A stretch of DNA of 63,849 nucleotides, counting the filler, from Choristocarpus tenellus KU-1152 (Eukaryota; Protista; Phaeophyceae), in assembly GCA_964200185.2 (NCBI GenBank). It is 11 parts of 11 records of this genome, joined end to end, with 100 filler letters (N's around TTAATTAATTAA, not from the genome) between each part and the next. Parts side by side here need not be neighbours in the genome. Positions count along the whole stretch, not along the records: positions 8,772 to 25,930 come from CAXNAD020000714.1; 10 more parts are not named here. One strand, given 5' to 3'. The notes beneath the pieces were generated by a model. That model searched no databases, was not told the DNA's origin, and saw nothing but the letters and a program-made list of their open reading frames with translations. Numbering within the stretch: position 1 is the stretch's first letter; each line of letters opens with the position of its first letter. Of this stretch, positions 1 through 63,849 are shown piece by piece. A program made the translations under genes and the position numbers.

Positions 1-1005
1 CCTTGCTATCCTCCTCAACCAACCCCCCTTCTGGTGCAGCCCTGACAGTTGTACCAGCCGCCAAAGAAAACATCTCCCTGGGCGTATAACATACGACATG
101 TGAAATAGTCGGCCCAACAACACCCATACCTCCTTCACCCTGACTACCGACTTCGACTCTGGTCACTCCCCTAACAACGACTTTAGCCCCTTCAACTTTC
201 CCTCTGGTAGGGCAATGGTCATCTTTTCTGTGTCTATCCTCCATCCTACCACTGCCTGTGTAGTATGCCATCCTGCCAATTTTCTTGCTGACAAAATGAG
301 GGGTTCGTCTATGTCTCTCTGGCCTAGCAAACGTATGTGGTCGGAGACTAAAGAATTTGTTGCTAGCTTCAGTCTCCGCCCATCTTCAAACCATTGGAAC
401 TCTACCAAGATGCTATCATCTGCATACATTCTGGCAAAAAAAGGGTCCTCCACCCCCCCCCTTCTATTTCCTGCACCTTCCATGTCTCATCTACGGCACA
501 AACCTCCCTCTTGCCCTCCTGTTGTGAGTGTGTTACACCTACCGCAATCCTTTCTGCTTCTTTGAGAACTACTGTCGACTTGGGATCTGTATGACAGTGT
601 GAAATTCTAGGGCACTTGCTAATAAGTCCCACCACCCTGGGCTATTCCTCCACCCAAATTGGAGTCTAAAATCAATCACCAGCAAGTCTCCCACACAATA
701 TCCAAACTTTGCTGCCCCTTATGGTTCTACTGGTACTTGGCGAAAGATATTCTTAACATCCATCTTACTAATCATAATTCTCGCCCTAGGGAACTTCTTC
801 CTTAATCCCACAATCCTCCGAATCACGTCTTCTAGAACTGTTCCACAATGTACTGGGGGGGCATCCGCTAACTCTGTTTGGTCATTCACATTCGGCCCTC
901 AACTCTCTTGCTGGTATGACAAATCATGAATGATCCTTACCTTCGTGGGTTGTTGTATGACTCCAACTGGGGACACCTGTAATCCTGGAATCTTCCCCCA
1001 TATCC
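1..1005 (-). pseudogene. Reverse transcriptase (DIRS/Ngaro type), disrupted
   Basis: YADD catalytic motif plus KMDVKNIFRQ and LQFGWRNSPG motifs; in-frame stops and a frameshift near 600-480. Confidence 0.8.
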
Positions 1006-3231
1006 TTTTTGGAAACACCAATGCTCTACCCTAGGTCACGTGACTCACTACCTTTTCTAGAAGGGCCTTCTTTCTACTTCTTGCAATCGCGTGGTTTCCA
1101 TACTCTAGTCTCTCCTCAACGCTGCCTATTCCTCCTACACCCACTGGTACTCCCCTGTTCACTACCTGTTAGATTTTCTCTATCTGTGGGAACCCAACCT
1201 TTTTCCCAAAGTGGTCACTAATCTTCTCCCAATTCAACCGTTTTGGGCTCCATCTTTCCCCTAACCTATCCACTAGTGTTACCAAATCCCCCCCACACTC
1301 TCCTAGTAATGCTTCCCCCTTCATTACCAAACCCTTCAGTCTCTTCACTAACGTTACCCAATCCTTTTCTCCTTTCCAATTCTCCCATGCTCTCAACCAA
1401 TCTTCAAATTCTTCCTTCATTCCCCCTCCCCCTCTCCCTCTACCTTTAAGTGTCCGGCGTATTGACCCTGGCGTTGGAATCCCTGACGCCTCTTGCCTAT
1501 GTTGTGGTAGTCTTGACGTCCATTGGTCTCTTCCTACCGGCCCACCTCGGGGAGGGGTGGGCCCGCGTCTTCATGGGTCTTTCTTTGTAGACTTGGTATC
1601 GATCCGGTCTTCCTTCTCCTTCTCTTCTTCACCTTCTTTGAAATAGTCGTACACTTGCAAAAACCATTTCTGTTTAAGAAGTCACACTCCTATCCTGCCT
1701 TCCACGCAAAACATGGGTTGTAGGTCCTTCCCCCCCCTTTTGAGACCCCTGCTCCATTCCTGTCCTCAGCTCTGGGATATTTTGAAGTTCTTGTCTCCCC
1801 CCATGTCCCCGCCCTCTTGATGGAACGGGACCGGGACTCAGTGCTATATAGGACAGGCAGCATGTTCTTTGCCTGACCCAATGTCGTTTCCAAACATGTG
1901 AAGTTAGGGCTCGGAGGGAGTGGTATCCACGTGTCACGGGGAGGCAGTGCATTAAATTTGTTCCCTATGGTGTCTGCTGCTGCGGCTATCGTTTTCTCCC
2001 AGCACTGTAGATCCTACCCCACTGCTCTAAAAATCAGTTCAACGATCCTGGGACTCTCTAGTAACGTGGGTTTGTTGGCACCACAAAACATTCGTACCTT
2101 ACACCTCGCCTCTTCCAGGTCCTCAATCACCTTTGCTCTCCTCCTCTGTCCTGGATTCCAACTGTCTCCATACCTACACAGTCTCAACATTGCTGCCACA
2201 AAACAGTCGAAATTGTCGGGCAGTTCGTAGTCCCCTTTGCATGTCTTTCTCCCCAGTTCCCCCCTCGGTATGTAGTCCTTAATTGTAAATGCTGCCAGGT
2301 TTTCCATCTGCTTTGCCACCTCTTCTGTGACGCCCGTTGTTTCTTCTACTATGCGTTGTAGCTCATGCTGTGTCGATCTCGCATTGCCCGTTTTTATGAA
2401 TAAGTGAATGAATCCGTGGAGTACGAAGTACTTCCTCACTTCGACTCTGTTCCATGCCCGGATCATAGACTTCTCCTTTATTCTCGGCGCCATTGTTGTC
2501 GATGATATCGCGTTTCCTTCCACCGTCGATCCTGCTCCCCTTCCCATCCCTCTGTCCCCCCCTCCCCCTTCTGATTTCTGTGATCAGCATAGTTCTTGTA
2601 ATATCTCCATCACCATGTCCATCCTTTCTGCTAGCTTTGATATCATTGTTCTGGTCCTGGACTTGACTAGATTCCGCTTCACTCCTGTTCTCTCTCTCGT
2701 CTTCTTCTTCTGCTCCTTTTCTCTCTTCCTCCCCCCTTTTGAGGAAACCCATCTCTCGTTGTGCCCTCTCGATCTGCGGTTGCATCCTCTCACCGCCATT
2801 GTTCCCACATCCTCTTCATTTTCCTTCCATCCCTTCTCTTCTTCCCACCCTTCCATTGTTTCCTTCCCGTCCTTTCCCCCTTCTTTTCCGTCGTTTCCCA
2901 TCAGATCTTCCCACCTTGTCTTGTTCCTTTCATCTTTGTCCTCTCTCCTATCCACCGTCTTTTGTTACTCGGACAAGACGCTTGCTCGGAGGTTGCCTTG
3001 GTCTCCCCTCCTCGTCTCGTACCCTTGGCCTTCTTTCCTTTTATCACTGACTGGATGCTGATCTTCCCCTTATCTACCACTTATTTCCATTAACCCTTTC
3101 TTCCCTTCCTTAACTATCCGTTCTCTTCCTGCTTCCTTCTTTTCTTTCCCCTGCCCACGCTTGTCCTGTGCCCCCAGCCAACCAGAATTCTTCCGCCCAC
3201 AAAGCTCAGATTACTTCATAAACTCTCACTT
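1..3231 (-). mobile_element. Degenerate DIRS/Ngaro-like (tyrosine-recombinase class) retrotransposon, copy 1: gag-like region plus RT; runs off the window start
   Basis: The minus strand at ~1005-600 reads SPVGVIQQPTKVRIIHDLS..*..ISKMDVKNIFRQVPVEP*GAAKFGY..IDFRLQFGWRNSPGWW. At 483-163 it reads ARMYADD..VVGWRIDTEKMTIALPEGKL, and below 160 LLGRLFHMSYVIRPGRCFLWRL. These are DIRS/Ngaro-type RT motifs with stops and frameshifts. Upstream gag-like ORFs lie at 2014-2955. The YR and RNase H regions are not in the window. Confidence 0.8.
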
Positions 3232-3377
3232 GTTGACTCTTTTCCTGAGTGATCTTCTGAGGGATTGCTCTCCCTCTTTGACTTTGTCTCTCTTTGACCT
3301 TTCCTCCTGTGTGGGTCTCCCCGCTCCCCTTCATTCGAAGAACCTGTCGGCCTGTTTCCACCTGTTTCACATAATAA

Positions 3378-4358
3378 AAGTGAAAGTTTATGAAGTAATC
3401 TGAGTTTTGTGGTCGGAAGAATTCTGGTTGGCTGGGGGCACAGGACGAGGGAGGCAGTGGAAAGAAAAAGAAGGAAGCAGGAAGAGAACGAATAGTTAAG
3501 GAAGGGGAGAAGAGTTAAGTGGAAACGAGTGGTAAGGAGAGGATAGAAGCAGAGTTCAGTAAGTAATAAGAAGGCTGAGAATCAGGGATACAGGATGAGG
3601 AGGGGAGACCAAGGCAACCTCCGAGCAACAGTGAAATACGGATACCACTCCCCCCAAGCCCTCGTTTCCCATGTTTAGAGACAATGTTGGGTCAGGCCAA
3701 GAATATGCTACCTGCCCTATACAGCACTGAGTCCCGCTCTCGATCATTGAAGAGGGCGGGGGACATGGGGGGAGACAAAAGAGCGTCCAAGTCCCCCCAG
3801 ACCAGACGAGAGACAGAGGGCAGGAGTTTCGAAGGGGGGGGGGAAGGACATACAACCCGTGCTTTGCGTGGAAGGTGGGACAAGAATGCGACTTCCTCAA
3901 AAGAAATAGATACTGCAAATACGACCACTTCTAAGAAGAAGAAGAAAAGGGAAAGGACGACCAGACGGACGTCAAGCCTACAAAGAAAGACCCATGAAGA
4001 TGCGGGCCCATCCCCCCAAGGGGTGAGCCGGCAGAACGAGACCAATGGACGTCAGTACTACCACAACATAGGCAGGGGACGTCAGGGATTCCAACACCGG
4101 GGTCCATATGCCGGACCATAAAAGGTAGAGGGGGAAGGGAAGGGGGAGAGATTGGTGAGTTTGGAGATTGGTTGAGGGCATGGGGAAACTGGAAAAGAGA
4201 AAAGGATTGGGTAAGGTTAGTGAAGGAATTGAATGATTTAGCGATGAAAGGGGAAGAATTACTAGGAATGTGCGGGGGAGATTTGGGAACACTAGTGGAT
4301 AGATTGGGGGAAAGGTGGAGTCCAAAAATGTTGAACTGGGGAAAGATTGATGACCATT
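3378..4358 (+). mobile_element. Second, diverged and internally deleted copy of the same DIRS/Ngaro-like element, inverted relative to copy 1
   Basis: 3378-3628 is the reverse complement of ~2982-3231, and 3639-4358 is the reverse complement of ~1212-1929. The ORFs share LGQAKNMLP.LYSTESRSRS and RAW.NWK.EKDWV..VDRLGERWSPK. Confidence 0.85.
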
Positions 4359-4431
4359 CTAACAGCCGATCACCAAAATTGAGGATGGAGCATACTATGG
4401 AGGATGAGTTTGACCCAAAAGGGTGTGCGGA
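4359..4431 (+). mobile_element. Terminus of repeat family B (CTAACAG..AAATTGAGGATGGAGC..), truncated at the linker
   Basis: Closely similar to 44682-44757 and to the reverse complement of ~33180-33253. Confidence 0.6.
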
Positions 4432-4531
4432 NNNNNNNNNNNNNNNNNNNNNNNNNNNNNNNNNNNNNNNNNNNNTTAATTAATTAANNNNNNNNNNNNN
4501 NNNNNNNNNNNNNNNNNNNNNNNNNNNNNNN
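4432..4531. other. Artificial assembly linker N44-TTAATTAATTAA-N44; also at 8672-8771, 25931-26030, 29481-29580, 32995-33094, 35959-36058, 38866-38965, 44758-44857, 56211-56310 and 59399-59498
   Basis: The same 100-bp structure occurs ten times, and the 12-mer gives stop codons in all six frames. Confidence 0.97.
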
Positions 4532-4586
4532 GTCCAAATGGACACCCTGGTGTAGACCCCCCCCCCCCTCCCAGACACTTTGGGTC
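4532..4586. mobile_element. Family-A MITE end, truncated at the linker
   Basis: CAAATGGACACCCTGGTGTAGACCCC..CCAGACACTTTGGGTC matches the terminus of the full copies. Confidence 0.75.
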
Positions 4587-4843
4587 AAAGACATTGTTCT
4601 TCCATCTTCAACCTCATGTTTTTAATTGGTGCAACAATGGTGTCTCTGACCTTATCAGGGGTGTACAAATTTGAAGCGATCACGCCTTTGATTGCACCAA
4701 CATTAGGTGTTGTCACTGTACAAGTCCTGTCCACTTCTCTCCCACCTCCCATTCCCTCACTCATCCCTTTCCTCCACCACACGGAGAAGCACATACCGGA
4801 CAGAATATTCCTAAGCTATGCTTACAAACCATGCAATGCTCAG

Positions 4844-7800
4844 GCCAGGGGAATGGAAGATTCTCTTTAGGCGCATGTTCAAGGTTCAGTCCCCGACTGT
4901 AACTTCAGTGCAACAAGAAGGGGAGGGGTCCACACCAGGACATCAACACAATGACAGGTAGTGTACCTCAATAGTCACTGTATTGTACCGTAGTGTACCT
5001 CAGACTACTCAGAATACATAGTAAGTCGGAAAACGTTAATGACCTTGTCCTCGTTGTCCTTCTTACGTTGCATCTTCACCTATCCATAAGCTTAGCAAGT
5101 GATTACGAGTACAAATGTTGCTGCTGCCAATCTGGAGATGGAAAGATGAATCTTTATCTGTTACGGAGATTCGGAACATAATATAGGGGCAATCTTATTA
5201 TTCTAGGCTCTCGTTCTCGTCTATTCTATTTCTGAGAATTTTCCAGAAGTACCTGTGCACCTCACTGTGGATAGGATTACCTGGAGAGAGCCGAGGTATT
5301 ATCTACTCAACAACAGTGTGTGCATGATGCAGTCATCAATATGTTGTGGTATATGGGGAGTCCCTCAAACTGCTCTTTGTCCCTTCGCTCCCCGACAAGT
5401 TCCCCCGCCCTCAACTACAATGCCATGTTCATTTCTCTTGGTCAAAGTTTCTGCACAAGTCATAGGGTTCCCCCTGTGTTCATGTGTATCCCTTGCTCTG
5501 CAGAGTATGAATCGAAGCTTCTACCTTGTGCCTTGTCTTCCCATTCTTAATCACATCTGTAAGTGATGGGACGCCAATGATAGAAAGGGATCCAATGCTA
5601 CCAATGGAAGCAAATGAGGTTGACTCCACAATGCTGAGGGTCATTTTGCATCTACCTGATCAAGACGTACACCGTTCGATACGCCTTGTCATTTTAGACA
5701 ATGACACTGATGAGGAGAATGTGCAGCCTATGCTCCACACCAACTGGATTACCCTGAGGCCTAATGTTTCCGGCTATACACTGCTGGCCACTGCTTACAG
5801 CAGGTGAAAAAACACTCTATTTCCCCCTTCCTATCTCCATGTTAACCTTCGCTACACCATAGACCCAACAGGTCATACTTGGTGTAGATGTCCCGTACAG
5901 TACAAGCAAGGAGCCCTGTGAAGAGGCTTCATCACTGAGTGTTTTTTGGTAGAGCCATATGTATGTTTATGGGAAGATTGGGGAGTAGGACTGGTTGAGG
6001 GGTGAATGCGCCCTATCGGCTATATACAACACATTCACAACAATACTATGGTGTAGCAATTTTTTTTTTACCATGTGCCCCACCTCTCAATACTGGTCAT
6101 TGACAAGTATCTATGAACTGCTTTGGAGTGCATCTGTTACAGTATGTCCCTGGTTTCCGGGGAAAAACTTTCCAGTTTTTCCATCAAAACCCCTCAATGG
6201 GATAATTTTGGTACCAATCCACACCTCACCCCAATATTTTGACCCCTCTCAAGCTGCAATACCTCATCATAAGACAAGAGGAGTAGAGCTCTACTGGAGT
6301 GTAGCATTTGACGAATCTGAAGTCGTTCCCATAGTAGGCAATCATGCTAACGCTGCAGATATTGAGCATCTAGTTTGTGCTCAACCACATCCTCTAAGTA
6401 GGAAAATAATCCTCTTATCCCCATTTCTCTCTTGCAGTTATCAGCGTGATCCCTAGCTACAACATGCCTGTATTCTTACCTTTCAACAAAAGCCATACCA
6501 TCCTCCTTGGTTCAACTTAATTATGTCGACTCCCCCACCTTCTCCCTGACTTTACATGTCATCCATCCCCTTCAACCAATGTCAATATTCGAGAGATTCA
6601 AACCATTACCCCAAGGAGACTGGCGCCTCCAAATACTGAGCGATAAACCACTGGCTCCATTCCTGGCAGCTTCTGCTGACAGTGCGATCGTTGATGAGGC
6701 CGGAGAGGACATGGTGTGGACCTCCTTGGAATGTGGTGTCAGGACTGTCTTTGGAGGGTTCTACGTTCCAAACAAATACTGTCGCTTGTTCAGGTTACTA
6801 CTATCACATCAATGCATCTGTTTGTTTGCAGGGACTCATTGGTCACCATTACCTTCAGTAGAATCGGTGCCATTACTACTTTGTCTATCCATTACGGGAA
6901 CAATAACTTGACAGGGTTCAGTTACATATTATGAGACAGTTTGTTTGTTTTTCCTTCCCTTTCAGCAGTGTTCCAAAGCACTTCTTCAAGTACACTGATA
7001 TTCTTGGTGATCTTTCTACACAGTGCCCACCCATACAAGGATGCATTGCGCAGGAAAGTTAGGCCCCATTGTCAACTAGTTTTGTGTTGTTCTTGAGTGC
7101 ATTACAACCTTTTTTTCCGGAAAAAGACTAAAATGTCGGTGATGCCCTCTCAAGTTTTTGGTTGAGCAAATTGAAATTCTTGATCTTCTTAAGTATTACT
7201 AGCCATTCCGATCAAACTAGCTCAACCAACATTTTTTGCTCAAAATTATCCTATGGCGGCATTGTATGTTAACTTTCTATGGAGACCAAGATGGAATTTT
7301 GTGCAATATTGCAAGGCTCCAAATCATTACCTTGCAAGCAGTACAAGTAGTAAAAAAAAATATGTAAGTATTTCCTTTCAGTCGGAGTTTAGACATTTGC
7401 TTTATTTCACAACGAACAGCTCAAAATGATCAGGCTAAGGCAAACTAGAACTCACGATACCCTCATAAAATCGATATTGCTCAATATATAGCACTATTTC
7501 CACAGAAGATAGTTTGTCAGTGATCCATTTCGTTCTGCTTTCTCCAATCAAATTTGAACCAGGCAGGGACAACCCCAACAGACATTACAACAATCACATG
7601 CATTGCTACTCGGTGACATTGTTTGTTCCAACTGTTGTTGATACCTCCGGGAACTGAAACAGGGGAGAGATAGTCTACCATCCCACCAACCAAATGTGAA
7701 ATTTAACTTTCTTGCCAACAGGAACATCAGTGGTTATAGAAAGGCGATGAGTCGTAGCCATGTAAAATTGAACATATAATTCCAAAGACATCAATGCAGA

Positions 7801-8035
7801 GAAGGTTCCTCCACTTAATACTACCACGACGCCTCCTGCTAATCCACAAAACACTTTACTTTAATGACTGAACCACACACCCTCGGCACGTCTCAGGGAT
7901 GTCCTCTCCTGCAAATCATCTGTGCCTCTGGCGATACGACTGAGATGTTCGCAGCCAGTATGCCTTCGTGTCGTGCTGATGGATCAAAACTCGCAGAAGG
8001 TCATGATGACCAAGAGAGGGCAACAGATGATTCAG
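4844..8035 (+). CDS. ADGB: Androglobin-like protein, internal fragment (post-globin region); exons 4844-4957, 5564-5803, 6596-6793, 7897-8035
   Basis: Phase-consistent GT-AG splicing gives PGEWKILFRRMFKV..IRLVILDNDTDEE..LRPNVSGYTLLATAYSRFKPLPQGDWRLQILS..GFYVPNKYCRLFRDVLSCKSSVPLAIRLRCS..LRVVLMD. This is collinear with recalled androglobin motifs (W-x-x-FR-x-x-F-x-V; NNDT; NKKGYT; W-x-L-x-L; Y-x-PN-x-x-x-x-FR). The 5' and 3' parts are missing. Confidence 0.72.
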
Positions 8036-8349
8036 GTGTATGTGGTTTATGATGGATATTACTTCGAAGCATCAGGCTTGCTGGCTGTACTACCACTGTC
8101 GCGTAGTGATCAAGTCCGAAACGATATCAGAATGCTCGATGTGGATGGAATTTTTGGAATGAGAATGACAGAGAACCCACATCACATCTCTGTTTCACAA
8201 TATATCCTTTTCTCGGGTTTTATAGAGGTGAAAACTTACAAAACTGTTTTTCTAAGGTTTTGAGACTGGCCCTGGCATTGTAGACATCCTTTGATCCTGT
8301 CTCACCCCTCTCATTCCCCTGTTTGTTGTCTTCATCATTTCAAATATGT

Positions 8350-8531
8350 GGCTCAAAGTATCCGGGGGTGGGGGTGGCAGCTGTCCATTTGGCGTCAATT
8401 TCTTCATGTCAAGATTTTTGGGTGATTTGGTTGCATACGTCGGATGGATACTGTAAATGCACTTTTCTTGGTTTCGGTCCAAATGGACACACTGGTGCAG
8501 ACCCCCCCCCCCTCTCCAGATACTTTGGGTC
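8350..8531. mobile_element. Family-A MITE (~180 bp)
   Basis: TIRs GGCTCAAAGTATCCGGGG..CCAGATACTTTGGGTC; the body matches the copies at 17556, 31138 and 31978. Confidence 0.85.
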
Positions 8532-8583
8532 TGTATTTTGAGGGGAACTGCTGAGCAGCCTTGTACAGGATAAAACTCATTTA

Positions 8584-8671
8584 GGCTCAAAGTATCCGGG
8601 GGGGGGGGGGGGGGGGGGGGGGGGCGTCCTTTTGCGTCTTTTTTTTTTATTTTGGGGTGTTTGGGTGGTTT
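8584..8671. mobile_element. Family-A MITE start, truncated at the linker
   Basis: GGCTCAAAGTATCCGG followed by poly-G. Confidence 0.7.
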
Positions 8672-8771
8672 NNNNNNNNNNNNNNNNNNNNNNNNNNNNN
8701 NNNNNNNNNNNNNNNTTAATTAATTAANNNNNNNNNNNNNNNNNNNNNNNNNNNNNNNNNNNNNNNNNNNN

Positions 8772-11700
8772 GTAGACCGCTGTGTCTTTTGCATGGGGCG
8801 CCGCCGTCCATCCTCCCTTGCCACCTGATCCTCTCCCATCGACACATCACCACTAACACTCCCCACACCCCTCTCCCCTGGTCCCTCCCCTGCCGCAACC
8901 ATTACTCTCTTGGACCTGAGCAGCGCTTCCCTCGCTGAGAACATGACTGGATTGAGGACGCCGAGCCCCGCAAGCTTCTGGGGATTGCTTGTGAGAGTGG
9001 CTGAAAACAGCATCTTTCTCAGTGGCGGAGTGGACACCGTGGGTCCTCGGACTCGGGCCCCAGTTGCCAGGGGGCGCCCCCGAATTGTCACAGGCTCAAG
9101 TTGAATCCCAGAGGGAAATTGGAAAGGGGAGGGTTTATTACTGCGAGGGGAAGCTGTTTTGTGTGTATCTTCAGTCTTTGCATCAGAATGGGCAAGAGCA
9201 AGGGCAGGGGTCGAGAAGAGCTGTAGGTCTCCATTAACCACCCGAGAGACGGATCCAGGCTCTCTCCTAGAGCATGTCAAGCCATAGGTGGGAAAAAAAA
9301 GGGTCAAGAGGAACAGTTTAAAAAGTGAGAACAAAACAAAGAAATATATATATCAGTGTCAGGCAATGGAGGGATAGAGGTCCAATACAAGGGGGGATAC
9401 AGGATCTCATCGCCTTAGCTTCAACAAAGCACACTGAAGTACACTTATAGGTCAAAACCTGTCCCTCAACTAACCACTCCCTTCACCTGTAGGACGCAGC
9501 CAAGACTTTCCCCACCCAGCCCTGGTAGCTCTGGTTCAGTAGTCGATCTGCCTCATCAATGACAAGGTATCGGAGATGCTGCAGGGTGAAGCCTGGAGTC
9601 TGTGAAAGGTGGTCCATGAGTCTCCCTGGTGTAGCTACCACAATGTCCACCTGGGACAAAAGAATAACAACAAGGTGCAGGAAACGGAGCATGGTTGGAA
9701 TGGGACGGGAAAAGGAGATAGAGATATAATGCACTGAAGGTACATTCCAAAAGAACATCAACAGAGAAACGGCGTCCCACGTTGCCATCACTCCCCGAAC
9801 TGACAAAGAACCTTGTCCAACAGTCTAAATTCATCCACACACATCCTCCAAGCCAAAAAAGATTACAACAGCAAACACAGCCTCCAAAAATCTCTTGTAG
9901 CCCTCAACCACCTTTAGGCACACCAACCACATCGACCAAAAGCATGTCCTGAAGAGGCTGGGCTAGTTGGGCTCATTCACCTCACTAGCTCCCCCGGATG
10001 GAACTGATGTGGAATTCCCTGTCAAGCTGGGCCCTTGCCAAGAGACAGCTCCAGTCCCCCGAAGGGAACATGCTCTTGCAGCAGCCACAGGGTTTCCTGG
10101 AGAGATAAGGGGAGATGGTCAAAGGCTATTGGTTGGACGAAAGACAAGGGAGGGAAAGTGAAGGGGAAGGTGGGGATAGAAATGATGTCTAGATATTACA
10201 GCAGGTGAGGGTTCCTAGCTATCCTATCGAGTGAACCATGACACAAGCATTGCGGGATAAGCAGCGTTGTGGGAATGGAGCACATACACCACATCACAAT
10301 CTGATTGTTTAAACGAGCACAGGCCCACATTGAGTCGGCTTCTCCCTTGCAAGAGACACCTAGACAAGTCTGTTAATCATCCACACAGACTGCGAACCTC
10401 TACCTGCAAGAGCAAACCTCCCTACTAAGGATAGCTGTTCCTCCAAGAAGTTGGTCTGTCCAATGGCAAGCCCTACCCTGAGGCCAGTTCGTTCTGCATA
10501 CCGCTGAAAGACCTTGTGCACCTGCATAGCCAGGTCACGAGAAGGGAGAAGGACCAGTGCACGCAAGCGAACAACTCGCCTGCGCATAAGAGCCTGTGCG
10601 GGGAGGTGCAAGGAAGCGGCAGGGTGTTGTTGTCCTTTGTTGCATGCAGTTGATTTTAGGCCTGCAGTCAGCATCAGATACAAAATGTGCCACCAGTGTC
10701 AAGATCAAAAGTCCCTCATATCTCTGCGGGAATGACAACCCGCAAATGGATGCACCCATCCCATTGATTGTAGGGTTTCCTAAGTCAGCACTTCTAGCAA
10801 AGGATAAGGCTGGCCTGGACACTTAGTCATTGATTGCCATGATCGAAACAACGAGCCTCAAAAGAACTGAGTTTGGCAAATATTTGTATGTCTGCCAGAT
10901 TCCTAGGGTATTCACATAGGCTGCCATTAAACCTAGCCCTAGCCCGAAAGGAAACCTAGAGCTAGGTCATTCAATACAAAGTAATTTGACAGACACTTTC
11001 ATACCCAAAATCGCTACCCGAAAAACAGACACCTGGAGCACACCAAGAACGTAGACCAGCGTCTTGCCACTCCCAGTTGGAGCTGACACACAGATGTCCC
11101 TGCTCTGTACATGAGAGTGGCGTTCAGTTGCAACAATTTCCGGAACCACACGAACCTGATGGGATGGTAAGGATTTTAATTTTCAACTTGGGTAATATGG
11201 GGTGGGAATAACCAACACACCGATTCACAACATTATACGAAGGTGCTGGCGTTAGCGCCGTAAGATTCATCCCTTCAAATTCCTTTCCTATACCTGAATA
11301 GGGAAGAAGTGCTTCACTCCCTCCTCTCTGAGAGTCTGCGCAAGCCTTGCATCCAACCCCCACTCTTTTGCAACCTCTTCCATTGGGCGGCTGCCGTCTC
11401 CCTCCTCTTCGAAGTCCTCATCCTCCTCATGATGCCCTTGTCCTCCTCTATCCCCTTCATTGGCGCTATGAGCAACTGATGCTAAACTCTGCTGGTTCGA
11501 AACAACGCCATCTTCACCTTTGGAGCACTCTTCCTCCTCAACCTCCCCCTGGTCGTGGTCGTAAGGGTCTATGACCTTCTGAACAGAGAACAGCTCGGAT
11601 AGTGATGTGAGAGGACGATCTTCTCCGGGCCCCGAACTCGCTTCGCTTTCTGAATCCTCCTCGGAAGAAGCTGACAACTCATCCTTGGGCTCTTTCAACG

Positions 11701-11884
11701 CGTTGGTGTTGACCTTGTCGATGCCACTACCCTCTGTGTCACACCGTCCCTGCTTCACCATTGCTCTTGCTTTGGCACGCTTCAGGATGCTTTCCAGCGC
11801 CCTTTTCCTGGATCCTTTCGATTCATCGGCTGTTGATGATTCTTCTTCCTCGCCCCCAGCATTCCAACGCTCGACCTTGAACAT
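8772..11884 (-). CDS. DDX51: DEAD-box RNA helicase DDX51/Dbp6, 5' part; exons 11884-11294, 11155-11033, 10593-10404, 10096-9981, 9650-9487, 9266-(8772)
   Basis: Q motif FFPIQ, motif [14 protein letters not shown], Ia [13 protein letters not shown], Ib [31 protein letters not shown] and [20 protein letters not shown], a set typical of DDX51/Dbp6. All splice sites are GT-AG and in phase. The RecA2 half is lost at the linker. Confidence 0.92.
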
Positions 11885-12063
11885 CGTTACACTCTTGTCT
11901 CACTTAGAGATTGAACCAACAACTTCATGAGAGGTGACCAACAAAGGGTCTATAAAGCGTTTGTTGGCGTCGGTGCAACCTCCACTCCATCACCCTGTCC
12001 TATTTATAAGAATGTAGTGCAAGTGAACAGTAGAGACCAACCACATTCCGACGGTTCGAAAAA
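11885..12063. promoter_or_regulatory. Putative bidirectional promoter between DDX51 and the RbcX-like gene
   Basis: Only 179 bp separate the divergent ATGs at 11884 and 12064; TATAAA lies at ~11951. Confidence 0.45.
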
Positions 12064-14493
12064 ATGGTGAAGGGTATTGCGCCTTCAGTCCTCGAACCAA
12101 GAGATCGGGAACGGAGATGGTGGTCTCTGACCGCGATTTTTCTCCTGTTGGCTCGTAGCAGTTATGTCGTTTCCTTCCGTTGCCACCCTTGCCAACGTCG
12201 ATCGTCAATCATTTCTGTTCACTCCCTCCAAAGCCGCGTTCACCATCGACCACGTGTCCTGTACATGAAGGAGAAATCTTCCAGTGATGCCGAAAAAGAA
12301 TTCTGTGACGGAAGACTCAACGACTTGATCACAATACAGGCGCAGCTGACCGCAACGCACTACTGGATGGAACTCCGAGGTGCAAGGCCTCGACCCGACA
12401 TGTGGTCGTCTGTCACTCTTGCCTGCCCTTCCGATCATGCCCTCGGTATCAGAACGCGATTCTCCTGTTCAAGAACCTCCTTCGCTCACTCTAGCCGCCC
12501 GTTGACCACCAGGCAACATGTACGCAGAATGGATGTCCCGATACAACAAGGAGGTGGGAGGAGTGCAAGCCTTGGGCTGGAAATCTTTTCTTGGTGGTAT
12601 GCTCCGTGCTCCTCCCGAGGAAATCGTGGTAAAGAAGTTGATCAAGAAACCCAGAGGCGGATCGGGTACCAACCCGTTCTTGAAGGACAGGTGATAGGGG
12701 GACATCAAAAAGGACAGAGTATGACGTGATCCAAGCCTTGGCGTAACGCTCGGAGCGATGGTGGAAGCCGCAAAAAATACCTCACAATAATTAGTGCGCT
12801 TAGTGTGGAAGCATTCGGTTTCCGGTTCATGGGCCCATATACTCATTTTTTCCTTCACGTGATGGTTGCCCTCGCAGGGAGTTTTCATATACAGAGATAA
12901 TTTATCCAGCTAAAATCGCCCAGCAGATCATGAGTATCAGAGAGCAATTGGCAGAGCACCTTGGCAAGGACCTAGAGCTGGTGGTACAAGAAAATGCAGA
13001 GCTCAAACGCCACTACAATGATGAGGTAATTTAGGTGACTCCTCCTGCTATGGAAGGAAGAATAGTAGCACAAAGTGTCGAATGAGGCAGGGTTGATGAA
13101 TATGGATTCATCCAACATAGTCTTGAAGACAATATAATCCCGTATGGCCTGATAACTCTCGCTTCGCATACCGTTTTTCTACGATATTATTGTTTCCACT
13201 CATGGAGTGTTTGTGGTGTTGCTTTGATATTCAAGCTTAAGCTGGAAAGTAATCTCAAGTATTAATAGAAAAAAATCATTTTATCTATCACAGTAGAAGC
13301 CAATGCCAAGGGCTATTATCACTGGGTATACAAGCCACTACTACAGCTGTGTGACACTGAGATTTTTCCTCTGCATTCCCTTAAAAATGCTTGTTACCAT
13401 CTGAAGCTTGAGCTTGGTGCAGACAAGGCATTGCGATTGCGGATGACTAACTGGACTGTTAGGCAGGAGCGGGATCCATCTTCTGGAATTTCCAACCCAC
13501 CTCGGAGGGTAGCAGCATATGATAAAGCTGTGGAGGTGCGGGAAGCTCTGTTTCATGGCCGATGTGCTTGTTAGTTGTATGCTAGTCCTCCTGTCCGTTG
13601 GAGACCAATCAGTGATGCGAGCAAGAACTTCATCCTTCCACTCCCAATTCCAAATAACACTGCCATTTCCCTAGGCTGGAAAAAGATCAAACTTTTTTTA
13701 TAACACTGCAATGAAGCCATCAACTTCCTGAGCAAGTATACCCCTCTCAATCCCACCTCAATTAGGAAAGCGTTGGTTGCGTTATTGCATAGATGATCAT
13801 GCCTTTGACAACTGGCATCCCTTCCTGCCACCCTCAGCTCATCACAGCTTCAAGTGTGAGACGATTGCAAAAGCAACTCCAAGTACATGGGGACAGGCAC
13901 ACACTGTCCTGGCTCGAAAAATTGTGCAATGAAGAGCTTGAGAAGAGGTATGCCCATGCATTCCTATAGTGGACTGAATGTTTGCTCTATTGCTAGTGCC
14001 ATTTGTGTGCACTGTCAAGGGTATGGTATAGAGTATCTGCCCCGCCACATATTTCACCTCCGCTATACACACCTCTTCTAATTTGTGCTGAAGTCACCCT
14101 CTATTTTTGCCTGTTGCCTAAAGCATCTCTCCACAGGGCTGTGTTAGGGCTGAAAAGGCATCCCCTTTTCAATGTGATAACTTGGTCCTCGATCTGATTC
14201 ACATTATGTGTCCACCTTATTGTCCGAGCAGACAAGGAAACGAGCTGATCAAGGCAATTCTTGAGGGCCCCATAGTCCTGGTCAACAAGCCTGGCCGTGA
14301 CACTAAAATAATTGAACCTTTGAAGGTAGCACAAGCCATCATGCAGTTTAGGGAGGAGGTGGCAGAGGAGTGCATCGAAGTGTTGGCAAGTGTGCCCCAG
14401 GACCACAACCAGCTCACTGTCTCACTACTGAACGAGCAGTGGAAGATGACGCCCTTTGATTTTGACTTGCGTGGTGAGGATGATGGCATGTGA
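12064..14493 (+). CDS. Plastid-targeted protein with two tandem RbcX-like domains, 380 aa; exons 12064-12379, 12513-12690, 12878-13025, 13407-13535, 13838-13947, 14232-14493
   Basis: Six GT-AG exons sum to 1143 nt in one frame. A hydrophobic signal ending VVS|F is followed by an S/R-rich transit-like peptide. Repeat 1: LNDLITIQAQLTATHYWMEL..EWMSRY..WKSFLGGML..PAKIAQQIMSIREQLAEHL..ENAELKRHY. Repeat 2: AVELITASSVRRLQKQL..SWLEKL..GNELIKAIL..PLKVAQAIMQFREEVAEECIE. Both resemble cyanobacterial RbcX (LTYQAVRTV..WL..F..P-x-LA-x-RIM-x-VREHIAEE). Confidence 0.8.
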
Positions 14494-17400
14494 TACGACA
14501 TTTACAGGACCTTACAGTCCAATAATTGGTTGGGTGGACCGTGTGCTTCTCTGGGTTTTTTTTTAGCCAAACCAGATGGCAATTGTGTATATGGTGCTTA
14601 AAGTGTGAGTTTTGCACAGACACTGAAACTTGTGCATAGGAATAGTCTCAAGGGGAATGACATCACCTGTGTAGGTATGAATTGAAGAGTCATATTTTTG
14701 GTTGTTATTTTTTTTATTAACCGTTAAATTTCAAGACTATTGAAGATGCCATCCCTGCTCATTCTGAACTACCAAGTATTTATCTTGTGTCTCTATTAGT
14801 AGTGGAAGAACTGCTTGCTTGTCTTTCATTTCACTGTACTGAAGAATCACGAGGTTTGATCCTCCCATGCCTTCGACTATCTCTTTCAGGCTTGCAAGAC
14901 CCAACATGTGCCCGACCAATCCACCCTGTGCCTCAAAGTCATTCCATTATGAGGATTTGCACTAGTCATCATTTAGGTTTGGACAGTGCAAAATGTTTGT
15001 CAAAAGAATTGTTGAAACCCTTTCCAAGATGAAACGAGATGAGAAAATGGAGCCTGTGGTCAGCTCTACTAAACATCTCCATACGCTTTTGGTGTAATGA
15101 TTTCAGTTGCATGTACTCCGGAGTGTGCAAGGGGTTTTTGATATGGATGAGGTTTTGGAATTTTTTTTATCTGATTCGATCTGTGTTGAGACAGCTTTGA
15201 AATGTGACAGGCACCTCTACACCAATCGTGTTGGATTGATTGTGATTGACTGATTAGCTGCTATGATGAGAGGTACTAGTCCCTCTACTTGAATTCAGCT
15301 CCGACAACTGCAGACTATGAGCTCAGAGGATACAAAAGTGTGCTGGCGCTGGTGGTCCTCAATGAAGCGCACTTTTCTCCAGTAGCTAGTAGCTAGATCT
15401 ACCATGTTTGAAGGTGACAGCTGATAGATATACAGCAGGGCAGATAAGTGTGTGACTCATAGGGGACAACTGCTTGCGTGCTCAAAGCCATTAACTCGCA
15501 TACTCACACATGAGCATGACATATTAACTGTGTTAAAGAGCAACATGATGGGCTATATCCCATTATCTCTGTAAGGGTTGTCTGGCGGGCACATGTAGGA
15601 ACTAGCTTTATACCAGATAACAAAGTCCTGGCTGTGCTAGTTGGCAGTCCTGACATGTTAGAGCTCTGCCCTTCTGCTGAGATACCGTAGTGTTCCATGA
15701 TGATGTGAAATCCACCTTGAATCTACTCCAATTTTCATCTGAAATGGTGACGTCTACCATCTCAAGTCCTCTGCATATTGGTAGAAGTGGATCATTGTGT
15801 CCATGTACAGCAAACTACTTGCTACTGTAGTCTTCCAGGGTGTGAAGGCTTGTTATTTTTATTGTCATACATCGGGATATATTTCTCCAAATGTTACTCA
15901 TCTTACATAAAATTTTCCTAGGAATCCAACGCAGAAATCCGTTTTGAAATCGGAGGTCATCCGGAAGAGGTACATGCATAAAGGAACAGACTTACGGGAC
16001 AGAGGGGGTATTAGTCTGCGGGATCCCAGACCTGTGGTCGAAAATATAGTCCGAAGAAGGCAATACACGCTGGTTGAGAAAAGGCAACAAGGACCACAAA
16101 AGAAAAAAATGAAGCAATGGAAGAAAAAGAACTTAGAAGGAAGAATATAACCCAAACGAGAAAGACACCATCGCCCATGACAGCTTACACGTGGCTCATC
16201 AAGTGCATGAGTCAAGCTACAAAATATTGAGTCGGTGTGGGATGTGATCTAACAGTGAAACCTCTCTGGAGTAGTAGTAATCATCATGAAAAACATCCTC
16301 AGGCGACCCCCTAAATATGTTTACTCTTAAGTATCTATCAATATTTGTGCACAGTAACTGTAGTACGGTTCCGAGTAACTGGTACTTCTCAAGGCAACTT
16401 GAGAGCATGTACTGCTAGAACTCTATTTGATTTGGGGTTTGTTGGTTTCATGATCGAATTATTACATACTCGGGATTTTATCCTGTAGTATTCAGTACAT
16501 CTGTAAACATGTTGGTGGAGGTGCGAACATCGTTGAGTAGTATGGAATACACAAAAAAGCGATGGTGGAGTGATAGGTGGTCACTCATTCACATTGTATT
16601 AATAATTTAATACCTTTGTTTAGTTATTCAAAACCTGTGTTCAGTCCAAGCTCAGCATCACAACTTCAACATTGTAACTATATTGACGGATACAAGATAC
16701 CAACAACTTGTGGAAGGGCTCTTTCACTAGCTCAGTCCGGTGGTCTCAATTTCACTATATATTGGCAATCTAACTTGAAACAATATTGTACAGATATGGC
16801 TAACCTGGGATGATACTGCAAATGAGGTCATGGTGATAGCCCACCCCCACAACGTCACTGTCTGCTAAAAAAAATGTGGTGGGTAGTTTCTCAATTGAGA
16901 TAAGGTGAGTTTACTTTGATCCTCGAAAATCCTAAAAAGGTTGTGTATCTATGTTCATTTAAGGCGAACCTACAATTTTGAAGGTAAACAGAACAATGCC
17001 CAAACACCCCCCTCCTCCTTTGGCATTGGTAATTGAGAATACTCTTAGATTGCTGGTACAGAAAAGTGAAGGTACGATAAATGTATAGGGTTAGGGTTAG
17101 GCTTATTTGTATACTTCATGTACATAGGAAGAATGTACGTACTAATATTGGTGCTGAAGCACACCTACCTAGAATACATAGGCAATGGTGATCACTGATT
17201 CCACAGGTTAGTTGATAGTATCGATACTGCAACTAGCACCAGTAGATACTCATCACTCCAGAGCAGCACACTCAGAGAGTGTGCAGCTGACAGCTACTGA
17301 TGTGTGTGCTGCATAACTAATAGGATAGTCGACATATATTTGCTGTGTTGGGACTAAAATATTTGTGTTAACACAGTAAGGTATCAATAGAATGATGAGT

Positions 17401-17555
17401 ACAAACGCCGATTTTCAGTGCGCTCCTAATCAAGGTACTAGAAGTGATTTGTACCTCCAGAGTGTATCTTGTGGATTTTGGAACCACTGCAGCAGAGGGG
17501 AGAAAGAAAAAAATAATAACACCAACACCGCAATGGAAAATGCGTATATATTGTA

Positions 17556-17735
17556 GGCTCAAAGTATCTGGGGAGGGGGGGGGTTCTACACCAGGGTGTC
17601 CATTTGGGCCCTGACCAGGAAAATTGCGCTTATATTATCCATCCGATGCATGCAACCAAATCACACAAAATCGCGACATGGAAAAAATTGTCCCCAAATG
17701 GACAGCCCCTATGCGCCCCCCAGATACTTTGAGCC
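17556..17735. mobile_element. Family-A MITE, 180 bp, TSD TGTA
   Basis: Perfect TIR GGCTCAAAGTATCTGGGG / CCCCAGATACTTTGAGCC with TGTA on both sides. Confidence 0.9.
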
Positions 17736-18241
17736 TGTACTCGCTGGAAAGGTTGTATAATACATACCAAGTTGGGGTAGCGTGCCAGTTGCTTCTCAGA
17801 TCCCACTGACCCAGCTGCCAGTAATCACCAACAGGAAGTAAGCACGAAACATACTGGAAAATGTAATGTATTCTTTGTAATCAGTCATATTTTCCATCAT
17901 ATATCGTGGCATACTTACGTACTACCAGGAAATATTATTGTAAAGCAAAACTCATCGCCCAGCAAATGAAACCCACTGTACACTACCTCTATGTGTTCTG
18001 CACTTGGGTATACCAGACTATTCCGTACTCCACGATTTTTGGCATTGAAACAACACATGCTCCGGATGTTGTATTTGTTCCTACAGCGACCTGAGGTTGC
18101 TCTGGACCAAACCTAGTAACTTCGCCATATTTTTGCCAGCATGAGTAAAAATCTATTCATATCAGGATTGTGTTCCCTTGCAACATCAATATCTCTGAAT
18201 GGAAGGGAATTCCAATCACGAGATCACAAGTTAGACAATCG

Positions 18242-20225
18242 TCATGACACAATAGTGGTGGTGGTGTGTTTGTCAAGTGTGTCCTCAAACTGTCCAGGGT
18301 TGAGTTTTTTCCGAAATGTGAAAGCCCATGACTTGGCGCTCTCCCTATCCTGTTTGACAACACCACCAAAGTCAAACTTCTTGAGGTTGGGAAAGGTGTG
18401 AAGGATGTAGTTGCGGTAGTGCTTGTTCTCAGTGACAGGATTCCCATGGAGGGTGATACTCCTAAGATGTGTAAGGTGTGAGGCCAAGCTCTTCAGTCCG
18501 AAAATTGTGTCAATACAGTTTCCATGGAGATTTAGCACTCGAAGTTCCTCAAATGGTTCGAGAACCTGCCCAAATAGCAAAACTAGTTTCGTAAGAAGAG
18601 GATGTCATAGGACAAGGTTTGAACAGTGTTGGTCAAGCAGAATAGTTTGAAAGGAAAATCTCCCAGGAGAGGTAGACCAGTAGCACCTAATTTCATCCTT
18701 TCACAATGGTAGTCTCAATGCCTAAGAGTAGTATATTGAAGGTATTTGTTGCTCAAGCTCAACAGTTATTCTTTTGCTGATACCGACCAGAGGGGATTCA
18801 GTGAACATACCTTCCCCTGTGCAATACAATGTGACCAAAAGCATTGAAGAGGGTAAGGGCCGCATCCATTTGGGGTCATGAATCCAATGTTGTTACTTTG
18901 ATGGATTTTGGCTATCGTCATTGTCACCAAGTGTCACTATCCTTGCTTCAATATCGTATACATTTTAGGTAACTGTGTTCACACAGAAAACCGAAAAAGA
19001 GCATTAAAAAACATTGGAAGTCAAGCCCCAAACAGACAAACAAGGCAAATCTCCTACCCTCTTAAATGCTTTGACTCATGTGTTCCAGTAACTTTGAGGA
19101 AGCAAAGTAGTTGCAGAGTGGAAATATGACATAAAGTCAGTGGAGTTGGGGGAGATTGCAGGCCAGGGACATCTTTCTTGCGCATTTAACATTTAGGGGA
19201 TTTTGTTGGAATGAATGCTGCTTTGTCTGCGACCCCTGATCTCAGCCCTGGTACATACTTGAAAACTCTCGACAATCCTAGCAGCAAACCACTTCCTATT
19301 CTGCTTCTGAAAACAGCATTGGCAATGTTGAACAGTCTAACCTCTGTGTAAGTTCGCTGCTAGATGGAACCTGTTTTTCGCTTACCAAATCGTCTTTAGG
19401 GAGTAAGGTGCTAGGGTGATGATATGCAGTACGCATTAACAGACCTTTGGCTCGGTCTGAGAGGTCAACAATTAAGCCGAATGTGTCGTCGTATCAAAAT
19501 TTCTCGAATAAACCGGATCAACAATAAACCTGGCTACTCCACAAGGGTTGACCTATTGTTTGCTATTGCAGCATTTCCCCTTTCTACACCAACACCGTAT
19601 CAAAGCCTACCTTCTTGATGTTTTCTATGCGATTGCATGACAGGTCGATCCATTGGATTTTCCTCACGTCACACACCACCTCTCCCACCACCTCGGCCAG
19701 ACCTGTTAGGTCCCGCAGCTCATTTCCCTGTAGCCTCAATGCAGTCAGCTTCAACGGGTCGACTTTTCCCTCCTCCACAATCACCGCTTCGCGAATATCT
19801 GCGTGACACGAGACAGAGCCAGCTTGTTTTCGGCACATTGAACGTGACGATGGAGGAAAGAGCATTCGACAAAGTATACATTGACCGACAACGATCAAGG
19901 TAAGGAGCAACCTCATTCATTCACTTTCGGCATTTCTTGTAAGGAAGAGGAGAGGAGAGGAGAGACTCAACCTAAAACAGCTCGTGAATTTCTTGGATAA
20001 GGCTTCGTTCGCTGACCTTGCAATATGCAACAAGGTGATACATCCTTAGGAATAGTAATACGAGAGGAGGATGGAACTCGGCACAGTTGTGAGATGAGAG
20101 AAGTCCATGAGATGTATTTCCGTCCTTGCTCTGGACCAGTATGAGGCAGAAACATAAGACCTACCATCAATTTCTCTCAGATCCACATAGGATATATCCA
20201 AGACGTTCTTCCCAAAGAAGGACAT
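18242..20225 (-). CDS. LRRC51: Leucine-rich repeat protein LRRC51 (190 aa); exons 20225-20165, 19798-19611, 18565-18242
   Basis: MSFFGKNVLDISY..ALRLQGNEL..QWIDLSCNRI..VLNLHGNCI..LRSITLHGNPVTENKHYRNYILHTFPNLKKFDFGGVVKQDRESAKSW matches LRRC51 motifs and length. Splice phases are consistent. Confidence 0.88.
18833..19077. mobile_element. Family-C MITE in an LRRC51 intron, TSD ATGT
   Basis: TIR GACCAAAAGCATTGAAGAGGGTA / TACCCTCTTAAATGCTTTGACTC; homologous to the copies at 22858 and 29061. Confidence 0.8.
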
Positions 20226-20737
20226 CGATTGCTCTGCTGGTTGTTAGGACAGCGTTGCACCCCAAACCCTGCAAAGGATAGAATTGCTCGTCAAAATAAG
20301 CCTTTCACGACCAGAAATCAGACATCACATCACTGTATTTTCATGCTAGATGCCCAAAGATATATACTATATCAAGTATAGTAGGAAATGTGAAACCTAT
20401 TTAGGTTATTATTGCGGTTACGAATCAAAATATGAATTTATAGTAGAATGGTACTATTATATTAATATAAGAGTAGTTTGAGGTATTGTTTAATGGACTA
20501 GGTGTGGTGCTAAAGTGTTCATGTTGAAGCAAATAAGAAGTAGGTTTACTGGACAGCAACTCCCCAAGTTTCTGGGAGTACCCCCAATCATGTTAATTAT
20601 TCTAACACTAACACTAATAATCCAAACAAAATCTTTTAGATAAGAGCAAATATGAGGGGTGTCCCTATAAATCTGGGCACCTACTTTTCCAGTGTATCTC
20701 TTGCCAATAAAAATGTTGTGATGTTATACATGGAAAA

Positions 20738-20739
20738 AC

Positions 20740-20775
<36 letters not shown>

Positions 20776-20866
20776 GGTGGTAGTAATAGTAATAGTAGTA
20801 GTAGTAGTGGTGGTGGTGGTAGTAATAGTAGTAGTACAGCAGCGGCAGTAGCAGCAGCAGCAGTAA
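20738..20866. repeat. Compound trinucleotide microsatellite (GTA/GTG/GCA)n
   Basis: Visible directly in the sequence. Confidence 0.9.
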
Positions 20867-22857
20867 GTAGCCGTAGCAAGTATACAGCGGCACGTAATAT
20901 TGTTCACTTACTATTATGTGTGTACTATTTGCACTTAATACTTCAAAGTATGAAATGTGTATGGTACAATTCTGTGGGGGTGGAATGGACCTCTCTAGGC
21001 ATCGAATGCTCTATACTAATGGAAGGGAGTGCCGATTCGTGCTGTGACCGTTGGTTACCTATCTACTACAACAAGTATATACTTGTTGTAAGTAGCTGAA
21101 AGATAATTGTATTGATTGGTAGTACAAGTTCAACATCATATGCAAGAAAAGGACTGGTTATTTCGACTAGATAACTATATTTATATTCATCTCGTTCTTC
21201 CCTGTGTAGTAGGTGCGATCCATATACTTGTAATTACATGTGTATATATATTACATACTTTATCACTAAGAGTATATTTTTATTACTATAAACATTGATA
21301 GTAACGCATCCCATCGAAGGCTTATTGGGGTGGATCGACGTGGTAAGAAGGATCTTCAAGGAAATTATAAAGGACCGCATTTACTTCTGAAGTTTGTACA
21401 TGACTAACCATAAGCACAAAAACCAAGTTATTATGGTGGTGCTAAATTCTGTTTTGTATATTGTTGTACATGCTCGCAGTCAGGTACTAGAATAGAGAAA
21501 TTGGATATACACAAGCAAGATTGCCTATACAGATTATTAAGAAGTATCCACAGCATAAGATATATATATATACATGTAATATTCCTGTTAGTTCCTTCCG
21601 AATGACTGTCCCTTTCTTTCCCAATTACATGCATACTACTCAGCATAATAATTTCAACTGTGTTCTCTCCACCCTTACCACTGCTGCCATACAATACATG
21701 TCATCTCACTAATCAAACGACACCTTCCTCACAATACCCAGCATCTTTCGGACATTTTGAATTATTTTCTGACAGTATGATCACACATGATTTAGTGATA
21801 CTAGGTGTTGTATAGAACTCGATCCTTCCACTCACTGCTGATCGTAAATTTCTCAAGGCAAAAGATTTCACGTTGCATTTTTTTTCTCGAGAAGGATCAC
21901 ACAATTAGTACCCTTCTAAATTTCCTGCTACTATAAATTACACTTGAATATAGTGTACGTGGTAGCTACAGTTGCATTGATCATGGATGAAGAAATATAC
22001 GCGAAGAAAATAACAGGTATACCTACAACAACTATCGAGGAAATCATGCTATCTTAGAGGGAGGTATCATTGAGTATTTAAGGCCACTACTGTGACTACG
22101 TTCTGATTCGCATGCTTCTAGTACTCCGGAGTCCGATTTTCCTGCTCCTATTGATGGAAATCAGTCCCCTCTTTCACAGCAGCAGACCCCTGAGGTGCGC
22201 TAGCTGCATCTCAGGCATGGAAGATAGGATATTATATATATAATAGTCAGGCAGAAGATAACAAAAGTTCGAAAAATGGTCAAAATAGTCACCCCTCTAA
22301 GGATGGCTCTGGAGAGCTCTGTGTTATGGTGGCCTGGTTTTTCCTTTCATTGGTTGAAGGTTGTCCTCAAACAAAAAGAGTGTCATTGTACCAAAAGGAA
22401 ATGGTAGTACCACATTGGCATGCATTCCTATACGGAAGATATTCTGCAAGATGTGCCCCAGATTCAACCGACTTCTCAAACTCTGAGTCTGAGCCGAAGA
22501 GTGCCAAAATCGCACATCCTTCTCACGCCCACTTACACCCAAAATTTGTTAACTAAGATTTTTGCATGGCGTTCTACGTAATATAGTATGAGAATGAGGT
22601 ACTTGAGTTTACAATTATCCTGGAGTACTTTGAAAATATTTCCATACAGAGTCAAATCAGGGTTTTGGGGGACTGAAAAACAACGACAATACAACATCGT
22701 GTTGCATTCAACTCAATCAAGTCCTTGCTGAATGTTAATTGAACTCGAGCAATGGTTATAAACAAGTTTGGCAACTCTGATGCTGAATTAGCAACAAACT
22801 GGATGCCTACAGTAGCGGGAAAAAAACACGAATCTACAATATCTATCTATCCCACCT

Positions 22858-23112
22858 GAGTCAAATTATTTAAGAGGGCAGGGTCGCGTCCACTTGGGGT
22901 TCAAAATCCAATGTTGCGATTTTGATGGAATCTTGACTATCGTGTTTGTTAGCAAGTGTCGATATCCTCGTTCTGGACACATCTTTCATAGTCATACACA
23001 TTTCAAGTAACTGTCTTCACGCAGAAAACCGAAAAAGAGCAAACCATAGGAAGCCAAGCCCCGAACGGACAAGCAGGGCAAACCTCCTACCCCCTCTTAA
23101 ATGCTTTGGGTG
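22858..23112. mobile_element. Family-C MITE, TSD ACCT
   Basis: GAGTCAAATTATTTAAGAGGG..CCCTCTTAAATGCTTTGGGTG flanked by ACCT. Confidence 0.8.
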
Positions 23113-23499
23113 ACCTCGTGTGTGCACCGTGATGGAGTGCGACTTGCCTTCTTCGTCCACAGACTATGACAAAGCAGCATGAACAGCAAACTTCTAACTC
23201 CCTCAAATGTTCACTTCTGTACCCTGCGCCAACCTGGGTATGGAGATACAGACCAGCCACCCAACAGTCATACTGGATATATACATACATGTAATCTTGC
23301 GAAATTATTTGCAGAGCCCTATCCTAGTATCACCCATGAACTTCTGCATATCACATTTTTTGCTATCCATACCACCAACTGCGCCAAGTACATGTACTGA
23401 GTAGTAGAACAATTGTAACTACATATTTCCTCACAATATACAAGGTGCTCTTTGGTCGCTTTTGCACACTGCATGCTTGAAACGTTGTAACCACCGTGT

Positions 23500-23780
23500 G
23501 AGATCACCGAGATGGAATAAGGCAGCTAGCATATATTGTAAAACGACCGGAAGATGATGAGCGAACTCCCAAGATCTTTCCTGAAGTTTGGGAAGTTTGT
23601 GGGTAGCAAAAGAATAACCGGTGGTGGGCAGAAGAATTAGTGAACGTCTCTCACTGATGAGTATCGCCCTTTCGAAGATCCCATTCGAGGGCTGACGCGG
23701 GTGTGCAGAAAACCAAAGCAAATGGGAAGACTGTTCTATGGAGCCCAGCATTTCATCGACAACCGACAAAAAATGGAGAT
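23500..23780 (+). pseudogene. Possible decayed 3' end of an RTE-type LINE
   Basis: Broken frames give HIVKRPEDDERTPKIF..CAENQSKW, reminiscent of the RTE C-terminal GHV-RM-D-R-PK..W..A-R-W pattern. The match is weak. Confidence 0.25.
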
Positions 23781-24918
23781 TGTCGAGCCCACAACCTGCC
23801 ATGCTGAAGTGGGCATGGCTGCCAGCAAGACCTTGCTAGTGCTTGCTCAAAATGATTTTGGGCCTGAAATTTGGTGCCATAAGTTGTGGAGAACTCATGG
23901 TTAGACCTACCTTCCTTGATGCTGGAGATGACGCTTGTTCCTGATATTACTCTATGGTTTTTGGACATGTCTTAATGAACTTATTCTCCCCGGCCATAGA
24001 TTACTATTTTTTTATCCCTCTGAAACACTTGAGCTTGGTAATTATGGAACCTTCTCTGTCCATATAGATCTCTCCCTGTGGGTCCTGCACCTTGGGAAAA
24101 TGGACCTTGTATACTGGTGATGGTGTTTGCTGTGTGTGGTTCTAATTGGAGTATATTTTCCCTTACTTTATAATAACCTTCCTTTTATGTCTCAAGTTTC
24201 TCCCTTTTCCTCCACTACTTATTTTTCTTCTCTCTCTTAGTTATCTCGTTCTCTTCATACCGTGGGTACAGCGTATCTGTCTTCCTTCTTATGTCTCTCT
24301 GTACTCGAGCTGCCTTTTTGGCTACAAGTCCGTTTAGACGAGACATAAAACGTGTAATAATAGCTTACTAGCCCCACTGTAGAACAATGTTTCACGGTGA
24401 TTCCCTGAACATATTATGTTGTTGACTAAGAAAGTATCAAGGTCAATATTTTCAAATGTTGAACATTTTGTGTTCTTGTGGGTAAGCCTAGTATGCGTAA
24501 CATTAATTGTAGTACCTGTGGAGGGACAGAATGGATAATGTGATACACGGTTATCTCCAGGTTTCTCCACATACTTACAATTCAAATCTAGAAGGTGGCA
24601 TAAAAAAGCATATCAAGCAGTGTAATCTATTCGAGCAAAGCAATACACACTCGACATAAACATAAGTGCTGCCGTAGGCTAGTGTGTAGGCTCTCGCATG
24701 GAGTGGTGGCAGTGTTGTCTATTTAACTGACACTTTCCCTAAAAATATCAAGGCTCATCATGAAGTATAATACAGCATAATGATGGGCAATACACGAAAG
24801 TGAACAACAGGAAGAACACCATTTTAAGTTCCACATGGGATGTACTAAGCCCAGTATAAATGTAGCTGACTCCTGTACCTTCTACAAAAAAACATTAGGC
24901 TCTCCATCTAATGCCTGA

Positions 24919-25930
24919 TTAGTGATTTCTACCTACATGCATTTGAGTTTTCAAGACCGGCCCATGATAATCTGGCACAATCTGGGGGATGATCGTCCCA
25001 AGAATATTGAGGCAGTCTACAATTCTCTCAATATTCCTACTCTTGAGTAAGTCTGATGACTTGAAGAGTCTGTCCTCAGGAAGCCCCAGGACTCTACACG
25101 AACACAGGAAGGCATTCAAGTTTGCTGCCCGTGCCTTGCTATTGGTGTTCAACTCGGCACATAGTTGGAAGCCTGGATGAATCCGGTTCATCAAACATAC
25201 AAGAATATGCCCATCCTCTAGCCATCCAATGAAGTCAGACGGGCAATGTTGCTTTGTAACAGCCTCAATCCAAGTCCTGACTCGTGCTTCTGCCTTCTCC
25301 AGGTTAGGTGGTTGGGGAGGGCACAAAGGTACATGGCAGACAGCACTCAACCAGTTATTGCCACCCATTACCAGCCCTTGCTTAGGACCCTTCTTATCAA
25401 CCAACACACCACAACTCGTCGACCGCCCAAGGTTTCCACCTTGCATGTCACAACTCTGAAACGGCATATGGTTGCTGTAGAAGTCTATCTTTGACTGTTG
25501 CAGTGAGGAGAGTTCTCCATGTTGTGCTGCTGAGAACAGGTTTTTGCGATTCCCCAGCCGGATCTTGTTTTCCCGCTGTGGAGATTGGGTTGGTTCTGAA
25601 GATGTTATGGGTTGGTTAGATAGGTACTTGCGCATTTCCTTTACCTTCTTGCCATACCTTGTCATATTAGTAAATGATGACCTGCGGCTATATCTACTTG
25701 ATCCAACGTGCGGACGTAGGTGTGGACGGGGTGGACTCGAGGAACATGGTCGTTGAGGCTCTCCAGGGCATATTGGAGGACCGTCCACTCCAAGTGCGGG
25801 TACGGGAGTGTCTGATAAGGCTTTGTCAGATGTGGGTATGGGAGTGTCTGATAAGGCTTTGTCAGATGTGGGTATGGGAGTGTCTGATAAGGCTTTGTCA
25901 GATGTGGGTATGGGAGTGTCTGATAAGGCT
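24919..25930 (-). CDS. C-terminal part of a protein with a calponin-type CH domain, preceded by a 12-aa tandem repeat; 5' end truncated at the linker
   Basis: EARVRTWIEAVT..FIGWLEDGHILVCLMNRIHPG..NLNAFLCSCRVLGLPEDRLFKSSDLLKSRNIERIVDCLNILG is a CH domain. The frame stays open from the linker through the TPIPTSDKALSD repeats. Confidence 0.82.
25795..25930. repeat. 36-bp tandem minisatellite (GTGGGTATGGGAGTGTCTGATAAGGCTTTGTCAGAT), at least 3.8 copies
   Basis: Near-identical units running into the linker. Confidence 0.92.
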
Positions 25931-26030
25931 NNNNNNNNNNNNNNNNNNNNNNNNNNNNNNNNNNNNNNNNNNNNTTAATTAATTAANNNNNNNNNNNNNN
26001 NNNNNNNNNNNNNNNNNNNNNNNNNNNNNN

Positions 26031-28350
26031 CGGCCTTGGAGAGTTGGAGGGCAACACTGATTGGACAGGGGATGCTGGTCTGCATGATGCCTTCTACAGT
26101 GACCCTTACACTGATTTCACATGGATGGGCATGCCAAGGGACCAGGGCGGAGGGGGGTCTGAAGAGTATGTGGAGAGGGAGATGGGATTTGATGAGCTCC
26201 AGAATAGGCTCATAGCACACTACAAGTACAAGGAAGAAAACGGGGAGGTTGTTGGATGAGGTCCTGATGCTGGGATCTTGCTTGTCAAACAGTGCTTTGG
26301 ATTTTGCACTATTGACACTTTATTTTATAGTGAATGGTACAATTGGTATTTTACTTTTGTACAGTACATACAAGAAGAGGTAGGAAGACGTAATACAGGA
26401 CAAAGAGTCATTTGTCAGTACAATGTAGAGGGTGATTGAGAGCCAACAGTCAAAAGGAATAATAAATTGTCACTGGTTGTTTGGTGACGATGTACTTAGG
26501 TAAAGATTGTCCTCATGGACAAGAGCAGCTCACTTCGTTCTGCATAATGGATAATATTATACCCTAACCAACCTTCTGAAGAGCGCTGGGATCACCATAG
26601 TTACTTTAACCTTGCTCGAGGTCATGATACAAGGTCAGGGTGGACAGCTTTGTTTGGTTATGCATCAGAAGCTTAAGATAAGAGGACTTTACGAAAAAAT
26701 ATATTCCATAAATAACAAATTACCTCAAATTTAAACAAAGATTTGCCAATGCCGTCCAGCGTGATGATAATACACCTATGTGCATGGCACCGCTGTAAAA
26801 GACTACTGATCACTACGCTGACAGCTGTGTTGTCACAACTGATTCCCCAAGTCTATCCCCCCACTATTGCTGCCTGTCCCCAAACGTCCACAAGTCAACC
26901 AACCCCCCCTTCGCCACTGCTTGTTCCCAAAGTCCCCAAGTCAACCTCCCCTTTGCCACTATCTGGCTCCATATCCCCTGAGACCCCCTTCACCATTGTC
27001 CCACCACTTCCCAACATCACCCCAGCACCACTGATATTCTTGTTCAGCGTCACTGCCATCAGTTCCTCATACCGTCTCCTACAGAACTCTGCCCGAACAG
27101 TATCACCACTCTTCTCAAAAGTCCACCAAGCTTGCTTAGCGGTCTTGAGCATTCTGTCAAATTTGCGCCTATCTTCCATCCTTTTCTTCCTACCTTCCGT
27201 AGCAGTAGCCTTTTCTTCGATGATTTCTATATGTCTCCTCATGTCTCTAGACGCATCATCCAATGTGGATACGAGGGCACTAATAATGTGGTCGTCCATC
27301 CTACTTTTCTCCTTGACTCTGCTTCCAACTTCAAGTCCTCCTCAGCAGCCCTCCGAAACTGCTGTCAACTCCTCGGTCCTGGGTTTGCTGCTAGCCTGAA
27401 CCTCCTCATTACCTCCACACCCTCCAATGAAGAGGACTCCACTGACCCCTCATTGTTGCTGAAGTCAGAGGATCTAGACCCTTCTTGTGGGGGTCCCTCA
27501 CTCATACTCATGTCAAAGTCTTAGAGCATATCATTGGACGGGGGTCCATACACTGCAAACAGGAGAAGATATGGAGGGATCCAACCATCTGGCATTTTTT
27601 TTGGAGGGGGGGGAATAGGGGAAACCTGGGGCAAAGGTCTCCCGCCTGATCCAGGAGAGGGTAGTTTGTTGCTGGGTCTTTCTTGGGTGGCACTGGCAGG
27701 ACTGAAAGTGGGACCTCCTGAATCAAACCCCACCACTTTAGCCTCAGCCGCCGCTGGAGATTCGACTTCGCCCCCCCCCCTCCAACAAGGTCGATGGTAT
27801 TCCCAGTAATCCTCGATTTCTCCTGTTCCTCCCACAACAGGTCGCACAGCTTCTGCAGGCAGTCCGTCTCCTTCTCCCCAGACCGCAACTTTCCTCCAGG
27901 AATAGACTGGGAAGTAAGAAAAGTGTTGGATGTGCGTGTGTTAAGATACTCGCCATTGAGCGTTGTGATTTTGGATTTCAGGTGTGTTACCTACGAAAGT
28001 GAAATGCAATACAGCAGGAGCTCAGGCAACATCTGCTTTAATACTCGCATCAGCCAGAGGGGGATGTGCACGGTGGTGACAATCTTCTGCGCCTTTGTCC
28101 ACCTGGACCATATCGAAGTGTTTGCACTTAAAAAATCTTCGGAATGGTCTTCTTCCCGATTCCCAACGTTGCTGAGATGAGCAATATCCCAGTTGCATTT
28201 ATCCTAGATGACGCCTCCAACATAAAGGTAGATTAATCGAAAGACGATGAACTAGAAGATGACGATCTGGGAGATGATGAATTCGAGGATGATGAACCTG
28301 AGGACGATGACATTCGGTCTCTCTCACTCTCTTCATCCATTTTGTCCATT
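26031..28350. mobile_element. Probable PIF/Harbinger-like element relic: transposase C-terminus on + (26031-26259) and a convergent degenerate second gene on - (~26895-28340)
   Basis: ..GFDELQNRLIAHYKYKEENGEV resembles the Harbinger transposase C-terminal R-x-x-L-x-x-H motif. The broken ORFs on the opposite strand (PPYLLLFAVYGPP; a coiled C-terminus) fit a two-gene organisation. No DDE core is visible. Confidence 0.4.
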
Positions 28351-28829
28351 TTGAACCAGATGTGGTATAGGTAACAACTCTGTAGTGTTAAAGTATCCCC
28401 CAAATCATCAAAGAGGATAAGGGTGATAAATCCAGCGAGATCACTTGGTGTCTGTAGAGTGATTGATTAAAGTTAAGTGGGGCATACAACACCCCAATAA
28501 AATCAGAAATATTTCCTTCTATATGAGGAAAATTCTCATACAACTAGTCACTAGTGAAAGGTTCTGATAGCTCGACCACTAATTGATTGTTCCGTTACTC
28601 CATACATATTTTACCGTAACTGTCCGATAGAGTTGGAAGAGTCTAACCGAACTCCCTCCCTAGCTCAAACAACTCTTGAGAACCTACAAGAAACCAATTA
28701 TGGATCCTAGGAGACTCCTCAGGTCAATCCTGTATGACAAGAAAACAACCAGCTATTAAACTCACTGAAAGGAATTAAATCCAAACAAACGCAATCAACT
28801 TCAGCAAGAAACAAAACAATAAACAAAGT

Positions 28830-29443
28830 ATAAACTTAGCAAAGCCCCCGCATGCCTCCAAAAAGATATTCCTGCTAAAGGCTTGGTCAAGGCATCTGCA
28901 TGTTGTTCATCTGAAGTAACATGGACAATCCTTATTTGTCCATTTGCTACAAAGTGCCTCAGGAAATAATGCCGTACATCAGTGTGCTATTGTCCTGTCC
29001 GAACTCAAAGGGTTGTTAGCCAAGTGGATGGCTCCTGTGTTATCCTAATACGCTACATAAGAGCCAAAGTACCTTAGAGGGTAGAGCAGCATCCATTTGG
29101 GGGCCAAAATCCAATGTTGCAATTTTGATGTAATTTTGGCTATCGTGTTTGTTGGGAAGTGTCAGTATCCTTTTTTCGGACACACCTTTTCATAACGCAT
29201 ACATTTTAACTACTGCGAAATGTTTCGGAGTAGTTAAAATGTCATAAAAATCCCGTGGTAAGCCAAGCCCCAAATGGACAAACAGGGCAAAACTAGTACC
29301 CTCTGAGATACTTTCACTCATAACACGACCCAGTCCTATCAGGTTGCAACAACTCCAACACACCTCGCAAAAACAACAACTCCTTCACACAATCCCCCGT
29401 CACTATGTATTCTGCCTCTGCAGTCGACTGTGCTATGACACGT
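28830..29443 (-). mobile_element. Ty1/Copia RNase H relic interrupted by a MITE
   Basis: VIAQSTAEAEY..VKELLFLRGVL..Y*DNTGAIHLANNPLSSDRT..DVRHYFLR..IVHVTSDEQHADALTKPL. Confidence 0.85.
29061..29319. mobile_element. Family-C MITE, TSD ATAA, inserted in the Copia RNase H
   Basis: GAGCCAAAGTACCTTAGAGGGTA..TACCCTCTGAGATACTTTCACTC flanked by ATAA. Confidence 0.88.
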
Positions 29444-31137
29444 TAGGTCCTGGAAAGCCAAGAAACTGCTGCCCCCCCCCNNNNNNNNNNNNNNNNNNNN
29501 NNNNNNNNNNNNNNNNNNNNNNNNTTAATTAATTAANNNNNNNNNNNNNNNNNNNNNNNNNNNNNNNNNNNNNNNNNNNNCCCCAGATACTTTGGATCTC
29601 TACATGGTTTGTGTTAGCCATGGAGGCATACACACCACACGTCTAGTTCACTTGATCGCAAAAAATTCCATTTTCCATAACTTTTGCCACGATTTAAGCT
29701 TAGGTTTGATCCAGCAGTGATCAGGCATGGCCCCCATATCATCCAATCACCTGAATTATGGTGCTTGTGTTGAAATATTCCACACTGGACCCGCGGCTTT
29801 AGTGCTTTGATGAAAGACGGTGAATAGCTTGGTGTAGATATGCAAAGTTAATATTACAAGGGCTTGTGGTCTCGATTCCGCTCACTGAGTATGTGGGTAA
29901 GACTATAGCCTAGACTACCATTATTATTTCTATAGTGTGGAGTTTGTAATCGTCCACATTAAGTTACTATGAATCACTTATTTACCTGTCGTAAGTATAG
30001 AAAGTGTATCTTGAACTTGAAAAAAAAATCAACCAACACTATGAATCAGTACATGTAATATATCTGTCACTGGCTCTCCATCCTATTATCTAACCCATCG
30101 GTGGTGTCTATGTGTATCAGCAGCACTATCTACAAACAGCTTGTGCTATAATTCAGCCCCTTGACGGCCATCTTCATTGTCACCTGACGCAGCGTGGATG
30201 ACTGAATATCGGATTTGATACTATGTATTGCGACCATCTTGGTCAGTGTGAGCTCTGAAGGCCGCCCACTACGTGCCACCACCCCTAGGTCAAGCGTGTG
30301 GCCACGGGCGAGCTGATAGGAGATGTCCTGAGTCAAAGTATCTTAGTCGATAATGAGATCATACATACGGGACATGGGATGAGGAAAAAGGTGTCAGGAA
30401 GACTCCAGATAACGACACAGAGTCAAATTAAGATGTGTCCCTAGAGTTGCATTTTAAGGATGCTGACAACTATGCCCAAGAAAGGGAAAAAACACGCCTT
30501 TTTGTATTATTACAGAAAGAGCAATTGCTGAATTGATGTGTCACTTTGTGTGTAAAAAGGGGAATGCCATTTTGTGTGCACTATTTTGCACAGAAAAGCA
30601 GTGAACTAGAGTGTTATTGCGAGGGTAGGAATGTGGCTTAAATGAAAATGGGTCCAAACCTGCCTACCCCTCACAATTGGTTGGCTCCTTCTTTATGAAG
30701 AGCAATTCCAGCGCAGCATACACTGTTGCTGAAGTAGGTATTTACACCAGTGGCTAGTTTGTGTCAATGTTAGATGTATGTAGTACCGAGTCAAAGAAAG
30801 CGAGAGGTTCCCCATTGTTGCATTTTAAAGATCTAGGCGAATATGTATAAAATTTGGGTTTATTTACAAAGTGTGTGGGATATTTTCCGAATTATATCGA
30901 ATGTTTCAAACAATAGACAATTAAACCCTTTCAAGTCAAACTTAGCACTTCATCCATAGAAATATGGGTGAATTGCAGAAGATTGAAAACTGCCTTAAAA
31001 TGCAAAACGTCCAAAACTTGGGTATCCTCGTTTACTTTGGCTCATTACTTTTCTACTACAAACAAATGTTATGAGTACCATGTGTCGTTCGTTGCAAGGA
31101 GAAAATTCTGTCAATAAAAATAATAATAAATATTGAT

Positions 31138-31322
31138 GGCTCAAAGTACTGGTGGGGTGGGGGGTGGCTGCTATCTAATTTGGATCTATTTTTCCATGTC
31201 GCAATTTTTGGGTGATTTTGTTGCATTGGTTGGATGGATAACGTAAGTGCACTTTTCCTGGTCAGGACCAAAATGGACACCCTGGTGTAGAGCCCCCCTC
31301 CCCCCTCCAGATACTTCAAGCT
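31138..31322. mobile_element. Family-A MITE, TSD TGAT
   Basis: GGCTCAAAGTACTGG..CCAGATACTTCAAGCT flanked by TGAT. Confidence 0.85.
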
Positions 31323-31977
31323 TGATGGTACCAATATTGTTAATACAAAAATTAGCAGGGATAGTAATTATAACAATATCAAGGATTTGTATATTAGGGT
31401 TAGGGTTAGGGTTTGGGTTAGTAGATTGAAGTGTCAACCTTCAACCTGAGATTTGAAGACTATCACCACAAGGGAGACTACACATCACCGCTACAACCGT
31501 ACAAACCTAGTACCTATTCCTATTTGGTAACATATCTTTACAAACTGGAACTAGCGTGAGTCACCACTTTATTTTTACTGTCTACATCATGATTTGTATT
31601 ACTTTCTCAACAGAATACTCGCTCTATTGTGCATTCTCATGTTTTCTCTACCTTTTTTTGTAGAAAAATGCGCCACACGTACATATTTTCAAGGTTTTAT
31701 GTCCTATCACATTGATACCAGTATTTCCATCACCCAAGTATATATTATCCTGTGCGTTACTATCACTTCTGTCGTATAATGAAAGCGAAGACAGAAAATG
31801 TGTTCAGTTTTTGTAGGACTTGCCAAGAAGTATTCTATCAGAACCAAATATCCCTCGAAAAAAGTCTGGTGATGAAGGGACTCGACCTGGTATATATGCT
31901 GGGTGTACACCCCTGTAAATTTGCAGGGGGGTAGGTAGCCGTATAATATATAGTGTTGAATTTCTCCAATGTGTGGT

Positions 31978-32150
31978 GACCCGAAGTATCTGGGGGGGGG
32001 TCTACACTAGGGTGTCCATTTGGGTCATAAATAGGAAAGGTGCACTTGCATTATCCATCCGACGTATGCAACCAAATCACCAAAAAATGGCGACAAAAAA
32101 AAATTGGCCCCAAATGGACAGCCGCCATCCCCTCTCAGATACCTTGAGCC
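31978..32150. mobile_element. Family-A MITE, TSD TGGT
   Basis: GACCCGAAGTATCTGG..CAGATACCTTGAGCC flanked by TGGT. Confidence 0.85.
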
Positions 32151-32551
32151 TGGTCACTGTCCCAATTATTGACCTATATTTCCTTCCGTTCGGAATTAAA
32201 TATAACAACATATCTTTTGCATACTCCGTTCTTGCCCGGGAAAACGAACCACACGATAAACCCTCTGGATGAAGCTTCGTTCTTATATAGGTTGGAAGTT
32301 ATGCAAAGTTCGAGATGGTGGATTGTTATGACTGTGGAGAATCACCAGTGCAAAGTTGCCCAAGTCACATTTGACGGGGTTGAAAACCTTGTGAAACTGT
32401 CAAAGCTGGTGATTGTGTAGGGATGCCAAGGACGAAGGCCCCCCTTGATTCGAGTAGCTTCACTCATTCTATCGTCGCCCAACCCCCCTAATCCTTCAGC
32501 CCAGAAGGCTGTCCGGGGTCAAGACTCACAAACAACCCGACGAAGAACAGT

Positions 32552-32913
32552 GTGGTGGTGGGATGCCTGGAGACGAGAGGGTGCGATACTCGGATGCCTC
32601 AAGGGACGATAGCAGCCATTGCGGAGGACTTAAGAATTTCCCGAATCACTATATTCCGTCATCTGAAGGAGTATAATGACAGCCAGATTGCACGGGGTAA
32701 ATATATGAGCCTTGTACGACGCTACAAGGGGCGATATGGTTGTCGTACAAGTATCCTCGACGTTTGGGATATCCCATCACACATCCCCTTCTGCAAATTG
32801 TTGACCAAAGCTGAGATCTCCCTTGCCTCGTTGTGGGCCTTGAATAAGGGTGAGAAGGTCAAGAAGTTCAACCGATGGATTAAGTCAGTCCTCTCAGACA
32901 AGCAGAAAGTCAA
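32552..32913 (+). pseudogene. N-terminal fragment of a plant-type mariner (DD39D-like) transposase, cut by a family-A MITE at 32914
   Basis: HTH GTIAAIAEDLRISRITIFR, RRYKGRYGCR, ISLASLWAL..KKFNRWIKSVLSDKQK (compare KGRCGRK..IKP-LT..K). Confidence 0.55.
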
Positions 32914-32994
32914 GGGCCAAAGTATCTGGGGGGGGGGGGGGGGGTGCACTGGGGGGGCCATTCGGGCCCCCCCTTTTGTGCGGGTAATGGGGTG
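32914..32994. mobile_element. Family-A MITE start, truncated
   Basis: GGGCCAAAGTATCTGG followed by poly-G. Confidence 0.7.
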
Positions 32995-33094
32995 NNNNNN
33001 NNNNNNNNNNNNNNNNNNNNNNNNNNNNNNNNNNNNNNTTAATTAATTAANNNNNNNNNNNNNNNNNNNNNNNNNNNNNNNNNNNNNNNNNNNN

Positions 33095-33253
33095 CGAAAT
33101 AGTTTTGAACAAAATATAACCGATTCAAAAGGGGCCCTTAAAAAGTGCCGCAACATTTACAAAAAAAACATATCGACACTTTTCCCGGTCAATTTTGGGT
33201 CAAACCCATCCTCAATAAAAAGTCCATCCTCAATTTTTGAAATCCACTGTTAG
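33095..33253 (-). mobile_element. Family-B repeat terminus
   Basis: Reverse complement of the terminus seen at 4359 and 44682. Confidence 0.6.
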
Positions 33254-34843
33254 TGGTTGGTATCGCAGGGGGGGGAGGTGACTGAAAAATCAGTGCCTAA
33301 AGGGTTCGGACTGGTTGGTCACAAGTGATGGTACAATGGGGAGGAGGGGAATGGGTGGAATGCAAACATAGAATTAATGACATAATAATAATCCAGAATT
33401 CGTGAGCAAAACAAAATGTGTAAGGACAAAATAAAATATAATAGTTTTCATTAGTTTTTCTTGGCACATCTGTAAAATGTTAAGAGAACATAATATAGTA
33501 TAACATAATGTAGTACAATATAATAATAAGGTAGTACCAGTAGCTTCGCCCTCTGTGGCAGTCGTAGTTTTTTTCACCAGAACGCCACAACAGTTATACA
33601 ACAATGTATCATTGAACGAAAGGGTATGGCAAGAGCTTTTGAAGATTTGTATCCGCGAGTGTCCAGGCTTAGGGGAACGGGAGGTATGTCCCAATGAAAG
33701 AATGGAAAAAACACGGGGGAATATCTACTATGGCGCAATTTTGAAGGTCACGACTTCAAAACGGACAATAATGAAGTGGTTGGCTGAACTTGCAAAACCT
33801 GGTCTGGGGTAGGTTGCTGCCCAAGTTTGGTCGGTGTGGTGATACCGAGAAAAAACTCAAGATTTCTGGACATCTTTTTAACGACTTTTGCAGACTTTCT
33901 GTGAGCACACACACGTGTGACTTACACGGCAACATGAACCACGACGATGAGACAAGGAGAGCCACCGAGGCCACTCTGCCCCCTGGATCTACCCTCGGCA
34001 CCTTCTCTGTCGAGAGGCGACGGAAAAGCAAGTATCGTGTGACACTCAGTGCGATGTTAGGTGACAAGAAAGTGTGAGTAGTGTGGTGCAGCAGCATAAT
34101 CAAATCGCGAAATGGATCAAGAGGCCGTGATGCTGACGCTGAGAGAAGATGCATTGAAAGCATTACCACACAAACATTGCTGGATCTTCAACCATATCGG
34201 AGCACTGCTCTGCAGTCTCTGCCACACCTCGGGAAAGCAGGAAGAGAGCGGCGAGCCCATCACCAGGCGATACAGTGACGAAGTCTGTAGGGAAGCCTGG
34301 TCACGGCAGGCAAAGGGAGAACTGGGGTGGCCACCCGAAGGGAAGCTTGGGGAAGAGAGCAGTGTGACATCATACCATCGCGCTCAGAAAACGCCTAAGC
34401 GAAAACCTGGGTTTAGAATATCTAAGTAGTCGACAGTTGCAGCAGGCCCTAGCTGTCTGTAAGCTGTACGAGCCAAAGTGGCTTAAGGAAACGAGAAAGA
34501 AGGTGTTAGGGTTGGGCTACAAGGCTCTGAAGCCCGAAAGAAGGTCGAAAGGGCTCGCAAGGCGGAGGAGAAAGCGTTCATAACAAAGGCAGCTGTGGAG
34601 ACTTTTCGACACCACCAAATTCTTTACTTAGAAGAGGTCGTGAAGCAGGTGGAGGTAGCCATTGACAAGGACGTCATGGAAGAAGAGGAGGTGAGATTGA
34701 GACTATTTGCACACCCAAGGGTTTGGTGTCTCCCACTTCTTGCAAGATACCGTAGATTCACTTTGTTCCTGGACTTGGGGTTGGATGTATAAAGTTGATT
34801 AAGACTTTCTCCCAGCCTGCATTCATTCGAGAAATCAACACAA

Positions 34844-35270
34844 TTGTCGATCAACTCGGGCCTATCCTCCCTCTCCCTCTTGCGCCTTGATAAAATAGCT
34901 CCCGTCCAGCAAACACGGACAACGCCCATTTCCGGCGCTCAACAAGGAAATGTTATAGTTAAGGCTCTAACACTGCGAATCCTGTACGTTTGTATGAACG
35001 ACGGGAAAGACCGTCAAACGGTGCTCGAGATGGCAGGAGGATATGCGATGATCAGCCCTGAAACTGTGAGTAAATGGGAGAGAAATTTCCTAAGGGCCAC
35101 ATCAAGGTGTCAAGGCAAGGGCGCTACAAGAGGTGTTTAGTCCTCGGCCTCGGCGAGGACATCCTTGCCGAGGTCAAAGAGTGGGTGCGTGAACACACAG
35201 GAGGAAAGGGTGGGGAGGCCTTTTTCCAGGCTAATCCTCTACTTTAATCAAGTAATAGTGCATCTGTTGC
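34844..35270 (+). pseudogene. Possible DNA-transposase N-terminal (HTH) relic
   Basis: ISPETVSKWERNFL..EDILAEVKEWVREH, broken by a frameshift; no catalytic core seen. Confidence 0.3.
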
Positions 35271-36058
35271 CACTCTTGGTTCGAACCCCAATATGAGCGC
35301 TCTTTCTTCAAAAAAAGAAAAAAATGGAGAAAAGAACACGAAAGCCCGTACTCTGGAGGGCCGTGTGACAGGCATTACGAATAGCGCAGACAATAAAGCC
35401 TGATGCCAAGCCTACAAGGGGTGATAAACATACCGAGGTGTGTCGGCATGTGGATTGAAATTCTGAAAGTAGGTTGATTGTGATCATGATTGAACTGTCT
35501 TTATGTACTGTCTGCTGATGAGGATCATGATTGAATTTTTGAAATTTTGCGCTCGTTTCTGTAGTACTGTAATGTCTGTACTGTGCACTGTAGTATCACA
35601 GGTGGCCATTTTGCTCGTAGAGGTAACGTCCCACAAGGTGTGTCCCTATATATTAATGAGGATCTCTCTAATGCTCTACGCTCTGCACCTTAAGCCCAGC
35701 AGAAATACGTCTCAGGTTTCCATCAACGCAGCAAGAGCGTGGATCGGTGTGAAAGACAACGATGAAGTGGCCAATGCAATACTATTGGACATGAAAGACT
35801 AGCTGCTCGAGAAATTCTTGTGTCAGTCAGACAATGAAAGTCCGGGTGACGAGGATGACCACAGGTTTATGGGAGGGGGCAGCGCATCGGGGGCCATGAA
35901 GAAAGGAGAAGCCTCTTTGGTGTTCTCGATTCCTCCACCGCCGTACTCTCAAGTAGCTNNNNNNNNNNNNNNNNNNNNNNNNNNNNNNNNNNNNNNNNNN
36001 NNTTAATTAATTAANNNNNNNNNNNNNNNNNNNNNNNNNNNNNNNNNNNNNNNNNNNN

Positions 36059-36111
36059 TGGCAATACGTGTCTTGGGTAGCAACAAAAAAAAACCAGAGT
36101 TAAACTGATAC

Positions 36112-36147
<36 letters not shown>

Positions 36148-36161
36148 AGATACTTTGACCC
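36059..36161. mobile_element. Family-A MITE end, truncated, inserted in the Copia RNase H
   Basis: Poly-C followed by CCAGATACTTTGACCC. Confidence 0.7.
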
Positions 36162-36700
36162 AGGGTAATCCTTATAAAGTGGTTGCATGGACATGTGCAC
36201 TTGCTTGAGGAACGTAACCTCTTTCCCCAACTCACGCAGTTCAGCATACTCAGCATCAGCAGTAGACAGTGTAACCGTTTTCTGCTTTGTCGACCACCAA
36301 TAGACACATCCTCTCCCAAACATCACAACACCTCCTGAAATGGAAATCTACTATCTTTACGGTTAGCGTAATTAGCATCTGTATAGTCCATTGACTGATT
36401 CCTGGGCCCATTCCCATACAATCCAAAGCCACCAAAGGAAATTACATTCTCTTTAGTACCCAACAGGTACCCAATCACTTTCCTAACATTACACCAATCA
36501 GACCAACTTGGATTCTCCATACACGAAGCCAACTCTCTAACTGCAAAAGATACAAGAGGTCTAGTCATGATAGCAGGTCATTGTACACCACCAGTCATAG
36601 ATCTCTTGTCATCTGGAACAGGCCCCTCCTGTTCCACTCTCTTTGTGATGGACGGTAGCTCGTAAATCGTGCCAATATCGTGTCTTTCAGCGCTTGGGGA
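36162..36700 (-). mobile_element. Ty1/Copia RT-RNase H relic
   Basis: MTRPLVSFAVRELA..KVIGYLLGTK..YTDANYA..(frameshift)..VYWWSTKQKTVTLSTADAEY..KEVTFLKQ. Confidence 0.85.
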
Positions 36701-38811
36701 GGGTGTTCATAAATCTCAGTGCATATTATTTTTCACTACGTGTACAGCCCTCTTCGTGATAGACTGTTAAAACATAGGCTACTCATCTGTTTGTTCCTTG
36801 GTGAAATACAGTTGCACCAGTCAACACTGACTGTTGATTGGTCTGTTACGCTCTGGACGTTACTGTCACAAGTTCATCACCACCACATCAATTACCATCA
36901 GAACACTGAAGTACAGAACAGTCGCTCTGTGTTCCACACGCAAGGATTGTTTACGTTACTTGAGTTGCATGACGCATTGGTTCAAGTTTGTTCTGTAGTT
37001 CCATTGTTTGTTTTTCTTCACTCTTTCTTCTTCTTGTCAGCAGAAGATGACAGGTGTACATTGATCGTTGATTATCATTTCTTTCATGACTACCATCAAT
37101 CACTTACAATGCACCAAGGTCACTCTGCAATGAGTGCACCAGCTGTACACCTGGATGTAATATAATCAGAATTAATAACATCTGCGGAAACCCTTGCCAG
37201 TCAAGGTAACAAACCTCTCCACAGAGCATGGACTTCTTTCGTTGAGTATCTCATGAAAGAACACTGAAATCACATCACATCATTCTGGATTGAGAAACCA
37301 AGAATACTGAGTTCACATTGCATAATCCTTGACTGAGAGATCAATGACCTCAGCTACAACAGAATAAATACATCGGTGCTTTGCAGCACAATCACATCTA
37401 TCCATAACGTAGACTATGCATGTCACTCCTCGGTGTTTTGCAACTCCACGATTCCTCATCGCTCGTAGTCTACACATTTTGCTTACATGTACGATGCATT
37501 CTATTTAGGTTTCAACACAGATCTCTTCACAACTTGGGGACAAACCTCTTCTCGGGACCTGACACACTGGTGCCACAATCTGCACACTTCTCCTGAGTGT
37601 CCTCAGTCTTCCTTGCATCCTCTGATCCTCCCTCTTCAGATATCTTGTCACCCTTGTCCTACAACCAATCACGTATTGATTGATTCCATGAAAACTCTCT
37701 GCATCTGCAGTCCTCCTCTCCCCGATCATTCTCAAAGCAGTATCTATACCTGCCTGCCAGAGATAGAGAATACTAGTCAGTCCTGTACTACATGGAAATG
37801 GATAAGATGGCTTGTAGTATTGAAGTTCCTTCCAATAAACCTAACTCTTTCGCACCACGTGGTCGGAATAGACCTGCAGCACACGCGGGGACTCGTTTTG
37901 CGACTTCCAAGAACCTACCGGTGGCAGAGGGTATTGAACCACCCTGCATTCTCTCCATGATTAACAGGTCTCCTGGTATTTCCAGAATTGACGAGGTGGT
38001 ATCCTTCCTAGAAAGAACCTCAGGAACATGCTCACTCAATATCATATATGTCGGGGCTTCCTACAGCAGTGTATATCATCAATAGCAGGAAAGGGAGAGT
38101 TTCCCAAATGTTTGATGTTTATCAGACAAGGAAATATAGTCTGAGAGGATCAATTACATTCGACACTACAAAATAAAGTATGAAAAGGAGCCATAAAACG
38201 TTCCTAGTCTCTATGTATCGCTCGAGAACTTTGTACGTGGTTGTTTAAATTATCCTACCCAGAAGAATCCAACAAATATAAGCAATTATGAGAAGTAATG
38301 AAAATCCAACTGGAGGACAAGCTGTTGGTACTTGCTATTAGGAAGTTCTGCTATTCATGTAAGGTGAAATTGGGTGTGAGGTGGTGATCGTCATCGACTT
38401 TCTTTTATCTGACTCGGAAAGGACCTTTCATTTGCATCAATGTTCCAATTGCAGCATCTTTGCAAAGGCCAAGAAAAAGACCTCAAATTGGAACACACGC
38501 ACATTCTACAAAAAAAATGGGCAGACCAAAGCAGACGAGAGGTGACTACAGGAAATGTAGTGACCAGAAAGCATGTATTGGAAAGACGAGCCAGTTAGTT
38601 GGCAAGGAGATAAAAGTCGAAAGGGATGATGTGGGAGAGGATGAAGATAGGACAGTATCTGGGACTTCCCTAGATATTCTTACAGTAGGGTGGCATCCTT
38701 CATCCCTCCTTCATGGCAATGGGTATGGATGAGAAGACGCCCCGAATAGATGGTGATGCAGAAGAAGATTCCTCACCTGAGGTGGCCTGGGCATTGTTCC
38801 TCCTTGCAAAA

Positions 38812-38865
38812 GAGCCAAAGTATCTTAGAGGGTAGGACCGCGTCCATTTGGGGGGCCAAAATCCA
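38812..38865. mobile_element. Family-C MITE start, truncated
   Basis: GAGCCAAAGTATCTTAGAGGGTAGG. Confidence 0.75.
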
Positions 38866-38965
38866 NNNNNNNNNNNNNNNNNNNNNNNNNNNNNNNNNNN
38901 NNNNNNNNNTTAATTAATTAANNNNNNNNNNNNNNNNNNNNNNNNNNNNNNNNNNNNNNNNNNNN

Positions 38966-41629
38966 CAGTCTATATTTTGACAACTTCGACATACAAACTC
39001 TGGCCTACAGGGCCCCAGAGGTGGGCAAGAGAGAGAGAGGGGGGGTGGAAGTAGAAAAAGGTGGGATACAAGTACTTGTTTGTACTGCAGCTTGGAGAGC
39101 AATGCCTGATTGTCGCAGTGTCTTGTGTCATTGTACATCAAAGTAGCACATAAGTTAATAACTCCACATTGTTCCCCTTGCCTCTGGTTGTGTTGAGACA
39201 TGTATCCTCACCCTCATTATAGTACTTCAAACATGATAGGAACATGCTTTTCACGGTGGGTTTGACCACAAACCGAGCTCTTGCGGCCCTTATCCCTAAT
39301 CTCACACCTTGTGCAATTCTGATGTGCTGCCCTGAAAGGTCCTTATGGGGTGCCCATTTGGGCCTCCGATTGATGTGTGGTCAGTTGGTGTGGTGCTCTT
39401 GGAACTTGTTCTGGGACGCCCCCTTTTCCACACAGCTGGAACTCGAAGAGCATTGCTGTGTCAGACACTGTGTGCCTTTGGTCCTCTCCCTTTGCGCAGA
39501 TTTCGAAGTGGGCGCTTTTTTTCAGAGTACTTTGCTGAGGATCACAGCCTCAAGGTGTGTGCATGTGGTGTGTGGTAGGAGGGCACAAAGCTAGGCGAAT
39601 TGATGAGTGTTTGGTGTGTAAATGGCTTGTATTCCCTGAAATTAAGGTTTTGTTGGCAATTTCACCATGATGTTGTCCCACCTTTCCTGATCTTCCTGTT
39701 TTGATTCAATACGCTTATCTGCTGTACCAAAGCTCATGACCAGGAGCGCATTTGGTCCTTCTATCTCACATATATAATTTTGAGGATGAAACGACACCAT
39801 GATACGAGTTATCAATCCTGACTAAAGTAGACCTCGCCCTTTGCTCTCTGGTGAAGATTGACGTGGAAGGATCCCCACCAAATCCTGGGTGCTTTGGCTG
39901 CTGCCCATGCTGCTGGTTGGGTGATGGGGTAACCCATACTGGAGCTAGAACTTGTAACTGGCAAGCATCAGTGTGGAAGGGTGGCTGTAGCCAGTGCTGC
40001 TCCCAAACATGTAGCAAATTAGGTCAACTTAAGAGGGAAAAAGTACAGCGAAGTACCACCTGCATTTTACAGCAAGGCAGTGAAGGCAGAGCTGTGGTAG
40101 GGAGAGAGGTTAAACCCATTGAAGGAGGCAGTTTTTGTGCCCCTATGGATGAGACAGTCCACAGTGTGCACTTGGCCCATGACCGCCTCCGTCGTCTGCT
40201 GGGATCTGCGCTTGTGGATGTGCCCCTAAATCAACGCAACCCCTATCTTCTGGATCTGTTAGCAGGGCTACTAAAGCTTGATCCGGATGATCGCCTTACT
40301 CCCCACCAGGCTCTAATGCACCCCTTCTTTGGGGAAGCATTCCCTTTTGCAGCGACATTGGGGGTGCACATCTCAGCTGGACTGGGTGGTGATGTTACTT
40401 CCCTCCAAACTCAACCACAGATCCAATCACTAACCCCAGTCTCTGTTGCCACCACAGCACGCTTTGCACATGCAGGTGCTGCTGTTCCCATGCCACGTGG
40501 GTTGCCGTCGGAATTGCCAGTACCAGGAAAGAGTCGGCAAGCTGCACATCAAGGAATGCTAAAGGGACTTAGAATTAGAAGTCCTTGGTCAAACACGAAT
40601 CTTGGGGGAGGTGGTGATCAGAATAGCAAATATATACTCAAAAACAATGATGCAGTTCAAGAGGATAATGCTTGCCAGCAAAGTGGACCTGAATTTGAGT
40701 GTGCACAGACCCATACACCCACCCCATGGGTGAGGTGCTTGCAGTCCCATCACCCATTGGTTCCTGAGACCTCAACTATGGAAGCTGGGTTTGCCTCCAA
40801 CATCCCCGCCCCAGTGCCTGATTTAGACAACACCTGCAAAACCTCACCAGCCTTCGATCAACCAGCAAATCCTAAGGTTGTACCAGGAAAAAAAAAGCAC
40901 AAAGAACGTGAGCCTTTTGCTGATCGCCTCACCCTACTACGGCGGAATCGCTTCCTAAGCCCAGCTTTGCTTGCACGGATGAGGCCTAGGTTTGTGTCAA
41001 AGGGTGCATCAGATGAACCCTTGACAGAAAAGGAAGATCCTGTTCCCCCCAGATCGTGGGAAAGAGGTCATGATGCAGCAGACTTGAGAGCTGAACCAAC
41101 TGCCTGCAGGTTGGCTGCGAATACAAATCAACCCAATGATGAGGGTGGAGTCTCTGGCAGTAGAAACAGGGGGAACAAGAGTGAGGACTGCCCAAGGCAG
41201 GCAGCACCGCTACTGGACTTATTGCGGCGGAATCGTTTCCTTAGCCCTGAGTTGTTGGCTCGGATAAAGCCAGAAGTGGCTGTAGATGATGTGACTGAGC
41301 CTGCAACTGTTGCTGCAGTTACTTCATCGATTGCCGGGGAATTTGAGGAGAGTGCAACACAACCATCCATTTCCAAGTCCTCCAATGCATACACAGGATT
41401 CAGTGCTTGGGGCAGGTCCAGACACTTGCAAAGACAAAGAGGTGCTTCACCGCCCTGTGAGGAAACAGTAGAAAGCTCCGATGAATCATTGAACAATGAG
41501 GTTGATGGATGTACAAATCTTAGCTCAAGGGCGCCCAAGAGGGGCAGAGATGTTGCACCCTCTCTGCAGAGGAACTACATGGAACATCGCAAGCCCAAAA
41601 TGGTGGCTGGTGTTGTGACATCTATGTGA
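38966..41629 (+). CDS. CMGC-group (DYRK/HIPK-like) protein kinase, C-terminal part; exons (38966)-39020, 39339-39554, ~40073-41629
   Basis: SLYFDNFDIQTLAYRAPE|VLMGCPFGPPIDVWSVGVVLLELVLGRPLF..FGPLP..LLDLLAGLLKLDPDDRLTPHQALMHPFF covers subdomains VIII-XI, followed by a long low-complexity tail. The exon 3 boundaries are tentative. Confidence 0.85.
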
Positions 41630-43390
41630 AGAGACTGATTCAGAATAGATTCTTACCATTCCTCTTGGTATTGGTGGACTGTTTGGAGTTTGGTAGTCCA
41701 ACCATACCTTTTTTTGTCACATTTGATTGACGGTGTTGAAATGCTTGGTATCTACCTGAAATGATGTTTGTATTATGAAAAAGTGGGGATGCGTAAGGAC
41801 AGACCAAGTGATGCATTGTTAAATAGGACCCTAATTGATGCAAGGTCTTCCTACGATCAGGTGGGAATCTCTTGTGGTATGATTAGTGGGGATTGAGGTA
41901 GAGAGTGATGTAGAAATTGTAAGTATATGATTCTGGCAAAGTAAAATAGTAACAACTATAAAGTGTCATTTATCCTTCTTTCACACAAGTCAGGTGAGTG
42001 CCTTGTGTTCAGTGATGCAAACCACCCAAAGACAAGAGGAAAATTAAACCACCTGGAGACCTGAACAGAAGATTGTGCGGGGACAGCCTTGCCAGGTTGT
42101 ACAAGTAGTCGTGCTTTAGCTGAAGCTTTAGTTTTCAAGAATGCCGGATGGCAAATTATTATTATTATTGTCTGAAGTTAAGGCTATGTGGGCACACCTT
42201 TTGTACTTCTTGCTGTGTACACTGTTGTGCAATATTCGGCGAGGTTGGGAACAAGTATCGTATCAGTTGGACAAAATAATCTCTGTTCTGATGATTAAAG
42301 ATCAAATCTGATGGGTAGCGATTCTACACTGTTTTGAAATATCTTATGTAAGAACCTGTTTGAGAGTGGTGTTCCTTCAACATTAAATGTACTTTATTAG
42401 GATTATGGCAGTTGCTATCAATTACTCTTAAAGTTAGTGAGGTCCTATTGGGATTATTCTATACTTACACTATTTCACTCTTTTAAGGATGAGTAAAACT
42501 ATCCACATGCAGGTTCATGTATGCAAACAAACAATACAGAGCCCATAACAAAGGCACAAGTGATGCCAGTCTGTGGGAAACAGTCTATGTGGGCAACCCT
42601 ACCTCTCACATAATCCCTCTGAGTCTCCTAATTAGAGATAGGCCTTCTCGTTATGCCACCTCTCCCCTTGAGGACCCTTGGAGATCGTCATTGAGAGCCC
42701 GTATCTAATAGGAGAGCGATGGAGGTGATGTGTGCAAGGCAGAGACTGAGGATTGACTGAGTGCGTTCAAAGTCTGCATAGCTTTGATAAAAGCTCCTGC
42801 AAATCAGTGTCCTTCATTGCTTGCTTGTGTCTAGGTATGGCATCAGAGCTGCAAAGCCAGTCAGCCAGTCGGTTGACCAAACTACAGAACCTGTTGCTTA
42901 CTACAAGGCATCACTGCAACTCTTGGCATGTCCCATAGCTCTGTCGCATTGAGTATGGCTGATTGTTGTGTTTGGCCACCTCTTGACAGGATCAAAAGAT
43001 TACTTTTCTTCAACCAAATCTGTTAAGAACAGGACAGTAAATGATAAGGTTTCTTCCACATTAAAAAAGATCACCCTCAAGCTTTTCAGCAGATCTCAAC
43101 CTCGTTCCTCACCTCTTTGACCTGTTTGATGAACCGCGCATCCAAGAATGGCTGTGTTGCTATGCTGGTGCTATATGTGGTCAGCACTTGGTCAGGGGTA
43201 TCATACCCCACCGAGTTCATTATTGTCTCCTGCCATAGATAGAGATGTTCCAGAAAGGTACAATCAAGAACGGGTTACCCCGAATCTCACGGGTCAAGGA
43301 TTTCGTACGAATAACTCCTTCAATGCGGAATGCATGAGCTTGCAAGAGCACGATTAACCTAGCGAACACGTGCTACAACCTAGCCCCCAC

Positions 43391-44079
43391 CTGCAATTCA
43401 TACTCGCTCTGATTCCTGCTCAGGACAGTACCCATTACCCTCGTCATCTCGACAGGAGACATTCCACAGCCATATTTCCCTCGGTCCAAGGCTTCATATC
43501 CACCCTCGCCCCCCCCCTCAAATGCTGTCCCTCTAGGTGATAAGTAGTACCTCCCTGAGGGAAGTGGGTGACGCAAATGTATGAGGACTCTAAGGCAATG
43601 GGACCAACTCATCCTTCCAAGGAAGAGAGAACGGCGTCGACCACACTACACCTTCAATTACAGGGAGTGCTTTATCTATAAATATTATGGTAGGCCACAC
43701 CTATGATTCGCGTAGCTTCTTCAACAACTCCCGCCATCCTCGCCAGTGTCTCCCTATTACGACTCAGTTGTTCGTGAGCCAGTGCCAGACTCTCCTCAGC
43801 ACGAAAGTAGGCCCCTCGTATGTTATCACTAGCGTTTACATCACCTCGGGGCAAAGATCTCACCAACTGCTGGACAGGTGAGACTTCGGTAATGTCCACG
43901 TCGGCCTCGGCTTCGTTCTCAGGCGCTGCAAAGGCAACTTTTGTAGAGGCCAGGATATCCAGGGCACGTACAAACACCTTACTGCTAGCTTCAAGGTCTA
44001 AGGAACACGAATCGAAGACGTTCCACTGTTGCTGAACTCGATCCCGGAGATAATCATCTGTGGTTTCCGTGTCCTTCAT
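43391..44079 (-). CDS. Hypothetical helical protein, possibly C1orf109/AIRIM-like; exons 44079-43701 and 43554-43391, possible last exon ~43019-42882
   Basis: ATG-initiated ORF with an in-phase GT-AG intron (..RIIG|RYY..MSPVEMTRVMGTVLSRNQSEYELQ). The family resemblance is weak. Confidence 0.55.
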
Positions 44080-44681
44080 CTCGATGCGTTAGAGGTCTAG
44101 TCTCAGTTCTACATCAGTTTGAAATTAATTGAACCAGTGGTGTGGTAGCAGCAGTGAGTACTTTTGGAAATATTCTAAAAGGTAGATCACCTTTGTCGTG
44201 AAGGGGCAGTTCCCTTGCCTTCGTTTATAAGGTTCGAACCCCTTCGATGGAAGACATTTTTTCAAGCAAATGTCGTTCCATATACTATTCTATGTGCCAA
44301 CCTCAATGGGTTATACTCCTATACCTGTCCTCTACTAACCTACTTGCGACCTAACCAACAAAAAACCGGACAAGATCAAGGTGGAAACCTTGCGACAAGT
44401 TCGGAAGAAGATTTGATTGAGGAGATGGACGGATAGAGATGGAGTGACGAGGGATGGGAGTGCTAAACCCAATCAATGTGCAATAAGTAAGACAGGAACC
44501 AAGACAGTACCATTAGTTGTAGTGCAACAGTTAGTGAGTAGTAGTAGATGATACAAGAAGCAATAGTAGATAATGCGTAATTCATATAGCGTGGTACCTC
44601 TGACCACGGGTCGGGAAAATGTTGATACCAATAATGCGACGGAAAATAGAAGGTACACCACACTTGAATACTATATAGTAT

Positions 44682-44757
44682 CTAACAGTGGATTCTAAAA
44701 ATTGAGGATGGAGCGTACTATTGAGGATGGTTTTGACCGAAAATGGTGCGGAAAAAG
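44682..44757 (+). mobile_element. Family-B repeat terminus
   Basis: CTAACAGTGGATTCTAAAAATTGAGGATGGAGC. Confidence 0.6.
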
Positions 44758-45769
44758 NNNNNNNNNNNNNNNNNNNNNNNNNNNNNNNNNNNNNNNNNNN
44801 NTTAATTAATTAANNNNNNNNNNNNNNNNNNNNNNNNNNNNNNNNNNNNNNNNNNNNCTCCTTATAGTTAGGCACAGACCACACAGCCCTCTCCTTTACC
44901 CTTCCCCCATCTGTTACTCGAGCACTGCGCCAGCCAGTTTTCATCCAACACAGCCCCTACGGGTTTACCCAGGCAAACACAACGCATGGTTCTTTCCTCT
45001 TGGGTTTGCTTGAGCAACTTGACTACGACTGGAGGAACTTCCCCTCCCCTCTCCTATACTCCCACCCACTCACATGATCGTGCCTCGTAGTACCCCACCC
45101 TGTCCACAGAAATCAGCAAAGGTCCATCAAGGCTGTTGCAAGTAAAAGACGGGAGAGCCTCACAAAATTATCACTCCACACTATTGTCGCAACAGGTCCA
45201 TTTGAGCAAGTGCAGTTCTCGAGACGGATGCAATTCTGTTGACAAACCATGAAGAAATTATTGCAATGGAAAGTTCCAGGATCAAGAACACAAAAGGATG
45301 TTGTTGGGAGGGACGCACAGGAAAGAAGTAATGAGCGTGTTCGCCACATGTTAGTGTGGGAACAAACACGAGCACAAAAAAGTCAGCCAGACTCACACTC
45401 CCACCTCGGTCCCTAGAATTCCGTACCCCCAAACCACTGACGATTTCCACTCGTCGGAAGTTCCGATGAAGGGAATTCCATTCACTGCGCGCCCGTACAG
45501 ACCTTCAACCAAACCCTCACACCGTCCAGTTCGAAGGCCTGGAGGCAGGTTGCAAAAGCAGTTTCGTCGGGACGATTGCCACCAACCCACCTATGACTGA
45601 CCTCGTCGTATTGGCGAAAATGGGTACAAATGGAGCAGCAGTAAACAATGTGCGAACGAATTTGGCTAGCGATGATACCGAGTTAAACCCAAGTCCACTA
45701 TCCCAAGGGATACTCGTGTGTATCTTGTGTTGTAGGCGTGCAATCAAGGACAAGTAGCTCAAACGAAGT

Positions 45770-45910
45770 TCAGTAGTAGTAGTAGTGGAAGTTATAATAG
45801 GAGTAGTAGTAGTAGTTAGTAGTAGTAGCAGTAGCAGTAGTAGCAGTAGTAGTACTAGTAGGTACTAGTACTAGTAGGTACTAGTAGTAGTAGTAATAAT
45901 AATAGTAAGA
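45770..45910. repeat. (GTA/GCA)n-type microsatellite
   Basis: Visible directly in the sequence. Confidence 0.85.
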
Positions 45911-46186
45911 GTAACAGTATTATTATTTATGGTAGTGGAGAAGAATTCACCCCAAAAAAATATTGAGAAATTGGGATATACACTAGCTTTCCAACAGTGT
46001 CCTACAATGTGTTGCTCTGTAGCACTTATCTCTGTTTCGTAGCACTCTGTATCTGCCTCGTAACTACTTGGATGACCAAGGTTATATTTCCTTTCATGTA
46101 TAGTTTTCAAAAAAAATTGGCAGTGATAGGACACCACTATTTTCCATCCAGATGTCTGATGCATTTATCACGTTGACTAATGACCA

Positions 46187-47887
46187 ATGGGCAAACGGCA
46201 GGGATCGAAAGGGAAAAAGGGGGGAAGTAGTACATCGTCGGCTTCCTCATCTGGAGGCTCGGGATTCTTAAACATAGATGTAGACCCCAGGCGCGTGCGA
46301 TTTGCACACAGCAAGATTAAGCCCTTATTCTCTGGTTGTGGACGGACGATCGATGAGACACTGACGGAAATAAGGCAGGGTACCACCTCGCCAGGGGATC
46401 TTCCCGCTATCACCGTTATTCGTGGCCAATGTGATGCCGAGAGTGGAGAGCCATGGTTTTTCTCCCTTAACAATCGGCGCCTGTATGTCCTGAAGGTGAG
46501 TCGTACATGCGACATCATGGTTCACGCGAGGACGTGGAGGAAGAGAGGATTTTCCCATATGCTATCAGATGCAGGGGTGAATCTCAGAGTCTCGTCACTC
46601 CTCTTTACCTAGAGGTGTTTGCCAGTTGTCAGAGTTGCCAGTTCAGGAAGTCTAGATATATTCATTTACCCTGAACACTCAACACTTTTTTCGTTGATCA
46701 TGTCTTCAGTTATCTCTTAGATATATATAGACGAACTTGAGCTGTTTTCACTTTGGAGATCTGACTCCATGAAACAGAAGGACAATTAACACACTGAACC
46801 TTCCAATCTGTAGCCCCTTTAAGTGGGATTGTGCTCTTCAATTGGTTCTTTCGCATGACATGGAGAATCGATGCAAAGTAGTTCGAATTTTGCCTTCCTC
46901 CGTCCTGTTGAAACCGGGGCATAGGCGCAGATATGAATTGAATTGTGGGTTCCAAATTTATCCTTTTGTCGGGGCAATCTACAAACTGAAATTAAAGCTC
47001 TCGACCTCCTCCTCGACCTCATTTTCAAGTATCAATGTTTCCCCAAGGTGAATGGCCGTATCATAGCATTGAAGAACCTGGCAAAAACGGAATGCAGCGG
47101 AGAGAAACACACACTCCGAATTTGAGAGTTGGTCTAAACACTATCTTACAAGTCACGATGTTGAGGTTTCTGAGCGTTCGCTGGAAACAGCCTTGGTGTG
47201 GGCTTCGAATGGCGAGCCATTCTGGGTTCAATGTTTGAAATAGACGAAGTTTGTCTGTGAATCCATGAACTACTCAGAAAAATCAATGCCCATCAAGTTG
47301 AGCATAAGTTTTGGTTGGTAGGAAGATATGAAGCTATCGTTTTTTCAAATATACCTTACATTGTCGTTTGCTAGGAGATGTTTTCCCTTTCATATCCCCA
47401 TATCTCTTGTCAAATCACTACCCACCCTAGTTCAAGCTGTGCTGCAAGTTGATTAACTCAGTCATTCATCAGTTGAATGAGAACATCACCATTGCCAGCA
47501 GTTCTCGGGGGGAGGGCCACTGATAGATGCCTTTGTCCCACGAGCACGCCACATTTATTCCCAGTATCCACCCTCCCTCACACATTAACCACAATCATTA
47601 ATTTTTTTATATACGTGTTTCACGATTGTGTTTTTCTTTTAAATATTCAGGTCTGTCGCGAAGAGGGGTTGTTGGGATCGAACGGTCTAGTCCGGGTCCG
47701 TTGTCGAGACATTAAATCACACGAGCAAGAGCGATATACCGTGGAAAAGTGTGCGCTTCAGGCAAGATTCATGTACGCCATCACCCCGGGAAGGAACTCC
47801 CCCAGCAAAGGGTCCTCTCCTGAAGGAGATAGAGGCGAAGAAGGGACAAAACCCTCAGAAGAGGCTGTGGCCGGCAAGCTGGTATGA
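46187..47887 (+). CDS. Small ParB/sulfiredoxin-superfamily-like protein (181 aa); exons 46187-46495 and 47651-47887
   Basis: VDPRRVRFAHSKIKPLFSGCGRTIDETLTEIRQG..DLPAITVI..FFSLNNRRLYVLK|VCREEGLL..VRVR. The P-x-I-x-V..S-L-x-N-R-R-L pattern corresponds to the ParB/Srx G-x-x-R motif. Phase-0 GT-AG intron. Confidence 0.78.
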
Positions 47888-50800
47888 GAGGAAGCGGCTA
47901 ATGCATCGGGCGAGTAGAGAAGTTGATTTGGATAGAAGACACATGGCGAGAGAGGGGGACAGGAGTCGTACAGATAATGGAGAACATGTACAGAGAGATG
48001 GGTATGGGGGGCAGTGAAGGTATACAGATATCTTGAGGAGCAGAAAGGGGGTACCCATTCAAGGCGTGCATGGGATTACGTCGGGATGAGGGTGTGGTGA
48101 CAGGGTTGGAAATAGAAATGCACTGGAAGTGCTATGTACCATCATTTGACCAGGGATGAGGCAGGGGCAGAAAACAAGGAAAGGTACAAACGTGAGATCA
48201 TTCCGTTGCGCTATGCAACTAAGGCATCCATATTTCCATCTTGAACTGAATATTACTTGTTTCTTTCTTGCTGATAAGGTGCAGCAGATTATTTTCAAGA
48301 AGGTAGGGGTGAGTTTTGGAATACAAAGTACTCTGTGCATATCTGTCGAAACCTTTTGATATCAGTAGCCCCCACCAGCCCTCTTTCAGTGTTGATTCAG
48401 CCAGTAGATATGCCAAGTTGATTTGAATTTGCATACAAACCTGTGTATGTCATTGAATTATCCTAGCAGAAGGCCACTACCAGAGTGATGGTTTCCCTCT
48501 CCCCACCCTCTTGCAGTTTTGATTTGACCAGTAAATACGCCTGGTCACTTTGAATTCAAGCTCTAAGCTGTCATGTCATTGAAGTATCCTAGAAGATATC
48601 TTCCAGATTGAAGGGTGCCCCCACCTCACCCACCCACCCTTCTATTTTTGGTGTTGATCCAACCAGCTGATACACCAAGTCATTTTGAATTTTTTTGTAC
48701 CAAGGCATGTACTCAAAGTTTCCTTCCTTAGAAGGCCACTGACGTAGATATATTGTGTTGTTGATTTTCCTTAATTTTTGTGTTGTACGATGTCAATTTT
48801 TTTTCTTGTGGAAGTGCAGCTCACTGTGTAGATTTGGATATTTTACTGTAGTCAATACCACCTTTGGTTCAGTTCTTGGGTTCGTGCTCTTTACCACACC
48901 ACAGCTCCTTCCTGATACTCCCAATATGTGTGTGTGGTGTATAGCTTCTCATTATTCATAGGGTAATTGCTGCCATAACATGAATCAGGACTCAATTGTC
49001 TTTTGTTCAAGGTTGTGTTCCTAGCAAAGAAAAATAAATGTCGGTTCTACTTGGTCACAAAGTCTTGAGAAATTCTAAGAATGCAACAAATTTTTCTTGC
49101 TGTAGTGACAAGGAGCGGTCATTGTGTCTATGCAAAAGCCTTTTGGGGGTGGGTATCAGCAAAGACTTCTAACATTCAAAGAGTTTTTTTATTGAAGATA
49201 AATTGTGATCCAACTGGGTTTTTCTCAATGCTGGCTCTAACCAGTAAAAAACTTTTCCGACAAATGCATCCGGTAGAGCGCAGTTGATGTTGTACAACAC
49301 GGCAACAAGGCGACCACCATGGAAGTGCCATTTTGCTTTATGAGAGTCACACCACAGGTTTGCGCCAGACTTTTATGGAGAATTCAACTGTCAGAAATTC
49401 TGTGCTTTTGATTCCGTAGGAATGGACGCCTTACTCGTTTCATACAGTTTGCAGTTTTGATCTGCTGGAAGGAGTCACTTGTGCAACCACAGAGTGATGC
49501 CTTCCATGAGTTGGCCGCAAACTGCCACTATTATTGGTGATGCCAATAGAGGTCGATCCCACAGTAGTTGGCTGTTTTTTTGCATGTATGTTTTTTTATC
49601 CCTTTTAAGGCTGCTCGAGAGGGACATGGGTGACGAGAAGCCATGTGGGGAAATCTTGCAGTCTGGTGAGAATGAAAGAGCTAACTGAGAAACAGATACA
49701 CCCGGTTCCATCTTCTAAGGTGTACTTATCTTTTTCACCTTGCAGTGGTGTACATGGCGCCAATCGTTGTGTGAAGACCTGTGTGTGTATCTCCGCAGAG
49801 AGGCAATAATCTTACCGCTTCAACTAAGCTTGATCAAACAATCGTCTAATGAAGCATACTTGATTTGAAGTTTTTGTCTAGGGTTTGAACACGCATGTTG
49901 TGGGAGCTTGGGGAAAGATGGCGCAATCCGTATGTTGTACTGACCTCATTTCCTGTGTGGTGGCCTTCTACATAATAGGGTAACCGTCCCAGTAGTGCAG
50001 AACCAGAGAATGATCAAGTCTTCCTGTTTGGGAAATAATTTCAATTGCATCTGATGGAAATTATAGACAAATAATAAAATGGATATGTATCATAGAAACT
50101 TTGTGAAGTAAATGGTCAGTCCAATCAGTTACACCTCTCCAAGAAACAAATTTGTAGGGTACCACCCCCATGAGCTCAACTCCAACAAACTCCGAGCGCC
50201 TCCAGTCATACACTCTTTTCATGTTGAGAATAGAACAGGACGCACTTGGAAGTATTGACAAAGTACGGTAGGTTTCTCAGTACCTGTCGTGTGTTTTGCC
50301 CTTTTGCACAGACCTCTTCTTGAAGAGTAATACTGGGTCTGGTCTTGCCAGACCTCATTTTTTGCTCTCTCCTTATGTACTACCTCTGCCAATTTGTTCG
50401 TCACATCTTCGTTAAGGTTCCTTGTGCCCCAATCCATCTGACGCCCCCTTCATATTATGTCTCTGTTATGGGTGACCTAAATCTAGAAACGAGTAAACTT
50501 GAGAGCAAGAATGCGTTGGGTAGTTGTTTACATACAAGAGCACAGTTAGTTCTGTGCGTTAAACCAAGAGGTAGGCAGAGTTGCATTTTAACGATTCTGG
50601 GCAAGGAGAAAAGAACATTCATTCGCTGAATTGTGGCGTCACCTTGAGTGTGGAAAGGAGAAATATCAATTTTGCGTACACTATTATGCACATAAAACGA
50701 TGAAACAGAGTGTATTGCACAAGGTAAGAAAGAGTGCTTGGAATGGAAATGGGTTCAAACCTGCCTACCTCTCAATTGGCCACGCCATTCTCGCCCACTT

Positions 50801-51344
50801 TACGATCAACACGATTACGAGAGTAATTAAAAACTGAGATGCCAATCCATGTTGGGTTTCTTCAAGTTTTATAAACAGTAATGTGGGTCAGTGTTTAAGG
50901 TGGTGGCTATAACCATAAGAAGTTTAGTGCGTCCAAACACCTTCGACGCCACACTTCCTTTCACAGAGGGAAAAAAATTCCAGTAACCTGAGTTTTGTAG
51001 GCGTGAGAATTCGCATCGTAGATTGGTAAGCCAGGTGAAATATTGAAAAGAAAAAAAAAAAGTAGGGAGGGTAGACGAAAGGGTTAATTGGTGAAGAGCC
51101 TCAAAGCAGACTGGGTATCCGAGAAGCTGAGAGAAAGTAAATGGATGATAGGGAGTGACTCGGAAGAAAGGGACAGAATGAAGTCAAAGGTGGGGGTAGG
51201 AGAACGGCAAGGAGGGACAGGATCAAGAATATTTCTGAGCAATCTTTCCCACCCCCCCACCTACTTAATTACTCACGATTGAGTGGGATGTTGGGAAGTC
51301 AAGCTCGGACAGGGCAGACCTGGTCATTGGATACGAGTGACGGA

Positions 51345-51657
51345 GATTGGCCACACTGGTGTGGTTGATGACTGGACTGTTTGGTGACTGGACACCAGTG
51401 GCGAAAATTGGTTTGATTGATTGTTCATGGGATACCAGTGGCAGCAACTAACTGGACGACTAAGTTGATGACTGGTTTGTTTCGGTGACTGGAAACCAGT
51501 CGCGAAAATTGGTCGCACTACGTGGTGACTGATATTCTTGGTGACCGGGAAACCAATTGACGAAATTGGTCACATTGGTTGGTCAAAAGATACCAGTGGC
51601 AAATATTGGCTCGACTGGTTGATGACTGGAACGACAGTGGCGTAAAATTGTAGCACT
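51345..51657. repeat. Degenerate tandem repeat with a GACTGG-N3-CCAGTGGCGAAAATTGG core
   Basis: About 5-6 imperfect copies. Confidence 0.6.
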
Positions 51658-54600
51658 GCTTTGTGTCTTCATATCATAAGCAGAAAGTGACCGCGTAGTT
51701 GGTGTGATGATGAAGTGATAGTTTGATAGTGTGGTATAGGGTGATTGGGACAACGTCAGTTGAGGGGAGTGGAGTGGACAACAAATAATTCAGAATTCGT
51801 GAGCAAAGCAAAATCTGGTTTCGATTATCCTACTCCATGTCATAACCACAACGTAGGTACACCTGTACTACTATCCTTTCTGTGCCATGCCACAAAAATA
51901 CCGGTCCAAGATAAAGGTGGAGATGTTCGAGGAGAGTCCAGAACAAATGTTGTGGCGAGGAGATGGAGCGACGAGGGGTAGGAGTGCTGAACCTAATGTG
52001 CGAAAATCAACGCAGGAACAGGTGTGTACAATTGTAAAAGTTTATTAGTAGTGTAAGAAATATAGACCATATTGTGTAGTGTTACTAACCACATCTGAGG
52101 ATTTTTTTGCAATCTGAAAAAATAATAAACATATTTTGTAGATCATTATTGGAAGGAACACAACGGTTTTGTGGAAGTTGTTTTCCATTTGCTCTTCGCA
52201 AGTAATCAAAACACAGATCATTGAAGGGTATTTGCCTATGATTGTACCCGATGCCACAGACTGGGCAGACAAGTATATGTTGGAGACATTTGACTTGATT
52301 TGCACCTCCCATTCTGGGTAACCGATGTTTGTTAGCATTCTGGCACTGTTTGCCCCTCTGTTCATTCTCAATGTGCCCAATGTGACAAGGTTGGACAAAA
52401 GGTGACAGGAAGTGTCATTGTAGGCAATCTTATCAAGGAACCCACTCTTCCGGCTTGCTTCCTGCCACTTAAAGTGGGCAAGGTGAGATTGTCGTTCAAG
52501 ATCTACATAGGTACATGGAGGTGAGGACTTCCCTTCGTCGGATCTTCTGACTTGAGAAATCCATTGTGGATTGAGGTGAGGGAGACAAGCGACGAAGGTG
52601 AGAGTGTGGCCTGCGCTCAAGTTTTTGTCGCTGTATTCGTATCCATTTGTGCTTCAGACGAACTTATAGCAAAGGTTCTCTTTCTTGCTTTCATTGGTGT
52701 CCCTTGCAACAATATCTCTATGTTGTTCGTTCTAGGACGGGATATTACAATTCAAATCTTAACGGTTTGAGGACACAGTTTCACCTGTATGTAGAATTAC
52801 ATACACTAAGTCAAATCTGTTGCAACAATGCTGTCGAGCGATAATCCTGTCGACAATTCCTTCATCTCACTTCCAACAACCATAATGGCCTACTGACAAC
52901 CTTTTCTATGCCCAGGATGGGGTACTGCAGGGCACGATGATGTGAAGGGGTAACAGAGGGAGACTGCGCCAGGGGAGAAAGAGGAAGGGAAGCTCTGCCA
53001 GATAGTACGAACCACGCTCCAGCAGCCCCAGGAGCAAAGAAGCAATGAGGTTTGTGTGCCTGGGTGAACACGTGGGGTCTGTGTTTGAGGCAGGAGAGCA
53101 TCTGCCACTAATTATCTACGGATGGTGCTTCAGGGGTCGCAGGGGGGAGGGCAGAAGGGGGGGGCAGTATGGACTGCTCCTGAAGAAAAAGCGGAAGATC
53201 TTCACCAGGTAGCAGACATATTGCTCCAGGTGAACCATTAGGAAATGGTAAAGGGAGGGGCTGTGGCTGCATGTGAAAATTTTGATTTTCGAGCTCAAAA
53301 CATAGATGTGTACCTCGCAGGCTTGGTTCTCCAGCTGCATCAAGAGGAATGGTGAAGGGGGAGGATGTGCGGGGGTAGCAAGGATTTGCTGTGCCTGAGT
53401 AGAAGGAGTGGGCTGACCAGGGGGGTTAGTGGTTGCCTGTGCAGAATTTGTTGATAATGCTGAAACATACGATGTCTATGTGTGGGGTGTGTGTAGAATT
53501 TTGAACTTGAAAGTGGCTGAACAGGAAATTCAGAGTTGTGAAAGAGGCATCACAGGCTGTGTGTTCCTTCCAGAAAGCATCAAACAAAGCACATTCTGAG
53601 TCAACCATCACCTCCAAAATGCTAAGCAAAAAATGGTTGGAGTGCAGGTGGAAAAGAAGGCAGGGGGTGTTTGATGATAGTTACAGATATCCACTGCTCC
53701 ACGTGTAGAGATAGCTACTAATAGATAACCCTATGAATGATAAAAACCCAATTTCACTTATACAATGCACATGCCCTTCCGAGAGGTAACCTTTGAATAT
53801 ATACATCTTAATCTGCAACCAGAGGGAAAGAAATGGGATTGAGGTCTGTCGGTGGTACCTATGATGTTACTACTCTGCAAGCAGTTGGTGATGGTGCTTC
53901 AGGTATACCTTGCACTGTCAGCAATAAGTGCCCATACTATCCCACTAATCTCCATTCTTAGTTGATGGAGATGAGGATCTCCTGGACTAGCAGTAGTGTG
54001 CAGCAAATCAAAAAGACAGTTCTATTTCGCGTTCCCTGAGGTACAACTATTTTGCCTGAAAATATACTAATCGCTGCCCATTTATCAATACTCCACATGC
54101 ACAATGTGCAACAGCTACTTCCATCTAATATCTCTTTCAATAGGCACAGCCTGATCCTTCAAACACGTACAGCTGGTAAAGTGCAATAATAGAAGGAACT
54201 TGAAGTGGGTAGAGGTATCATCATCAAGACAGCAACCAAGCGCTTGGAGGACTTTCAGCAACTACCAAATAAGTATTGTGCAGCTATATAGAGTGGCGTA
54301 CATCCTGCAGGAGTAGGGTAAAAGATGGCTAGAGATGTGAATCAATACAACCTGTTACGAGTACATTTCATATGTGTATGCATAGGTACACGTGCGCCAA
54401 AGAATAATTTCACTATTCCAAATATTTCGGTTTCATTATATATATATATATTTGATGTAACTGTCACGATTCATAACTGTAATGACAGAACAGTACAACG
54501 ACAAATCAAGCAGAGCACTCACAGCAAGAAAAGGTTAAGGCTTACGCGCGCCTCCTGTTTACGAAAATATGCCACCTACTTTTTAGCAAACTGGAGGAAA

Positions 54601-56098
54601 ATGAAATGACGCCTTCTTATTTTTTTTGTGCAAATGAATCCTTACCGTTTCCAACGTTTATAATTACCATGTACTTTTCCAACTGAGGTTGAAAAAAAAA
54701 CTTGTTTTGAGTGATAGACGAAAGGAGTATGCATTCAATATTTTTTTGTTTGAAGGGGGTAGAACATGGACCGAATTAAGTTGACTCCTGATCTGTAGGG
54801 AAGGGTCAAGCAATATGGGTTCAATGTTCAGCAAGACGTAAAACTTGAACCCCCTTTGGTCAAAGGCACGAGTTTACATACGCCCCAGTCCATCTCCTAT
54901 TCTGAACAAGTACCCTTTTCACCCCTAAGAGACCCATAATAGTGCCCGGTAAGGACCATTTGAATATCTACATCAAAGAACACCTTCCCTGATCTCGACA
55001 AAATGCTGCAGAATCCATGTGGTGGACAGGTTGGCAGTGCGTTTCTCAATATCGTGATAAGACTTCAGCGTTTGCTCATTTGAAAATTGAATAGTCAGTC
55101 AATGAAGATTCGTCGATCCTGCTGGGTAAATTCAAAGGAGAACAACTTATGGCGACACTGTTGACGATGAAGTGTTTTCTTTTCCATCTTAATTTCAAAC
55201 AACTTTACTAATGTAGACCCTACGATGGTATGGCCATATAGGTTAACCTAGGGATAAGAGATCAAGTGGGCTAATGTAATGCGCAGGCAGGTCTGGAGGG
55301 TGTAGGATCTCGAACAAGACTTTCTGCCCCTTCTTTTCACATCTCAAAAATTTCATGTTTACTTCGTGGACAGAACTTTTTTTTTTGTAAATATCAGACA
55401 ACAAGAACAACAGCAGGCTATCGGGATGCCATCTCTCCCTGCACATCACTATGAGCTGAAGAATCCGCAAAGAAATTTCTGAAAGCAAGATCTGCTTCCC
55501 ATCGAAGAGGTGCATGAAAAAGGTACGTCTCGAGACATCACGAAACAGTTGAATACACAAGTCCAGTTCTTGTACCCCTTTTCTTTATTTTTGGTTCAAA
55601 TTTGCAGTTGTATATCGGGGGTCGGTAGAGCTTTCGGTGTCAGAGCGGATTACAATTGCTTACCACGGCTTTTTTTTATTTATTGGATGCACTACACAGG
55701 GGGTGCCTTAATGTAAGCCTTAACCCTAATCCTAATCTTAACCGTCGAGAGCGCCTCCCTAGCCCATCCAATACGTCAAAAAAAAGTTCCAGCAAATGAT
55801 CCAACCCACTCCAGCATGAAAAATTTTACCAGATTCCAGGGGAATACCTCCACCCCTTGAAAAACATTTAAATCAATAGTTTTACATTGTACTAATTCAA
55901 CAGATCTATTTTGTAATAATCCCTGCAAAATTATTTTTATGTATTTGAAAGCGGCATCACCGCAGGAAGTGTAATTGCTCGATTCGTACCCCAATGACTG
56001 CAGCAGCGGGCATTGGGTGGGGTTTTGTGTTCCATTTCTCATGGTGCTGTGCATCACCTCGCATTTTTTAAGACCACAGCTTTTTTTTCACTTCAGTG

Positions 56099-56210
56099 AG
56101 CTCAAACTATCAGGGGAGGGGGGGGGGGGGGGGGGGGCCACTGTCCCTTCGGGGGGCGGGTTTCCTTTTTACAATTTTTGGTTGTTTTTTTTTCAGCTCC
56201 GAAGAGCACA
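56099..56210. mobile_element. Family-A MITE start, truncated
   Basis: AGCTCAAACTATCAGGGG followed by poly-G. Confidence 0.55.
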
Positions 56211-56310
56211 NNNNNNNNNNNNNNNNNNNNNNNNNNNNNNNNNNNNNNNNNNNNTTAATTAATTAANNNNNNNNNNNNNNNNNNNNNNNNNNNNNNNNNN
56301 NNNNNNNNNN

Positions 56311-56395
56311 TGTAAGCGCTCATTTCCTTGTATAGGCCAAAAAAAAACCCCGTGCTCAGGCCCCCCCCCCCCCCCCCCCCAAGATACTTTAAGCC
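56311..56395. mobile_element. Family-A MITE end, truncated
   Basis: Poly-C followed by AAGATACTTTAAGCC. Confidence 0.6.
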
Positions 56396-56397
56396 TT

Positions 56398-56620
56398 GAG
56401 CCAAACCAATTGAGAGGTAGGCAGGTTTGGCCCCATTTGTATTCTAAACCATATTTCTTACCCTGTGCAATACACTCCATTTAATTGCTTCATGTGCACG
56501 ATAGTGTACGCTACATTGATGTTCTCCCTTTCCACACACAATTGCACAAAATTACATTTTTTTTTCTTTTTTCGGGACCTTTAAAATACAACCCTACCTA
56601 CCTCTCAGTTGATTTGACTC
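56398..56620. mobile_element. Family-D MITE (223 bp)
   Basis: TIR GAGCCAAACCAATTGAGAGGTAGGCAGG / CCTACCTACCTCTCAGTTGATTTGACTC; related ends occur at ~30640-30688 and ~50740-50780. Confidence 0.8.
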
Positions 56621-56991
56621 CTTACCTACTCTACACCCTAGCAACCATTTACTCCCACTGGTTGCAGACATCATCACTCCACAAGTCGCGGTCATCAAGC
56701 CTCGCTTCGCTATCAATCTACAAGCTCGAGGACTGGAGCCCTGCATATTCTATCACGAAAATGAAGTAAAATGCTGGAAGGCGTTTAGATTTTGAATATT
56801 TATTGACTAATTTGTCAACATTCTAGATGATTCAACGCCAGGGGTCGGAGAAACCCTTCATCACATGCTGACATCGTGTCCACACCCTTGGGTATGATCA
56901 ATTGATCAAAGTTTTAACCTTCCTGTTAACTAATTAGAAAGGACCTGGTACTGACACCTTGTAAGGCATACGTTTCCTGCTGCATCCGAAG

Positions 56992-58394
56992 ATGTCTGTA
57001 GAAGACGGTCTGACACCCTTACTTGGTGGTGATAGAGAATATGGGCGCAATGGAAAGCTCCCTGGCAGCACGAAATATACAGTCCTGACAGTATTCCTAT
57101 GCGCTTTATGTGTTGTGGACGTATTCATCAGCGCAGTTTGCTGTACTGGTGGCTTTGGGGAGGGATGGCGAGAATATCTTGGTGAGGTTTCGGGGGTCTT
57201 CTACAAACAGATGCAGTGTGTGCTTTTTTAGATTTTGCAGATTTATTCGAGTTTCGATTGTTGAAAGTAATGGGATATTTTGTGACCCCCGCTAGCTCAG
57301 TCAGGGATAGCAAGGATGGAGGTACCTTGGTCAGGGTCGCACACCGTTGCATCCTCCCAACCACTGTCCTCTGTGTAGGTATCTCCACATCCCCAACAGC
57401 AATCCAAGTGCATCGTAGATGTAGGACTCGAATGAGAAGATGAGTGTAAGGAGTACCTATTATTAGTACGTTTCTAATCAGGTGGGCACCTAGTGACGTA
57501 AACTTCTCGTGATGCAAAAATATAAGATTCGGTAGTGAGCTACAAACTTGTACCTTCGCTTAAAAAGGCACTCAATTTTAAGGTACTGGAGGTACAAAGA
57601 GTTGCGTAAGGTCATTTTCTTCTTGGTATCATCTGAACTCTGTGCACCATGGGGGAGATCCAGACTGGCATGATTTGACACATGGACATGGGGTTGAGCT
57701 CGCAATGAGGAATGCTTCAGGGGTTGAGCGTCGGTTTGATTTTGTTCTCCTGTACTGGAACAGGACCAGGATGAATGACCAACTCTGAGACGTACGTTCC
57801 ACTATATAGTGCCTTACGAATCGCGTTCCAGAAGTCACTGAATTTTGAATATTGTAGGGATTACAGTGATTCGATAAGGCCAATCCATGGGCATATTTCT
57901 GTTGGTATGCCATTCGAGGAGATGATAGGTCTGACATAAGTTGGTTGTTCAAATGAAAGACTGAAGATTTTTGCTCCGTAGGTAAGGGGGATTGAACATG
58001 ATGTGGGACTGGTCGAAGCGAATAAGATAACGGTCGGTTAAGTAGCCGGTAAGGAGAAAGTAGGAGGTACACATTCAATCAAGTAGCAGTATGAGCAGGA
58101 GACCTTACTGGGAGCCACTGTAAGGAATCAACTGTGTCCTCAGCTTCTTGAAGCTGCATCTTTTCCTCTGATTCCTGTAATTGTGGTCTTTCATCATCAT
58201 CGCGTTTCTTAACACCTTCAAATTTTCAGCTCCCAGTAAGACGAAAAGGCCAGAAGAACCCATCAACAGGGTGCTTGTAGGGACGATTTTGGCACAGCAC
58301 TCGCAGCAATTACGTCAGACGCAGCACCTGAGAACACTGCTGTCAGTTGTGTTCCAATTCTCATGTTTTGAAGACGCAACACTCACTGTTTAAA

Positions 58395-58436
<42 letters not shown>

Positions 58437-58962
58437 CTGTTTCTGTTGATCACGTCTGACTTGGTGTATCTCCTGTCTTGGAAAGGCCTTGGGGAAGGCA
58501 CGTATCCATTTGAGTCTGCTGGGCTCGATATTCTCATCTTTTCGGTGGTCCGATCGATTTTCACGACAGTGACATCTCTTTCCTACCACTTGGCTCTTAG
58601 GAGACACAGCCTTGGGTCCCTTTCGACGTCGTCGTACACCCCTACCCCCTCGCTGTCCCTGCAACAGCAGCACCCTGAAGGGGACGCACTGAGGGATGAG
58701 GTGAAACCCAAGGCAAGGAATGATGATGGGGGGGAAGAATCGGGAAATGGAGATCCTGATCGCCCACCAAGCTGGGTAAAGTTGTTGTCTGTGGTGTGTC
58801 AAATGATGTCACCGCTCACCTTGATGTTGTTGATTGGCAAGTGCTTGACCAGGCTTATGTCCATTGAGGTTCAGCACCGGCTGGGGCTGCATACGGATTG
58901 GTTTTGGATGGCAGTGGGCTGGAGCGTTCTTATGGCGCTCGGGTGGTACTCGCTGGTATCAG
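56992..58962 (+). CDS. N-terminal TMD0 of an ABCB9/TAPL-like half ABC transporter; exons 56992-57181 and 58486-58962; remainder missing
   Basis: Four hydrophobic segments: LCALCVVDVFISAV..FESAGLDILIFSVVRSIF..LLIGKCLTRL..DWFWMAVGWSVLMALGWYSL. They are collinear with TAPL TMD0 (SVDI..FDSVLDL..RS..VKLL..PWFWALFVW). No ABC core is present in the window. Confidence 0.6.
58396..58433. repeat. (CT)n microsatellite
   Basis: Visible directly in the sequence. Confidence 0.9.
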
Positions 58963-59599
58963 GTTTGTACGTCCTCCCCTTCTGAGTCTACTTCACAGAA
59001 CTACGCTGGTGTCTTGCTGTGTATTTCCCGATATCATGTGTTTCTTCTCAAGCATCTCAATATTCCCAAGGGACAACTAACTGGTAGTGTTGGTAGTTCT
59101 AGTGAAGGGTGGGAGGCAACCTGGGACCTTGAAAAATTCTGGTACTTTTTGAGATTAAATCTTGGGGGCTCTGTGGAACCATAATGTGAGGAGGCTTACC
59201 CCAGCTATGCTCACTACTACTCGTGTCTCGATCCTATCACCCTTTCACGACTTGAACGCACCCCTCTGATCGTGTATGTACAGTAGGACATTGCTAGGTG
59301 GGGGCAGACGCATCTGCTTGGACAAAGTTGTGTTCACACGGCGTACCCAGACAATACGAAAAAGTGAAACGGTGACTCGTCGGTTGGCATCGAAATAGNN
59401 NNNNNNNNNNNNNNNNNNNNNNNNNNNNNNNNNNNNNNNNNNTTAATTAATTAANNNNNNNNNNNNNNNNNNNNNNNNNNNNNNNNNNNNNNNNNNNNTC
59501 TTTGCCAATATTAACACTCTCCTTACAAAACATTCCTGGCGGCTCCTCTCCCCCTTCTTTCGCCCCCCCCCCCCCTGGGACTGAACCCTATCCACGCAG

Positions 59600-62500
59600 C
59601 GATCTAACTTGTTGGAAATGCTTGTGGTAGCACTGGCAGACTGTGCATATGCCTCTCCTAGCCGCTCCAATTCCCGTGGTCTGAGGGGTCATGCTCTTCA
59701 TGCCTTAGCCCTATCCTTGAGACAAATGCAGAGGCGATGTGTTGAGGGGGAAGGAGAGGAGGATTGGAACCAGGACGAGGATGCAGGAACAGACTCTGTA
59801 GCCACTGGTGAGGCCCAGAGGTGCCAGGACTGCTTCCAAACCTGGGGACAGGGAGGAGTCTTGGGAGATGGGAGTGTTGACAGCTGTGGTTGTGTAGAGC
59901 TGGTGCTGCCTCTACTGTGTGTTAACTATTGTTTGGCACCCTTTATATTCCAATTCTTGACACTGCTGCAGTTGCATGCTCTCACCCTGCGCCACCCCCC
60001 CCCTCACACGCGATGAATATTTCACTGCCTTGGTTGGTGTGCCACCCGTGCCATGCCATGCCCTGGATACAGGTGGTATTGCTCCAGCAGTGATACGTAA
60101 GGGCCCATGTGATGCAGATGAGGAGGTGAAGGGTTTTTCTGCCGGGGCACTGGGACCAGCAGGGATGGGTGACCTCTGGGCCAGGCCTGTCGTGTGCCAG
60201 AGCCCATCTCCTTCAATCTGTCGCCGGACAAAAGCCAGAAAGTGTGCTGTGGCCAGAGGTGTAAAGGAGTTCAATATCAAAGCAAGGCGTGGTCTGCAGA
60301 CCCTGCAGTCGGAGGAGGAGCTCCCTTCCCCCCACCTTACGGCTGCTGCAGTGGCAGAATTCCTTCGCCATGCTCCGGGTCTGGACAGGGCCATGGTAGG
60401 GAGCTTCCTTGGCGAAGCAGGAGTTTCAGAGGCAGCGAAGAAGAGAGTCCAGCATGGAGGGAGAGATGCCAAAGGCTCCGGGGCCAAAGCAGAGGTTGGG
60501 TCTCAGGAAGTGGCTCTGGGAGGTGGGAGGGAGGTGTACCAGGGTGACACAGCTGCCTTCCATGCAGAGGTCCTAGAGGCATATGTTGAGTTGTTTGATT
60601 TCAGCGGCCAACCTCTGCTCATGTCTCTGCGCATGTTTCTGGCATCATTCAGACTTCCTGGGGAAGCGCAACAAATCGATCGCATCCTGCAGGTGAGTTT
60701 GGCGTGGGCAAGGGGGATGGCGTGGGTTACCCAATGGATTCGCGGTTGAAGCCCTCGCCCTGCTACCTTGGGCAGTTTTTTTGTGCAAGAGTGTTTGTTG
60801 TGTGAGGCCACGTTCTTAGGAGGGTTGGGATATCTTGTTGTAGTGTTTAGGGCTTTAGTGTTGGACTGAAAGCGGCTGTTGAATTATCTCGTGTGTGTGT
60901 GTGTGTATGTGTGTGTGTGTGTATGTGTGTATGTGTGTATGTGTGTATGTGTGTATGTGTGTATGTGTGTATGTGTGTTCTGGTGTTGACTACGGGCTGC
61001 CTTAAGGTCTATACTCCTCATCGCAAGAACTCCTTTGATTCGCACGCCTCCTGGGTTGAGTGCTCCGAATTGCCTATTGGTGTGGCGATGTGATGTCTGA
61101 GGTAGATTTTTTTTTTCTTTTCGTTGCATCTGTTTTGTTTTTTTAGGTGCGAGGTGAGGACAGAAGACAATAAGAAAATAATTTTGATAAGTCTTTTTTG
61201 TAACCTGTGATGATCTCTTATTAACAATTGTAATAATAATAATAATAATAACATAAATATTAATGATAGTAGTGAACAGGGGGTTGCATCTCTGCGCACT
61301 GATACCCACGCGCGCGCGCGCGCACGCACTCAAGGGTACCCGATCCTCATGCACTCTCTCTCTCTCTCTCTCTCTCATGTTCTTTATCAATACATCCGGT
61401 CCGAGACACAATTGGGGGAGGGTGGTAACAAACACACAATCGTATGATTTTTTATTTTTTTTTACTATCTCATTACGGTACACGAAGAATGCCTTCATCA
61501 TCAACATATACAGCTTTTATGTCGTACACATATTCATTAAAACAAAAAATAAAAAATCTGTGCTGGATACAATTCCGCATCCAAGTACATGATGTGCTGC
61601 CAAGCACACATTCACATGCATGCGTGTGCGCGCGCATGTGTAGCGTGCTTAAAACCTGGTAACATCTCCCGTTCCACCTCACAGCCCTGTGCTGACAACA
61701 ACCGACATTTCATTAATATGGCAGGCGTTTGCCCAGCGTGCCTACAAGGAGTGCCTAGAGTCAAAAGGGGGACTCCTGGCATCTGCGGATGTTGCATACC
61801 TCCTGAGCTTCAGTGTTGTGAGTGCCTCTTCCCCACCTGAGTCTGGACTCTTGCTTACGTTGACCTATTCTACGCTGGTCTCACCTGACTCTGCCGTCTG
61901 AGTGTTCAATCACCGCCCTTCTCAAAAGTTCTCAAAAGCCTTGACCATGTGTTGGTTGTTAGCGACTGTTGAGGAACTGTTGAGGAAGAAGGATCCGAAA
62001 ACAAATGCTTGGAGGAGTGTGGACTTTTGGGGGGGGGGGTTGGCAGAGATAAAGAGGCGTGTTGTTATTTGGCGAGAGTCAGATTGGGTTGGCAAGAGAG
62101 GGGGTTTTGTCCGGTTCATGTGCTGTGTATTTTATGTTAACCTCAACTTAACAGCAGCCTACAGTACCTTTCCCCTGTGCTCTCAGTCTGCCTAACTCCC
62201 CGACCTCCAACAAAGGTCCAGTGATAATCCCCCTTCCCCCTCCCCCGCTGCCCCACCTATGTTGGCACCCACTTAAGATCATGCTCAACACAGATCTTCA
62301 CAATCCGAACATACGACCCGAGAAGCGTATGTCCTTGGAAGGCTTTGTTCGGAACAACGCCAACTACGGCCGCGATATCAGTGGGGATAACCACTTACCA
62401 CGTGAGCTGTTGGAGTTGGTCTACACTTCGATTCGGGATAACCCCATCGTCACCTGTGAAGGCGGGGCTGAGGGCGAAATGACCATTGACAGGTGAGGTT

Positions 62501-63737
62501 TGTTTGTTGGTTTGTTTGTTGGTTTGTTTCCCCTCTCCTGTGCTTGTGTGTGTTTGGGACACAGGTGGGGGTTTGGATTGATGGATTGGATTGATGGCTT
62601 GGTCTATGCGATGGAGCTGAGCCTCTTGGACCGTGTGGCAGGCTGTGAGTGGTGTCATTCAAGGCAAGGATGTGGTGGTATTAATGAGGGGAAAGGGGGA
62701 AGGGGGGTGTGGGGGGGGGTGTATTAAGGGAAAGGGTGGGGGGGGTTGAAGGGGGGGGAGGGGGGGGGGGGGGGGGGGGGGGTGGGGATTGCATTTAATT
62801 GTTTTTATTAATTTATGTTACACGGAATGGTGTATTGTATAGGTTGGGACTCTCCTCTTTCAACACTCTCCCTTCATTTTGTTGCAGCCTGCCCTTGTCC
62901 CCCTACTTGGGTGAATGTACCACTCCCTAAGCCTTGACACCCTTAGCACGACCTTGATTGTTAGCCCCGTTGATAGCTTCACTTCCCTAACCCCTGCCTA
63001 CAATATCCATCCCTATTATATATGTTAGTCCTGTCCCGAATTAATACCTCACGTCCTTAATCCTCACCTGCAAAGCGTTGTCCTTGTTTGCATAGGCAGG
63101 TGCGTCAGCAAAGGTCTTGTCGTACTGCACCCACTCAATGTTGCAATTAGCACACATGAAGTATGAAATGTCTTTTGTAGCAGTACAGCATTACTAGAAA
63201 GATTAATGAGTGATGAAAGGAATATTAGAATACTGTGGTGTTAGAGTAATGGTCTAGGAAATATAGTGTAATAAAGCGCATTCTACACCATCATCTTCTT
63301 CTTTGTGGTGTGTCAGTACACTCATTCATACCGCTCGAACAATCCTAATATCTCACTAGACCCCTAACCCTATGCTATTGATAAACTATTGGTAGCCCTC
63401 AAGCCTCAACAACCCAAACCTTCATACCCTACACCACTATTATCCTTGACATGCAATGATGACAATAATCTCATCTCAATACCCTATCCGTAACCCTAAC
63501 TCTAAACCCCAAGGCCTGAGCCCACGCCCCCCACGCCCCGACAGGTGGCGGGATCTTTTGCGCCACTCTCAGGGAAACTCTATGGTCGGACACTGCCGGC
63601 CAGAGTGTGCCGACAGGGGCAGTGGAAGCAGGGATGGAAGGAGTGCTGGAGGTGGGGGTGCTCAGCACGATCAGGATGTGTTGGGTTTGTGTTGGCCAGC
63701 AGTCCTCAAGGCTGCCTCTGCAGCCTTTGTCTTGCCG
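59600..63737 (+). CDS. GBF1: Large Sec7-domain ARF guanine-nucleotide exchange factor, GBF1/GNOM/Gea type, internal part; exons 59600-59807, 60073-60692, 61725-61817, 62278-62492, 63545-~63737
   Basis: HUS end RSNLLEMLVVALA..QMQRRC. Sec7 domain FNIKARRGL..VAEFLR..GLDRAMVGSFLGE..FDFSG..SLRMFLASFRLPGEAQQIDRILQAFA..YLLSFSVIMLNTDLHNPNI..MSLEGFVRNN. HDS1-like WRDLLRHS..HDQDVLGLCWPAVLKAASAAF. Splice phases are consistent. Confidence 0.88.
60890..60978. repeat. (GT/GTAT)n microsatellite in an intron
   Basis: Visible directly in the sequence. Confidence 0.9.
62686..62788. repeat. G-rich / poly-G tract in an intron
   Basis: Visible directly in the sequence. Confidence 0.75.
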
Positions 63738-63849
63738 GTGGGTGGGGTAGAATGGCAGCCAAATGAGAATTTCAGTAACTGGGTGATCAACGATCGATTG
63801 GGGTGTCTAGGGGTGGTGGTGGTGGTGGTGGTGTGTGTGGACGGGGAGG

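Follow-up and report, generated by a model that had tools for sequence, protein, structure and literature searches.

Does an organism with red-type, form ID Rubisco encode a protein of the RbcX fold, and what might such a protein do there? The question is raised by a gene in the nucleus of Choristocarpus tenellus, a brown alga. The Rubiscos that discriminate best in favour of CO2 are found among those of form ID. According to a review of the field, all attempts to assemble red-type form ID Rubisco in plants or E. coli have failed, for which unknown chaperones are blamed; organisms with red-type Rubisco lack homologues of RbcX and of the remaining green assembly factors, and the hairpin of red-type RbcS makes RbcX dispensable (PMC9833100).

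The gene lies in a window of 63,849 nucleotides (the whole stretch of DNA analysed) and is composed as follows:

12064..14493, plus strand: complete coding sequence for the tandem RbcX-like protein, 380 aa and a stop codon in 6 exons (spliced contigs, translation, identity to P0001)
12064..12379, plus strand: exon 1, aa 1-105 plus 1 nt, with the signal peptide, the transit-like region and the start of repeat 1 helix 1 (joint 12379/12513)
12513..12690, plus strand: exon 2 (contig joints)
12878..13025, plus strand: exon 3, with helix 4 of repeat 1 and the second strand of its hairpin (IAQQIMSIREQLAE; R186 invariant)
13407..13535, plus strand: exon 4, covering the last part of repeat 1, the linker and the first part of repeat 2
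13838..13947, plus strand: exon 5 (contig joints)
14232..14493, plus strand: exon 6 including the stop codon (joint 13947/14232 on a 1390-nt contig)
12380-12512, 12691-12877, 13026-13406, 13536-13837 and 13948-14231, plus strand: introns (contig joints, run X3)

The gene is expressed and spliced as modelled. All five splice joints are GT..AG and are present in spliced contigs of run X3, which is not recorded as RNA in the run listing yet contains spliced contigs. The overlap on the shorter side of the joint is 26-28 letters at four of the five joints and 110 letters at the fifth (13947/14232), and read depth in the same run is ~100-230 in exons versus 9-48 in introns. The translation of the 1143-nt coding sequence (380 codons plus stop) equals P0001, a public "unnamed protein product" of Choristocarpus tenellus, letter for letter. 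The five joints and this identity bear out the complete gene of 6 exons and 380 residues proposed in the initial annotation. Alignments with orthologues run continuously over the exon junctions except between exons 5 and 6, where Q295 is inserted as a single extra residue; a different acceptor, which would eliminate Gln295, was rejected because it breaks the frame and because the RNA contig backs 14232. Coverage by RNA contigs extends from 12114 onward, with the proposed ATG at 12064 lying outside it; this ATG was accepted on the strength of brown-algal orthologues with aligned N-terminal signal peptides.

The N-terminal part of the product can be divided into two elements:

12064..12174, plus strand: putative signal peptide, aa 1-37, with its hydrophobic core at aa 21-30 (heuristic scan, orthologue motifs, model helix 13-36)
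12175..12273, plus strand: transit-peptide-like region, aa 38-70, Ser/Arg/His-rich, first acidic residue at aa 70 (pLDDT < 50)

Hydropathy on the Kyte-Doolittle scale reaches its maximum (2.46) at aa 21-30, and a heuristic scan places the candidate cleavage site (marked here by a slash) at SS/Y after aa 33 or at VVS/F after aa 37. The 25 residues past the first of these sites (after aa 33) comprise 6 S/T, 4 R/K and 0 D/E, and the transit-like region is disordered in the full-length predicted model. The same kind of scan finds a hydrophobic core followed by [AGS]/[FYL] in the 11 family members with complete N-termini, the candidate sites in other members being SA/F, SA/Y, RA/F, LA/F, RG/F, HA/F, EG/F, FS/F and TG/L. 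The bipartite N-terminus originally read from the VVS/F site is thus upheld by the hydrophobic core, the aromatic +1 residue, the acid-free stretch and the orthologue N-termini. A signal peptide followed by an aromatic residue or Leu at +1 is the pattern of red complex plastids (ASAFAP type), and these sequence features make it most likely that the product enters the red-derived plastid, with its four membranes, by way of a signal peptide and a transit peptide.

The remainder of the protein contains two repeats, the first of which carries a family-specific loop:

12274..13415, plus strand: repeat 1, aa 71-217, spread over exons 1-4, a domain of the RbcX fold into which a beta-hairpin is inserted (model, profiles)
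12644..12878, plus strand: loop KKPRGGSGTNPFLKDR, aa 150-165, at the tip of the repeat-1 hairpin, last codon split by intron 2
13506..14448, plus strand: repeat 2, aa 248-366, spread over exons 4-6, a domain of the RbcX fold whose hairpin, at aa 309-321, is short (model, profiles)

Aligned with each other by hhalign, the profiles of repeat 1 and repeat 2 match over 105 columns with a probability of 98.3% (E 2.5e-14), confirming the two homologous internal repeats that had been claimed; a local self-alignment of the protein scores 73, versus 28.7 +/- 4.5 for shuffles (z ~9.9). The linker between the repeats comprises ~30 residues (aa 218-247), with P246, R248 and Y252 conserved at its end and at the start of repeat 2, within which T260, W282, P323 and R334 are invariant. 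In the predicted models a beta-hairpin is inserted between helices 3 and 4 of both repeats. No other motif of the family is as conserved as this loop, which reads P-R-G-G-S-G-x-N-P-[YF]-L family-wide: N159, P160 and L162 are invariant in 19/19 members, and G155 and S156 are nearly so. It is modelled with a pLDDT of 57-74 in the full-length and repeat-1 models. The GGSGxNPYL loop is absent from repeat 2 in the hhalign comparison of the repeat profiles; this and the family alignment agree with the earlier assignment of the extra loop to repeat 1 only.

Structure comparison supports an RbcX fold for both repeats, as judged from predicted models. The full-length model (pLDDT 80.8, pTM 0.71) was compared with 48,161 PDB representatives, and the five best matches were all RbcX chains: 3q20_B, 2peo_A, 4gr2_B, 4gr6_B and 5bs2_A (Z of 11.6, 10.8, 10.8, 10.8 and 9.4, respectively). 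The best non-RbcX matches reached Z 8.0 and 6.4. The RbcX chains in this search align to aa 242-372, the repeat 2 region. Repeat 1 modelled alone (pLDDT 87.7) gave rise to the same five chains at the head of the 48,161 (Z 11.5-9.1; next 6.2), so that the resemblance to RbcX proposed for each repeat stood, with these chains at ranks 1-5 of both searches. The RbcX alignments span 100-116 residues of chains that are 105-118 residues long, and the order of secondary-structure elements in both repeats of the predicted models agrees with RbcX, helices 1-3 being arranged on a long, kinked helix 4. Foldseek gave a probability of 0.80-0.97 and a target TM of 0.56-0.67 against cyanobacterial RbcX chains, and target TM values of 0.44 and 0.45 against Arabidopsis RbcX1; its E-values were all > 0.2, and we therefore gave weight to its probability and TM values, and to VIA-align, instead.

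Profile searches lead to the same family. The family profile was run against 177,635 PDB sequences, and its four best matches are RbcX (E 0.0025-0.02) in a register that is consistent for both repeats; separate profiles for repeat 1 and repeat 2 again place RbcX first in the PDB, with marginal E-values of up to 0.04. RbcX is also the sole Pfam family matched by many family members. The RbcX family PF02341 (gathering threshold 27 bits) is matched at E <= 1 by 11 of the 19 members, one above the cut-off and ten sub-threshold, with scores among the relatives of 28.7 bits for P0007, 24.6 for P0010 and 20.7 for P0002; P0030 has a precomputed PF02341 match. P0001, a public record retrieved with exon 6 and the query of the full-length searches, has no PF02341 match at E <= 1 in the Pfam scan. 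The other searches were made exon by exon: neither the single-exon Pfam scan nor phmmer with exon 6 against the PDB found an RbcX match, which we attribute to the division of the RbcX-like domain among exons and to its divergence. The expected profile match to RbcX was obtained as the best PDB hit for both repeats, with P0001 itself falling short of the PF02341 threshold.

The family is conserved in brown algae and in xanthophyte, raphidophyte and Chrysoparadoxa relatives; within ochrophytes it is divided into three or more old clades of paralogues. Word-based protein searches returned close relatives only (9, 10 and 1 matches), and the diatom and rhodophyte leads come solely from ESM Atlas clusters. 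One such cluster, 414 aa long and largely made up of diatom sequences, can be superposed on the complete model with both domains (TM 0.77/0.71, 328 residues, rmsd 3.1 Å), so by model comparison the family is probably present in diatoms as well. We found no publication describing a tandem RbcX-like family. The gene shows that an RbcX-fold protein exists in organisms with red-type Rubisco.

A red-lineage plastid, of the kind that uses form ID Rubisco, was proposed at the outset, and the plastid operon of the host bears this out: a red, form ID rbcL-rbcS operon is present on G000:C1 of the same assembly. The encoded RbcL scores 875-970 bits against diatom and Galdieria form ID structures, versus ~660 or less against green-type chains. 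There is no rbcX between rbcL and rbcS in this operon, and a six-frame search of the genome, with low sensitivity across introns, found no canonical PF02341 gene. The C-terminus of the host RbcL contains WKDITFEY; the RbcL peptide region considered as a putative client segment lies around WKDITFEYTSTD.

In RbcX, Y17 and Y20 hold the C-terminal Phe residues of RbcL, and Q29, E32 and R70 contact the neighbouring RbcL. Our mapping onto these residues (Synechococcus PCC 7002 numbering) is approximate, since it rests on weak HMMER alignments. Both repeats keep the equivalents of T19, W40 and R75 with little or no variation. They also share with RbcX the helix-4 motif A-x-x-I-M-x-x-R-E-x-x-A-E. On the approximate mapping, the groove tyrosines Y17/Y20 are replaced by L88/I91 in repeat 1 and by L258/A261 in repeat 2, the Y17 equivalent being Leu and the Y20 equivalent variable family-wide. 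With the same caveat, Glu occupies the E32 position of repeat 1 in 16/18 members, and Arg or Lys its R70 position in 16/19 (P0001 has Gln181 there); neither equivalent is kept in repeat 2. The Q29 equivalent is Tyr in repeat 1; in repeat 2 it is Gln270 in P0001 and Glu in most members. The asymmetry suspected between the two halves is seen at the level of aligned residues, the GGSGxNPYL loop being found only in repeat 1 and the E32/R70 equivalents, on the approximate mapping, being kept only there.

Two alternatives concern the identity of the protein rather than its role. That the N-terminus is mis-modelled, with translation starting at Met68 and yielding a cytosolic protein, we consider very improbable: RNA contigs do start 50 nt past the proposed ATG, at 12114, but low-coverage termini get lost at contig ends, a transcript from 12114 would have two upstream out-of-frame ATGs (12117 and 12164), and signal peptides with ASA/F-type sites are aligned in brown-algal and other orthologues. 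We rejected the notion that the family is unrelated to RbcX and resembles it by chance, to which we attach next to no weight. Unrelated bundles often give helical models Z values of 8-13, and the HMMER E-values are just 0.0025-0.04; however, all five RbcX cluster representatives, and nothing else, lead two structure searches with a clear gap below them, the sequence profiles independently rank RbcX first in the same register, and PF02341 scores above its cut-off for one member and below it for ten others.

The reading we prefer, with a probability of roughly 0.5, is that of a plastid-imported, single-chain tandem RbcX that is a putative ATP-independent chaperone of form ID RbcL. The mature part (approximately aa 71-380) is made up of two homologous RbcX-fold domains on one chain, so that one chain would supply what the canonical RbcX homodimer supplies with two. 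We infer that the repeats may pack as an intramolecular pseudo-dimer, possibly with a peptide groove; the packing is suggested by the pTM of 0.71, by the agreement with the Atlas model and by a kink in helix 4 that is seen in the full-length model only, as compared with the model of repeat 1 alone. The protein would act as an assembly or stabilising chaperone for plastid-encoded form ID RbcL, whose conserved C-terminal WKDITFEY, the counterpart of the green-type EIKFEF clamped by RbcX, is probably the element held. Binding is expected to be asymmetric and chemically unlike that of cyanobacterial RbcX, given the change of the groove tyrosines to Leu or variable residues and the restriction of the E32/R70 equivalents and the loop to repeat 1. 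The proposed role is argued from homology at the level of the fold, and a part in Rubisco or pyrenoid assembly, as first suggested, is a candidate function. More tentatively still, it could be a dedicated eukaryotic assembly factor for form ID Rubisco, an asymmetric descendant of RbcX that clamps ITFEY and whose loop docks on RbcL or temporarily at the site of the RbcS hairpin.

What competes with a Rubisco chaperone is a change of client or a change of role. The RbcX fold may have been repurposed, which we regard as possible but doubtful, into a plastid factor that binds a non-Rubisco client, such as a further subunit encoded in the plastid or a component of import or biogenesis, through its helical bundle and GGSGxNPYL loop. 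The loss of the canonical groove tyrosines from both repeats, a most conserved element that is foreign to RbcX, the at least three old paralogue clades, which suggest diversified clients, and the reported independence of red-type Rubisco from RbcX (PMC9833100) all fit such a history. Against it, RbcL binding is the only known biochemical activity of the RbcX fold, the strong structural matches are to RbcX chains only, the host RbcL conserves the element recognised by RbcX (ITFEY versus IKFEF), and none of the data suggest an alternative client. A Rubisco-associated protein that is not a chaperone, serving as a component or tether of the pyrenoid or Rubisco condensate, is improbable, although an RbcX-like protein of the green seaweed Ulva offers a precedent (bioRxiv 10.64898/2026.07.16.738900). 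The flexible conserved loop could serve as a Rubisco-binding sticker, but with a single copy per protein it provides no multivalency. Moreover, orthologues are present in Ascophyllum and Undaria, whose orders, the Fucales and Laminariales, are without pyrenoids.

As a chaperone of form ID RbcL, the tandem protein would be a tangible, low-cost candidate for the assembly factor still missing for red-type Rubisco, usable in heterologous expression and in knock-outs in diatoms or Ectocarpus. If the proposal is true, the protein, possibly together with its paralogues, would enable the Rubisco of diatoms, brown algae or red algae to assemble in E. coli or in the chloroplasts of crops. As a natural single-chain form of a chaperone that is otherwise a symmetric homodimer, it could also show how symmetry breaking alters client recognition.

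Among known systems, both repeats match cyanobacterial RbcX (PF02341; PDB 2peo, 3q20, 2pem, 2py8) best, by structure as well as by sequence profile, and have in common with it the topology of helices 1-4 with a long, kinked helix 4. Cyanobacterial RbcX is a homodimer of ~110-155 aa chains whose gene often lies in an rbcL-X-S operon alongside those of form IB Rubisco, whereas here two diverged copies occupy one 380-aa chain encoded by an intron-bearing nuclear gene in a form ID host. The tandem protein adds a hairpin in each repeat, the GGSGxNPYL loop of repeat 1 and a bipartite plastid signal, and has Y17/Y20 replaced. Arabidopsis RbcX1/RbcX2 (4gr2/4gr6) and Chlamydomonas RbcX-IIa (5bs2) are likewise nuclear-encoded, plastid-targeted proteins of the RbcX fold, and match as strongly as the cyanobacterial chains (Z 9.1-11.5); unlike the tandem protein, they are single-domain homodimers with simple transit peptides that serve form IB Rubisco. 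To our knowledge, neither a tandem fusion nor a hairpin insertion has been described for RbcX of the green lineage. The Ulva seaweed protein UM003_0241 is RbcX-like, carries a C-terminal Rubisco-binding motif and localises to the pyrenoid (bioRxiv 10.64898/2026.07.16.738900). Likened by description, it too combines an RbcX domain with an extra short element that possibly contacts Rubisco, but it belongs to the green lineage and has one RbcX domain with the motif at its C-terminus, whereas the tandem protein has two domains and carries its loop within repeat 1.

The initial annotation had placed a complete six-exon, 380-residue gene at 12064–14493 on the plus strand, where the six-frame ORF list holds only fragments. 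This region belongs to contig C714 (window positions 8772–25930), part of a eukaryotic assembly of 164 Mb. We aligned contigs from three public sequencing runs to positions 11900–14700. Run X1, probably the source DNA of the assembly, gave a single unspliced genomic contig across the region. Contigs of run X3 skip five stretches, each with GT..AG borders.

Introns of the tandem RbcX-like gene (joints in X3 contigs, after shifting the cut)
12380–12512, plus strand: intron 1
12691–12877, plus strand: intron 2
13026–13406, plus strand: intron 3
13536–13837, plus strand: intron 4
13948–14231, plus strand: intron 5

The shorter side of the joint measures 26–28 letters in four of the five cases; the last joint has 110 letters on its shorter side, within a 1390-nt contig. 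X3 depth is about 80–230 over exons versus about 9–48 over introns, as expected for RNA plus some pre-mRNA. The summed exons (1143 nt, 380 codons plus stop) translate exactly to P0001, the public record of the protein ("unnamed protein product [Choristocarpus tenellus]"). X3 coverage begins at 12114, and the ATG at 12064 lies upstream of the RNA contigs. Because all five joints occur in spliced X3 contigs and the translation is identical to P0001, the gene is expressed and the proposed model is correct. Unspliced X3 contigs at depth 9–48 also span introns 1–4 (12351–12540, 12662–12904, 12996–13434 and 13506–13865), with none over the last; they may reflect pre-mRNA, retained introns or carried-over DNA.

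Other features were observed on the same contig.

8772–11884, minus strand: DEAD-box helicase gene of several exons, divergent from the RbcX-like gene and extending past the piece edge; Pfam DEAD matches in ORFs 9483–9806 and 10360–10683
18242–19916, minus strand: leucine-rich-repeat protein exons (Pfam LRR_9, E 1.2e-11)
20740–20836: (AGT)n microsatellite, 32 copies
24919–25788, minus strand: long exon of a calponin-homology (CH) domain protein (PF00307, E 1.6e-09)
25798–25930: 36-bp tandem repeat, 3.7 copies, 98% matches, at the outermost end of the contig

The first helicase ATG (11884) is about 180 bp from that of the RbcX-like gene, so the two probably share a bidirectional promoter. The 36-bp repeat may be the reason that the assembly ends there.

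Choristocarpus tenellus is an early-branching brown alga. An exhaustive search with exon 6 recovered 28 proteins; two matched stretches occur in most of the longer ones (216–416 residues). Exon 6 also retrieved P0001, whose record served as the query for the full-length analyses. The family has named representatives in Scytosiphon, Ascophyllum, Ectocarpus, Undaria, Cladosiphon, Nemacystus, Discosporangium, Chrysoparadoxa, Tribonema, Vaucheria and Fibrocapsa. A maximum-likelihood tree resolved the following clades, with additional unnamed clades outside them.

Clade A (support 99/95): the Choristocarpus protein, other brown algae, Chrysoparadoxa A, Tribonema A
Clade B (support 85/91): Cladosiphon B, Chrysoparadoxa B, Fibrocapsa, one metagenome sequence
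Clade C: Tribonema C and one unnamed relative

Choristocarpus itself carries a second, clade-B tandem gene (G000:C21239, loci L001–L003), partly seen on a short contig, with exons 56–73% identical to the Cladosiphon clade-B protein P0006. The family is ochrophyte-wide with old paralogues, and since all members have the two-repeat layout, the fusion is older than the paralogues.

The two internal repeats claimed from the sequence were recovered by local alignment of the protein halves (score 73 versus 28.7 ± 4.5 for shuffled sequences, z about 9.9) and by hhalign of profiles built from 18–19 family members for residues 76–218 (repeat 1) and 244–368 (repeat 2), which matched over 105 columns (probability 98.3%, E 2.5e-14). 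The sole large gap between these profiles is the loop KKPRGGSGTNPFLKDR, present in repeat 1 and missing from repeat 2, as had been noted. Single exons of the gene matched nothing in a Pfam scan, and P0001 matched no Pfam family at E ≤ 1. PF02341 (RbcX) is the only Pfam family matched by many relatives (11/19; best 28.7 bits, cut-off 27), and one orthologue bears a precomputed PF02341 match. Against 177,635 PDB sequences, the four best matches to the family profile are RbcX (E 0.0025–0.02), in register with both repeats, and RbcX ranks first when either repeat profile is searched singly. As sequence evidence for RbcX, these matches are weak but consistent.

Predicted structures provide strong support for the RbcX fold in both repeats. 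The full-length AlphaFold2 model (mean pLDDT 80.8, pTM 0.71, pLDDT >90 over most of both repeats) was aligned to 48,161 PDB representatives without prefilter. The top five matches were the five RbcX chains, followed by scores of 8.0 and 6.4.

Whole-model structural matches
3q20_B (RbcX): Z 11.6
2peo_A (RbcX): Z 10.8
Arabidopsis RbcX1 and RbcX2: Z 10.8
Chlamydomonas RbcX-IIa: Z 9.4

Repeat 2 is the part aligned in most of these matches. When repeat 1 was modelled alone (pLDDT 87.7), the identical five chains came out on top (Z 11.5–9.1, then 6.2). Foldseek, suggested earlier as a check, agreed (probability 0.80–0.97 for cyanobacterial RbcX chains, 0.44 for Arabidopsis RbcX1). Each modelled repeat has the helix arrangement of RbcX: a long first helix, a second, a short third and a long, kinked fourth; unlike RbcX, each has a β-hairpin inserted between helices 3 and 4.

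Residues 141–173: predicted inserted β-hairpin, repeat 1
Residues 309–321: predicted inserted β-hairpin, repeat 2

The repeats would pack as in the RbcX dimer, given the pTM of 0.71, a helix-4 kink seen only in the full-length model, and agreement with an independent Atlas model. A mostly diatom ESM Atlas cluster of 414 residues can be superposed on the full-length model (TM 0.77/0.71, 328 residues, rmsd 3.1 Å). Single-domain clusters of RbcX-like shape (165–213 residues) are mostly labelled Bacillariophyta or Rhodophyta, and PF02341 occurs in 53% of members of a 168-residue diatom cluster. The red lineage may thus have single RbcX-like domains as well; some of these clusters could be pieces of tandem genes.

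RbcX residues (PCC 7002 numbering) were mapped from HMMER alignments, and the equivalences are hence approximate.

Equivalents of RbcX residues in the two repeats
T19 (core): repeat 1, Thr 14/18; repeat 2, Thr 19/19
W40 (core): repeat 1, Trp 17/19; repeat 2, Trp 19/19
R75 (core): repeat 1, Arg 19/19; repeat 2, Arg 19/19
Y17 (groove): repeat 1, L88, Leu in most members; repeat 2, L258, Leu in most
Y20 (groove): repeat 1, I91, variable; repeat 2, A261, variable
E32 (peripheral): repeat 1, Glu 16/18; repeat 2, not retained
R70 (peripheral): repeat 1, Arg/Lys 16/19 (Gln181 in the Choristocarpus protein); repeat 2, not retained

Helix 4 retains the pattern A-x-x-I-M-x-x-R-E-x-x-A-E. Conservation across the family peaks in the repeat-1 hairpin, whose tip bears the motif P-R-G-G-S-G-x-N-P-[YF]-L with N159, P160 and L162 invariant. 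The loop is flexible in the models (pLDDT 57–74), as is typical of binding loops. The two halves are clearly non-equivalent, since this loop and the E32 and R70 equivalents are conserved in repeat 1 and not in repeat 2. In clade C (P0008 and P0012) a far longer acidic insertion replaces the GGSGxNPYL loop, which is therefore not universal among paralogues.

Stromal proteins of red complex plastids carry a signal peptide with an aromatic +1 signature. Our own heuristic scan (neither ASAFind nor SignalP) found a hydrophobic core at residues 21–30, small-residue/aromatic junctions after it (SS|Y or VVS|F, the latter the site originally proposed) and then a Ser/Arg/His-rich stretch with zero acidic residues. 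Aligned brown-algal orthologues have candidate sites SA|F, SA|Y and RA|F, and more distant members LA|F, RG|F, HA|F, EG|F, FS|F and TG|L. This pattern matches the stromal signature, and the predicted bipartite plastid pre-sequence is conserved in the family.

The host was confirmed as a red-lineage alga with form ID Rubisco, its plastid rbcL (488 residues) directly followed by rbcS (139 residues) on one contig of the host assembly.

G000:C1:101332-105249 (locus L007): plastid rbcL-rbcS operon, red form ID

Host RbcL is closest to form ID structures from diatoms and Galdieria (about 875–970 bits), with green-type chains at about 660 or less. An ORF downstream, on the opposite strand, resembles by eye a photosystem II D1-type protein. 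A six-frame genome search, weak across introns, found no canonical RbcX gene. The C-terminus of host RbcL reads WKDITFEYTSTD... and includes WKDITFEY; the I-x-F-x-aromatic element of green-type RbcL (EIKFEF, clamped by RbcX) is thus also found here.

In cyanobacterial RbcX, Y17 and Y20 hold two RbcL C-terminal phenylalanines. These groove tyrosines are lost from the tandem protein, which is therefore not to be classed as plain RbcX. The protein may chaperone RbcL; on fold-level homology, we give a role in Rubisco assembly or stabilisation a probability of about 0.5. It may recognise RbcL by a different mode, or serve another client. A plastid client other than Rubisco would fit the altered groove, and the RbcX-like fold and shared RbcL element point towards Rubisco; we consider such a client the less probable reading, and a role in condensates improbable. 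Pyrenoids are absent from some orders that have orthologues, which argues against a pyrenoid-specific function.

The finding bears directly on an open, practical question in Rubisco engineering. According to a review (PMC9833100), the RbcS hairpin of red-type Rubisco makes RbcX dispensable, red-type organisms have no homologues of green assembly factors, and heterologous form ID assembly is probably blocked by unknown chaperones. Our full-text literature search, with most subscription journals outside its scope, turned up no paper on RbcX-type proteins of red-lineage algae. In the Choristocarpus protein a single chain combines two RbcX folds, each with an inserted hairpin, and this in organisms described as lacking RbcX; the nearest precedent, from the green seaweed Ulva, couples an RbcX domain to an extra motif (bioRxiv 10.64898/2026.07.16.738900).
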